DNA from: Pyrobaculum sp. | Lineage (GTDB): Archaea > Thermoproteota > Thermoprotei > Thermoproteales > Thermoproteaceae | Assembly: GCA_046293555.1 (NCBI GenBank) | Contig: JBKBOT010000029.1 | Span: forward strand, 1-20,102 | Length of the DNA: 20,102 nt | Direction of reading: 5' to 3' | In this document: positions 1 through 20,102 of the stretch, one piece after another | Position numbering within the stretch: position 1 is the first letter of the stretch | Layout: every line of letters starts with the position of its first letter | Program-made: the position numbers and the translations under genes | The notes under the pieces: generated by a model | Told to the model about the DNA's origin: nothing | What the model saw: only the letters and a program-made list of their open reading frames with translations | The model's database searches: none

Positions 1-36
1 CGAGAACTATCTTACTCGCCCCGACTCACTGGCCAT
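1..36 (-). CDS. 5' end of a frameshift-dependent gene, probably argininosuccinate synthase (alternatively LysX/ArgX ligase); runs off the window
   Basis: SD-like GGAGG precedes ATG at 36. Frame 0 reads MASESGRVR* (TAG 9-7). The -1 frame after G-GGG reads G-A-S-K-I-V-L-(GNN) with no start codon, resembling the ArgG N-terminus KIVLAYSGG. Only about 7 codons are visible. Confidence 0.5.
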
Positions 37-208
37 AATCCTCCACGTCGCCTCTAAACTCCTCAAGCGTGGCGGAACCTCCCTTAAGCCTCACGATATA
101 TCTGGTGCCACATGTGGGACAGCTGGCAATCTCGCCGTCCATCACGTCGCTGGGGAGCTCGAACTCCGAGCCACAGACGTTACACTGAACTACCAGCTTC
201 TGGCTCAT
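26..208 (-). CDS. lysW: LysW amino-group carrier protein (Zn ribbon)
   Basis: CNVC...CPTC motifs, acidic composition, C-terminus EDYGQ (canonical EDWGE), next to lysZ/lysY. Start placed at ATG 208, 27 nt from the start of the TATA box at 235, rather than at 217. Confidence 0.9.
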   Translation of the reverse strand: MSQKLVVQCNVCGSEFELPSDVMDGEIASCPTCGTRYIVRLKGGSATLEEFRGDVEDYGQ

Positions 209-227
209 GGGGGACATGTGGGACCTA

Positions 228-240
228 TATATAAACTTAA
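228..240 (-). promoter_or_regulatory. Internal TATA promoter for lysW and the downstream gene, overlapping the lysZ stop codon
   Basis: Minus strand TTAAG-TTTATATA, with ATG 27 nt downstream of the TATA start (leaderless geometry). Confidence 0.7.
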
Positions 241-1010
241 CGTATGTGCGTGCCGGCGCCAGCCAGCGCCGCGTCTATAGGCCTCTCCACAAGGCCGCTT
301 GAGATCACCACCTCTACCCCACCTCTAGCCGCCTCTGCCGCCATGAGGAGTTTTCTCCGCATGCCGCCCCACACCCCGTCCGATTTAGCCAACGCCTCTG
401 CCTCCCCCGCCGTAAGCCGCGGCACAACTCTGCCGCCAACCAACACGCCGTCGACGTCGCTGAGGATAACAAGCCTCTCCGCGCGGCTTCTCGCAGCCAC
501 CTCAAAGGCCAGCTGGTCCCCATCTACGTTTAGCAGCTCGCCTCTCTCAGAGAGGGCTATGGGGGCTAACACCTTTAGGGGGGGCGGCGCCAGCTTGTTG
601 ACATCTACCTCTGTTATACGGCCCACATAGCCGCCGTCTACCACCCTCTGCCGCCCCCTCTCGTCTACTACCAACACCCTCTCCTTCCGCCTGGCTTTAA
701 CCACGCCGCCGTCTGCGCCCGTGAGGCCCACAGCCTCTACCCCCGCCGCGTTTAGAAAAGCCACGATGTACTTATTGACCCAAGACATAGCCATGACGAA
801 AATCTTTAAGGTCTCGTAGTCCGTATAGCGGCTCACCACGCCGCCTGGGTGAGTTAAAAACCTGGGCTCTAACCCCACCCTCCTCAACAGCTCATTTACG
901 TAACACCCCCCGCCGTGTATCACAACGCTGTCTATATGGCTGGCTAAGTTAGAGAGGGCTTTGGTGGGGTCTTTACAGAAGACAGACCCCCCTATCTTTA
1001 CCACCATCAT
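237..1010 (-). CDS. lysZ: [LysW]-aminoadipate/[LysW]-glutamate kinase
   Basis: [27 protein letters not shown] and GGMRRKL motifs of the ArgB/LysZ amino-acid kinase family; ATGA overlap with lysY. Confidence 0.92.
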
Positions 1011-2062
1011 ACCGGCGCCAGCGGCGTCTGCCCAAGCCCCTCGTCTTCTGGAAAGCCCATGGCTATGTTAAAGGCCTGTACCGCCTGCCCCGCTGCGCCC
1101 CGCACCAGGTTGTCTATAGCGGCGAAAGTCACCACGCGGCTTAGCCTGACGTCTAGCTCAAAGCCTATATCCGCCATGTTTGACCCCAGTACGTACTTCA
1201 CGTTGGGGTATCTAGACAGCCCCAGCCGGTCTTTCACAAGGCGGATAAACCTGGAGTCGCCGTAGAGAGACCGGTAGTATTTCCACATGTCGGCCTCCGT
1301 GGGGAGCCTCTCTGTATACACGTGGCCAGAGGCGAAGATGCCCCTCACCAGGTCGACGGCGTGTGGGGTAAAGGCCACCCTCACGGGCCTTCCAGCCAGT
1401 AGGCTTAGCTCCTGCTCGATCTCGGCAATGTGGCGGTGGTGTACAGGCTCGTAGGGCCTCACCACATATGTCCTAAAGCTATGTAGATCCACCACGGAGC
1501 CCTCGGCCCCCGCGCCGCTGGAGCCAATCTTGGCGTCTACTACAGGCGGCGTCTGGCCGACAACGCCGTGTTTAGCCAGGGGGGCCAACATGAGGATAGA
1601 CGCCGTGGCCATACAGCCCGGGATAGCCACCAGCCTCGCCCCAACGAGCTCCTGTCTATGTAACTCCGGCAGGCCGTAAACAGCTTTAGCCAGGAGGTCT
1701 GGATATGGATGCGGCTGGGGCCACCTGTACCACTCCACATATGCGTCCGGGTCCTTTAGCCTAAAGTCTGCGCTGAGGTCAAACACCGCGGCGCCGGATT
1801 CATATAACGTGGGCACCCATTTTACCGACTCGCCGTGGGGGAGGGCGAGGAAGACCACATCTGCCTTCAACGCGGCGTCGACCGTGGGCTCTACGAACTT
1901 GAGCTGGGTGAAGCCCCGGAGGTGTGGATGTACCCTATAGACGTACTCCCCCCTGAACTTTCTAGAGGTGGCGCAAGCCACCTCCACCTCCCCGTGTTGG
2001 AGGAGGAGTCTCAACAGCTCCCCCCCAGTGAAGCCAGAGGCGCCTACAATACAGACCCTCAT
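1007..2062 (-). CDS. lysY: [LysW]-aminoadipyl/glutamyl-phosphate reductase (ArgC family)
   Basis: GASGFTG Rossmann motif, LALPHG, DLSADFR, YGLPE, PGC active site, [19 protein letters not shown]. Confidence 0.95.
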
Positions 2063-2729
2063 AGCAGCTCGGCCAACAGGAGTGCCTCCTCTCTATCTAG
2101 AGGCGGCACGGGGTCCACGTCTATGACGTACCACCTCTCCCCATAGTCGCCCAGCGTCACCCTGGCGTATTGAAGCTCCAGGTAGGCCAACAGGTCTGCC
2201 ACAACGCCGACTGCGTTTCTGGCGGTGGCAAATACGGTCTTTACGCCGCGGGGCCTCGGCACCACTATAGACGCCCTGGCTAGGGGGTTTTTCATATACA
2301 TCCGGTGCTCCACCACGCTTTTTGCCCCCTCCACGCTTGTCACCACGCCGTCTAGGCCAAGCCTCCAGGCGGTTAGTAAAAGCCAGGGCCGCTCCACCTC
2401 CACCTTCTCCACGATGGCGTCAGATGAGATAATGGCGTGAGGCGGGCCGAACCTCTGTATCCAATAGGCCCTATTGAGGGCAGAGATTATAGAGGTGGGG
2501 GGGTTGACAACCCTCCTGGCCATAGAGCCATACGCCACGGCGAGGTAGGGATTTCGAGTTCGCAACACGGCGGCGTCTAGTACCCCACTTATGGCCACCT
2601 CGGAGATGTTTAACACAACTGCCTTCAGGCCTCTGGCGGAGAGAGCCTCAGCTATATACTTCTCGGAGATCGTGGGGCTGTCTGTAAGGATGTAAATCGC
2701 CCCACTTTCCCCTCTGGCCCCGAGTCCAT
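2059..2729 (-). CDS. Degenerate LysX/ArgX (RimK ATP-grasp)-like protein, about 223 aa, requiring a -1 frameshift near the start
   Basis: The frame of the 2616 ORF stays open upstream (AIYILTDSPTISEKYIAEALSARG, LysX-like N-terminus) with no ATG/GTG/TTG. EGAKSVVEHRMYMKN resembles LysX/ArgX. The GSWG loop and EVN motif are replaced (LGLDG, DVD). The leaderless ATG 2729 is out of frame. Confidence 0.7.
2652..2729 (-). promoter_or_regulatory. Frame-0 leader ORF MDSGPEGKVGRFTSLQTAPRSPRSI* carrying three tandem NNG-GGG-(Pro/Lys/Arg) putative -1 shift sites
   Basis: ATG GAC TCG GGG CCA GAG GGG AAA GTG GGG CGA TTT ... TAG (2654-2652). Each G-GGG slip lands in the lysX-like frame. Confidence 0.75.
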
Positions 2730-2748
2730 ATGCCCCACATTGGGGAGG

Positions 2749-2779
2749 TATATAAACTTTTGTAGAAAAAAGTTAAATA
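2749..2779. promoter_or_regulatory. Compact back-to-back divergent promoter pair
   Basis: Minus AAAAG-TTTATATA (2756-2749) and plus AAAAAA-GTTAAATA (2772-2779). Each TATA start lies exactly 27 nt from an ATG (2729 and 2799). Confidence 0.8.
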
Positions 2780-2798
2780 TGTCGCCCTTCTGGAGGCC

Positions 2799-2831
2799 AT
2801 GGATTCGGGGACAGCTCGCTACGTTGTGTGA
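2799..2831 (+). promoter_or_regulatory. Frame-0 leader ORF MDSGTARYVV* with a TCG-GGG-ACA(Thr) putative -1 shift site
   Basis: ATG GAT TCG GGG ACA GCT CGC TAC GTT GTG TGA. A -1 slip gives MDSG-DSSLRCVICG in the thrC frame. Confidence 0.75.
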
Positions 2832-3937
2832 TCTGCGGCGCCGAGTACGCCCCAGATTACCGACTCTATAGGTGCCCCAAATGTGGCGGCGTCCTGGAGG
2901 TAGTAGTTAAAGACAGGTACTGGGCCCCCTCGGGGAGAGGCGTGTGGCGATACGCCACAATGTTGCCACTAAGGCGCGGGGTGACGGCGGGGGAGGGAAA
3001 CACGCCGCTGGTGGAGTCCAGACTGGCGCCGGGGCTATACGTCAAATACGAGGGAGTCAACCCCACCGGCAGCTTTAAGGACCGGGGGATGGCCCTGGGG
3101 ATAACTGTGGCGAGAGAAAGCGGTGCAGACAAGGTGGTAGTGGCGTCTACAGGAAACACCGCCGCCTCAGTTGCCGCATATGCCGCCAGAGCCGGCATGA
3201 GGTGTTTTGTGGTACTCCCCAGAGGCAACGTGGCTAGAGGCAAGTTGGTACAGGCGGCTCTACACGGCGCAGAGATCGTGATGGTCAACGGCCTTTTCGA
3301 CAAGGCGCTGGAGTACGTCCTCGCCTACGGCACTAAATACGCCTACCCCCTCAACAGTTTTAACCCCTGGCGTCTAGAGGGACAGAAGACCACCGCCTTT
3401 GAGATATATGAGGAGTTAGGCTGTCCGGACTACGTGATAGTCCCTGTGGGAAATGCCGGCAACATCTCGGCCATCTGGAAGGGATTTAGAGAGCTGGCGG
3501 AGCTGGGGCTTTGCCACAAGCTGCCCAAAATGGTGGGCGTGCAGGCAGAGGGAGCGGCCCCGCTGGCCAAGGCGTGGGAGTTCGGGAGAGATACCCCCGT
3601 GTTTGTAGACGAGCCAGAGACAGTGGCCACAGCCATAAAGATAGGCAAGCCTATAAACTGGCCAAAGGCACTGGCGGCGGTAAGAGAGTCCGGCGGCTTC
3701 TTCACCACCGTGTCAGACGTCGAGATCCTAAAGGCACAGAGGCTGCTAGCCACGAGAGACGGGCTGGGGGCAGAGCCCGCCGGCGCCGCCCCCATCGCCG
3801 CCGCGTTGAAATTAAGGCTGCCGGGAACTGTGGCGGCCGTGGTGACCGGCCACGCCCTTAAAGACCCAGACGTGGTGGAGATAGAGGCCAGAGAGGTGAG
3901 AAATGCAGACGAGCTGGTAGAGCTGCTGGAAAGATGA
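2799..3937 (+). CDS. thrC: Threonine synthase (about 379 aa via -1 frameshift; the in-frame GTG at 2828 would lack the first Zn-ribbon Cys)
   Basis: NPTGSFKDRG PLP-lysine motif, ASTGNT, EGQKT, PVGNAGN, TGHALKD; N-terminal RCVIC...CPKC Zn ribbon begins upstream of 2828. Confidence 0.93.
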
Positions 3938-4914
3938 AGCCCGTCATAAAGATCGGCGGGTCCCTCCTGCGGACACCCGGCGATTTCCTCAAGGCGGCCA
4001 ACCACGTGTCGACATACAGGACGCCGGTGGTGGTGGTATCTGCGGTAAAGGGCGTTACAGACATGTTGATAGAGCTGGAAAAAACGCGGAGTTACCTCCT
4101 GTACGAGGAGATACTCCACAGACATATGTACATAGCGAGGCAGCTGGGGGTAGAGGAGAGAATAGCCGGCCTCCTGAAGGAGCTTGAGTCAAGCCTCAAG
4201 CTCCCCAAGGCGCCGTGGGCGGCAGACCACTTCGCCTCTTTTGGCGAGAGGCTTTCAGCCGCCGTCCTCCACGGCGTTTTGGAAAAACTAGGCCACCCCG
4301 CCAGGCTCTACATGGCGCCGATACTGACAGACAGCAATTTCGGCAACGCCTACCCCATACGGCTTGAACAAAAAGACGAGATTGTCCAACACGACGGCGT
4401 GGCGGTAGTCACCGGGTTTATTGGCAGAGACAAGGAGGGGAGATACACCACCCTGGGGCGAGGCGGTAGTGACTACACGGCGACATATATAGGCAGGGAG
4501 ATAGGCGCCAGAAAGGTGTCATTAGTGACGGACGCCCCCGGCGTCATGACTGCAGACCCACAGGAGGTAGAAGACGCCGAGGTGCTCTCCATGATGTCTA
4601 TAGACGAGGCCATAGAGGCCGCCAGGGCAGGGGCAAAGAACTTCCACCCAAAGACCTTCCTCCCAGCTATAGAAGGCGGCATGGCGGTAGAGGTCAAAAG
4701 CTACCACTCCAGGGGGACGCTCATAGCCCACATATATGCCCCACCGCCATATAAGCTAGTCACCAGATGTGGACAGGGCAGCTGCGTAGTGGGGCTGGCG
4801 GTAGAGGAGTTGACAAAACTGGGGGGCATACCTATAGGCCGCCACACCGCAAAACTGGCCATACCCCCACTACAGGCACATGAATATATAATAAAGCCCT
4901 ACTGGAAAAAATAG
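3934..4914 (+). CDS. lysC: Aspartate kinase (short, no clear ACT domains)
   Basis: KIGGS, VVVSA, SFGERLSA, TGFIG, TTLGRGGSDYTA, TADP, HPKT; ATGA overlap with thrC. Confidence 0.92.
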   Translation: MKPVIKIGGSLLRTPGDFLKAANHVSTYRTPVVVVSAVKGVTDMLIELEKTRSYLLYEEILHRHMYIARQLGVEERIAGLLKELESSLKLPKAPWAADHFASFGERLSAAVLHGVLEKLGHPARLYMAPILTDSNFGNAYPIRLEQKDEIVQHDGVAVVTGFIGRDKEGRYTTLGRGGSDYTATYIGREIGARKVSLVTDAPGVMTADPQEVEDAEVLSMMSIDEAIEAARAGAKNFHPKTFLPAIEGGMAVEVKSYHSRGTLIAHIYAPPPYKLVTRCGQGSCVVGLAVEELTKLGGIPIGRHTAKLAIPPLQAHEYIIKPYWKK

Positions 4915-5150
4915 GTCTAGTTTTAGTTCTTACAACGCAGAGAAAATAAACTCCTTATGTCTTAATGTCACTTTATAACCACAACGTCGGCCTCCCTGTA
5001 ATTTTTTATCGCAAACTTACAAACCTTACATAGATACGAGAAACAACCTATGGACACATATTTCAAAAGTGGCTTATTTTGAAGATTCTGAAGATTCTTA
5101 TAGTTTTTAACAAGCTAGCTAAACAATATATACTGGCTGTATTTATTGCC

Positions 5151-6173
5151 ATGGATCGCCTCAAGACATATATATTAGGGGCCACTGGCCTAGTGGGACA
5201 GAGATATGTCCAGATGTTGGCCAAACACCCGTGGTTCGAGGTAGTAGGCCTCGCCGCCTCTGAGAAAAGCGCCGGAAAAACCCTGCCTCAGGCGGGGTGG
5301 GCACTAGAAGAGCCACCTCCTCCACAACTAGCCGAAATTAAGATAGAGAAGTTAGACCCAGAAAAAGTGCCCAAGGTGGATTTTATCTTCTCCGCGCTGC
5401 CCAGCGAGGTGGCAGCTAAGGTAGAGCCACAACTGGCGACCCGGGGGCATGTGGTGGTATCAAACGCCAGTAACATGAGGCTCGACCCAGACGTGCCGCT
5501 GGTGGTACCAGAGATAAATCCAGACGACTTAAAGCTCGTCGAGGAACAGAGACGAGGGAGGGGGTGGAGGGGGGCAGTGGTGAAAAAACCTAACTGCACT
5601 ACCACAATCTTGAACCTCCCCCTAAAGCCCATATTGGACAAGTGGGGCATCTCTAGGCTATATGTCGCCACCATGCAAGCCGTCAGCGGGGCGGGGTACT
5701 CCGGAGTCCCCTCCATGGCCATAATAGACAACCTTGTGCCATACATAAGGGGGGAGGAGGAGAAGGTGGTGGCAGAGACCAGAAAGATACTGAGGCGGGA
5801 GATAGACATGGCTGTCACCACCACGAGGGTGCCGGTGCTTGACGGCCACACAGAGGTGGTATATGTGGAGACTGAGAGAGACTTCGAGATTGAAGCAGTG
5901 GCGGAAGCCCTGGCGAACTTCAAGGGGCTTCCGCAAGAGTTAAGACTCCCCACGGCGCCAGAGAGGCCGGTAGAGGTGAGAACACAGTTGGACAGACCTC
6001 AGCCTAGGCTAGACCGCTGGGCCGGCGGCGGCATGGCGGTGGTGGTGGGCCGCTTGCGGAAACTAGCGGCGAGAAGACTGGCCTTTGTGGTACTTGGTCA
6101 CAACACGGTGCGTGGGGCTGCCGGCAACTCTATACTTACTGCAGAACTCATGGCGAGGACGGGAGCGACATGA
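5151..6173 (+). CDS. asd: Aspartate-semialdehyde dehydrogenase
   Basis: GATGLVG, PLVVPEIN, PNCTT catalytic Cys, QAVSGAG, RVPVLDGH, HNTVRGAAG. Start at ATG 5151, downstream of AATATATA at 5125. Confidence 0.95.
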   Translation: MDRLKTYILGATGLVGQRYVQMLAKHPWFEVVGLAASEKSAGKTLPQAGWALEEPPPPQLAEIKIEKLDPEKVPKVDFIFSALPSEVAAKVEPQLATRGHVVVSNASNMRLDPDVPLVVPEINPDDLKLVEEQRRGRGWRGAVVKKPNCTTTILNLPLKPILDKWGISRLYVATMQAVSGAGYSGVPSMAIIDNLVPYIRGEEEKVVAETRKILRREIDMAVTTTRVPVLDGHTEVVYVETERDFEIEAVAEALANFKGLPQELRLPTAPERPVEVRTQLDRPQPRLDRWAGGGMAVVVGRLRKLAARRLAFVVLGHNTVRGAAGNSILTAELMARTGAT

Positions 6174-7075
6174 TCCTCCTCTTTGGCTTCGGCGGGGTGG
6201 GGAGGACATACGCCCAGCTGTTATACCAAAAGACTGGGCTTAGGCTATGTGGCGTTTTTGACAGCAAAGGGGGGGTGGTGAAAAAAGACGGCTTTAACCA
6301 CGACGAGGTTAAAAGGCTTTTAGAGACGCCGAGAGGCGGCGTGTCGGCCGCCGGGGTGGGGCGGTTGGCCCACATAGATGAGGCGTTGGAGTACTGCCAG
6401 GTGGTAGTAGATGTCTCTCCTCCAAACTACCGCGACGGGGAGCCTTCCGCCAGTCTTTACAAAAAGGCGCTAGCTAAAGGGCTTATAGTAGTGACTGCCA
6501 ACAAGGCGCCGTTGGCGTTATACTTCCAACAATACGGCGGAAGGGTTTACTACAAGGCCACAGTGATGGCGGGAACCCCCTTGATAGACCTCCTAAAGGG
6601 GCTTTACCCCCAGGAGGTCAAGTCTGTGAGGGGGATACTAAACGGCAGTACTAATTACATCCTCACCCGGGTTTATAAAGACGGCGTGGCGTATGAAAAA
6701 GCGCTAGAAGAGGCCAGGGAGAGGGGTATATTGGAGCCAGACCCCGCCCTAGACCTAGAGGGAGTGGATCCAGCCGCCAAGCTGGTAATTATTGCCAACA
6801 CTCTCGGCATGTCGTTAACTTTGGGGCGGGTGGAGAGGCAGCCCTTAACGCCGTTGGGGCCCATAACTCGTTACATCGCGGCGTTAGAGGGCGGGAGGGC
6901 TTACGTACAGCCAGTAAGACTGCCGCCTGATGACTCACTCCATGTGGATTACACTATGAACGCCGTAGAGATAGCCACAGAGGTTAACACAATTATTGTG
7001 AAGGGCAAGGGGGCAGGCCGGCTGGAGACGGCATATGTGCTACTTAACGACACGTTAAGGGCAGTAGACAGCTAG
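6170..7075 (+). CDS. hom: Homoserine dehydrogenase
   Basis: GFGGVG, VVTANK, ATVMAGTP, GILNGSTNYIL, EPDPALDLEGVDPAAK, GKGAG; ATGA overlap with asd. Confidence 0.93.
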   Translation: MILLFGFGGVGRTYAQLLYQKTGLRLCGVFDSKGGVVKKDGFNHDEVKRLLETPRGGVSAAGVGRLAHIDEALEYCQVVVDVSPPNYRDGEPSASLYKKALAKGLIVVTANKAPLALYFQQYGGRVYYKATVMAGTPLIDLLKGLYPQEVKSVRGILNGSTNYILTRVYKDGVAYEKALEEARERGILEPDPALDLEGVDPAAKLVIIANTLGMSLTLGRVERQPLTPLGPITRYIAALEGGRAYVQPVRLPPDDSLHVDYTMNAVEIATEVNTIIVKGKGAGRLETAYVLLNDTLRAVDS

Positions 7076-7172
7076 GTTAAAAACACGCCCAAGACGCCAA
7101 TTTTTGCCATTTCTCAGCCGCCTCTAGAAAACTTATATGCTCCTATTTATTCTTCTATATGTTAACTAAATA

Positions 7173-7224
7173 TAGTAAATGACTTTACTAGATAATTATT
7201 TATAATTATAGAAATATTTATAAA
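7173..7224 (+). promoter_or_regulatory. acs promoter with upstream palindromic operator-like sites
   Basis: TAGTAAA-tgac-TTTACTA (7173-7190), ATAATTAT twice (7192, 7202), TTTATAAA at 7217, 27 nt before ATG 7244. Confidence 0.6.
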
Positions 7225-7243
7225 GGAACGAGAGTTTTAGCGC

Positions 7244-9244
7244 ATGACCCAAAAGGAGACAGAGCTACCATTTGAGAGCTATATAATAAACGAGAGGTGG
7301 CACCACCGCTATGTGTCGCCACAAGACTACCTTAAGTTCCACCAACAGACGTTACAAGATTTTGAGAACTTCTGGGCCAACGTGGCTAGAGAGATCGAGT
7401 GGTTTAAGCCATTTGAGAAAGTTCTTGACGCCTCCAACCCGCCGTTTTACAAGTGGTTTGTAGGCGGTAGGCTAAACCTCTCCTATCTGACAGTGGACAG
7501 ACATGTAAAAAGCTGGAGGAAAAACAAGATAGCTATAGAGTGGGAGGGCGAGCCGGTAGATGAAAACGGGATGCCTACAGACAAGAGGAGGCTGACTTAT
7601 TACGACCTATACCGCGAGGTAAACCGCGTGGCCTACATGTTGAAAAACAACTTCGGCATAAAGAAGGGGGATAGAATAACTCTATACCTCCCCATGATTC
7701 CCGAATTGCCAATAGCCATGTTAGCAGCTTGGCGTATTGGCGCAATTACGAGCGTCGTCTTTTCTGGCTTTTCTGCAGAAGCTCTTGCCGACAGGATAAA
7801 CGACTCGCAGTCTAGGCTTGTGATTACTGCAGACGGCTTCTGGAGGCGGGGCAAGGTGGTGAGGCTAAAGGAGATTGTAGACACGGCGCTGGAGAAGACG
7901 TCTACCGTGGAGAACGTTATTGTCTACTCGCGGCTGGGGCTAAAAGACGTCCCGATGACAGAAGGTCGTGACTACTGGTGGCACAAATTGACACAGGGCA
8001 CACCTGTCAACATCTATATAGAGCCGGAGCCCGTCGAGAGCGAACACCCCTCGTTTATACTTTACACCTCTGGCACTACCGGCAAGCCTAAAGGCATTGT
8101 TCACGACACCGGCGGCTGGGCGGTACATACACACGCCACGATGAAGTGGGTTTTTGACATAAGAGACGACGATATCTACTGGTGTACAGCCGACATCGGC
8201 TGGGTGACGGGACATTCCTACATCGTGTTGGGACCGTTAATGGAGGGAGCCACAGAGGTGATGTATGAAGGCGCTCCGGACTTCCCCCAGCCAGACCGCT
8301 GGTGGGCAATAGTGGAGCGGTACGGCGTCACCATTCTTTACACGTCGCCTACCGCCATAAGGATGTTTATGCGCTACGGCGAGGAGTGGCCCAAGCGTCA
8401 CGACTTGTCTACACTCAGGATAATACACTCAGTGGGGGAGCCCATAAACCCAGAGGCTTGGAACTGGATGTATCGCGTCCTTGGCGGCGAGAAGACAGCC
8501 TCTGGCTCCACCTGGTGGATGACAGAAACTGGCGGCATAGTGATAAGCCACGCCCCCGGCCTCTACCTTGCGCCAATGAAGCCCGGCACTAACGGCCCCC
8601 CACTGCCGGGCTTTGAGGTAGACGTGTTGACAGACGACGGGAAGCCGGCGCCCCCTGGGGTGAAGGGGTATTTAGTAATAAAGAGGCCTTGGCCCGGCAT
8701 GTTACAAACCATCTGGGGAGACCCCGACCGGTACATCAAGACCTATTGGTCCCGCTTCCCTGGCTACTTCTACGCCGGCGATTACGCCATTATGGACCAT
8801 GATGGCTACATCTGGGTGCTCGGCCGTGCGGACGAGGTGATTAAAGTGGCCGGCCACAGGCTGGGCACATATGAGCTAGAGTCGGCGTTAATAAGCCACA
8901 AAGCCGTGGCTGAAGCCGCCGTGATAGGCGTGCCGGACCCCATAAAGGGGGAGGTGCCCATAGCCTACGTGGTGCTTAGACAGGGCTATAGCCCTAGCGA
9001 CGAGCTTCGTAAAGAGCTTAGGGCACACGTGAGGGCCACAATCGGCCCCGTGGCGGAGCCGGCGCAGATATTTTTCGTCACAAAGCTGCCCAAAACTCGT
9101 TCCGGCAAGATAATGCGCCGCCTGCTTAAAGCCGTGGCCACTAACGCCCCGCTTGGCGACATCACCACGCTTGAAGACGAGGCATCTGTAGAAGAGGCGA
9201 AGAAGGCCTACGAGGAGCTTAAGGCAGAGATGGGGAGGGTATGA
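7244..9244 (+). CDS. acs: AMP-forming acetyl-CoA synthetase
   Basis: ILYTSGTTGKPKG, TADIGWVTGHSY, VGEPIN, WWMTETG, GHRLGT, LPKTRSGKIMRR. Confidence 0.96.
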   Translation: MTQKETELPFESYIINERWHHRYVSPQDYLKFHQQTLQDFENFWANVAREIEWFKPFEKVLDASNPPFYKWFVGGRLNLSYLTVDRHVKSWRKNKIAIEWEGEPVDENGMPTDKRRLTYYDLYREVNRVAYMLKNNFGIKKGDRITLYLPMIPELPIAMLAAWRIGAITSVVFSGFSAEALADRINDSQSRLVITADGFWRRGKVVRLKEIVDTALEKTSTVENVIVYSRLGLKDVPMTEGRDYWWHKLTQGTPVNIYIEPEPVESEHPSFILYTSGTTGKPKGIVHDTGGWAVHTHATMKWVFDIRDDDIYWCTADIGWVTGHSYIVLGPLMEGATEVMYEGAPDFPQPDRWWAIVERYGVTILYTSPTAIRMFMRYGEEWPKRHDLSTLRIIHSVGEPINPEAWNWMYRVLGGEKTASGSTWWMTETGGIVISHAPGLYLAPMKPGTNGPPLPGFEVDVLTDDGKPAPPGVKGYLVIKRPWPGMLQTIWGDPDRYIKTYWSRFPGYFYAGDYAIMDHDGYIWVLGRADEVIKVAGHRLGTYELESALISHKAVAEAAVIGVPDPIKGEVPIAYVVLRQGYSPSDELRKELRAHVRATIGPVAEPAQIFFVTKLPKTRSGKIMRRLLKAVATNAPLGDITTLEDEASVEEAKKAYEELKAEMGRV

Positions 9245-11319
9245 GTAGTGTGGCTTACCAAGTCGGCCTTAGGCAAGTAGCTTCGGTAACTACAATATCC
9301 TGGCTGGGGGCCTTTATGGAGTGGATAGATTTCTATACATACGCCCTCCTGGCGGGCTTAGTGGCTAAGGTCTTCTTCCCCGCTGCTGACCCCATAGCCT
9401 CCCTCCTGGCTGCCTTCGCCGCGTTGGCAATTGGCTTTTTATTTAGGCCGCTTGGCGCTATCCTGTTTGGTAAAATAGGTGACCAATTTGGGCGGAAGGT
9501 GTCCTTTGTTTTGGCGATATCTTTAATGATGGTAGGTACTTTGGGCATTGGCCTACTGCCCGGCTACGCCGCTATAGGCATATTGGCCTCAATTGGCGTC
9601 TTTGTGCTCAGGATTCTACAAGGCCTTGCGCTAGGTGGGGGCTACGGCGCCGCTGTTACTTACCTCGGCGAGTTTGTCCCCGAACACAGAAGGGGGTTCT
9701 ACACGGGCTTTCTCTTCACGACGCCCGCCGCGGGGATGGCCACAGTGGGGGCGTTAATTTGGCTTATCTCGACGGCAGTAGGCCCTCAAGCCTATGCCGA
9801 CTGGGGCTGGCGGTGGGTCTTCATAATTGCCGCCGTGATAGATCTCGCCGTAGTGGTCGTCTTGTATACTCTATACAAAGAGACGCCGGTATTTACAATG
9901 TTGAAAGCAGTGAGGCGCATCACCTCGGCGCCAATAAGAGAGGTCTTTAGCCGTAAGCATTTAGTTCTTGTACTTTTGGGATGGATCGGCGTGGTGGGGG
10001 CACACGGCCCCATCTGGTATACCAACCATCTTTTCAATATGTATTACATCGGCCCTAACTTCCGCGGATATGTGGACGCAGCCACCGCCAGCGCCCTCCT
10101 GGCTACTGCCATCTACGCAGCTCTATGGATGTACCCGCTCTTTGGCTACATTTCGGACAAGATAGGGAGAAAGCCCGTGTTGTTGTTAGGCATATACGGC
10201 AACGCGCTCTGGTTCCCCATAGCCTTCTATCTGATAGACTTGGTGGGGCCGACTGGAGACCTGACGGCGATGTGGCTACTCTTCTTGTCTATGACGTTAT
10301 TTAACGGCATTGGCTACAGTGGCGCCATGTCGGCATTTCTGTTGGAACTCTTCCCGGCGAGGATAAGACTGTCGGCCGTGGCGCTTTCATACAACCTCGG
10401 CTACGGCGTGACAGGCGGGCTGACGCCATTCGCCATCACTGCAATATATTCCGTCACTCGTGACATCTACCTCTCCACCTTGCTATACGCCACGGCGGTG
10501 CCCATGGTTATGGCTAGTTGGTACTTATTTAAAGGCCCGGAGACTCTTGGAGTGAGGATATGGTCTGAGTTCGCCGCAGAGAAATTCGCCAAGAAGACCA
10601 TAACGCTGCCGGCCACCATCCCCATCCGGGAGGCAGCCCGCCAGCTAGTAGCCACAGGGCAGAAATACGCGGTGCTCACAGGAAGCGTCTTGGGTATTTT
10701 CGGCACCCGTAGCTTCTTGAGAGCTGTGGCCTCCGGCGCCAGTCTGGAAGAGCCAGCCGAGAGATATGTGGAGAGACTGCCTTGTATCGAGAAGTCCAGC
10801 CCGGTGACTGAGGTATTTGTGGCGTTAGAGAAACACAACGTGAGGGCAGTCCCCATCTGCGAAGGCGGCAAGCCGGTTGGCATTGTGGAAGCCCGCGAGC
10901 TTGTCAACGAGGCGCTTGGCCTAAAGACCGCCTTAAAGAAAAAAGTGTCGCTACGCTATACTGCATACGACGCGGTGGTAAGAGAGCTCGCCACCGTGTC
11001 TCCCAACATCACGTTAAGAGAGGCCATAGAGATCATGGCTAGAAACAATATTGGCTTCCTGCCGGTAACAGAAGGCGGCAGGCTAGTCGGCGTGATCTCT
11101 GAAACAGACGTCATGAAGATCGTAGCCGCCGGCGGCGATTTAGACAAGCCAGTGTCACAATACATGGTGACAAACGTCATCACTGTGTCTAAAGAGACGC
11201 CACTTAGAGACGCCGCAGAGCTTATGGTAAGATATAACATCCGCCACCTGCCAGTAGTAGAAAACGGCAAGGTGATAGGCGTAATATCAGTAAGAGATAT
11301 ATTAAAGGTCATTGGGTAA
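9241..11319 (+). CDS. MFS (MHS family) transporter fused to two C-terminal CBS pairs
   Basis: EWIDFYTY, RPLGAILFGKIGDQFGRK, RILQGLALGG, multiple TM segments; C-terminal CBS repeats (IGFLPV...GVISETD, IRHLPVV...GVISVRD); ATGA overlap with acs. Confidence 0.9.
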   Translation: MSSVAYQVGLRQVASVTTISWLGAFMEWIDFYTYALLAGLVAKVFFPAADPIASLLAAFAALAIGFLFRPLGAILFGKIGDQFGRKVSFVLAISLMMVGTLGIGLLPGYAAIGILASIGVFVLRILQGLALGGGYGAAVTYLGEFVPEHRRGFYTGFLFTTPAAGMATVGALIWLISTAVGPQAYADWGWRWVFIIAAVIDLAVVVVLYTLYKETPVFTMLKAVRRITSAPIREVFSRKHLVLVLLGWIGVVGAHGPIWYTNHLFNMYYIGPNFRGYVDAATASALLATAIYAALWMYPLFGYISDKIGRKPVLLLGIYGNALWFPIAFYLIDLVGPTGDLTAMWLLFLSMTLFNGIGYSGAMSAFLLELFPARIRLSAVALSYNLGYGVTGGLTPFAITAIYSVTRDIYLSTLLYATAVPMVMASWYLFKGPETLGVRIWSEFAAEKFAKKTITLPATIPIREAARQLVATGQKYAVLTGSVLGIFGTRSFLRAVASGASLEEPAERYVERLPCIEKSSPVTEVFVALEKHNVRAVPICEGGKPVGIVEARELVNEALGLKTALKKKVSLRYTAYDAVVRELATVSPNITLREAIEIMARNNIGFLPVTEGGRLVGVISETDVMKIVAAGGDLDKPVSQYMVTNVITVSKETPLRDAAELMVRYNIRHLPVVENGKVIGVISVRDILKVIG

Positions 11320-11366
11320 ACCCCCTCTTTTTTCTATCAGCTTTCAGCTTTTTACATTTTATTTTC
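11320..11366 (+). terminator. U-rich archaeal terminator region
   Basis: CTCTTTTTTC and further T tracts immediately after the stop codon. Confidence 0.45.
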
Positions 11367-11417
11367 AGTGTACACGTCTAATAGCAAGCCTTATTTCCTA
11401 CAGCCCTTCTTTAACAC

Positions 11418-13850
11418 ATGGAAACTACGCGCAGAGATTTTGTAAAGCTCTCGTTAACCACAGCCGCCATAGCTGCTTCCGGCTTTGCGGCTAGAGAGTT
11501 GTTACAGATACAACAGACGCAGCCTGTTGGCGAAATAGCGGTGCCGTTAATTTGCGGCATGTGTGCAGGGACGTGTGGCCTGCTTTTCGTACGTAGAGGC
11601 GACTCTATGTACATTTTGCCAAATCTTAAACATCCACAACCCGGCCAATGTGCCAGACCGTCTTCGGCGTTACAGCTATGGGACCACCCGCTGAGACTTA
11701 AGAAACCACTTAAGAGAGCGGGCAAGAGGGGAGAGGGGAAATTCCAAGAGGTGGATTGGGACGCGGCGCTTAACGAAATTGCGGCCAAGTTGAGAGAAAT
11801 AGCTGAGAGATATGGGCCAGAATCTGTGGTAATCACCGCACATGACGTCCATAGGTGGTTCCTGCCTGTTTTCCTAACGGCGTTAGGCTCGCCGAATTTA
11901 GTTGGACATGACTCCACCTGTCACTACCCGGGGACTGTGGCCCGTATGGCGGTATTTGCCGGCGGCCCCCCGCCCTCTATAGACCCCGATTATGAAAACG
12001 CTAGATACATAATGTTCATTGGGCGTAATCTAAACGCGGCAATGGGTACAGTACGTAAATTAGCGCAGGCGAGAGAACACGGCGTAAAGATCGTGGCGGT
12101 GGACCCCAGGGCGCCTAACATCGCCTACTCTAACGTGGAGTGGGTACCCATAACTCCCGGCACAGACGCGGCGTTTGTCCTCTCTATGATTCACGTAATT
12201 ATTTCCGAAAATCTTTACGACGTCTCGTTCGTGAAGAGATATACCAACGCCCCGTTTTTAATCAAGCCGGATGGGACGCCGCTCACAGAAAAAGACCTAG
12301 GCCGCGAGGGGGCGGCACATCTGGTGTACGACAACGCCGCGAAACAGCTGGCTCCACACGACAAGGCGCAAGACCCATCGTTAGATTTTGAGGGCGAGGT
12401 GGAGACGCCACAAGGTCTGGTAAAGGTAAGAACCGTGTTTAAACTACTGGCCGAACGTGCGGCTAAATACCCGCCAGAAGTTGCTGAAAAAATTACCGGC
12501 ATCCCCGCCGCCACAATTGTGAGACTTGCCAGAGAGTTGGCCATACAGAGAGGAGTTATAGAAGACCAGTGGTTTTCCGCAAAAAACGGCAGTGGCGACA
12601 TTGACGGCTATAGAGCCATGTTGATCTTAAACGCACTTCTCGGCAATATAGACAAAAGAGGTGGGCTGTGTTTCAAAGAGCCAGCTAGACTCCCCACCGC
12701 TCTCGCCGCCGTGGAGGCAATGACAGGCCAGAAGCTGCCGTCTCCAAAAACGAGAAGAGTAGATCTATATAAGTATCCAATATCTTTTGGACATTTCGAC
12801 GCAGTTGTAGACGCCATCTTAGAGGAAAAGCCTTATCCCATCAAGGCGTTGTTTATTGTAGCCACCACGTTATTCCCCAGAGAGATCAACCTAGAGAAAT
12901 TAAAGAAGGCACTTGAAAAACTGGAGTTAATTGTGACTATCGACATATTGCCGCAAGAACATGTGGACTGGTCTGACTACGTCCTACCTGACTTAATGTT
13001 CCTAGAGAGAAACGAGCTGGCTGAGGTCAGGTGGACATTGGCGCCAGCTATCCATATCTCCAGGAAGGCGCTAGACCCGCCGCCAGGCGTGAACGCCCGC
13101 CATGGCTTGTGGGCACTTATGGAGATCTTGAGAAGAGCCTTTCCAGACAAGGCGGCATTAGTGGGGTATACGGAGAAATATGCAGATCCCCACAAGTATG
13201 AGGAATATGAAGAGGCTATATCCAACACAATGATAAACCTGACGGCAAAGACGTGGGGCATAAAGCCAGAAGACCTCAAGACGGCCTTGGAGAGAGACGG
13301 CTTTTATGTCTTCAAGCCAAAGACATATGAAGTGAGGCCTTACAAAACGCCGTTGGGCACGCCCTCCGGCAAGGTGGAGATATACTCCTTGAGATTCCTC
13401 GCCCTGAAGTTAGACCCGCTACCCGACTGGAGACAACCTTCCTACAAGATACCACAGGCGCCAGACGAGTTCTATCTAGTGGGCTCTAAAGATATCAACA
13501 CGTCGCTACACGGCGTATTTGTTAAAAACATGCAGTGGCTACTTGACCGCGCCGTTTGGATGAACCCGGCGGATGCCGCCCGGCTGGGGGTAAAAGACGG
13601 CGACTTGGTGGAATTAGAGAGTTTAAACAACGGCTATAAGGGAGTGGCTAGAATAAAAATCACAAATAGAGTACGTCAAGGCGTGTTGTTCACATATCAC
13701 ACAAACGGCATACGGAGTGCGTTAATTAATCACAAGGATTACGAGTTTATAAAAGAGGGCGTGAGATCCAACTGGTTTTCAGAACATCAACTCACGCCGG
13801 TGTTAGGAGAACTAGCCACAAACACAAGCGTTAAGGTGAGGAAGTTATGA
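11418..13850 (+). CDS. Mo-bisPGD oxidoreductase catalytic subunit, polysulfide/thiosulfate reductase (PsrA/PhsA)-like
   Basis: Tat signal TRRDFVK, FS0 motif CGMCAGTC...QC, candidate Mo-ligand Cys in HDSTCH, PGTDAA, TPSGKVE, MNPADAARLG. Substrate not determinable from sequence. Confidence 0.88.
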   Translation: METTRRDFVKLSLTTAAIAASGFAARELLQIQQTQPVGEIAVPLICGMCAGTCGLLFVRRGDSMYILPNLKHPQPGQCARPSSALQLWDHPLRLKKPLKRAGKRGEGKFQEVDWDAALNEIAAKLREIAERYGPESVVITAHDVHRWFLPVFLTALGSPNLVGHDSTCHYPGTVARMAVFAGGPPPSIDPDYENARYIMFIGRNLNAAMGTVRKLAQAREHGVKIVAVDPRAPNIAYSNVEWVPITPGTDAAFVLSMIHVIISENLYDVSFVKRYTNAPFLIKPDGTPLTEKDLGREGAAHLVYDNAAKQLAPHDKAQDPSLDFEGEVETPQGLVKVRTVFKLLAERAAKYPPEVAEKITGIPAATIVRLARELAIQRGVIEDQWFSAKNGSGDIDGYRAMLILNALLGNIDKRGGLCFKEPARLPTALAAVEAMTGQKLPSPKTRRVDLYKYPISFGHFDAVVDAILEEKPYPIKALFIVATTLFPREINLEKLKKALEKLELIVTIDILPQEHVDWSDYVLPDLMFLERNELAEVRWTLAPAIHISRKALDPPPGVNARHGLWALMEILRRAFPDKAALVGYTEKYADPHKYEEYEEAISNTMINLTAKTWGIKPEDLKTALERDGFYVFKPKTYEVRPYKTPLGTPSGKVEIYSLRFLALKLDPLPDWRQPSYKIPQAPDEFYLVGSKDINTSLHGVFVKNMQWLLDRAVWMNPADAARLGVKDGDLVELESLNNGYKGVARIKITNRVRQGVLFTYHTNGIRSALINHKDYEFIKEGVRSNWFSEHQLTPVLGELATNTSVKVRKL

Positions 13851-14410
13851 CGCGGCTTGCCCACCTCTGGGATCAATCCCGCTGCGTGTTGTGTGGGGCG
13901 TGTATAGCGTCATGTAACGCCGCTAACTACCGTTCCTCCACTAGAGAGAACGAGACGTGGGGCTGGATGCGTAGTAATATTAAACGCTTTACTATAGAGA
14001 CCGGGCCGAGGCCCATGTTGTTCTTAATTCAGTGTCAACATTGCGACAAGGCGCCTTGCGTGACGGTATGCCCCACTGGCGCCTCCTATAGAGACCCCAC
14101 AGACGGCCTCGTGAAGATAAATCCCAACCTATGTATTGGCTGTAAGTACTGCATGGTGGCATGTCCATACGAGGCGAGATGGCTTGACGACGAGACCGGA
14201 CTACCCAGGAAATGTATGGCGGGTGAATGTCTCTCTAGGGTCAAAGCCGGCCTCCAGCCTGTCTGCGTCGAGGTGTGTCCAGCTGGCGCCAGGGCGTTTG
14301 GCGACATAGATGACCCCAACTCCGAGATCTCCAAGAGGCTGGCCAGGAGTCGCTACATAAGGCTGCTGGAAGACAAGGGCACAGAGCCAAAATACTTCGT
14401 GGTGGTATGA
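13847..14410 (+). CDS. Four-[4Fe-4S] electron transfer subunit (PsrB/NrfC-like)
   Basis: CVLCGAC...C, CQHC...CVTVCP, CIGCKYCMVACP, KC...C...CVEVCP. Confidence 0.93.
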   Translation: MTRLAHLWDQSRCVLCGACIASCNAANYRSSTRENETWGWMRSNIKRFTIETGPRPMLFLIQCQHCDKAPCVTVCPTGASYRDPTDGLVKINPNLCIGCKYCMVACPYEARWLDDETGLPRKCMAGECLSRVKAGLQPVCVEVCPAGARAFGDIDDPNSEISKRLARSRYIRLLEDKGTEPKYFVVV

Positions 14411-15279
14411 CGGCGTTTCAACATATCTGGGACCCGCTGTTGATTGGGCCATTCCTCTGGTTTGCCGGCATAGCCGGCATGACGTCAGTGGCGTATGTGT
14501 TACTCAAGTGGCTTGGCGTAGAGGAGAGGAGACGTGAGTTGAGTATAGTAATCTTTATCTCCTACATATTAGCCACCGCATTTGTAGTAGCGGATTTAGC
14601 CAGGCCGTGGAATGTCGTTAATGCCATCACGGCCTCGATCTCCGCCGGCACTTTCGGCATAACGCGGAGCTGGATGGCTGTCGGCATCGTGTTGCTTTTT
14701 GTAGGCATTTTGTTAAGCCTATTGATGGTGTTGAGAAATGTCGGCGTGAAGACGTTGAGGATACTTGACGGCAGGTGGTTTGACGTAATTGTGGCGTTTA
14801 TAGGCATCGGCGTGACTGTATACAGCGGCTTCCTCATAGCTGCGGCTCCCGGCATACCCTTCTGGAACACCGCCTTGTTGCCACTACTGTGGATCATAAG
14901 CGCCTCTGTATGCGCGCTGGCGGTGGTGAAGTTGTTTGTACACAGCCTGGCGCCTCAAGTGGTGGCGAGGTTTGGAATCAGCCTCGATATCGCGAAGATA
15001 TTGGCATTACTTGCCTTCATATCTACGGCGCTATATGGCGGAAGCAAGGCGGCGCAAATCAGCGCATATGCCTTGACGTATGGCCAATTTGCCCCAACCT
15101 TCTGGGGAGGGGTTATGTTAATAGGCGTTTTAATCCCTCTGGCTATATACGCCGCCACGCTTAAGAGAGACGTGAGGACTTTGGGAATAGTGGCGGCAGT
15201 GTTGGCGCTAGTCGGCGCGTTGATACTCCGTATTGTTGTACTACAGGCGGGGGTATTCGAGACGCCGGTACCAGCCTAA
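14407..15279 (+). CDS. NrfD/PsrC membrane anchor subunit
   Basis: About 8 TM helices, DLARP, SWMAVG, YSGFL, IPFWN, LRIVVLQAG. Confidence 0.9.
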   Translation: MTAFQHIWDPLLIGPFLWFAGIAGMTSVAYVLLKWLGVEERRRELSIVIFISYILATAFVVADLARPWNVVNAITASISAGTFGITRSWMAVGIVLLFVGILLSLLMVLRNVGVKTLRILDGRWFDVIVAFIGIGVTVYSGFLIAAAPGIPFWNTALLPLLWIISASVCALAVVKLFVHSLAPQVVARFGISLDIAKILALLAFISTALYGGSKAAQISAYALTYGQFAPTFWGGVMLIGVLIPLAIYAATLKRDVRTLGIVAAVLALVGALILRIVVLQAGVFETPVPA

Positions 15280-15314
15280 ATCCTTATTTTTTCTATTATT
15301 TGTTTTTCCTTCTT

Positions 15315-15863
15315 GTGTCCACACTTCCCGTAGATAGAGATGTAGCTAGAGAGGTCTACCATATGGCTAAATCTCGTGGGTTTTTGACCATCAAGTTTGT
15401 ATCTGACGCCTTGAAACTCGCCATAGATCTATACAGGCGAGATATAACCCCGTCGCTAGCTAGAGAGATGTATCTGCTATTCGAAAAAACTCTGGCGTTT
15501 GACACAGTTCCAGTCCCCCTACAGGTGTTAGAACTGATGGCAGCTAACTACGGCGTCTGTGACGACAAGGAGATAGAAAAGTATCTAAGAGATGTTGGGA
15601 AGAGGTTTGGAGTAGAGATGGCCGCCAGCTTTAAGAATCTTAACGAATTTCTAGACGTCGTCTCGCACATCTTCGCCGTGTTGCCGCCGGCGCGTATCTC
15701 CTTCAGTAGGAAAGACAACACCTACGTTGTGGTCTTCACGGCGCCGGCGGTCCACGCCCTAAAGTGCCTCCAACACTTCGCAGAAGAAGTTTTACACCAA
15801 TTTGGATGTAGTTCTAAATTCACACAGATGGACAACACCATTGTTGCACATATAGAGTGTTAA
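15315..15863 (+). CDS. Hypothetical protein with a putative N-terminal ribbon-helix-helix and a V4R-like C-terminal region
   Basis: TLPVD-RDVAREVYHMAKSRG-LTIKFVSDALKLAI pattern. GTG 15315 preferred over TTG 15300, which sits in a T-rich tract. Confidence 0.6.
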   Translation: MSTLPVDRDVAREVYHMAKSRGFLTIKFVSDALKLAIDLYRRDITPSLAREMYLLFEKTLAFDTVPVPLQVLELMAANYGVCDDKEIEKYLRDVGKRFGVEMAASFKNLNEFLDVVSHIFAVLPPARISFSRKDNTYVVVFTAPAVHALKCLQHFAEEVLHQFGCSSKFTQMDNTIVAHIEC

Positions 15864-15891
15864 ATATATATCTACCCATCTCGGCGTCTAT

Positions 15892-16326
15892 ATGCCTAAA
15901 TACGCCAGGCTGGCTGTAGATTACTCTCTCGCACGTCAGTTCTACCAAAAGATGAAAAAAATTGGGAAAAAACCCGCCGAGGTGGTCACAGCCGTGTTGT
16001 CAACAGCCGTCGAGGTGGTAGACCACGGCTATGACCCCATAGACATGATACATATATGTAGGATCGTGAGGGCGCTAGGCGTGGGACGCGGCGGATACAG
16101 CCAAGGCCTAGCCGCCGGACGGCAGCTAAGGCTGTATTACACGCCTGCCGAATTTCTCGAAATATTGACACGAGTGGGGCCCAAGGCGTTGGGGCTCTAC
16201 AAGACTGGGCCCGACACATATAAGGCAGACCCAGAGACGGCGGAGACAATAAAGGGGCTACTCGCCGGAATTGGCTGCCACGTAGAACAAGACGGGAACT
16301 ACATAAAGCCCAAGTGTACATTATAG
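15892..16326 (+). CDS. Hypothetical protein, putative RHH, apparent paralogue of the upstream gene
   Basis: RLAVD-YSLARQFYQKMKKIG-KPAEVVTAVLSTAV pattern; own TATA-like AAATATATA at 15862. Confidence 0.6.
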   Translation: MPKYARLAVDYSLARQFYQKMKKIGKKPAEVVTAVLSTAVEVVDHGYDPIDMIHICRIVRALGVGRGGYSQGLAAGRQLRLYYTPAEFLEILTRVGPKALGLYKTGPDTYKADPETAETIKGLLAGIGCHVEQDGNYIKPKCTL

Positions 16327-16366
16327 ATAAGTGTGAAAACTTATATACAGAAAAACATTGGGGCAC

Positions 16367-17518
16367 ATGCCGAAGAGGTTGTTGATTCTGGGCGGCGGCG
16401 CCGGCGGCCTCATTGTGGCTAGAGAAGTGGCGCCAGTTGGCGACGTCGAGGTCACGTTGGTAGACATGAAAGAAAGGACAGAATTCCGCCCCTCCTATCT
16501 CTACGTCGCCTTTGGCTACAGGAAGCCAGAACAGATCTCCATGCCGCTGGAATACCTCAAGAGACGTGGCGTCAATTTCGTCAAGGCAAAAGTACTGCAT
16601 ATAGATCCGGCAAACCGCACTGTGAAGACCACCGCCGGCGACCTTAAATACGACACACTTGTCGTATCTCTAGGCGCCGAGACAATAGACCTCGGCTACC
16701 CACACACATGGGAGCTAGAGCCCTCGCTAAAGGTGGCCGAGACACTATCTCAAACCAGGCAGGGACATGTGGTCATAGCGGTACACTCTCTCCCCTACCG
16801 GTGTCCCCCAGCCCCCATCGAGCTGGCCATGTTGACACACTTCTACTACCTCTCCAGAAACCTCAGAGACAAGGTGAAGATAACTGTGGTACACCCCATG
16901 AAGAGGCCCTTTGAGAACTTCGGCCCCATGGCGACTAGATATATGTCTACCCTCTTACAGCAGCTGGGGATTGAGTACATAGGCGTCGGCCAAAACCCCG
17001 CCATCAAGACAGCCGGCAGGAACGAGCTCGAGACAGCCACAGGCGAGCGGATAAAATTCGACACGGCCCTAGTCGTCCCGCCACACAAGGCCCCCGACGC
17101 CGTCGCCCAAAGCGACCTTGCAAAAAACGGCTGGGCCGCCCCCCGCAACCCAGCCGCTGGAGACTTCAGAAGCGGGAAATACGACGACGTCTATGTAATA
17201 GGCGACGTGGCTGCGCCAAACGTGCCAGTAGGCATGGCCGGCACGATTGTACATAGCTACTCACGACATGTGGTTAGTAACATCATAGCGGACCTAACCG
17301 GCATATATCTAGGCAATCCGCCACTCCGTATTGTCGGCACATGTATGCTAGACGTAGGCGGCTTCGGCATGGCGGCGGCCTGTGACTTCACGCCATTTGT
17401 CAAAAAGCAGAAGCCGCATCCAGACTGCACCTTCTTATCTCCCTCGCCTGTCACCAGGATATTTAAAGAAATGTTCGAAAAGACGTACTTCAGCTGGCTG
17501 CTAGGGGCAGTGCCATGA
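16367..17518 (+). CDS. Sulfide:quinone oxidoreductase / FCSD-family flavoprotein
   Basis: GGGAGG FAD motif, YRCPPAPIE, VYVIGD, C-terminal GTCMLDVG Cys. AAAA-CTTATATA at 16340 lies 27 nt before ATG 16367. Confidence 0.85.
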   Translation: MPKRLLILGGGAGGLIVAREVAPVGDVEVTLVDMKERTEFRPSYLYVAFGYRKPEQISMPLEYLKRRGVNFVKAKVLHIDPANRTVKTTAGDLKYDTLVVSLGAETIDLGYPHTWELEPSLKVAETLSQTRQGHVVIAVHSLPYRCPPAPIELAMLTHFYYLSRNLRDKVKITVVHPMKRPFENFGPMATRYMSTLLQQLGIEYIGVGQNPAIKTAGRNELETATGERIKFDTALVVPPHKAPDAVAQSDLAKNGWAAPRNPAAGDFRSGKYDDVYVIGDVAAPNVPVGMAGTIVHSYSRHVVSNIIADLTGIYLGNPPLRIVGTCMLDVGGFGMAAACDFTPFVKKQKPHPDCTFLSPSPVTRIFKEMFEKTYFSWLLGAVP

Positions 17519-17943
17519 CCGACGTGGTGACAATCCCAAGGGCTGACTACGAGAAATTACTTCAAGACGTGGCTGCCTTACGAAAAGAGGTAGAAGAGCT
17601 AAGTAACTTACTACTCCCACTCAAGATGGTAATGGAAAACCTACCCCACTACATGGCGGATATCCAAATATTCAAAGTAGTAGCCCCACTCATCTCCATG
17701 CTAGCCATAATGGACCAAGCCGACATAAACGCCTGGGGAGCCGCCATGCAGGGCGGAATTGTTTGTGTAAGCAAGTCGCTAAGAGAAATAGCCGAAAACG
17801 GCGCGCCAAAGATGGGCCTATTCGGCATACTCAAAGCCATGAACGACCCCGAAATACAGAAAGCCATGGGCCTCATGTTCACAATACTAAAGGCAATGGG
17901 CACCTGCATGGAACAAAACCTCAAGACGGTTAGCGAAAAGTAA
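17515..17943 (+). CDS. DUF1641-family protein
   Basis: KMGLFGILKAMNDPEIQKAMGLMFTILKAMG signature, N-terminal coiled coil, ATGA overlap with the SQR-like gene. Confidence 0.8.
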   Translation: MTDVVTIPRADYEKLLQDVAALRKEVEELSNLLLPLKMVMENLPHYMADIQIFKVVAPLISMLAIMDQADINAWGAAMQGGIVCVSKSLREIAENGAPKMGLFGILKAMNDPEIQKAMGLMFTILKAMGTCMEQNLKTVSEK

Positions 17944-17986
17944 CCCAATTTCCATTTTTTCATTTATATACTTCTCCAAACTGTCT

Positions 17987-18538
17987 GTGTCTCTTGTGGC
18001 ACACCACTACTGGGGGACGCCTGGCGGCGGCCAGCTGGTCTGTGCCTCTGTGGCGTATGGTTTTGACCGCCTCGGCCTCCCGCCCGCGCTTTCTGGTACA
18101 TTTAGGTTTGACCCCGGCAAGTATATACAGTGGTACGGCATAGACATAGCCAAATACCCAACCTACACCCTGCCCATCGACGCAAAGGCCTTCGGCCTCT
18201 GGGCCAGGCTATTTGTATGGCTCCCGGCAAAAAAGGCCGTCAAGAGGCTAAAACCCAGGCTGGTCTTTACCGACGAGATTACCTACAAGCCAATTGGCAG
18301 GGGGGACTACATGCTGGTGGAATACATCCACTTCCCATTCGAAGTCTTCATAGACCCCAAATTCAAGGGCACCGGCCTGGCATACGGGGAGGACCCCTAC
18401 ATCACAGAGAGATATCGCAAATTCCCCCTCAGCCTATATTGGAAAATATACCAAAAACTTGTGTCATATGTTGTTAATAAAATACTTTTTCCAATTGTGG
18501 TTAGAGACAACCCGTTTAGGCGGGCTGATGTAGTTTAG
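17987..18538 (+). pseudogene. Truncated GT4-type glycosyltransferase (N-terminal domain only)
   Basis: HHYWGTPGGGQLV, EYIHFP, ends at NPFRRADVV* where xNS and the C-terminal nucleotide-sugar-binding domain would follow; 183 aa. Confidence 0.65.
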
Positions 18539-19671
18539 CTTACACAAATTCTGTGTTTTTCCGCCGAGATGTGTTCTGCCAGCCTGACCTCTACCGCCTT
18601 GCCGTAAATCGTCACAACCCGTGGCCGCATTTGTGTTTTTAATACAGTCACGCCGTCTATAAACATCGCCTTTGTGTTGTTTATTTCACGCATGCCGTTT
18701 ACCGGCCTGAAAGGCCCGCCGTTTCTTGACTCCTCGAGATATACGACGGTGATGTAGACGTCGTTTATCTTAGCGGTAAACGTTGCGGCGCGGATGTAGA
18801 CATAGCTCACCTCTATCCGCCGCACTGCGCCGACGGTGTCCACATAAGCGATTGTGACAGACGGCGGATAAACGCGCTCTATGAAGCCGTCACTAACGAC
18901 AACGAAATCCCCTGGCGTTCTTATTCTGAAATATCGCGCTGTGTATGGCGTCGTCCTGAAGGATTCAACATAACTTTTGTTGTACAGACCGCGGATTTCC
19001 GTATATTCCGGACAATACTTAATGCCAAAGATCGTAACGCAATCTTTAAGCGTGTGTAAGAAATGTAAGTATACAACCTCAGGCTGATACGCCCAGCGCC
19101 AGTCTGTCGTGTTCTGCGCCATCCACGCAAAAGGCGCAGCATAGTCATACCACTCTTCTTCTTTTGTGTCATAAGGGTTCTTCTCATACAATCGTTTTGT
19201 GAAATACGCGTCAACGACATGACGCGGCACCTCATACCCCTTTGCATAGAGATATGCCAACGCTATGCCCTCGGCCACAGCCTCCTGCCGCCAGTCGCCC
19301 CGCAATGGCGTGAACAGATGGGCGATCTCGTGGGCGAGGACATAGGGCTCCACATGCTTTACGTATATGGTACAGCCTTCAGCAATGCCGACGTATCCTT
19401 TCAAATCCGGGCGGAGGTATACAGCTATCTCGCCACAGTGGGTCGTCAAGTTCCTAGAGCGGTAGAATTGCACTATGTCGTCCACAAGGGTGGAGTTCAC
19501 CCGTTCATATTGTGGCGCCAATGAGGCGATATGAAAAGTCGTGGCTGTGGTATATGTCACAACGACGGGCGCATGCGGCCTGTGGTACAAAAAGCCGGCG
19601 TGATACAAAAAGCCGACGGCGGTCAACAACGCCAACACGGCTAACAACACATAATCTCTAGTCATAGCCAT
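18535..19671 (-). CDS. Membrane-anchored/secreted protein with a gluzincin-like Zn-metallopeptidase motif
   Basis: N-terminal hydrophobic segment, VLAHEIAHLF (HEXXH), downstream QEAVAE, several N-x-S/T sequons. Confidence 0.7.
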   Translation of the reverse strand: MAMTRDYVLLAVLALLTAVGFLYHAGFLYHRPHAPVVVTYTTATTFHIASLAPQYERVNSTLVDDIVQFYRSRNLTTHCGEIAVYLRPDLKGYVGIAEGCTIYVKHVEPYVLAHEIAHLFTPLRGDWRQEAVAEGIALAYLYAKGYEVPRHVVDAYFTKRLYEKNPYDTKEEEWYDYAAPFAWMAQNTTDWRWAYQPEVVYLHFLHTLKDCVTIFGIKYCPEYTEIRGLYNKSYVESFRTTPYTARYFRIRTPGDFVVVSDGFIERVYPPSVTIAYVDTVGAVRRIEVSYVYIRAATFTAKINDVYITVVYLEESRNGGPFRPVNGMREINNTKAMFIDGVTVLKTQMRPRVVTIYGKAVEVRLAEHISAEKHRICVS

Positions 19672-19763
19672 GTGTTAGAAGGGTATAAAAAAGGAAAAAA
19701 CTATAGTTTTATGCCTGCGACAATCATTGTTATCCCCACTCAGACGGGTATTTATACGTCACA

Positions 19764-20102
19764 CTACACCGCAACGGCGCGGCCGCGGCCGCGCGGTATG
19801 TAGTAATCATACACCATAGGCGGTTGCTCAACATAATCTATCGGCTTTGCGGTCATAGTCGTTGTCGTCTTTGGAGTCTCAGTCTGGGCAACATTCCCCA
19901 CCTCAGCAGAAGGCCGCGTAGTCGATGTTGTAGACGTCGTAGTGGTCGTAGTTGGATGTGTTGCAGTAGTAGTCGTTTGAGGTCTTGTTGTAGACGTCTG
20001 TTGAGTGTTTGTAGCAGTTGTTTTCGGCTGTCCAACCACATAGTCCACAGGCCTAGCGACAGATGTTGTGGTGCCCGTGGTGGCCTTAGTCGTCTCTTGT
20101 GT
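19764..20102 (-). CDS. C-terminal part of a Thr-rich (surface/linker-like) protein; starts outside the window
   Basis: Frame is open to the window edge (TQETTKATTGTTTSVARPVDYV...), with long Thr tracts. Confidence 0.65.
   Translation of the reverse strand, partial: TQETTKATTGTTTSVARPVDYVVGQPKTTATNTQQTSTTRPQTTTTATHPTTTTTTSTTSTTRPSAEVGNVAQTETPKTTTTMTAKPIDYVEQPPMVYDYYIPRGRGRAVAV

What the first reader, a model, noticed from the sequence alone, without database searches (positions are those of the whole stretch)
1..2831. Candidate amino-acid-sensing programmed -1 frameshift regulon: G-GGG followed by the end-product codon at the start of three biosynthetic genes
Seen in sequence: the best-supported ATGs of thrC (2799), the lysX-like gene (2729) and the gene after lysW (36) are all out of frame with their enzyme ORFs by the same -1 offset. 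All read GA(Y/G) TCG GGG within the first 4-6 codons. The codon after GGG matches the pathway product: Thr for thrC, Arg for the probable argG, and Pro/Lys/Arg for the LysW operon. ATGs 2729 and 2799 lie 27 nt from TATA boxes, the same spacing as the in-frame starts of lysW, acs and sqr. Established: starvation-induced 'hungry codon' frameshifting is known in E. coli, and -1 frameshifting is reported for Sulfolobus fucA1. Inference: when the amino acid is scarce, the ribosome pauses with an empty A site, peptidyl-tRNAGly re-pairs perfectly at -1 on G-GGG, and the enzyme is made. When replete, a short peptide terminates. This would substitute for attenuators or T-boxes on leaderless mRNAs. I know of no description of it.
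Basis: partly seen in the sequence, partly recalled or inferred. Interest (0 to 1): 0.97.

Follow-up and report, generated by a model that had tools for sequence, protein, structure and literature searches.

The report
Amino-acid-sensing frameshift leaders in archaea
Three biosynthetic genes in this window, and at least thirteen more gene starts in the same archaeal genome and family, begin with a tiny out-of-frame leader in which G-GGG is followed by a codon for the pathway's own amino acid. This looks like a ribosomal frameshift switch that makes the enzymes only when that amino acid runs short.

Summary
In the window, thrC (ATG 2799), a LysX-like gene heading the lysY/lysZ operon (ATG 2729, minus strand) and argG (ATG 36, minus strand) each start with an ATG that is one base out of frame with the enzyme. 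Each leader carries NNG-GGG followed by Thr, Pro/Lys/Arg or Arg codons.

The same frame break and motif are kept in 22 of 22, 17 of 18 and 7 of 7 related loci, finished genomes included, so it is not an assembly error.

A blind scan of the window's genome found 13 more such starts. The codon after GGG fits the product at 17 of 17 sites with a defined product:
- TrpB-like, TrpD and TrpRS: TGG
- LeuA: CTC
- IlvB: Val, Leu and, in many relatives, Ile
- CimA: Ile
- homocitrate synthase and LysX: AAA
- CarA: CGA
- PheA: Phe
- AroD-chorismate mutase: Tyr
- transketolase of the aro cluster: Tyr and Phe here, plus Trp in most relatives
- cysteine-synthase-like: Cys

No shuffle out of 100000 reached 17 matches.

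Each set is conserved across one family of 29 genomes, with synonymous changes only. RNA contigs of a relative show four Gs, not five.

The best reading is a hungry-codon −1 ribosomal frameshift used as a feedback sensor. There is no experimental proof, and I found no description in print.

The parts
2773..2780 (+). TATA-like box of the thrC promoter (all-A/T 8-mer, 26 nt before ATG 2799)
   Evidence: the same offset as the genome-wide peak (25-29 nt) for ATG-start ORFs
2799..2831 (+). thrC leader ORF in the 0 frame (10 codons plus stop). Slip site: the G of TCG plus GGG at 2807-2810. A-site codon: ACA (Thr) at 2811-2813
   Evidence: TCGGGGAC is invariant in 22 of 22 loci of genera g1 and g3; the A-site codon is ACA or ACG
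2810..3937 (+). thrC enzyme frame (-1 relative to the leader), read from the slip site to the stop. Followed by an overlapping aspartate-kinase gene at 3934-4914
   Evidence: (TIGR00260, 262 bits against a cut-off of 167; family profiles start at residue 2-4 after the slip site)
2749..2756 (-). TATA-like box of the promoter of the LysX-like gene (27 nt before ATG 2729)
2652..2729 (-). leader ORF of the LysX-like gene (25 codons plus stop), with three tandem G-GGG sites. The G-GGG runs are at 2721-2718, 2712-2709 and 2703-2700. They are followed by CCA (Pro), AAA (Lys) and CGA (Arg)
   Evidence: a leader is kept in 17 of 18 related loci. L004 has two sites, L021 one, and L006 has GGA at the first
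2059..2718 (-). enzyme frame of the LysX-like ATP-grasp gene (-1 relative to its leader), first gene of the operon with lysY/argC and lysZ
   Evidence: the predicted structure matches LysX clusters (TM 0.84 by query), and the public record starts only at GTG 2616; weak BLASTP hit to LysX, E 0.005
1007..2062 (-). lysY/argC (N-acetyl-gamma-glutamyl-phosphate reductase family), downstream in the same operon
   Evidence: TIGR01850, 410 bits
237..1010 (-). lysZ, [LysW]-aminoadipate/[LysW]-glutamate kinase: serves both Lys and Arg synthesis
   Evidence: NF010662, 268 bits against a cut-off of 194
26..217 (-). lysW carrier protein. The likely start is the second ATG at 208, because the TATA box is too close to 217. 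Its 3' end holds the argG leader ATG and a TTTAGA/TTTAAA box at the promoter distance
   Evidence: inference for the internal promoter
7..36 (-). argG leader ORF (9 codons plus stop). Slip site: the G of TCG plus GGG at 22-19. A-site codon: CGA (Arg) at 18-16
   Evidence: the same leader in 6 of 6 relatives
1..19 (-). start of the argG enzyme frame (-1 relative to the leader), cut by the contig end

Best explanation
These are amino-acid-sensing programmed -1 ribosomal frameshift leaders.

How it would work:
1. The mRNAs are leaderless, or nearly so. Translation starts at the promoter-proximal ATG (in a few relatives GTG), which is out of frame with the enzyme.
2. After one to about twelve codons the ribosome holds peptidyl-tRNA(Gly) on GGG in the P site. 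The A site shows a codon for the end product of the pathway.
3. If the matching aminoacyl-tRNA is plentiful, the 0 frame is read on and a peptide of 3-26 residues is released. No enzyme is made.
4. If it is scarce, the A site stays empty and tRNA(Gly) re-pairs one base back on G-GG. That is possible because the preceding codon always ends in G.
5. The A site then shows a GNN codon (Ala, Glu, Asp, Gly or Val), and the enzyme is translated.

The result is negative feedback on each pathway. Tandem sites give OR-logic for several end products: Val/Leu/Ile on ilvB, Tyr/Trp/Phe on the aro cluster, Pro/Lys/Arg on the LysW operon, and Ile/Thr on thrC in many relatives.

Shown: the anatomy, its conservation, the codon-to-pathway rule, the promoter geometry, and G4 in RNA contigs. 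Inferred: the slip itself, its dependence on aminoacyl-tRNA supply, and the role of closeness to the 5' end.
For: (1) The frame break with G-GGG is kept in related genomes, including single-contig finished ones.
- thrC: 22 of 22.
- LysX-like gene: 17 of 18.
- argG: 7 of 7 counting the window.
- TrpB-like: 13 of 13 and TrpD: 13 of 13 in the genus, 0 of 7 in family f2.
- IlvB: 28 of 28. LeuA: 28 of 28.
- CarA: 29 of 29. Homocitrate synthase: 28 of 28.
- LysX: 26 of 26. CimA: 24 of 24.
- PheA: 27 of 29. AroD-chorismate mutase: 25 of 28.
- Transketolase N-subunit: 26 of 28. Cysteine-synthase-like: 26 of 28, of which 4 have GTG-start leaders. TrpRS: 5 of 6.

(2) Codon rule.
- 17 of 17 sites in the window's genome are cognate. 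The chance product is 10^-21.8. 0 of 100000 shuffles reach 17 (mean 3.1, maximum 11).
- Enzyme names come from NCBIfam, independently of the codons.
- Across the orthologue sets 435 of 453 sites are cognate. 13 of the 18 exceptions are Ile codons on thrC.

(3) The A-site codon changes only synonymously: ACA/ACG, GTA/GTC/GTT, CTC/CTT, ATT/ATC, TTT/TTC, TAT/TAC, TGT/TGC. The leader length and the other leader codons vary.

(4) The enzyme frame has no consistent start.
- There is no ATG/GTG/TTG between the leader ATG and the first site in 329 of 332 leaders.
- In ten gene sets the next canonical start lies at variable distance, with medians from 1 (AroD-chorismate mutase, a conserved TTG) to 33 codons.
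- For LeuA, ArgG, IlvB and CarA that start lies beyond residues matched by the family profiles.

(5) The leader ATGs sit 23-29 nt after an all-A/T 8-mer, like ordinary leaderless starts, whose peak is 25-29 nt.

(6) RNA-seq contigs from three runs of one sample of a relative cover the thrC site and two to three of the LysX-like sites with no inserted letter. They break in the intergenic promoter.

(7) No conserved 3' structure is found: -6.0 and -1.3 kcal/mol, with next to no covariation. This fits P-site slippage with a vacant A site, which a review describes as independent of stimulatory elements (PMC8211752, passages).

(8) Public records give orthologous LeuA five different N-termini, one labelled 'with possible unusual start codon'.
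Against: - No trans-frame peptide, ribosome footprint or reporter result exists. Everything is comparative, and related genomes are not independent.
- In-frame NNG-GGG is over-represented in ordinary genes of this genome (6385 observed, O/E 1.71). G-GGG therefore cannot be strongly slippery by itself. The needed extra factor is a guess: position within the first ~14 codons of a leaderless mRNA.
- In E. coli the G_GG.G tetramer was not frameshift-prone. Its signal was ascribed to SD-like initiation (PMC4066793, passages). That assay tested A-site slippage in a bacterium.
- For the Trp and Cys sites the enzyme-frame codon at the site is GTG (74 of 332 leaders), and AroD has a TTG one codon later. 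Those genes could be started conventionally.
- Apart from CGA (2% of Arg codons), the sensed codons are not rare.
- Some genomes lack a given leader: genus g2 for thrC, pheA, aroD, tkt, cys and trpS, and G009 for aroD, which has an in-frame GTG.
- The RNA evidence is contigs only. These drop rare variants and cannot show 5' ends.
- The tRNA(Gly) set could not be determined.
Confidence: 0.72

Rival explanations
1. There is no frameshift. The enzymes start at a canonical or non-canonical codon in their own frame (GTG at Trp/Cys sites, TTG for AroD, ATA or similar elsewhere, perhaps helped by GGGG acting like a Shine-Dalgarno box). The short ATG ORF is then an overlapping upstream ORF that regulates or means nothing.
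For: - GTG lies at the site in 74 of 332 leaders, and AroD has a TTG one codon after it.
- One public LeuA record starts at an ATA read as Met (P0020).
- In E. coli, G_GG.G plus a following G was thought to act as an SD for a -1 frame AUA (PMC4066793).
- One relative has an ordinary in-frame GTG for AroD.
Against: - Ten gene sets have no canonical start at the site. In nine of them none lies at a conserved place after it; AroD keeps the TTG.
- The LeuA codon used as 'ATA start' is ATA, GTA, ATC, ATT, GTG or GTC in the orthologues.
- This reading does not explain why GGG must directly precede the cognate codon, why the preceding codon always ends in G, or why the ATG is always in frame with GGG at varying distance.
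- A ribosome stalled on the leader would cover the overlapping GTG and lower expression in starvation, which is the wrong sign (inference).
Confidence: 0.13
2. The frameshift is ribosomal but constitutive: a fixed fraction of ribosomes slips at G-GGG whatever the amino-acid supply. It would set a low expression level rather than sense anything.
For: The frame break and the slip site are conserved. No measurement of regulation exists.
Against: 17 of 17 cognate codons in this genome and 435 of 453 across the family, kept through synonymous change. The tandem sites match multi-product pathways. A constitutive slip has no use for the identity of the next codon.
Confidence: 0.08
3. Transcriptional slippage or editing adds a fifth G to the mRNA, which puts the ATG in frame.
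For: A run of G is the kind of place where polymerases slip. The product would be the same protein.
Against: RNA contigs of three runs of a relative carry four Gs at the thrC site and at the inner LysX-like sites, with 0 gaps. The run is only four bases long. The model does not explain the cognate codon rule.
Confidence: 0.04
4. Artefact: homopolymer assembly errors or decaying pseudogenes.
For: The window's genome is a 145-contig draft.
Against: The same break is present in up to 29 genomes, including several single-contig ones. The enzyme frames are intact and full length against curated family models. RNA contigs agree with the DNA.
Confidence: 0.01

Closest known systems
prfB (release factor 2) autoregulatory +1 frameshift of bacteria (recalled; named in PMC5009743, and PMC6028130)
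   Same: Slow decoding of the A-site codon lets the P-site tRNA slip. The full-length product then relieves the shortage, giving negative feedback. The site lies early in the gene.
   Different: The direction is +1, not -1. The A-site codon is a stop read by a protein factor, not a sense codon read by aminoacyl-tRNA. It uses an upstream SD stimulator. It is one gene, not a regulon of at least 16 starts.
Leader-peptide transcription attenuation of bacterial amino-acid operons (trpL, thrL, ilv, leu, pheL; recalled; pheL in PMC3082878, search listing, and in passages of PMC5009743)
   Same: A short leader ORF carries codons of the regulated amino acid. Mixed codons serve multi-product pathways (Thr+Ile, Val+Leu+Ile). 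Ribosome stalling is the sensor.
   Different: The output there is a terminator/antiterminator RNA switch, and the leader is a separate peptide. Here no conserved structure is found, the ORFs overlap, one cognate codon suffices, and the leader would become the enzyme's N-terminus.
Hungry-codon leftward (-1) frameshifting in E. coli (described in review PMC8211752, passages)
   Same: It is the same proposed physical event: a vacant A site, single P-site tRNA slippage and no need for a stimulatory structure.
   Different: It is known as a starvation-induced error or laboratory phenomenon. Review PMC5009743 (passage) calls the natural extent and use of such frameshifting unclear. Here it would be the programmed route to the enzyme.
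fucA1 -1 programmed frameshift of Saccharolobus solfataricus (PMC1616953, search listing; PMC8211752, passages)
   Same: An archaeal -1 frameshift needed to make a full-length enzyme.
   Different: That is an internal site joining two long ORFs, not tied to amino-acid supply. The review calls it the only -1 case reported in Archaea.
T-box riboswitches of Gram-positive bacteria (recalled)
   Same: One device with a specifier codon per amino acid controls both biosynthetic operons and an aminoacyl-tRNA synthetase. Here that synthetase is TrpRS.
   Different: T-boxes bind uncharged tRNA in a long structured leader RNA and act on transcription. Here there is no leader RNA at all.

Membership tests
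Programmed -1 ribosomal frameshift site | Two overlapping reading frames in -1 relation, the upstream one bearing the start codon | tested here: met
   329 of 332 leaders have no canonical start in the enzyme frame before the first site
Programmed -1 ribosomal frameshift site | Slippery sequence that lets tRNA re-pair in the -1 frame | tested here: met
   G-GGG is present at every site. It allows one tRNA (P site) to re-pair perfectly. It is not the classical X_XXY_YYZ heptamer for tandem slippage
Programmed -1 ribosomal frameshift site | Stimulatory element (downstream structure or upstream SD) | tested here: not met
   consensus energy is -6.0 and -1.3 kcal/mol with next to no covariation, for 22 LeuA and 20 CarA leaders. 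This element is not required for the vacant-A-site regime (PMC8211752)
Programmed -1 ribosomal frameshift site | Trans-frame protein product demonstrated | not testable with these tools
   needs mass spectrometry or reporters
Hungry-codon frameshifting | A-site codon for an amino acid whose charged tRNA becomes limiting, with a dependence on starvation | tested here: inconclusive
   The codon identity fits the pathway product: 17 of 17 and 435 of 453. Dependence on starvation is not testable here
Leader-peptide transcription attenuator | Short leader ORF enriched in codons of the regulated amino acid | tested here: met
   (one to three cognate codons per leader)
Leader-peptide transcription attenuator | Alternative terminator/antiterminator hairpins between the leader and the structural gene | tested here: not met
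   The leader overlaps the enzyme frame, so there is no spacer. No conserved structure is found
Transcriptional slippage site | mRNA population with extra or missing bases in the homopolymer | tested here: not met
   RNA contigs of 3 runs (1 sample) have no inserted letter. Contigs cannot exclude a minor fraction

The most novel reading that the evidence does not exclude
One archaeal family (three genera, 29 genomes searched) has replaced attenuators and T-boxes by a 12-40 nt 'frameshift attenuator' on leaderless mRNAs. At least 16 gene or operon starts for 11 amino acids (Thr, Ile, Val, Leu, Lys, Arg, Pro, Trp, Tyr, Phe, Cys), plus TrpRS, can be translated only when the ribosome, waiting for the cognate aminoacyl-tRNA, slips -1 on G-GGG. 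Tandem sites compute OR-logic over several end products. This would be the first regulon run by sense-codon-sensing frameshifting in any domain of life.
Probability: 0.65. Interest if true: 0.96.

Novelty: new variant of a known kind. Interest (0 to 1): 0.93.

Why it matters
- How Crenarchaeota with leaderless mRNAs sense amino-acid supply is largely unknown. This would give a direct, testable answer. It would add a new class of cis-regulator that works purely in the decoding centre, with no RNA structure and no protein factor.
- It would turn 'hungry-codon' frameshifting from an error into a programmed sensor. It would raise the count of archaeal -1 frameshift genes from one (review PMC8211752) to dozens per genome.
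- It explains why public records give these enzymes inconsistent, truncated or patched N-termini, and shows how to correct them.
- The element is tiny and modular: start codon, G-GGG, specifier codon. It could therefore serve as a thermostable, amino-acid-specific switch.

Tried and rejected
- **Assembly error.** Rejected by conservation in up to 29 genomes.
- **tRNA(Gly) inventory.** aragorn found no credible tRNA-Gly at default settings and only noise at relaxed ones. It probably fails on intron-rich tRNAs. The anticodon set is left undetermined.
- **Avoidance of in-frame NNG-GGG** as a sign of slipperiness. The opposite was found (O/E 1.71). It is reported as evidence against.
- **Rarity of the sensed codons.** Only CGA is rare, so there is no general rule.
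- **Downstream stimulatory structure.** None found.
- **Sequence-family identity of the LysX-like gene.** No Pfam or NCBIfam hit and no PDB sequence hit of note. Only the Atlas structure match and a weak BLASTP hit support it.
- **Completing the blind screen.** The remaining 27 ORFs of the 59-row screen were annotated. None is an amino-acid enzyme with a 5' leader. The GlyRS and 2-hydroxyacid-dehydrogenase hits are internal sites of genes that start upstream.
- **Outgroup family f2.** No G-GGG leaders on ThrC, TrpB-like, TrpD, IlvB, CarA or LeuA.
- **Literature.** Six full-text searches and passages of PMC8211752, PMC5009743 (first 300000 characters only), PMC3189178, PMC4066793 and PMC6028130 gave no description of this device.
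  - Subscription journals are not covered.
  - The genome paper of the model relative was not held.
  - Supplements are closed. Table S3 of PMC3189178 (amino-acid gene list) and Table S2 of PMC4066793 could bear on start-site annotation and on G_GG.G values.
- **RNA 5' ends.** Contigs cannot show them. The break of the contigs in the promoter is only consistent with leaderless starts.

Full report
**What is in the window.** The window is the first 20102 bases of contig C29 of a 145-contig, 1.75-Mb draft genome.

On the + strand, ATG 2799 is followed by GAT, TCG, GGG and ACA. This frame stops at 2829-2831. The threonine synthase frame lies one base back (-1). It has no ATG, GTG or TTG before GTG 2828, which sits after the first Cys of the N-terminal Cys-x2-Cys. 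NCBIfam models confirm ThrC, and their first positions align to residues 2-4 after the GGG.

On the minus strand, ATG 2729 opens a 25-codon ORF. It holds three G-GGG runs, followed by CCA, AAA and CGA. The -1 frame is a 219-codon protein with no Pfam or NCBIfam match. The Atlas model of this protein matches LysX/RimK ATP-grasp clusters (TM 0.84 by query). The public record of the protein starts only at GTG 2616, 28 residues short. It heads an operon with lysY/argC and a bifunctional [LysW]-aminoadipate/[LysW]-glutamate kinase.

At the contig edge, ATG 36 (minus strand, inside the end of lysW) is followed by GCC, AGT, GAG, TCG, GGG and CGA, and stops at 9-7. The -1 frame continues off the contig. 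In relatives it is argininosuccinate synthase.

**Not an artefact.** A DNA search of 41 related genomes gave the orthologous regions.
- For thrC, 22 of 22 loci from two genera (window included, several single-contig genomes) have an ATG followed by one to four codons and the invariant string TCGGGGAC.
  - That string includes three positions that would be synonymous in the enzyme frame.
  - The codon after GGG is ACA or ACG.
  - 12 of the 22 have a further G-GGG followed by ATT upstream of it.
- Five outgroup loci have ordinary in-frame starts.
- The LysX-like leader is kept in 17 of 18 loci.
- The argG leader is kept in 6 of 6 relatives.

**A regulon.** I scanned the window's genome for this pattern: an ATG, up to 15 codons, NNG-GGG, an early 0-frame stop and an open -1 frame of at least 100 codons.
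- Without a promoter filter, GGGG with a -1 shift gave 88 hits lacking an upstream enzyme-frame start. Control runs and shifts gave 31-51.
- With an A/T-rich box upstream there were 59 rows.
- I named all their -1 ORFs with NCBIfam.

The codon after GGG in the amino-acid enzymes and the one synthetase among them:

| Gene | Codon(s) after GGG |
|---|---|
| TrpB-like | TGG |
| TrpD | TGG |
| TrpRS | TGG |
| cysteine-synthase-like | TGT |
| CarA | CGA |
| AroD-chorismate mutase | TAT |
| transketolase N-subunit | TAT, then TTT |
| prephenate dehydratase | TTT |
| LeuA | CTC |
| homocitrate synthase | AAA |
| LysX | AAA |
| IlvB | GTA, then CTC |

- Citramalate synthase (ATT) sits at a contig edge. 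It was seen in the scan without the promoter filter.
- The transketolase genes cluster with aromatic amino-acid genes in a relative (PMC3189178, passage).
- The other rows are unrelated genes with in-frame starts nearby, internal sites, or ORFs without a family.
- With thrC and argG this gives 17 sites with a defined product, and all 17 are cognate. The product of per-site chances is 10^-21.8. No shuffle out of 100000 reaches 17.

**Conservation of each member.** Protein searches of the family's 29 genomes gave these counts of loci with a leader:

| Gene | Loci with a leader |
|---|---|
| IlvB | 28 of 28 |
| LeuA | 28 of 28 |
| CarA | 29 of 29 |
| homocitrate synthase | 28 of 28 (a 29th locus is masked at its 5' end) |
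| LysX | 26 of 26 |
| CimA | 24 of 24 |
| PheA | 27 of 29 |
| AroD-chorismate mutase | 25 of 28 |
| transketolase N-subunit | 26 of 28 |
| cysteine-synthase-like | 26 of 28 (4 with GTG-start leaders at the same promoter distance) |
| TrpRS | 5 of 6 |
| TrpB-like | 13 of 13 in the genus (one with a distant ATG or a near GTG) |
| TrpD | 13 of 13 in the genus |

- IlvB leaders carry Val, then Leu, then in many genomes Ile sites.
- Transketolase leaders carry Tyr, Trp and Phe sites.
- In all sets the sensed codon changes only to synonyms, while spacer codons and leader length vary.
- Over all sets 435 of 453 sites are cognate. The exceptions are 13 Ile codons on thrC, two GGG in longer G runs, one second site on CarA and two chance hits.
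- Related genomes are not independent samples. The synonymous changes and length changes are the informative part.

**No other way to start.**
- In 329 of 332 leaders the enzyme frame has no canonical start between the leader ATG and the first site.
- At Trp and Cys sites the site codon itself is GTG (74 leaders). AroD has a TTG one codon later.
- In the other nine sets the next canonical start lies at no fixed place.
- For LeuA, ArgG, IlvB and CarA that start lies beyond residues covered by the family profiles.
- Public records give orthologous LeuA five kinds of N-terminus:
  - truncated (one labelled 'with possible unusual start codon');
  - an ATA read as Met;
  - starts placed upstream in the promoter;
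  - one that reads the 0-frame leader and then continues in the enzyme frame.

**Promoters and RNA.**
- All-A/T 8-mers peak 25-29 nt before the ATG of 743 ATG-start ORFs. The 14 leader ATGs that have such a box lie at 23-29 nt.
- argG has no such 8-mer. A conserved TTTAAA or TTTAGA inside lysW sits at the right distance (inference).
- Leaderless transcription was first described in this genus (PMC6028130, passage).
- RNA-seq contigs of three runs (one sample) of a finished relative cover the thrC G-run and the inner LysX-like runs with no gap or other letter. They leave the 67-100 nt promoter region uncovered.
- This speaks against a dominant fifth G in the RNA. Contigs cannot exclude a minor one.

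**Mechanism.** GGG always directly precedes the sensed codon, and the preceding codon always ends in G. That is the anatomy expected for slippage of a single P-site tRNA while the A site waits.
- A review describes this regime as triggered by aminoacyl-tRNA limitation and independent of stimulatory structures (PMC8211752). No conserved structure is found here.
- After the slip the A site shows a GNN codon in every case.
- The sign of the feedback is right: shortage gives enzyme.

What does not fit a simple picture:
- G-GGG is common in ordinary genes.
- G_GG.G was not shifty in E. coli A-site assays.

I therefore infer, without a test, that the position within the first ~14 codons of a leaderless mRNA is part of the signal.

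**Range.** Six genes tested in the neighbouring family f2 have no such leader. Genus g2 of the family has it on ilvB, leuA, carA, hcs and cimA, but not on thrC, pheA, aroD, tkt, cys or trpS.

**Novelty.** Six full-text searches and five papers read in passages gave no description. The 2021 review counts one -1 frameshift gene in Archaea.

I file it as a new variant of programmed frameshifting. It works like RF2 autoregulation crossed with leader-peptide attenuation. If confirmed, its use as a sense-codon sensor for a whole regulon would be a new class of regulator.

Noticed in passing
L377, L378 (CarA) and L380, L381 (LeuA), 5' ends; family f2 genomes: These outgroup genes also lack a canonical in-frame start before conserved N-terminal residues, but have no G-GGG leader. 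LeuA there may start at ATT after a GGTGGG box. The two CarA genes have an out-of-frame ATG just upstream.
   Followed up: partly
window 208-217 (minus strand): The first ATG of lysW (217) lies only about 9 nt after the TATA box. The second ATG (208) has the usual ~27 nt spacing and is the likelier start.
   Followed up: partly
window 3934-4914 (+): An aspartate-kinase family gene overlaps the thrC stop (ATGA). The thrC leader may therefore gate entry into the whole aspartate family, as the Thr/Ile leader does for thrA in E. coli (recalled).
   Followed up: partly
window genome, all long ORFs: In-frame NNG-GGG is strongly over-represented (O/E 1.71) and NNA-GGG is depleted (O/E 0.44). This is a codon-pair bias of unknown cause.
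   Followed up: no
G000:C18 around 18387 (+): A Ham1/ITPase-like ORF (named from its N-terminal residues only) has ATG, GGG, TTA out of frame by -1, with no A/T box upstream and no canonical start for 26 codons. It may be a non-biosynthetic user of the same device or a chance case. My locus for it was mis-framed and was dropped.
   Followed up: no
L301 (G009), AroD-chorismate mutase 5' end: This genome has an ordinary in-frame GTG at the usual promoter distance and no leader. It is a natural 'repaired' variant, useful as a control.
   Followed up: partly
G000:C1 5554 (+) and C12 9619 (+): An unknown 114-residue protein (codon after GGG: GGT) and a KaiC/ArlH-like ATPase (GAA) have ATG-GGG leaders with A/T boxes and no link to amino-acid synthesis. 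Both have a GTG two codons after the site and may be ordinary genes.
   Followed up: no

What the first reader, a model, noticed from the sequence alone, without database searches (positions are those of the whole stretch)
1..45. Hidden third instance: an Arg-codon slip site starting inside the lysW 3' end
Seen (minus strand): GGAGGATT ATG GCC AGT GAG TCG GGG CGA GTA AGA TAG. The -1 frame continues GGG GCG AGT AAG ATA GTT CTC G (ASKIVL) with no start codon of its own. It is absent from the ORF track. Inference: this is argG (KIVLAYSGGLD) or argX, gated by Arg alone. It suggests the motif also operates on SD-led internal cistrons, giving branch-specific control downstream of the shared pathway.
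Basis: partly seen in the sequence, partly recalled or inferred. Interest (0 to 1): 0.85.

Follow-up and report, generated by a model that had tools for sequence, protein, structure and literature searches.

The report
Arginine-sensing frameshift start of argG
The arginine-making gene argG has no start codon of its own here and appears to be made only when a ribosome, waiting at a very rare arginine codon, slips back one base, which would be a kind of amino-acid sensor not described before.

Summary
On the minus strand an ATG (36..34) lies inside the last codons of lysW. It opens a 9-codon ORF (MASESGRVR*). The -1 frame runs open off the contig end as GASKIVL with no ATG/GTG/TTG.

Relatives show that this frame is argG (..KIVLAYSGGLDTT). 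The rest of the window's own argG sits at the edge of another contig.

Across the order, 49 of 52 argG loci have a start codon in the +1 frame followed 4-7 codons later by an arginine codon (CGA or CGG) exactly at the frame junction. 36 of 52 have no in-frame canonical start. CGA is the rarest Arg codon in this genome (2%).

The same device (TATA, ATG, 1-9 codons, G GGG, then a codon for the pathway's product) heads carA, trpD, a trpB-like gene, leuA, homocitrate and citramalate synthases, pheA, lysX, thrC and others in this genome.

Best reading: a hungry-codon -1 slip of peptidyl-tRNA-Gly, working as a translational attenuator. No experiment shows it. Public annotations use ad hoc ATC/ATA/CTG starts instead. 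My literature searches found no description. High interest.

The parts
26..217 (-). lysW (amino-group carrier protein), ending ..GDVEDYGQ, stop TGA 28..26. The probable true start is the second ATG (208..206), 27 nt after TTTATATATA (235..226).
   Evidence: ORF; Pfam PF21344 Zn_ribbon_LysW, E 4e-9; TATA spacing read (inference).
39..44 (-). GGAGGA, a Shine-Dalgarno-like run 3 nt upstream of the leader ATG. It is made of lysW codons GTG-GAG-GAT.
   Evidence: Not independently conserved: GGAGGA in 13 of 17 abutting loci.
7..36 (-). Leader ORF in the +1 frame relative to argG: ATG GCC AGT GAG TCG GGG CGA GTA AGA TAG = MASESGRVR*.
   Evidence: The same ORF (MASKSGR..) is present in 17 of 17 genus genomes.
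19..22 (-). GGGG run, the proposed slip site. tRNA-Gly on GGG (21..19) can re-pair perfectly with GGG (22..20).
   Evidence: CGGGGCG is invariant in 26 of 26 aligned loci.
16..18 (-). CGA, an arginine codon in the A site at the slip: the proposed 'hungry' sensor codon.
   Evidence: CGA is 2% of Arg codons, 1.6 per 1000 codons, in 1074 long ORFs. The junction codon is CGA in 41 and CGG in 8 of 52 argG loci.
1..22 (-). 5' end of argG in the -1 frame: GGG GCG AGT AAG ATA GTT CTC G = GASKIVL.., cut by the contig end.
   Evidence: the rest of argG is at G000:C4:3-839.
2652..2729 (-). Sister instance. Leaderless leader ATG GAC TCG GGG CCA GAG GGG AAA GTG GGG CGA.. (MDSGPEGKVGRF..*) with three G GGG sites followed by Pro, Lys and Arg codons. 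The -1 frame runs into the 220-aa first gene of the lysY/argC-lysZ/argB operon (to 2059).
   Evidence: All three sites are present in 15 of 17 genus loci and 8 of 8 loci of genus g3.
2799..2831 (+). Sister instance. Leader ATG GAT TCG GGG ACA .. TGA (MDSGTARYVV*). The -1 frame is threonine synthase (..GDSSLRCVICGAEY, to 3937).
   Evidence: 14 of 15 genus loci have TCG GGG AC(A/G); 9 of them also have G GGG ATT (Ile).

Best explanation
argG is expressed through a programmed -1 ribosomal frameshift that senses arginine.

Proposed steps (inferred):
1. Ribosomes start at the ATG that overlaps the end of lysW and translate M-A-S-E-S-G.
2. They arrive with peptidyl-tRNA-Gly on GGG in the P site and the rare arginine codon CGA in the A site.
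3. If Arg-tRNA is plentiful, CGA is read and the ribosome stops three codons later. The product is a 9-residue peptide and no ArgG.
4. If Arg-tRNA is scarce, the A site stays empty. The tRNA-Gly slips back one base on G-GGG with perfect re-pairing. GCG (Ala) enters the A site, and translation continues as MASESG-ASKIVLAYSGGLDT.., which is argininosuccinate synthase.

Shown: the sequence anatomy, its conservation, the identity of the gene, the rarity of CGA, and the sister sites with matching codons.
Inferred: the slip itself and its response to arginine.
For: (1) Anatomy.

(2) Order-wide conservation. 49 of 52 argG loci have ATG/GTG in the +1 frame and CGA/CGG 4-7 codons later at the junction. 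36 of 52 have no in-frame ATG/GTG/TTG upstream of the AYSGGLDT motif. The 3 exceptions have ordinary in-frame ATGs.

(3) The Arg codon is kept while the P-site codon and the argG-frame residues change: GGG-CGA, GGA-CGA, GAA-CGA, AAC-CGG and ATA-CGA.

(4) Stand-alone argG genes (7 loci of genus g3, 2 of g1) keep ATG..TCG GGG CGA about 27 nt behind a TATA box, which is the position of a leaderless start.

(5) In g3 the second leader codon varies CCC/CCT/CCA. That is silent in the leader frame but gives L/F/I in the argG frame. Downstream of GGGG the variation is at third positions of the argG frame.

(6) CGA is 2% of Arg codons.

(7) carA: 29 of 29 family genomes have TATA-ATG-TCT-AAG-GGG-CGA. 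In many genus-g1 loci an argG-type-frame stop (TAA) lies immediately before GGG, which pins the frame change to the GGGG.

(8) Genome-wide (families). The device heads these genes, with the codon after GGG in brackets:
- TrpD and a TrpB-like gene (TGG)
- IPMS (CTC)
- homocitrate synthase and LysX (AAA)
- citramalate synthase (ATT)
- CarA (CGA)
- prephenate dehydratase (TTT)
- transketolase-N (TAT, TTT)
- AroD+chorismate mutase (TAT)
- a TPP/ALS-like enzyme (GTA, CTC)
- ThrC (ACA)
- TrpRS (TGG)
- a CysK/M-like gene (TGT)

(9) Enrichment in an unbiased scan: GGGG/-1 gave 57 hits, against 15 for GGGG/+1 and 10, 10 and 15 for CCCC, AAAA and TTTT at -1.

(10) trpD: 16 of 16 genus loci have ATG NNN TCG GGG TGG.

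(11) thrC: ACA/ACG is silent in the leader frame but changes the ThrC-frame residue.

(12) Public protein records give ArgG orthologues four different ad hoc starts (MGASK.., MAYSGG.., MNRVV../MGRIA.., MALAYSGG..). By comparison with the DNA these correspond to ATC, CTG or ATA codons. So no consistent in-frame start exists.
Against: - No experiment. There is no N-terminal peptide, no ribosome profiling and no reporter assay.
- In-frame NNG-GGG is not avoided in ordinary genes of this genome. 57% of 10,350 GGG codons follow a G-ending codon, against 33% of codons overall. G GGG plus a slow codon therefore cannot be enough by itself. An extra feature must be assumed, such as closeness to the start, a very short nascent chain or the 5' end of the mRNA.
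- The argG site of this genus is not leaderless, unlike most sister sites.
- In genus g9 the P-site codon ATA cannot re-pair after a -1 move (it would face TAT). Simple slippage does not explain that lineage.
- Apart from CGA, the sensor codons are not rare (AAA 43%, TTT 62%, TAT 46%).
- In 6 of the 16 cases an in-frame GTG/TTG lies 1-3 codons after the site. For TGG and TGT this follows automatically. Ordinary initiation cannot be excluded there from sequence alone.
- No tRNA-Gly gene was found by aragorn in this incomplete genome.
- The window itself holds only 8 argG codons.
Confidence: 0.75

Rival explanations
1. argG starts ordinarily at a rare non-canonical in-frame codon (ATC, ATA, ATT, CTG or GTC), as public annotations assume. 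The short +1-frame ORF is then meaningless or a separate upstream ORF.
For: Table 11 allows ATA/ATC/ATT/CTG as starts. Public records begin MGASK.., MAYSGG.., MNRVV.. and MALAYSGG... In this window ATA (10..8) is in frame.
Against: No such codon is conserved. The codon after the lysW stop is ATC, GTC or AAC. The Ile/Val codon is ATA, ATC, ATT or GTA. The Leu codon is CTC, CTG or CTT. GTA, GTC, AAC and CTC are not start codons in any table (recalled). By contrast the +1-frame ATG and CGGGGCG are invariant in 26 of 26 loci. This reading also does not explain why the codon after GGG matches the pathway product in about 16 genes.
Confidence: 0.1
2. A short upstream ORF with arginine codons regulates argG without a frame change, through stalling or termination-reinitiation, in the manner of bacterial translational attenuation or the fungal arginine attenuator peptide.
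For: A short ORF with an Arg codon sits in front of an arginine gene. lysW, the leader and argG overlap closely, as in coupled genes.
Against: There is no start codon in the argG frame at which to reinitiate. The leader's stop varies in position, from codon 8 to codon 17 and beyond, and lies inside conserved ArgG codons. A ribosome stalled at CGA would cover the argG 5' codons, which would lower rather than raise expression on starvation (inference).
Confidence: 0.06
3. The frame is corrected in the RNA. RNA polymerase stutters on GGGG and adds one G to part of the transcripts.
For: One extra G would give the same protein. Homopolymer slippage is known in other systems (recalled).
Against: RNA-Seq contigs from 4 runs (one sample, one study) of a cultured relative cross the site with 0 gaps and 0 other letters over more than 500 nt. 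Caveats: contigs hide minority forms, and DNA may be present in such libraries. Four G is very short for stuttering (recalled). Lineages with GGA-CGA, GAA-CGA, AAC-CGG and ATA-CGA have no such run. This reading cannot explain the matching amino-acid codons.
Confidence: 0.04
4. The gene is broken, or the frame change is an assembly error at a contig end.
For: The site lies 20 nt from a contig end in a 145-contig assembly.
Against: The same arrangement is present in 17 of 17 genus genomes, including 9 single-contig genomes. The argG frame stays open for about 400 codons in relatives.
Confidence: 0.01

Closest known systems
Hungry-codon -1 ('leftward') frameshifting in E. coli (Gallant and Lindsley 1992). 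I saw it only as cited in PMC8211752, passages read.
   Same: One-tRNA slip of the P-site tRNA while the A site waits for a scarce aminoacyl-tRNA. No 3' stimulatory structure is needed.
   Different: It is known as an error in starved laboratory strains and reporters. The review PMC5009743 (passage read) states that for functional trans-frame products under starvation 'no examples are known'. Here the event would be the only route to the enzyme, and it is conserved.
prfB (release factor 2) autoregulatory +1 frameshift (recalled; mentioned in PMC5009743).
   Same: A short first ORF. Slow decoding of the A-site codon lets the P-site tRNA slip. The functional protein lies in the new frame. There is negative feedback by the end product.
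   Different: It is +1, not -1. The signal is a stop codon and RF2, not a sense codon and an aminoacyl-tRNA. It needs an upstream SD. It is one gene, not a set of pathways.
Bacterial leader-peptide transcription attenuation (trpL, pheL, leuL, thrL, hisL; recalled; pheL paper PMC3082878 seen in a search listing only).
   Same: A short leader ORF in front of an amino-acid operon carries codons for that amino acid and reads out tRNA charging through ribosome stalling.
   Different: The output there is terminator/antiterminator RNA folding. No such structure is conserved here. Here there is one codon instead of runs, the leader is fused to the enzyme, and the mRNAs are mostly leaderless.
Yeast Ty1 +1 frameshift at CUU-AGG-C (recalled).
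   Same: A rare arginine codon in the A site provokes a P-site slip.
   Different: It is +1, gives a fixed ratio for a retroelement, and is not a biosynthetic feedback.
Saccharolobus solfataricus fucA1 -1 frameshift (PMC1616953, listing and abstract seen; PMC8211752 passage).
   Same: A -1 programmed frameshift in a crenarchaeon.
   Different: It uses a tandem slippery heptamer in mid-gene joining two halves of an enzyme, with no sensing of an amino acid. The 2021 review calls it the only -1 case reported in Archaea.
Leaderless polycysteine short ORFs of mycobacteria (bioRxiv 10.1101/834739, abstract seen in a listing), and the fungal arginine attenuator peptide of arg-2/CPA1 (recalled).
   Same: Short ORFs at the 5' end of (leaderless) mRNAs sense one amino acid and control downstream biosynthetic genes. 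CPA1 is the carA counterpart.
   Different: Neither changes the reading frame. The attenuator peptide senses free arginine through the nascent chain.

Membership tests
Argininosuccinate synthase (ArgG), the downstream gene | Pfam Arginosuc_synth (PF00764) and Arginosuc_syn_C (PF20979) domains | tested here: met
   The relative's orthologous ORF scores E 5e-67 and 5e-82. Residues 118-396 of the window genome's own copy are at C4:3-839. The window itself holds only 8 codons.
Argininosuccinate synthase (ArgG), the downstream gene | N-terminal ATP-binding motif AYSGGLDT right after the start | tested here: inconclusive
   Present in all 52 relatives' loci. In this assembly the motif falls in the gap between contigs C29 and C4.
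Canonical -1 programmed frameshift (tandem slippage) | Slippery heptamer X XXY YYZ | tested here: not met
   The site is C GGG GCG A / TCG GGG CGA. Only the P-site codon can re-pair. Genus g6 has YTA AAC, which is close to a heptamer.
Canonical -1 programmed frameshift (tandem slippage) | Conserved 3' hairpin or pseudoknot 5-9 nt downstream | tested here: not met
   RNAalifold on 26 loci gives -1.3 kcal/mol, 7 pairs and 1 covarying pair.
Hungry-codon P-site slippage | The P-site codon re-pairs in the -1 frame | tested here: met
   G GGG in g1 and g3 (26 loci). GGA to GGG in g4. GAA to GGA and AAC to AAA are partial. ATA to TAT in g9 is not met.
Hungry-codon P-site slippage | A slow-to-decode A-site codon | tested here: met
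   CGA is the rarest Arg codon, 2%. One tRNA-Arg(TCG) gene was found.
Hungry-codon P-site slippage | Frameshift rises on starvation for the cognate amino acid | not testable with these tools
   Needs cultures, in vitro translation or ribosome profiling.
Leader-peptide attenuators | A short ORF with cognate codon(s) at the head of a biosynthetic gene or operon | tested here: met
Leader-peptide attenuators | Alternative terminator/antiterminator RNA structures | tested here: not met
   (argG only; other leaders not folded).
LysW carrier protein (upstream gene) | Zinc-ribbon globular domain | tested here: met
   PF21344, E 4e-9.
LysW carrier protein (upstream gene) | C-terminal acidic tail ending in Glu (EDWGE-type; recalled) | tested here: not met
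   It ends EDYGQ here and in G001. 25 of 27 relatives' loci end in E. Only one lysW was found in the genome.

The most novel reading that the evidence does not exclude
Thermoproteales run most of their amino-acid biosynthesis on a regulon-wide set of codon-specific frameshift attenuators.

- Each lead gene begins with a tiny, mostly leaderless ORF.
- A -1 slip at G GGG (or a lineage-specific equivalent) is triggered by an empty A site at a codon for the pathway's own product. That slip is the only way to make the enzyme.
- Leaders with several sites would act as OR gates for branched pathways: Pro/Lys/Arg for the LysW pathway, Ile/Thr for the thrC operon, Tyr/Phe for the aro operon and Val/Leu for the ALS-like gene.
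- The argG site adds a branch-specific Arg gate inside an operon.

This would be the first natural use of hungry-codon frameshifting as a sensor, and a main answer to how these archaea sense amino-acid supply.
Probability: 0.65. Interest if true: 0.95.

Novelty: new variant of a known kind. Interest (0 to 1): 0.9.

Why it matters
- **An unfilled class of recoding.** Hungry-codon frameshifting has been known for decades as a translation error. The 2016 reference review states that no natural example is known of it producing a functional trans-frame protein under starvation (PMC5009743, passage read). This locus and its sisters would fill that gap.
- **Regulation of amino-acid pathways in archaea.** How crenarchaea with leaderless mRNAs regulate amino-acid biosynthesis is poorly understood (from my own knowledge). 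Here is a concrete mechanism that can be tested directly. The predictions are simple: the junction peptides, and the effect of changing a single codon.
- **Gene annotation.** Public ArgG records of these genera start at four different invented non-canonical codons. Dozens of start sites per genome across the order are probably wrong.
- **A possible tool.** The device is a 12-30 nt, heat-stable, amino-acid-specific translational switch that could be reused.

Tried and rejected
- **Adjacent sequence.** Not possible: window position 1 is a contig end. I used relatives and contig C4 instead.
- **Downstream stimulatory RNA structure.** None conserved.
- **Anti-SD check.** No 16S rRNA is present in this assembly.
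- **tRNA inventory.** aragorn found only 35 tRNAs and no tRNA-Gly. This is uninformative: the genome is incomplete, and intron-rich tRNAs are a likely cause (recalled).
- **Avoidance of in-frame NNG-GGG.** I expected it if the slip were easy. It was not found; such pairs are enriched. This is kept as evidence against a simple model.
- **RNA contigs.** A stretch without cover (L035, about 1250-1305) and the different contig depths on either side cannot be read as a transcript start or as an expression level.
- **First genome scan.** It gave 316 unfiltered hits and was too noisy. The filter was tightened.
- **The other GGGG/-1 starts.** 49 starts were found in all. Most of the remaining 33 or so are internal to larger genes, because the Pfam match begins in mid-profile. 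Others have an in-frame start just upstream (GatE, PGM-like, GlyRS). These were rejected as chance.
- **Cmr4 (GTG GGG CGA).** Rejected as chance.
- **His, Met and Ser pathway leaders.** None turned up under my criteria.
- **The 220-aa first gene of the lysY/Z operon.** No Pfam or NCBIfam hit, and only a weak likeness to LysX.
- **The search of earlier findings.** Closed.
- **Literature.** Eight searches found no description. PMC1854888 mentions a frameshift only in a Geobacter trpB1.
- **Not looked at.** Supplements; anything outside this order.

Full report
**What is at the coordinates**

- On the minus strand the window ends with three genes of the LysW pathway:
  - lysY/argC, 2062..1007
  - lysZ/argB, 1010..237
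  - lysW, 217..26 (Pfam Zn_ribbon_LysW)
- The last lysW codons are GTG GAG GAT TAT GGC CAG TGA.
- The TAT-GGC pair contains an ATG (36..34).
- The frame that stays open to window position 1 is the lysW frame after its stop: GTC GGG GCG AGT AAG ATA GTT CTC G (VGASKIVL). It has no ATG, GTG or TTG.
- Position 1 is the end of contig C29 of a 145-contig genome.

**Which gene follows**

- I fetched the lysW region from 40 related genomes (30 of 41 genomes matched, counting the window's own).
- In 15 of the 27 loci with a lysW hit, the frame after the lysW stop reads (I/V/N)GASK(I/V)VLAYSGGLDTTVAIKWL.. for about 400 codons.
- That ORF has both argininosuccinate synthase Pfam domains.
- Residues 118-396 of the window genome's own copy lie at the very edge of contig C4. 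About 330 nt are missing between the two contigs.
- The gene is therefore argG, not argX.

**Survey of argG starts across the order**

- A search with the first 66 ArgG residues hit 55 of 62 genomes.
- I analysed 52 loci: 30, 20 and 2. I dropped 3 loci with truncated matches (G050, G051, G053).
- 36 of 52 have no in-frame ATG/GTG/TTG between the upstream stop and the AYSGGLDT motif. Two of these are at contig edges.
- 49 of 52 have an ATG or GTG in the +1 frame followed 4-7 codons later by CGA (41 loci) or CGG (8 loci), exactly where the frames must change.
- The three exceptions (genus g2, two loci; g8, one locus) have ordinary in-frame ATGs.

The leaders by genus:

| Genus | Loci | Leader sequence | Peptide |
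|---|---|---|---|
| g1 | 17 of 17 | ATG .. TCG GGG CGA | mostly MASKSGR.. |
| g3 | 9 of 9 | ATG CCN TCG GGG CGA | MPSGR.. (7 loci); MASKSGR (2 loci) |
| g4 | 5 | ATG GAT AAC CTG GGA CGA | MDNLGR.. (one locus has GAA CGA) |
| g7 | 3 | .. CTG GAA CGA | MDNLERR* |
| g6 | 8 | GTG .. YTA AAC CGG | |
| g9 | 7 | GTG GTY AWT ATA CGA | |

- The residues encoded at the junction in the argG frame differ between lineages (G-A, G-T, K-P, Y-T). The arginine codon in the leader frame is kept. Selection therefore acts on the leader frame.
- In g3 the second leader codon varies CCC/CCT/CCA. That is silent in the leader frame but gives L/F/I in the argG frame.
- Downstream of GGGG the variation falls on third positions of the argG frame. 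The leader's stop wanders from codon 8 to beyond codon 17.
- Nine argG genes that do not abut lysW keep the device about 27 nt behind a TTTATA box. That is the position expected for a leaderless start (the spacing rule is established knowledge for archaeal promoters).
- In the 15 lysW loci where argG abuts, the LysW Tyr codon is always TAT, which creates the ATG. Where argG does not follow, it is TAC in 6 loci and TAT in 2; the others have Phe or Trp. TAT is 46% of Tyr codons in this genome. These genomes are related, so this is not an independent count.

**Sister sites**

The same window holds two more.

1. The 220-aa first gene of the lysY/lysZ operon.
   - It sits behind the divergent promoter at about 2740-2760.
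   - It begins ATG GAC TCG GGG CCA GAG GGG AAA GTG GGG CGA. The -1 frame (GARGESGAIYILTDSPT..) runs into the gene, and the next in-frame start is 29-35 codons further on.
   - The three G GGG sites are followed by Pro, Lys and Arg codons.
   - All three sites are present in 15 of 17 genus loci and 8 of 8 g3 loci.
2. Threonine synthase.
   - It begins ATG GAT TCG GGG ACA.
   - 14 of 15 genus loci have TCG GGG AC(A/G).
   - 9 of them also carry G GGG ATT, an Ile codon.
   - The in-frame GTG seven codons later would cut off the first Cys of the CxxC pair (read; inference).

**Genome-wide scan**

- Criteria: an A/T hexamer at -34..-18, an ATG, a leader of at most 40 codons, the quadruplet within 10 codons, and a new frame open for at least 150 codons.
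- GGGG/-1 gave 57 hits (49 distinct starts).
- Controls: GGGG/+1 gave 15; CCCC, AAAA and TTTT at -1 gave 10, 10 and 15.
- After family assignment, the hits that lie at a protein's true N-terminus are these:

| Gene | Leader |
|---|---|
| TrpD | MASGW* |
| TrpB-like | MASGW* |
| isopropylmalate synthase | MASGLVS* |
| homocitrate synthase | MAREGK.. |
| CarA | MSKGR.. |
| prephenate dehydratase | MQGF.. |
| transketolase-N | MEGY..KGGFR* |
| AroD+chorismate mutase | MGY* |
| TPP/ALS-like enzyme | MSGVTSGL.. |
| LysX | MGK* |
| TrpRS | MGWMTL* |
| CysK/M-like | MRGC.. |

- ThrC and the 220-aa gene belong to the same set. Citramalate synthase (MSGIM*, at a contig edge) and argG bring the total to 16.
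- In all 16 the codon after GGG codes for a product of that pathway.
- Three assignments rest on inference. The aromatic role of the transketolase is recalled. The pathway of the 220-aa gene is inferred from its operon. Pro fits only if proline is made from ornithine, which is speculation.
- In 6 of the 16 an in-frame GTG/TTG lies 1-3 codons after the site. For TGG and TGT this follows automatically. Ordinary initiation cannot be excluded there.
- In the other 10 the next in-frame start is 6-35 codons inside, or absent.
- Conservation was checked for two of the sister genes:
  - carA: 29 of 29 family genomes have G GGG CGA. In many g1 loci a stop in the enzyme frame lies immediately before GGG, which pins the frame change to the run.
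  - trpD: 16 of 16 genus loci have ATG NNN TCG GGG TGG. In the 11 loci of g3 and g2, trpD is internal and has a normal ATG.

**Mechanism**

- The simplest reading is a one-tRNA, P-site slip.
  - With GGG in the P site and a slowly read codon in the A site, peptidyl-tRNA-Gly moves back one base onto an identical GGG.
  - A G-starting codon (Ala, Val, Asp or Glu) then fills the A site.
- CGA is the rarest Arg codon in the genome: 2% of Arg codons, 1.6 per 1000.
- No conserved RNA structure follows the site. This fits hungry-codon slippage as described in PMC8211752 (passage read).
- The logic is a negative feedback. With enough Arg-tRNA the ribosome makes a 9-residue peptide and stops. With too little it makes ArgG.
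- At the argG site, initiation at the internal ATG may use the GGAGGA 3 nt upstream, or re-start by ribosomes ending lysW 8 nt downstream. Neither is shown.

**What does not fit**

- In-frame NNG-GGG is common in ordinary genes. Something else must make the leaders special. My guess is closeness to the start: a very short nascent chain, or an mRNA 5' end inside the ribosome.
- Genus g9 (ATA-CGA) cannot re-pair after a -1 move.
- Most sensor codons other than CGA are not rare.
- Nothing here is experimental.

**RNA-level correction**

- RNA-Seq contigs from four runs (one sample, one study) of a cultured relative cross lysW, the ATG, GGGG and argG with no gap and no difference.
- Contigs would hide a minority form. 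This weakens the RNA-stuttering rival but does not exclude it.

**Knowledge check**

- Public ArgG records of these genera begin MGASK.., MAYSGG.., MNRVV.., MGRIA.. and MALAYSGG... Compared with the DNA, these are ATC, CTG and ATA read as starts, inconsistently between orthologues. None carries the leader residues.
- The 2021 review of archaeal recoding says that only one -1 frameshift has been reported in Archaea, fucA1 (PMC8211752).
- The 2016 review says that for hungry-codon frameshifting giving functional products 'no examples are known' (PMC5009743).
- Eight full-text searches found nothing on this. The library lacks most subscription journals, so this is not proof of absence.

**Verdict**

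- The site is one member of what looks like a conserved, genome-wide set of amino-acid-specific frameshift attenuators.
- I file it as a new variant of autoregulatory programmed frameshifting. It has the prfB-like logic, the hungry-codon mechanism and the leader-peptide sensing principle.
- It is not a canonical tandem-slippage site and not a transcription attenuator.
- Confidence in the frameshift-sensor reading is about 0.75. Interest is 0.9.

Noticed in passing
window 26..31 (-): LysW ends ..EDYGQ, with Gln (CAG) as the last residue, here and in one same-genus genome (G001). 25 of 27 relatives' loci end in Glu, the residue to which the pathway intermediates are attached in known LysW proteins (recalled). 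Only one lysW was found in this genome.
   Followed up: partly
window 2059..2721 (-): The first gene of the lysY/lysZ operon (220 aa after the slip site) has no Pfam or NCBIfam hit. It is only faintly like LysX (E 0.005 over 71 aa). It is conserved in 50 of 62 genomes of the order. It may be a divergent ArgX/LysX-type partner of LysW.
   Followed up: partly
window 2697..2729 (-): One of the three sensor codons in that gene's leader is Pro (CCA), beside Lys and Arg. This would make sense if proline is made from ornithine in these organisms. Not tested.
   Followed up: no
window 206..235 (-): lysW seems to have its own TATA box (TTTATATATA, 235..226), 27 nt before its second ATG (208..206). lysW-argG may therefore be a separate leaderless transcript, and lysW may be 60 aa, not 63. 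Relatives' LysW alignments start at residues 4-5.
   Followed up: partly
G000:C16 (TrpRS, locus L123) and G000:C12 (CysK/M-like, locus L130): A tRNA synthetase (TrpRS, leader MGWMTL*) and a cysteine-synthase-like gene (leader MRGC..) carry the same kind of leader with the cognate codon. Both also have an in-frame GTG right after the site, so this is uncertain.
   Followed up: partly
L063, L077, L079 and others (genus g9); L048-L068 (genus g6): The argG leaders of these genera use ATA-CGA and YTA-AAC-CGG instead of G GGG. ATA cannot re-pair at -1. YTA AAC resembles the viral U UUA AAC heptamer (recalled). The mechanism may differ between lineages.
   Followed up: no
L098 (G011), thrC 5' region: One genus genome has an aberrant thrC 5' end (GTG ACG GGG ATT CGG AGA TGA, with the frames shifted differently). 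It is possibly a variant leader or a damaged gene.
   Followed up: no
G000:C69:2594-2896 (locus L114): A leader MAAGW.. (TATA, ATG GCC GCG GGG TGG) heads a 100-codon open frame with no family hit, near a contig end. It may be another tryptophan-pathway gene.
   Followed up: no

What the first reader, a model, noticed from the sequence alone, without database searches (positions are those of the whole stretch)
2697..2729. Three tandem 9-nt slip cassettes form a putative Pro OR Lys OR Arg logic gate at the head of the LysW operon
Seen: ATG GAC [TCG GGG CCA][GAG GGG AAA][GTG GGG CGA], three NNG-GGG-codon units. A -1 slip at any one enters the same open frame (MDSGARGESGAIYILTD...). Without a slip, translation stops at TAG 2654-2652. 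Established: crenarchaeal LysW/LysZ/LysY are bifunctional for lysine and ornithine/arginine (Sulfolobus), and ornithine can yield proline via ornithine cyclodeaminase. Inference: the leader lists the three end products, and implies that proline is made via ornithine in this organism.
Basis: partly seen in the sequence, partly recalled or inferred. Interest (0 to 1): 0.93.

Follow-up and report, generated by a model that had tools for sequence, protein, structure and literature searches.

The report
Amino-acid-sensing frameshift leader of an archaeal operon
A Pyrobaculum lysine/arginine operon starts with an out-of-frame start codon followed by three slippery G-GGG sites, each before a proline, lysine or arginine codon, and the same design at 13 further amino-acid genes of this genome points to an unreported way for archaea to sense amino-acid supply.

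Summary
On the minus strand, ATG 2729 is followed by TCG-GGG-CCA, GAG-GGG-AAA and GTG-GGG-CGA, and that frame stops at TAG 2654-2652. The -1 frame encodes a conserved 213-aa LysX/ArgX-like protein with no conserved start codon, then LysY, LysZ and LysW.

It is not an error. All 50 related loci keep the layout: a TATA box 27 nt before an out-of-frame ATG, then G-GGG units. The codons after GGG stay CCA, AAA and CGA. Their order differs in a sister genus.

The same design heads 13 other genes in this genome, and each codon after G-GGG names the pathway product:
- Trp: TrpB2, TrpD, TrpRS
- Lys: homocitrate synthase, LysX
- Leu: isopropylmalate synthase
- Val+Leu(+Ile): acetolactate synthase
- Arg: CarA
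- Thr(+Ile): ThrC, in this window
- Phe/Tyr: aromatic genes
- Cys: a CysK-like gene

Nine families, this one included, were checked across up to 29 genomes and keep it.

Best reading: a ribosome that waits for a scarce aminoacyl-tRNA lets P-site tRNA-Gly slip -1, which switches the enzyme on. The slip and its regulation are inferred, not shown. Nine literature searches found no report. An ornithine-cyclodeaminase-family gene is present and proA/proB were not found, which fits proline made via ornithine.

The parts
2749..2756 (-). TATA box (TTTATATA on the minus strand) of the LysX-like operon. It starts 27 nt before ATG 2729.
   Evidence: In this genome the TATA 8-mer most often starts at -27 from unambiguous ATG starts (22 hits at -27, the tallest bin, among 492 genes). 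The same -27 spacing is seen in nearly all related loci.
2727..2729 (-). Leaderless-type start codon ATG of the short 0-frame leader ORF. It is out of frame (+1) with the enzyme ORF.
   Evidence: It is present in 50 of 50 related loci.
2715..2723 (-). Unit 1, TCG GGG CCA: slip site G-GGG followed by a Pro codon.
2706..2714 (-). Unit 2, GAG GGG AAA: slip site followed by a Lys codon.
2697..2705 (-). Unit 3, GTG GGG CGA: slip site followed by an Arg codon. CGA is the rarest Arg codon here (2% of Arg codons).
2652..2654 (-). TAG stop of the 0-frame leader ORF (25 codons).
2059..2721 (-). The -1-frame ORF reached by a slip: a divergent LysX/ArgX-like (ATP-grasp-like) protein of about 213 aa plus its leader-encoded N-terminus.
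   Evidence: open frame. (no Pfam or NCBIfam hit). (AlphaFold2 model pLDDT 63.8; best Foldseek matches ArgX 3vpc/3vpb, LysX/ArgX 5k2m and LysX 3vpd, E about 1e-6, TMq about 0.6). (coding signature in this frame directly after the leader).
1007..2062 (-). LysY/ArgC-type reductase. Its ATG overlaps the stop of the LysX-like ORF (ATGA).
   Evidence: TIGR01850, 410.2 bits. (overlap).
237..1010 (-). LysZ, [LysW]-aminoadipate/[LysW]-glutamate kinase. Its ATG overlaps the LysY stop (ATGA).
   Evidence: NF010662, 268.3 bits, cut-off 194..
26..217 (-). LysW carrier protein. A TTTATATA box starts 27 nt before its second ATG (208-206), so it probably also has its own promoter.
   Evidence: PF21344, 36.4 bits; NF041070, 59.8 bits, below its cut-off of 75..
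2772..2779 (+). TATA-like box (GTTAAATA) of the divergent ThrC operon, 27 nt before ATG 2799.
2799..2831 (+). Second leader of the same design, on the other strand: ATG GAT TCG GGG ACA ... TGA. The slip site G-GGG is at 2807-2810, the Thr codon ACA at 2811-2813 and the 0-frame stop at 2829-2831.
   Evidence: The leader is present in 14 of 14 related loci that hold the ThrC head, with ACA or ACG, and 9 of them have an Ile codon unit in front.
2807..3937 (+). ThrC in the -1 frame of that leader, followed by aspartate kinase (3934-4914), asd (to 6173) and homoserine dehydrogenase (6170-7075).
   Evidence: Read from the slip site, the protein matches threonine synthase PRK05638 from profile position 2 (239.4 bits). 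Read from GTG 2828, it matches from position 7 (232.9 bits).

Best explanation
The 33 bases are the sensing part of a translational switch at the 5' end of a leaderless mRNA. Transcription starts at or next to ATG 2729, and ribosomes start there in a frame that ends after 25 codons. Three times they pass a GGG codon preceded by G. When GGG sits in the P site and the next codon (CCA Pro, AAA Lys, CGA Arg) waits for a scarce aminoacyl-tRNA, peptidyl-tRNA-Gly can slide back one base onto an identical GGG. The ribosome then continues in the -1 frame and makes the LysX/ArgX-like protein. Through the ATGA stop/start overlaps it probably also makes LysY and LysZ. When the three amino acids are plentiful, most ribosomes read through and stop at TAG 2654-2652. 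A slip at any one unit is enough, so the leader acts as Pro OR Lys OR Arg. Shown here: the anatomy, its conservation, the conserved identity of the codons after GGG, and the same design with matching codons at 13 other amino-acid genes. Inferred: the slip itself, its dependence on aminoacyl-tRNA supply, the coupling to the downstream genes, and proline being made from ornithine.
For: (1) No usable start codon. The ORF frame has no ATG/GTG/TTG between its upstream stop and GTG 2616. Over 45 distinct related loci, the first in-frame canonical start lies anywhere from +47 to +200 nt after the leader ATG. Yet the stretch +33..+113 shows the coding pattern of the ORF frame: variable columns at codon positions 1/2/3 are 17/26, 10/27 and 27/27.
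(2) The ATG sits where leaderless genes of this genome start, with the TATA 8-mer at -27, the genome-wide mode.
(3) Conservation. All 50 of 50 loci keep ATG plus GGG(G/A) in the same frame relation (27 genome loci and 23 metagenome loci, with the degenerate copy L035 left out). Only the two bases before each G-GGG vary. The codon after GGG is kept. The order is Lys-Pro-Arg in the sister genus g3 (9 of 9 genomes) and Pro-Lys-Arg in the window's own genus g1.
(4) Regulon in this genome. TrpB2, TrpD and TrpRS have G-GGG-TGG. Homocitrate synthase and LysX have G-GGG-AAA. Isopropylmalate synthase has CTC. Acetolactate synthase has GTA and CTC. CarA has CGA. ThrC has ACA. Prephenate dehydratase has TTT. 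A transketolase subunit has TAT and TTT. An AroD-chorismate mutase fusion has TAT. A CysK-like enzyme has TGT. The rough joint probability that all these codons fall in the product sets is 1e-19 without the focal leader (I assigned the product sets from textbook pathways).
(5) These leaders hold across the family: CarA 29/29 CGA, homocitrate synthase 28/28 AAA, isopropylmalate synthase 28/28 CTC, LysX 26/28 AAA, TrpRS 25/26 TGG. Acetolactate synthase has Val+Leu in 27/28; 14 of these add an Ile unit and one has a second Val unit. There the codons vary synonymously (GTA/GTC/GTT, CTC/CTT, ATT/ATC) while the amino acid is kept.
(6) After a slip, the GGG codons of the new frame are preceded by A or T (AGA GGG, AGT GGG), so no further -1 slip is favoured.
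(7) An OCD-family gene is present, proA gives no hit and proB gives nothing over its cut-off.
Against: There are no protein or ribosome data, so the slip is inferred. G-GGG is not avoided in ordinary genes of this genome: NNG-GGG has observed/expected 1.71. G-GGG-CCA, -AAA and -CGA occur 58, 90 and 6 times in frame, against 68.8, 123.4 and 9.8 expected. In the first 10 codons of 82 ordinary leaderless-type genes, G-GGG occurs 6 times in 820 codons, where 10.6 are expected. The motif alone is therefore not a strong shifter, and efficiency must depend on A-site waiting or on context. CCA (23% of Pro codons) and AAA (43% of Lys codons) are not rare. For the Trp genes, homocitrate synthase and the AroD fusion, an in-frame GTG or TTG lies at or just after the slip site, so those genes could also start conventionally. 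No conserved stimulatory RNA structure was found. One metagenome variant has CCA in place of CGA in unit 3, and two lineages have lost one or two units. The OCD family also contains enzymes other than ornithine cyclodeaminase (recalled), and the genome is 96% complete.
Confidence: 0.72

Rival explanations
1. The leader is a separate regulatory mini-ORF, and the enzyme ORF is started independently at a non-canonical or internal codon, or by re-initiation. Waiting at the sensor codon would change initiation downstream or mRNA stability, with no frameshift.
For: An in-frame GTG or TTG lies at or near the slip site in the Trp genes, homocitrate synthase and the AroD fusion. G-GGG is common in ordinary genes. 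The codon-to-pathway match would also be expected under this model.
Against: The LysX-like ORF has no conserved in-frame start: the first one lies at +47..+200 nt over 45 loci. The coding signature of the ORF frame begins directly after the leader. Isopropylmalate synthase, LysX, CarA and acetolactate synthase have in-frame starts only inside or upstream of the TATA box. This model does not explain why every leader has GGG preceded by G in the ATG frame, nor why the enzyme is always in the -1 frame.
Confidence: 0.12
2. A real -1 frameshift, but constitutive. The units are simply slow or slippery contexts that set a fixed low expression level, and the codons after GGG do not sense amino-acid supply.
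For: CGA is the rarest Arg codon (1.7 per 1000), and rare codons promote slippage in general. No regulation data exist.
Against: A fixed-rate device has no need for the codon after GGG to name the pathway product in 14 leaders, focal one included. It also has no need for acetolactate synthase to keep Val, Leu and Ile while changing the synonymous codon, or for ThrC to add an Ile unit.
Confidence: 0.1
3. Transcriptional slippage. RNA polymerase adds one G in a GGGG run, so part of the mRNA carries ATG in frame with the enzyme.
For: One extra G in any of the three runs would restore the frame, as the sequence shows.
Against: Contigs of four RNA-Seq runs (one sample, one study) of a related genome match the DNA over the G runs with 0 gaps. 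X1 covers from the first run on; X2 to X4 cover the last one or two runs. Contigs drop rare variants, so a minor fraction is not excluded. Runs of four are far shorter than known slippage tracts (recalled). The model does not explain the conserved codon after each run.
Confidence: 0.03
4. Sequencing error or a decaying pseudogene: a missing G in a homopolymer run of a draft assembly.
For: The window comes from a 145-contig draft genome. One missing G would give the same picture.
Against: The same layout occurs in 27 genome loci, several from single-contig genomes, and in 23 metagenome loci. The protein is under purifying selection.
Confidence: 0.01

Closest known systems
One-tRNA ('hungry codon') -1 frameshifting, described for starved E. 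coli, HIV-1 env and human mitochondria (passage on this in the review PMC8211752, read with 'find'; it cites Gallant and Lindsley 1992)
   Same: The P-site tRNA slips while the A site waits for a scarce aminoacyl-tRNA. No tandem slippery heptamer or stimulatory structure is needed.
   Different: In that passage it is described as triggered by aminoacyl-tRNA limitation due to starvation; no dedicated, conserved leader is mentioned there. Here it would be the designed output of conserved leaders at the heads of many biosynthetic genes.
prfB (release factor 2) autoregulatory +1 frameshift, with Ty1 and antizyme as relatives (recalled; prfB is mentioned in PMC6028130, and PMC5009743)
   Same: A slowly decoded A-site codon reports the level of the product, and a P-site slip switches on synthesis of the full protein.
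   Different: Those cases shift +1, not -1. The sensor is a stop codon or one rare codon in a single gene. Here sense codons for the pathway's amino acids are used, sometimes two or three in series, across a regulon.
Leader-peptide attenuators of enterobacterial trp, thr, ilvGMEDA, ilvBN and leu operons (recalled from textbooks)
   Same: A short leader ORF lists codons of the end products. The multivalent logic matches: Thr+Ile for thr, Val+Leu(+Ile) for ilv. Here ThrC has Ile+Thr units and acetolactate synthase has Val+Leu(+Ile).
   Different: In attenuators the output is transcription termination through alternative hairpins. Here no terminator-like site and no conserved structure was found. 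The output is a change of reading frame on a leaderless archaeal mRNA.
Programmed -1 frameshift in fucA1 of Saccharolobus solfataricus, which the 2021 review calls the only reported archaeal -1 case (PMC8211752, passage read)
   Same: An archaeal gene whose full product needs a -1 shift.
   Different: fucA1 has a tandem slippery heptamer inside the gene (recalled), is a single gene, and has no amino-acid logic.
Leaderless poly-cysteine short ORFs that act as cysteine-responsive attenuators in mycobacteria (bioRxiv 10.1101/834739; seen only in the search listing and abstract start)
   Same: A leaderless short ORF at the head of an operon senses one amino acid through its codons.
   Different: That system is bacterial and, according to its title and abstract start, works by attenuation of operon expression, not by frameshifting into the enzyme ORF.

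Membership tests
Canonical programmed -1 ribosomal frameshift site (tandem slippage) | Slippery heptamer X XXY YYZ on which both P- and A-site tRNAs can re-pair in the -1 frame | tested here: not met
   Only the P-site part fits (G GGG). After a -1 move the A-site codons CCA, AAA and CGA become GCC, GAA and GCG, which their tRNAs cannot read (sequence).
Canonical programmed -1 ribosomal frameshift site (tandem slippage) | Conserved stimulatory hairpin or pseudoknot a few bases downstream | tested here: not met
   RNAalifold on 34 same-genus leaders gives only a 6-bp GUGGGG/CCCCAC helix with no covariation. The CCCCAC arm is not seen in the g3 sequences printed (read by eye). The window's leader has an MFE z-score of -1.31 against shuffles.
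Canonical programmed -1 ribosomal frameshift site (tandem slippage) | Conserved overlap of a 0-frame ORF with a -1-frame ORF whose product is conserved | tested here: met
   50 of 50 loci. Coding signature of the -1 frame right after the leader.
One-tRNA 'hungry codon' -1 slippage | The P-site codon re-pairs perfectly one base upstream | tested here: met
   GGG is preceded by G in all three units and in all other leaders found. The one exception is GGA in unit 1 of L007.
One-tRNA 'hungry codon' -1 slippage | The shift rises when the aminoacyl-tRNA for the A-site codon is scarce | not testable with these tools
   This needs starvation experiments, reporters or ribosome profiling. Indirect support: the A-site codon names the pathway product in 14 leaders.
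Bacterial leader-peptide transcription attenuator | Short leader ORF holding codons of the regulated amino acids | tested here: met
Bacterial leader-peptide transcription attenuator | Alternative terminator/antiterminator hairpins after the leader ORF | tested here: not met
   0 terminator-like sites in 2500-3000. No conserved alternative structure. The enzyme ORF overlaps the leader instead of following it.
prfB-type autoregulatory frameshift | +1 shift at a P-site codon before a slowly decoded stop codon | tested here: not met
   The direction needed here is -1, or +2. The A-site codons are sense codons.
LysX/ArgX (RimK-type ATP-grasp ligase), for the protein made after the shift | Match to the RimK/ATP-grasp sequence family | tested here: not met
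   No Pfam or NCBIfam family at E <= 0.01. A profile search of PDB sequences gives ArgX 3vpb only at E = 0.0081. Four true RimK-family genes lie elsewhere in the genome.
LysX/ArgX (RimK-type ATP-grasp ligase), for the protein made after the shift | ATP-grasp fold most like LysX/ArgX | tested here: inconclusive
   The model has pLDDT 63.8, and residues 77-147 are below 50. The best Foldseek matches are ArgX, LysX/ArgX and LysX (E 1e-6 to 1e-5, TMq about 0.6). hhalign against the genome's true LysX gives E 0.0013 and 19% identity, with about 31 residues missing from the nucleotide/substrate-loop region.

The most novel reading that the evidence does not exclude
Pyrobaculum and Thermoproteus regulate a whole set of amino-acid genes by a cis element not found in the papers searched. 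The set covers Trp, Lys, Arg, Leu, Val, Ile, Thr, Phe, Tyr and probably Cys and Pro biosynthesis, plus TrpRS. The element is a leaderless mini-ORF in which G-GGG is followed by the codon of the end product. Shortage of that aminoacyl-tRNA triggers a -1 slip into the enzyme frame. It would be the archaeal, translational counterpart of bacterial attenuators and T-boxes. The focal leader is its three-input (Pro OR Lys OR Arg) version, and it doubles as genetic evidence that these organisms make proline through the LysW/ornithine route.
Probability: 0.7. Interest if true: 0.97.

Novelty: categorically new. Interest (0 to 1): 0.95.

Why it matters
How archaea with leaderless mRNAs adjust amino-acid biosynthesis to supply is largely open, because such mRNAs have no 5' UTR for a riboswitch, T-box or attenuator (recalled general knowledge). 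These leaders would solve that problem inside the first ten codons.

If the reading is right:
- It turns 'hungry codon' frameshifting from a starvation artefact into a designed, multi-input sensor.
- It adds about 14 genes per genome to the single archaeal -1 frameshift case that the 2021 review lists (PMC8211752).
- It explains why annotated starts of these genes disagree. Homologues of the focal protein are annotated with 160 to 248 aa and named 'hypothetical'.
- It gives a sequence-only way to read which end products a pathway serves. Here that means proline from the LysW/ornithine route, and Ile control of ThrC.

It is directly testable by N-terminal proteomics, ribosome profiling and codon swaps.

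Tried and rejected
Sequencing error or pseudogene: rejected by conservation.

A fourth G run upstream (2737-2734) would allow a G-quadruplex. I rejected this because the first run is not conserved. L012, for example, has only three runs.

Conserved stimulatory RNA structure: only a non-covarying 6-bp helix confined to one genus.

Sigma-70-type promoter scan and terminator scan of 2500-3000: 0 and 0. The promoter scan does not apply to archaea.

Avoidance of G-GGG in ordinary genes as a sign of inherent slipperiness: not found. In early codons it occurs 6 times in 820 against 10.6 expected, which is too small a sample to conclude anything.

Other homopolymer slip motifs at gene heads were counted as a control. 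For A-AAA, C-CCC and T-TTT there were 118, 85 and 62 raw hits, with 6, 2 and 5 behind an 8/8 A/T box. For G-GGG there were 371 raw hits and 29 behind such a box. I did not identify the genes of the A, C and T sets.

Of the 29 G-GGG candidates with an 8/8 A/T box:
- 15 are the gene heads listed in the report.
- 6 are places inside 5 genes that a family search showed to be internal, because the profile alignment starts deep in the family (2-hydroxyacid dehydrogenase, radical SAM, MoeA, a peptidase with 2 entries, adenosine-kinase family).
- 2 have no family hit (C3 185 aa, C69 partial).
- The remaining 6 were not checked with a family search. Three of them I judged by eye only: two entries at one C15 gene that has a GTG start 2 nt from the ATG, and one iron-sulfur protein that looks internal.

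From the lower-scoring rows, two more candidates were checked and are also internal (MetAP, aCPSF1-like).

The heads of the other three RimK-family genes and of the OCD-family gene have plain starts and no leader.

Outside the family, I searched five genomes of two other families. The CarA, acetolactate synthase and TrpRS heads there do not show the clear design. One CarA has ATG ATG GGA CGA, and two TrpRS heads have an out-of-frame GTG and no canonical in-frame start. This is unresolved, and I make no claim for those families.

RNA data: contigs of four RNA-Seq runs (one sample, one study) laid on L016:1000-2400 leave 1413-1479 uncovered. They begin at 1480-1495 on the LysX-like side, where the leader ATG is at 1472. 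On the ThrC side they end at 1386-1412, where the ThrC leader ATG is at 1398. Contigs cannot show RNA ends, so I draw no transcription start from this.

aragorn runs on the genome, with and without introns, gave incomplete tRNA sets with no tRNA-Gly called. The tRNA complement was therefore not used.

The claim that nothing is in print rests on nine library searches and on passages of three papers. Subscription journals are not covered.
Full report
1. THE OBSERVATION

On the minus strand the window reads ATG (2729-2727) GAC, TCG GGG CCA, GAG GGG AAA, GTG GGG CGA (to 2697). This frame ends at TAG 2654-2652 after 25 codons. The -1 frame is open from 2772 to the stop at 2061-2059, and its first ATG/GTG/TTG is GTG 2616. 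A -1 move at any of the three G-GGG sites enters this frame. The spaced GGGG triple is found once in the window and in none of 100 shuffles. It occurs 7 times in the whole 1.75-Mb genome; of the 7, this is the only one that the head scans place behind a leaderless-type ATG.

2. THE SURROUNDINGS

Downstream on the same strand lie three genes:
- A LysY/ArgC reductase at 1007-2062 (TIGR01850, 410 bits).
- LysZ at 237-1010 (NF010662, 268 bits).
- LysW at 26-217 (PF21344).

The first two starts overlap the preceding stops as ATGA. LysW has a TATA box of its own.

The -1-frame product of about 213 aa matches no Pfam or NCBIfam family. A moderate AlphaFold2 model (pLDDT 63.8) is most similar to ArgX and LysX structures. 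A profile comparison with the genome's true LysX is weak and shows about 31 residues missing. Four RimK-family genes lie elsewhere in the genome. I therefore call the protein a divergent, probably non-catalytic LysX/ArgX-like protein. Homologues are annotated as 'hypothetical protein' of Pyrobaculum or Thermoproteus, with lengths from 160 to 248 aa. That spread is what one expects when gene callers cannot find the start.

A TTTATATA box starts 27 nt before ATG 2729. In this genome the TATA 8-mer most often starts at -27 from unambiguous ATG starts: 22 hits at -27, the tallest bin, among 492 genes. Leaderless transcripts were first described in Pyrobaculum aerophilum (Slupska et al. 2001, as cited in a passage of PMC6028130). 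ATG 2729 therefore sits exactly where a leaderless gene of this organism starts.

3. COMPARATIVE TEST OF THE FOCAL LEADER

The protein is found in 17 of 17 other genomes of the genus (g1), in 9 of 9 genomes of a sister genus (g3), in 2 of 2 of g2 and in 6 of 6 of g4 at E <= 1e-20. It is also found in 23 metagenome loci.

In all 50 g1/g3-type loci (27 from genomes, 23 from metagenomes, with the degenerate second copy L035 left out), an ATG lies one base out of frame with the ORF and is followed by GGG(G/A).

Patterns of the codons after G-GGG in the 27 genome loci:
- CCA-AAA-CGA: 15.
- AAA-CCA-CGA: 9 (all of g3).
- CCA-CGA: 1.
- CCA only: 1.
- One locus in which unit 1 has GGA for GGG.

In the 23 metagenome loci: 21 have CCA-AAA-CGA (one of them read by eye because of an alignment offset), one has CCA in the third unit and one has CCA only.

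More distant genera start the orthologue with a plain GTG (g4) or ATG (g2).

Within g1, 24 of the 33 leader bases are invariant, against 14.5% of the bases downstream. What varies is the pair of bases before each G-GGG. Directly after the leader, the substitution pattern is that of the ORF frame: variable columns at codon positions 1/2/3 are 17/26, 10/27 and 27/27. The first canonical in-frame start wanders between +47 and +200 nt. So the ORF is translated from the leader onward, has no conserved start of its own, and depends on an ATG in another frame.

4. THE SAME DESIGN ELSEWHERE IN THE GENOME

I scanned the window's genome for heads with this anatomy: a TATA box, an ATG, G-GGG within a few codons, a short 0-frame and a long -1 frame. 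I then named the -1-frame products with NCBIfam.

Gene heads found, each with the codon(s) after G-GGG:
- TrpB2-like enzyme: TGG.
- TrpD: TGG.
- Tryptophanyl-tRNA synthetase: TGG.
- Homocitrate synthase: AAA.
- LysX: AAA (the whole leader is ATG GGG AAA TAG).
- Isopropylmalate synthase: CTC.
- Acetolactate synthase large subunit: GTA, then CTC.
- CarA: CGA.
- Prephenate dehydratase: TTT.
- A transketolase subunit: TAT, then TTT.
- An AroD-chorismate mutase fusion: TAT.
- A CysK-like PLP enzyme: TGT (weak family match).
- ThrC, on the plus strand of this very window.

The ThrC leader reads ATG 2799 GAT TCG GGG ACA and stops at TGA 2829-2831. Read from the slip site, ThrC matches the threonine synthase profile from position 2 and scores higher than the GTG-2828 version.

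In every case the codon after G-GGG encodes an end product of the pathway, or the substrate of the synthetase. The rough joint probability is 1e-19 without the focal leader. I assigned the product sets from textbook pathways.

Of the 29 best-scoring candidates:
- 15 are these heads, the focal one included.
- 6 are places inside 5 genes that a family search showed to be internal.
- 2 have no family hit.
- 6 were not checked with a family search.

5. CONSERVATION OF THE OTHER LEADERS

These counts cover 29 genomes of the family. In each count, n is the number of loci whose 5' end was in the fetched DNA.
- CarA: 29/29 with CGA.
- Homocitrate synthase: 28/28 with AAA.
- Isopropylmalate synthase: 28/28 with CTC.
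- LysX: 26/28 with AAA. The two g2 genomes lack the leader.
- TrpRS: 25/26 with TGG. One g2 genome has a plain ATG.
- TrpD: 16 of 27 loci with TGG, all of them g1. In g3 (9 loci) the gene is internal to an operon and starts normally; the 2 g2 loci show only a spurious GCA unit.
- Acetolactate synthase: 27/28 with Val then Leu. Of these, 14 add an Ile unit (all 9 of g3) and one has a second Val unit. The codons vary synonymously (GTA/GTC/GTT, CTC/CTT, ATT/ATC).
- ThrC: 14/14 with ACA or ACG, and 9 of them have an ATT (Ile) unit in front.

The multivalent sets mirror those of enterobacterial attenuators (recalled from textbooks). They also show that the three-unit focal leader is one case of a general multi-input design.

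6. MECHANISM

What every leader shares is:
- A leaderless-type ATG.
- GGG preceded by G, in the ATG frame, within the first ten codons.
- A following codon that names the product.
- An early 0-frame stop.
- The enzyme in the -1 frame.

The simplest mechanism that needs all of these is one-tRNA slippage. With GGG in the P site and the A site waiting, tRNA-Gly re-pairs one base back on an identical GGG. This is the 'hungry' frameshift described in a passage of PMC8211752.

It gives negative feedback. When the amino acid is plentiful, ribosomes read through, stop, and only a short peptide is made. When it is scarce, they slip and the enzyme is made. Several units in series act as OR.

After a slip the GGG codons of the new frame are preceded by A or T, so a second -1 slip is not favoured. 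The ATGA overlaps suggest that LysY and LysZ depend on translation of the first ORF. This is an inference.

7. EVIDENCE THAT LIMITS THE CLAIM

- G-GGG is not avoided in ordinary genes, so basal efficiency is probably low.
- CCA and AAA are not rare codons. CGA is the rarest Arg codon.
- No conserved stimulatory structure exists.
- Some leaders have an in-frame GTG or TTG at the slip site (Trp genes, homocitrate synthase, AroD fusion), so those genes could also start conventionally.
- RNA-Seq contigs of a related genome match the DNA across the G runs without gaps. This argues against frequent transcriptional slippage but cannot exclude a minor fraction.

8. PROLINE

An OCD/mu-crystallin family gene is present (112.7 bits) and has a plain start. 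proA gives no hit. proB gives nothing over its cut-off. A proC-like match is below its cut-off (59.8 bits against 196.75). The genome is 96% complete.

Every other leader lists only products of its own pathway. The conserved CCA unit therefore argues that proline comes from the LysW/ornithine route. The enzyme's activity is not shown.

9. RANGE

The design is clear in g1 and g3, and partial in g2 (CarA, homocitrate synthase, isopropylmalate synthase and acetolactate synthase have it; LysX and TrpRS do not).

In five genomes of two other families of the order I found no clear case.

10. WHAT IS KNOWN

Nine full-text searches found nothing on this. The 2021 review of archaeal recoding states that only one -1 case (fucA1) has been reported in Archaea and does not mention Pyrobaculum (passages). 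The first 300,000 characters of the 2016 frameshifting review do not mention Pyrobaculum or crenarchaea. Subscription journals and supplementary files were not searchable.

The nearest known things are hungry-codon slippage, the prfB-type sensor frameshift, bacterial leader-peptide attenuators, and mycobacterial leaderless cysteine mini-ORFs (listing only). None of them combines a leaderless mini-ORF, product codons and a -1 shift as the output.

11. VERDICT

The slip and its regulation remain to be shown at the bench.

Confidence in the full mechanism is 0.72. That the leader is a real, selected recoding or sensing element is close to certain.

Noticed in passing
window 2772-2831 (+), ThrC to 3937, then 3934-7075: The divergent ThrC gene has its own leader of the same design (ATG 2799, TCG GGG ACA, stop TGA 2829-2831). 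It is followed by aspartate kinase, asd and homoserine dehydrogenase. The two TATA boxes are 15 bp apart. In 9 of 14 related loci an Ile unit precedes the Thr unit.
   Followed up: yes
G000 contigs: L064 (C1), L066 (C6), L067 (C9), L068 (C12), L069 (C16), L070 (C20), L071 (C27), L072 (C40), L189 (C8), L190 (C28): Twelve further gene heads outside the window carry ATG/G-GGG/product-codon leaders. They are TrpB2, TrpD, TrpRS, homocitrate synthase, LysX, isopropylmalate synthase, acetolactate synthase, CarA, prephenate dehydratase, transketolase subunit, AroD-chorismate mutase and a CysK-like enzyme.
   Followed up: yes
window 206-236 (-): LysW has a TTTATATA box that starts 27 nt before its second ATG (208-206). 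It is therefore probably also transcribed on its own, and starts 3 codons later than the longest ORF.
   Followed up: partly
L293 and L294 (TrpRS heads of two genomes of another family): No canonical in-frame start is visible in L293. Both loci share TTATCTGG and an out-of-frame GTG followed by a TGG codon. No G-GGG is present. This may be a different recoding or start mechanism.
   Followed up: no
L289 (CarA head, genus g4): The head reads ATG ATG GGA CGA GCA TGA out of frame with CarA. This is a G-GGA-CGA variant. An in-frame ATG follows, and the TATA spacing is off.
   Followed up: no
L035 (G002:C1:1204400-1205800): This is a second, degenerate copy of the LysX-like gene with an internal TAG. 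Its head still keeps GAG GGG CCA.
   Followed up: no
L065 (G000:C3:81617-82174, -) and L195 (G000:C69:2597-2902, -): Two ORFs with no family hit have leaders that contain G-GGG-TGG behind a good A/T box. They are possibly further Trp-controlled genes.
   Followed up: partly
L140 (CarA head of G001): One CarA leader has a second unit, G-GGG-CCA (Pro), after the CGA unit.
   Followed up: no
window 2673-2705 (-): In the window's genus, the third unit's GUGGGG can pair with CCCCAC (the codons for Ser-Pro-Thr of the enzyme) 20 nt downstream. There is no covariation, and the CCCCAC arm is not seen in the sister-genus sequences.
   Followed up: partly

What the first reader, a model, noticed from the sequence alone, without database searches (positions are those of the whole stretch)
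2799..2831. thrC: Thr-codon slip site, plus a GTGA stop-start overlap as a possible leak route
Seen: frame 0 encodes MDSGTARYVV*. The -1 frame encodes DSSLRCVICG, supplying the first Cys of the ThrC CxxC..CxxC Zn ribbon. There is no ATG/GTG/TTG in that frame between TAA 2774 and GTG 2828. The leader's TGA (2829-2831) overlaps GTG 2828. Inference: the full-length enzyme needs the shift at GGG|ACA(Thr). Reinitiation at 2828 could give basal expression of a truncated form and maintain some coupling to aspartokinase.
Basis: partly seen in the sequence, partly recalled or inferred. Interest (0 to 1): 0.85.

Follow-up and report, generated by a model that had tools for sequence, protein, structure and literature searches.

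The report
Threonine-sensing frameshift leader of thrC
The threonine synthase gene of this Pyrobaculum has no start codon of its own and can only be read in full if the ribosome slips back one base on GGGG just before a threonine codon; it is one of at least 14 such amino-acid-matched switches in the genome, which looks like an undescribed way of sensing amino-acid shortage.

Summary
ATG 2799 opens an 11-codon ORF, and thrC lies in its -1 frame with no start codon before GTG 2828.

It is not an error. All 26 thrC loci of two genera, and 17 of 17 close metagenome relatives, have ATG, 1-4 codons, then TCG GGG ACR. TCGGGGAC is the longest invariant run in the whole gene alignment. The ATG sits at the genome's normal promoter-to-start distance, which fits a leaderless mRNA.

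A genome-wide scan found the same cassette on 13 more transcription units. The codon after G_GGG matches the pathway product:
- Trp for trpD, trpB2 and trpS
- Val/Leu(/Ile) for ilvB
- Lys for lysX and homocitrate synthase
- Arg for carA
- Phe for pheA
- Tyr(/Trp/Phe) for the aromatic genes
- Cys for a CysK-like gene
- Leu for a leuA-like gene
- Pro/Lys/Arg for thrC's divergent neighbour

Chance of this match is about 2e-16, and the codons are conserved across genera.

Best reading: a starvation-gated -1 slip of peptidyl-tRNA-Gly at a "hungry" codon. Eight literature searches found no description. This scan noted the same idea earlier on another Pyrobaculum genome (e1-2608507). No protein-level evidence exists yet.

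The parts
2766..2780 (+). Promoter of the thrC leader: an A-run (BRE-like, 2766-2771) and the TATA-like TTAAATAT (2773-2780), starting 26 nt before ATG 2799
   Evidence: One search gives the sequence; upstream of 649 likely start ATGs of this genome there is an A-rich block at -32..-30 and a T/A-rich block at -27..-21, at a fixed distance from the ATG; the promoter score of ATG 2799 is 8.8, the 99.6th percentile of 45,097 ATGs; GTG 2828 scores -3.4.
2799..2831 (+). Zero-frame leader ORF (MDSGTARYVV*), the presumed 5' end of a leaderless mRNA
2805..2813 (+). Slip and sensor site TCG GGG ACA. The G run is 2807-2810. The P-site Gly codon GGG 2808-2810 can re-pair on GGG 2807-2809. The A-site Thr codon is ACA 2811-2813. 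After the slip the next codon is GAC 2810-2812.
   Evidence: TCGGGGAC is invariant in 26 of 26 loci and is the longest invariant run of the gene alignment. The sensor codon is ACA in 20 and ACG in 6.
2807..3937 (+). thrC reading frame (-1 relative to the leader), from the slip site to stop TGA 3935-3937
   Evidence: TIGR00260 thrC scores 261.5 bits against a cut-off of 167.1. Pfam PALP; the translation.
2825..2884 (+). N-terminal four-Cys (CxxC...CxxC) Zn-ribbon codons of ThrC. Cys1 at 2825-2827 lies upstream of the only in-frame start-like codon (GTG 2828).
   Evidence: The four Cys are invariant in 26 of 26 loci. Over the first 24 codons, the number of variable columns by codon position is 13, 12 and 24.
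3934..4914 (+). Aspartate-kinase-like gene, overlapping the thrC stop by ATGA (translational coupling is inferred)
   Evidence: AA_kinase; aspartate kinase models match but score below their cut-offs.
2749..2761 (-). Promoter (AAAAG + TTTATATA on the minus strand) of the divergent leader
   Evidence: score 9.2.
2652..2729 (-). Second frameshift leader, divergent from thrC: ATG GAC TCG GGG CCA GAG GGG AAA GTG GGG CGA ... TAG. It has three G_GGG sites, followed by Pro, Lys and Arg codons.
   Evidence: Of the 26 evaluated g1+g3 loci, 23 carry all three sensor codons. The order is P,K,R in g1 and K,P,R in g3.
2059..2721 (-). ORF in the -1 frame of that leader (220 aa, with no start codon of its own in the mRNA). 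It shows only a faint RimK pre-ATP-grasp likeness and is the first gene before the LysY/ArgC and LysZ homologues.
   Evidence: P0121. Rimk_N at E 0.098, which is only a hint; present in 29 of 29 family genomes.
237..2062 (-). Downstream genes of the divergent operon: an N-acetyl-gamma-glutamyl-phosphate reductase homologue (1007-2062) and a [LysW]-aminoadipate/[LysW]-glutamate kinase (237-1010)
   Evidence: TIGR01850 scores 410 against 233.6, and NF010662 scores 268 against 194.

Best explanation
thrC is expressed through a programmed -1 ribosomal frameshift that works as a threonine sensor. Transcription starts at or next to ATG 2799, so the mRNA is leaderless. The ribosome reads ATG GAT TCG GGG. 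With Gly-tRNA on GGG (2808-2810) in the P site, the A site shows the Thr codon ACA. If charged tRNA-Thr is plentiful, ACA is decoded, the ribosome runs into TGA 2829-2831 and only a 10-residue peptide is made. If charged tRNA-Thr is scarce, the A site stays empty. The peptidyl-tRNA-Gly then slips back one base onto GGG 2807-2809, and GAC (Asp) and the rest of thrC are read. This gives full-length threonine synthase and, through the ATGA overlap, the aspartate-kinase-like protein. The same device (a leaderless start, 0-4 codons, G_GGG, then a codon for the pathway's end product, with the enzyme in the -1 frame) heads at least 13 other amino-acid-related transcription units of this genome. Several sites in series act as an OR gate: Val/Leu/Ile on ilvB; Pro/Lys/Arg on the divergent neighbour; Tyr/Trp/Phe on the transketolase gene of relatives; and Ile+Thr on thrC of 12 of 17 g1 genomes. 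Shown here: the layout, its conservation, the nucleotide-level constraint, the promoter phasing and the codon-pathway match. Inferred: that the slip happens on the ribosome, that it is triggered by an empty A site, and its efficiency.
For: (1) Layout. (2) Conservation of thrC. In 22 of 22 g1+g3 loci of the first set and 4 of 4 further g3 loci there is an ATG in the +1 phase of thrC, then 1-3 codons, then TCG GGG ACR. In the thrC frame of the 22 first-set loci, 14 have no canonical start between the upstream stop and Cys1. Five have one only 33 or more codons upstream, beyond the TATA box. Three have one at the Leu position two codons before Cys1. Seventeen of 17 close metagenome loci have the same layout. 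(3) Constraint beyond coding: TCGGGGAC is the longest invariant run (8) of the 1206-column alignment. The base after GGGGAC is always a purine, although the thrC residue there varies (S, N, G, D). (4) Frame switch: indels upstream of the site keep the ATG phase and indels downstream keep the thrC phase. The Leu codon before Cys1 uses CTC 8, CTT 6, TTG 4, CTG 3, CTA 2 and TTA 2, with ATG once. (5) Promoter phasing. A passage of PMC6028130 states that leaderless transcription was first found in Pyrobaculum aerophilum. (6) The class in this genome. Of the 24 best-scoring candidates of the scan (promoter score at least 5.0), 14 are amino-acid genes whose sensor codon matches: thrC-Thr, LEU1_arch/IPMS-like-Leu, homocitrate synthase-Lys, LysX-Lys, CarA-Arg, TrpB2-Trp, TrpD-Trp, TrpRS-Trp, IlvB-Val+Leu, transketolase N-part-Tyr+Phe, AroD/chorismate mutase-Tyr, prephenate dehydratase-Phe, CysK/M-like-Cys, and the divergent neighbour-Pro/Lys/Arg. 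The chance of at least 13 of 14 first-site matches is 2.3e-16, and 0 of 200,000 label shuffles reach 13 (the maximum seen was 10). (7) Conservation of sensor codons in other genomes. trpD: 16 of 16 g1 loci. ilvB: 28 of 28 have at least one branched-chain codon, 27 have Val+Leu and 14 also have Ile (two loci were re-read by eye). carA: 29 of 29 have CGA. trpS: 24 of 24 g1+g3. pheA: 27 of 27 g1+g3. lysX: 26 of 26 g1+g3. CysK/M-like: 22 by script plus 4 with a GTG first codon by eye, out of 26 g1+g3 loci. Homocitrate synthase, the leuA-like gene, trpB2, the transketolase part and aroD-CM: 5 of 5 complete genomes each. The three sensor codons of the divergent neighbour are kept but in a different order in the two genera. 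(8) No conserved downstream RNA structure. This fits one-tRNA 'hungry' slippage, which a passage of PMC8211752 describes as independent of stimulatory elements. (9) Contigs from four RNA-library runs of one sample of a relative cover the slip site with GGGG unchanged (0 gaps, 0 other letters).
Against: No protein, ribosome-profiling or starvation data were available, so neither the shift nor its regulation is demonstrated. G_GGG is not avoided inside ordinary ORFs of this genome (6466 in-frame cases, observed/expected 1.72, of which 54 are followed by ACA and 51 by ACG). The tetranucleotide alone therefore cannot be very slippery, and what makes the leader sites special (closeness to the 5' end?) is unknown. 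Most sensor codons are not rare; only CGA is, at 3% of Arg codons. Alternative initiation cannot be excluded everywhere. The window has GTG 2828, and 5 of 26 thrC loci have TTG or ATG two codons before Cys1. For Trp and Cys sensors the first -1-frame codon is GTG by construction. The acceptable amino-acid sets in the statistical test were set by me from textbook pathways after seeing the data. The first sensor of the divergent neighbour (Pro) is explained only by a recalled ornithine-to-proline route. The RNA check uses assembled contigs of one sample, which drop rare variants, and such libraries may contain DNA.
Confidence: 0.8

Rival explanations
1. A programmed -1 frameshift that is constitutive, a fixed-ratio or merely historical recoding that does not respond to amino-acid supply.
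For: The conserved layout proves a need for recoding, not regulation. No stimulatory structure and no physiological data are available.
Against: It does not explain why the codon after G_GGG matches the pathway product in 13 of 14 first sites (P 2.3e-16). It also does not explain why that codon is kept while the overlapping -1-frame residue varies (carA CGA 29 of 29; thrC ACR 26 of 26). Nor does it explain why multi-product pathways carry one site per product.
Confidence: 0.1
2. No frameshift. ThrC starts at GTG 2828 or at a later internal codon, as public annotations assume, and the upstream open frame is not translated. The short ORF is an independent upstream ORF.
For: GTG 2828 exists and overlaps the leader stop. 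Database entries for this protein family start at many internal positions, with lengths from 325 to 403 aa.
Against: GTG at that position occurs in only 3 of 26 loci, and 14 of 22 loci have no canonical start before Cys1. Codons between the slip site and Cys1 evolve as coding sequence in the thrC frame: indels come in whole codons and the Leu codon varies synonymously. Cys1 is conserved in 86 of 88 distant homologues. GTG 2828 has no promoter at the right distance (score -3.4).
Confidence: 0.04
3. The frame is corrected at the RNA level: RNA polymerase slips on GGGG, or editing adds one G, so the ribosome reads a normal ORF.
For: The site is a homopolymer run, and transcriptional realignment is known in prokaryotes (reference list of PMC6028130, seen).
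Against: The run is only 4 G long. Contigs from RNA libraries of a relative cover the site with GGGG and no inserted base, though rare variants are dropped. RNA-level slippage would give no reason for the amino-acid-matched codon behind the run.
Confidence: 0.03
4. A sequencing or assembly error, or a decaying pseudogene, in this draft genome.
For: The genome is a 145-contig draft, and homopolymer runs are error-prone.
Against: An identical four-G layout is found in 26 of 26 loci, among them single-contig genomes, and in 17 of 17 metagenome loci. The gene is otherwise intact and under purifying selection.
Confidence: 0.005
5. Non-canonical initiation directly in the thrC frame, either at a non-start codon at the 5' end of the mRNA or from an alternative transcription start.
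For: The exact 5' end of the mRNA was not measured here.
Against: In several loci the thrC frame is closed by a stop one or two codons before the leader ATG and holds no near-cognate start up to Cys1 (for example L008, L010, L022). The ATG phase is conserved through spacing changes. The invariance of G_GGG across 14 unrelated genes is unexplained by this model.
Confidence: 0.025

Closest known systems
Autoregulatory +1 frameshift of bacterial release factor 2 (prfB)
   Same: A slow-to-fill A site lets the P-site tRNA slip, and the shifted frame encodes the very factor whose shortage caused the pause. This is a negative feedback written into the first codons of the gene. The mechanism is recalled; prfB is named as a programmed-frameshift gene in a passage of PMC6028130.
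   Different: prfB shifts +1, not -1. Its sensor is a stop codon read by a protein, not a sense codon read by an aminoacyl-tRNA. It uses an internal Shine-Dalgarno stimulator and is a single gene rather than a family of at least 14 transcription units. It is bacterial.
Leader-peptide transcription attenuation of bacterial amino-acid operons (thr, trp, ilv, leu, phe, his leaders)
   Same: A short leader ORF carries codons for the pathway's end product(s), and ribosome pausing at them reports tRNA charging. Multi-product pathways carry several kinds of codon. The E. coli thr leader with Thr+Ile codons and the ilv leaders are recalled. The pheL abstract was seen in the listings.
   Different: Here there is no terminator/antiterminator RNA: the consensus fold is -0.8 kcal/mol with 0 covarying pairs. 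The leader overlaps the enzyme ORF. The output is a change of reading frame, not read-through of a terminator. There is usually one sensor codon per amino acid instead of runs. No coupling to RNA polymerase is needed.
'Hungry-codon' one-tRNA -1 slippage (Gallant and Lindsley; described in PMC8211752 and PMC5009743, passages seen)
   Same: The proposed elementary step is the same: the P-site tRNA re-pairs one base upstream while the A site is vacant for lack of aminoacyl-tRNA, with no stimulatory structure needed.
   Different: It is known from starved laboratory E. coli, HIV env and mitochondria as error or adventitious events. The 2016 review calls the natural role of such frameshifting unclear. 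Here it would be the designed, conserved route to the main gene product.
fucA1 alpha-L-fucosidase of Saccharolobus solfataricus, the only -1 programmed frameshift reported in Archaea (PMC8211752, abstract and passages)
   Same: It is an archaeal (crenarchaeal) -1 frameshift that joins two overlapping ORFs into one enzyme.
   Different: fucA1 uses the heptamer A_AAA_AAT with a flanking stem-loop and rare codons, 81 codons into the gene. It is found in two strains and has no known link to a metabolite. The site here is a tetranucleotide at codons 2-10 of a leaderless mRNA, conserved over genera and tied to amino-acid identity.
Leaderless polycysteine short ORFs as cysteine-responsive attenuators in mycobacteria (bioRxiv 10.1101/834739; only the start of the abstract was seen in the listing)
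   Same: Leaderless short ORFs at the 5' end of biosynthetic operons use codons of the end product as sensors.
   Different: As far as the abstract start tells, those are separate upstream ORFs with runs of Cys codons that control downstream genes. They are not a frameshift into an overlapping enzyme frame.

Membership tests
Canonical -1 programmed ribosomal frameshift signal (X_XXY_YYZ heptamer plus downstream stimulator) | A heptanucleotide on which both the P- and A-site tRNAs can re-pair in the -1 frame | tested here: not met
   The site is C_GGG_GAC in the -1 frame and TCG GGG ACA in the zero frame. Only the Gly tRNA can re-pair: ACA would become GAC. The A-site codons of the 14 cassettes are unrelated to one another.
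Canonical -1 programmed ribosomal frameshift signal (X_XXY_YYZ heptamer plus downstream stimulator) | A conserved stem-loop or pseudoknot 5-9 nt downstream | tested here: not met
   RNAalifold on 26 loci gives -0.8 kcal/mol, 5 pairs and 0 compensatory changes. The window's own fold has z = -1.53.
Canonical -1 programmed ribosomal frameshift signal (X_XXY_YYZ heptamer plus downstream stimulator) | Two overlapping ORFs in a 0/-1 relation, conserved among relatives, with the downstream ORF lacking its own start | tested here: met
Hungry-codon (vacant A site) one-tRNA -1 slippage | The P-site tRNA can re-pair perfectly one base upstream | tested here: met
   G_GGG is present in all cassettes.
Hungry-codon (vacant A site) one-tRNA -1 slippage | The A-site codon belongs to an amino acid whose tRNA charging can become limiting | tested here: met
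   The sensor codon matches the pathway product in 13 of 14 first sites and is conserved across genera.
Hungry-codon (vacant A site) one-tRNA -1 slippage | The shift rises on starvation for that amino acid | not testable with these tools
   This needs culture, in-vitro translation or ribosome-profiling experiments.
Leader-peptide transcription attenuator | A short leader ORF with regulatory codons for the end product | tested here: met
Leader-peptide transcription attenuator | Alternative terminator/antiterminator hairpins between the leader and the first structural gene | tested here: not met
   The leader overlaps thrC, so there is no intergenic space. No conserved structure was found.
Threonine synthase (ThrC, PLP fold type II, with N-terminal Zn ribbon) | A match to the curated thrC model above its cut-off, plus the PALP domain | tested here: met
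   TIGR00260 scores 261.5 against 167.1. PF00291 has E 3.5e-73.
Threonine synthase (ThrC, PLP fold type II, with N-terminal Zn ribbon) | Four N-terminal cysteines, CxxC...CxxC | tested here: met
   They are present only if translation enters upstream of GTG 2828. The motif is found in 86 of 88 distant homologues and in 26 of 26 orthologues. Zinc binding itself was not tested.
Leaderless archaeal mRNA | A BRE/TATA element at a fixed distance (about 26 nt) from the start codon, with no Shine-Dalgarno signal | tested here: met
   The genome-wide profile and the score of ATG 2799. The TATA-like box lies 25-27 nt upstream in relatives.
Leaderless archaeal mRNA | A mapped 5' end at the start codon | tested here: inconclusive
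   Only assembled contigs of one sample were available, and these cannot show transcript ends.

The most novel reading that the evidence does not exclude
Thermoproteaceae regulate a whole set of amino-acid biosynthesis operons and at least one aminoacyl-tRNA synthetase with structure-free 'frameshift attenuators'. These consist of a leaderless start, G_GGG, and one codon per end product, with the enzyme in the -1 frame, so that an empty A site itself switches the gene on. It would be a translational counterpart of attenuation, T-boxes and riboswitches that needs no RNA folding and no 5' UTR, which suits life near 100 C. A variant for thrC (N-TG GAA ACA, i.e. G_GAA followed by a Thr codon, often as a Shine-Dalgarno-led three-codon ORF M-E-T-stop) appears in other Thermoproteota. 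That would make the principle old and widespread.
Probability: 0.72. Interest if true: 0.95.

Novelty: new variant of a known kind. Interest (0 to 1): 0.92.

Why it matters
If confirmed, this would be the first natural case in which frameshifting at a starved sense codon is the designed route to a gene product. It would also be the first amino-acid-specific regulatory mechanism of this kind in Archaea, where the control of amino-acid biosynthesis is poorly understood.

It would raise the count of archaeal -1 programmed frameshifts from one gene (fucA1, per the 2021 review PMC8211752) to a regulon.

It would explain why the starts of these genes are annotated inconsistently. ThrC entries range from 325 to 403 aa; some run through the TATA box and others lose the Zn ribbon.

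It would give gene finders a simple rule for Pyrobaculum and Thermoproteus.

It would also offer a minimal, portable amino-acid sensor of about 12-30 nt with no RNA structure.

The question is now directly testable by junction-peptide mass spectrometry or reporter assays.

Tried and rejected
- **Downstream stimulatory structure.** None is conserved, and the window's own fold is not unusual (z -1.53).
- **Bulge-helix-bulge mRNA intron.** Considered and rejected. Indels on either side of the 8-nt invariant block keep the two different phases, so the switch must lie inside those 8 nt.
- **Sequencing error or pseudogene.** Rejected.
- **Avoidance of in-frame G_GGG in ordinary ORFs,** as a sign of slipperiness. 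Not found; the tetranucleotide is over-represented.
- **Genome-wide count of ATG-N(3-12)-TCGGGGAC.** At the level of the reversed-pattern control, so not informative.
- **tRNA inventory by ARAGORN.** Incomplete. tRNA-Thr CGU, GGU and UGU and tRNA-Ser CGA were found, but no tRNA-Gly, so no conclusion on tRNA supply.
- **Sequencing runs.** In four RNA-library runs of one sample, contigs over thrC of a relative (L012) end at 2638-2659. The leader ATG is at 2645-2643 on the minus strand, and 2660-2720 has almost no cover. Contigs of a single sample cannot show transcript ends or absence, so this is not used as evidence.
- **False or unresolved candidates of the genome scan.**
  - C4(-)7302: has an in-frame ATG 10 nt upstream and matches no family.
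  - C2(-)60247: lies inside DNA polymerase B.
  - C1(+)60484, C1(+)31823 and C30(+)16893: judged from the ORF context to lie inside longer ORFs; not run through a family search.
  - C3(-)82176, C6(+)42629 and C5(-)72088: match no family.
  - The other candidates with score at least 5 that are not listed in this report were not examined.
  - Window 19711 (+), a C_CCC site: probably spurious, because the opposite strand carries the open frame.
- **P0004.** This is a metagenome protein that reads a third frame through the leader. Its contig was not among the 80 loci fetched, so it stays unexamined.
- **f2-family genomes.** There is no G_GGG leader on ilvB or carA in 4 of 4 genomes. The one f3 genome gave no hit.
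- **The P. aerophilum genome paper** could not be read.
Full report
**1. The observation**

Window 2799-2831 reads ATG GAT TCG GGG ACA GCT CGC TAC GTT GTG TGA, which translates to MDSGTARYVV*. The frame one base back is open from TAA 2774 and reads ...GFGDSSLRCVICGAEYAPDYRLYRCPKCGG... It continues as a 369-386-residue threonine synthase: Pfam PALP and NCBIfam thrC at 261.5 bits against a cut-off of 167.1. That frame has no ATG, GTG or TTG before GTG 2828, and GTG 2828 lies after the first Cys codon of the CxxC...CxxC motif.

The genes that follow on the + strand are an aspartate-kinase-like gene (3934-4914, overlapping the thrC stop by ATGA), then asd and hom. The asd gene has its own promoter and a normal ATG at 5152. 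The window is contig 29 of a 145-contig, 1.75-Mb genome. Sources name the closest database proteins as Pyrobaculum.

**2. It is conserved, not an error**

I fetched thrC loci from 40 relatives and four further genomes of the family. In all 26 loci of genera g1 (17, including the window) and g3 (9), an ATG lies in the +1 phase of thrC. It is followed by 1, 2 or 3 codons and then by TCG GGG ACR. One incomplete g1 genome (61% complete) gave no thrC.

In the thrC frame of the first 22 loci:
- 14 have no canonical start between the upstream stop and Cys1;
- 5 have one only 33 or more codons upstream, beyond the TATA box;
- 3 have TTG or ATG at the Leu position two codons before Cys1.

In several loci a stop closes the thrC frame one or two codons before the leader ATG (L008, L010, L022). 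Seventeen of 17 close metagenome loci show the same cassette with four G.

In a 1206-column alignment of the 26 loci, TCGGGGAC is the longest invariant run at 8 columns; the next longest are 5, 5 and 4. Spacing changes upstream of it keep the ATG phase. Spacing changes between it and Cys1 keep the thrC phase. The Leu codon before R/K-Cys1 uses six synonymous codons. Over the first 24 Zn-ribbon codons, the variable columns by codon position are 13, 12 and 24. The reading frame therefore changes inside those eight bases.

Public annotations have not seen this. Entries for this protein start at many places (325 to 403 aa). Some read through the TATA box and others lose the Zn ribbon.

**3. The ATG is where this genome puts start codons**

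Upstream of 649 likely start ATGs of the genome there is an A-rich block at -32..-30 and a T/A-rich block at -27..-21, with no Shine-Dalgarno signal. This is the signature of leaderless mRNAs. According to a passage of PMC6028130, leaderless transcription was first described in Pyrobaculum aerophilum.

A position weight matrix of that region scores ATG 2799 at 8.8. That is the 99.6th percentile of all 45,097 ATGs and the 93rd percentile of the training starts. GTG 2828 scores -3.4. Relatives have the TATA-like box 25-27 nt before the leader ATG.

**4. RNA level**

Contigs assembled from four RNA-library runs of one sample of a relative cover the slip site with GGGG unchanged, with no gaps and no other letters. 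This argues against a dominant extra G in the RNA. Contigs drop rare variants and such libraries can hold DNA, so the check is weak.

**5. thrC is one member of a class**

I scanned the whole genome for four features together:
- ATGs with a promoter at the right distance;
- a short ORF of at most 45 codons;
- a G_GGG site within the first 15 codons;
- an open -1 frame of at least 100 codons.

Of the 24 candidates with a promoter score of at least 5.0, 14 head amino-acid-related genes, identified by NCBIfam/Pfam on the -1-frame product:

| Gene | Codon(s) after G_GGG |
|---|---|
| thrC | ACA (Thr) |
| isopropylmalate-synthase-like gene | CTC (Leu) |
| homocitrate synthase | AAA (Lys) |
| lysX | AAA (Lys), then stop |
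| carA | CGA (Arg) |
| trpB2 | TGG (Trp), then stop |
| trpD | TGG (Trp), then stop |
| tryptophan-tRNA ligase | TGG (Trp) |
| ilvB | GTA (Val) and CTC (Leu) |
| N-terminal transketolase gene | TAT (Tyr) and TTT (Phe) |
| aroD-chorismate mutase fusion | TAT (Tyr), then stop |
| prephenate dehydratase | TTT (Phe) |
| CysK/M-like PLP enzyme | TGT (Cys) |
| thrC's divergent neighbour in this window (ATG at 2729, minus strand) | CCA (Pro), AAA (Lys), CGA (Arg) |

The divergent neighbour lies ahead of LysY/ArgC and [LysW]-aminoadipate/[LysW]-glutamate kinase homologues.

I took the amino-acid frequencies after in-frame G_GGG in 1459 long ORFs as the null. On that null, the chance of at least 13 of 14 first-site matches is 2.3e-16, and no label shuffle out of 200,000 reached 13. 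The acceptable sets were defined by me from textbook pathways after seeing the data. The Pro site counts as the one miss.

The other ten top candidates were either false (inside DNA polymerase B, or apparently inside longer ORFs), matched no family, or were not examined. They are listed under Tried and rejected.

**6. The sensor codons are conserved gene by gene**

| Gene | Result |
|---|---|
| trpD | ATG-NNN-TCG GGG TGG in 16 of 16 g1 loci; in g3 and g2 trpD sits inside an operon with a normal start |
| trpB2 | cassette in 5 of 5 complete genomes, including g3 |
| ilvB | 28 of 28 loci of all three genera have at least one branched-chain codon after G_GGG; 27 have Val and Leu; 14 also have Ile (two loci re-read by eye); all nine g3 loci read TCG GGG GTY ... 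TCG GGG CTC (GAG or GTG) GGG ATC |
| carA | CGA in 29 of 29, although the overlapping -1-frame residue varies |
| trpS | ATG GGG TGG in 24 of 24 g1+g3 loci |
| pheA | TTY in 27 of 27 |
| lysX | AAA in 26 of 26 |
| CysK/M-like gene | TGY in 22 loci by script, plus 4 with GTG as first codon by eye, of 26 |
| homocitrate synthase | AAA, 5 of 5 |
| leuA-like gene | CTC, 5 of 5 |
| aroD-CM | TAT, 5 of 5 |
| transketolase gene | three sites, Tyr, Trp and Phe, in 4 of 5 complete genomes; Tyr and Trp in the fifth |
| divergent neighbour of thrC | Pro, Lys and Arg in 23 of 26 loci, in the order P,K,R in g1 and K,P,R in g3 |
| thrC | 12 of 17 g1 loci carry a second, upstream site G_GGG_ATT (Ile) |

The thrC pairing of Ile and Thr resembles the Thr+Ile codons of the E. 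coli thr leader (recalled).

**7. Mechanism**

Shown: the layout, its conservation, the nucleotide constraint, the promoter phasing and the codon-pathway match.

Inferred: on a leaderless mRNA the ribosome reaches GGG in the P site within 2-10 codons.
- If the aminoacyl-tRNA for the next codon is abundant, translation continues in the zero frame and ends after a few codons.
- If it is scarce, the A site stays empty and peptidyl-tRNA-Gly re-pairs one base back on G_GGG. A G-starting codon of the -1 frame (GAC for thrC) is then read, and the enzyme and its translationally coupled followers are made.

This is the 'hungry' one-tRNA slippage that the 2021 review describes as independent of stimulatory structures (PMC8211752, passages). 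No conserved structure was found here. Sites in series give an OR gate. The design needs neither a 5' UTR nor RNA folding, which would suit leaderless mRNAs at very high temperature (my inference).

What makes the leader sites more slip-prone than the 6466 in-frame G_GGG sites inside ordinary ORFs is not known. Those sites are over-represented (observed/expected 1.72), and 105 of them are followed by ACR. Closeness to the 5' end and the very short nascent chain are my guesses. CGA is the rarest Arg codon (3%), but the other sensor codons are not rare.

**8.

GTG at the position of 2828 occurs in 3 of 26 loci; the others have ATA (10), GTA (7) or GTC (6). The zero-frame stop does fall at that spot in most g1 loci, but a stop-start overlap is not a conserved feature. 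A product starting there would lack Cys1, which 86 of 88 distant homologues keep. In this one genome reinitiation cannot be excluded.

**9. How far it reaches**

- The third genus of the family (g2) has the cassette on ilvB and carA, but a Shine-Dalgarno-led GTG start on thrC.
- Four genomes of the sister family f2 have no G_GGG leader on ilvB or carA. One carA has ATG ATG GGA CGA with carA in the -1 frame.
- All six f2 thrC loci carry N-TG GAA ACN in the phase that puts thrC in the -1 frame.
- Among 55 distant metagenome thrC loci, none has a G_GGG leader and 40 have an ordinary in-frame start. However, 28 carry GGAAAC with GAA in that same phase, against 3 and 2 in the other two phases. The thrC frame is open from there to Cys1 in 28 of 28. 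The motif often appears as GGTGA-N5-7-TTG GAA ACA TAA, an SD-led M-E-T-stop.

A G_GAA variant of the Thr-gated slip (tRNA-Glu re-pairing on GGA with one G.U pair) is a lead, not a finding.

**10. Comparison with what is known, and novelty**

The logic is that of prfB: a vacant A site leads to a shift, which produces the missing factor. It is also that of bacterial leader-peptide attenuation: codons of the end product act as sensors. The elementary step is hungry-codon slippage.

It fails the tests for a canonical X_XXY_YYZ-plus-structure signal and for a transcription attenuator (see Membership tests).

Eight full-text searches found no description of frameshift leaders on Pyrobaculum or Thermoproteus amino-acid genes. 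Passages searched by term in three papers do not mention them:
- PMC8211752 states that only one -1 frameshift is known in Archaea;
- PMC5009743;
- PMC3711429.

The library lacks most subscription journals, and I saw only listings, abstracts or passages, so 'not in print' is not proven.

I reached it independently before looking, and I tested it here on more genes and genomes.

**11. Verdict**

The frameshift reading is strongly supported by comparative evidence, and the Thr-sensing function is well supported by the genome-wide codon-pathway match. The reinitiation route is not supported. There is no protein-level proof yet.

Noticed in passing
window 2652-2729 (-) and 2059-2721 (-): Seventy bases from the thrC leader, on the other strand, a second leader has three G_GGG sites followed by Pro, Lys and Arg codons. 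It heads a 220-aa ORF without a start codon, ahead of LysY/ArgC and LysZ homologues. The ORF matches no family apart from a faint RimK_N hint at E 0.098.
   Followed up: yes
L026-L031; L328-L390: thrC of the sister family and of 28 of 55 distant metagenome loci carries N-TG GAA ACA in the phase that puts thrC in the -1 frame (phase counts 28:3:2; the thrC frame is open to Cys1 in 28 of 28). It is often an SD-led three-codon ORF M-E-T-stop. This may be a G_GAA variant of the same Thr-gated slip.
   Followed up: partly
L282 and L283: carA of one f2-family genome has ATG ATG GGA CGA GCA TGA. This is G_GGA followed by an Arg codon, with carA in the -1 frame and the stop overlapping an in-frame ATG. 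In another f2 genome the carA frame has no canonical start, and the only nearby ATG (ATG CGA ATG ATT CGG...) would need a +1 shift. Unexplained.
   Followed up: no
G000 C16 around 21155 (-), locus L102: The tryptophan-tRNA ligase gene also has a leader (ATG GGG TGG), conserved in 24 of 24 g1+g3 loci. The device is therefore not limited to biosynthetic enzymes; functionally it is comparable to T-box control (recalled).
   Followed up: yes
P0001-P0032: Public entries for this ThrC start at inconsistent places, giving lengths of 403, 400, 385, 371, 364, 345, 343, 331 and 325 aa. Some translate the TATA box (KVYI). Others begin at MWRYASMLP or MLPLK and lack the Zn ribbon.
   Followed up: partly
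P0004: One metagenome protein (VASWRGFRGTGSYLKC...) reads a third frame through the leader into thrC. Two homopolymer-type extra bases would explain it. Its contig was not among the loci fetched.
   Followed up: partly
whole genome G000: GGG codons are preferentially preceded by a codon ending in G (observed/expected 1.72). AAA after NNA and CCC after NNC show the same bias (1.67 and 1.72). Homopolymer tetramers are thus favoured, not avoided, in this genome's ORFs.
   Followed up: no
L136 (G002): One relative has a second, partial copy of the divergent-neighbour ORF next to its thrC region. It has an internal TAG and no leader.
   Followed up: no
L024, L025: In genus g2, thrC has a GGAGGTG Shine-Dalgarno-like box and an in-frame GTG four codons before Cys1, so no frameshift is needed. 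A short out-of-frame ATG ORF is still present upstream.
   Followed up: no
window 5120-5160 (+): asd (aspartate-semialdehyde dehydrogenase) has its own TATA-like box and a normal in-frame ATG at 5152. Only thrC and the aspartate-kinase-like gene are therefore under the leader.
   Followed up: partly
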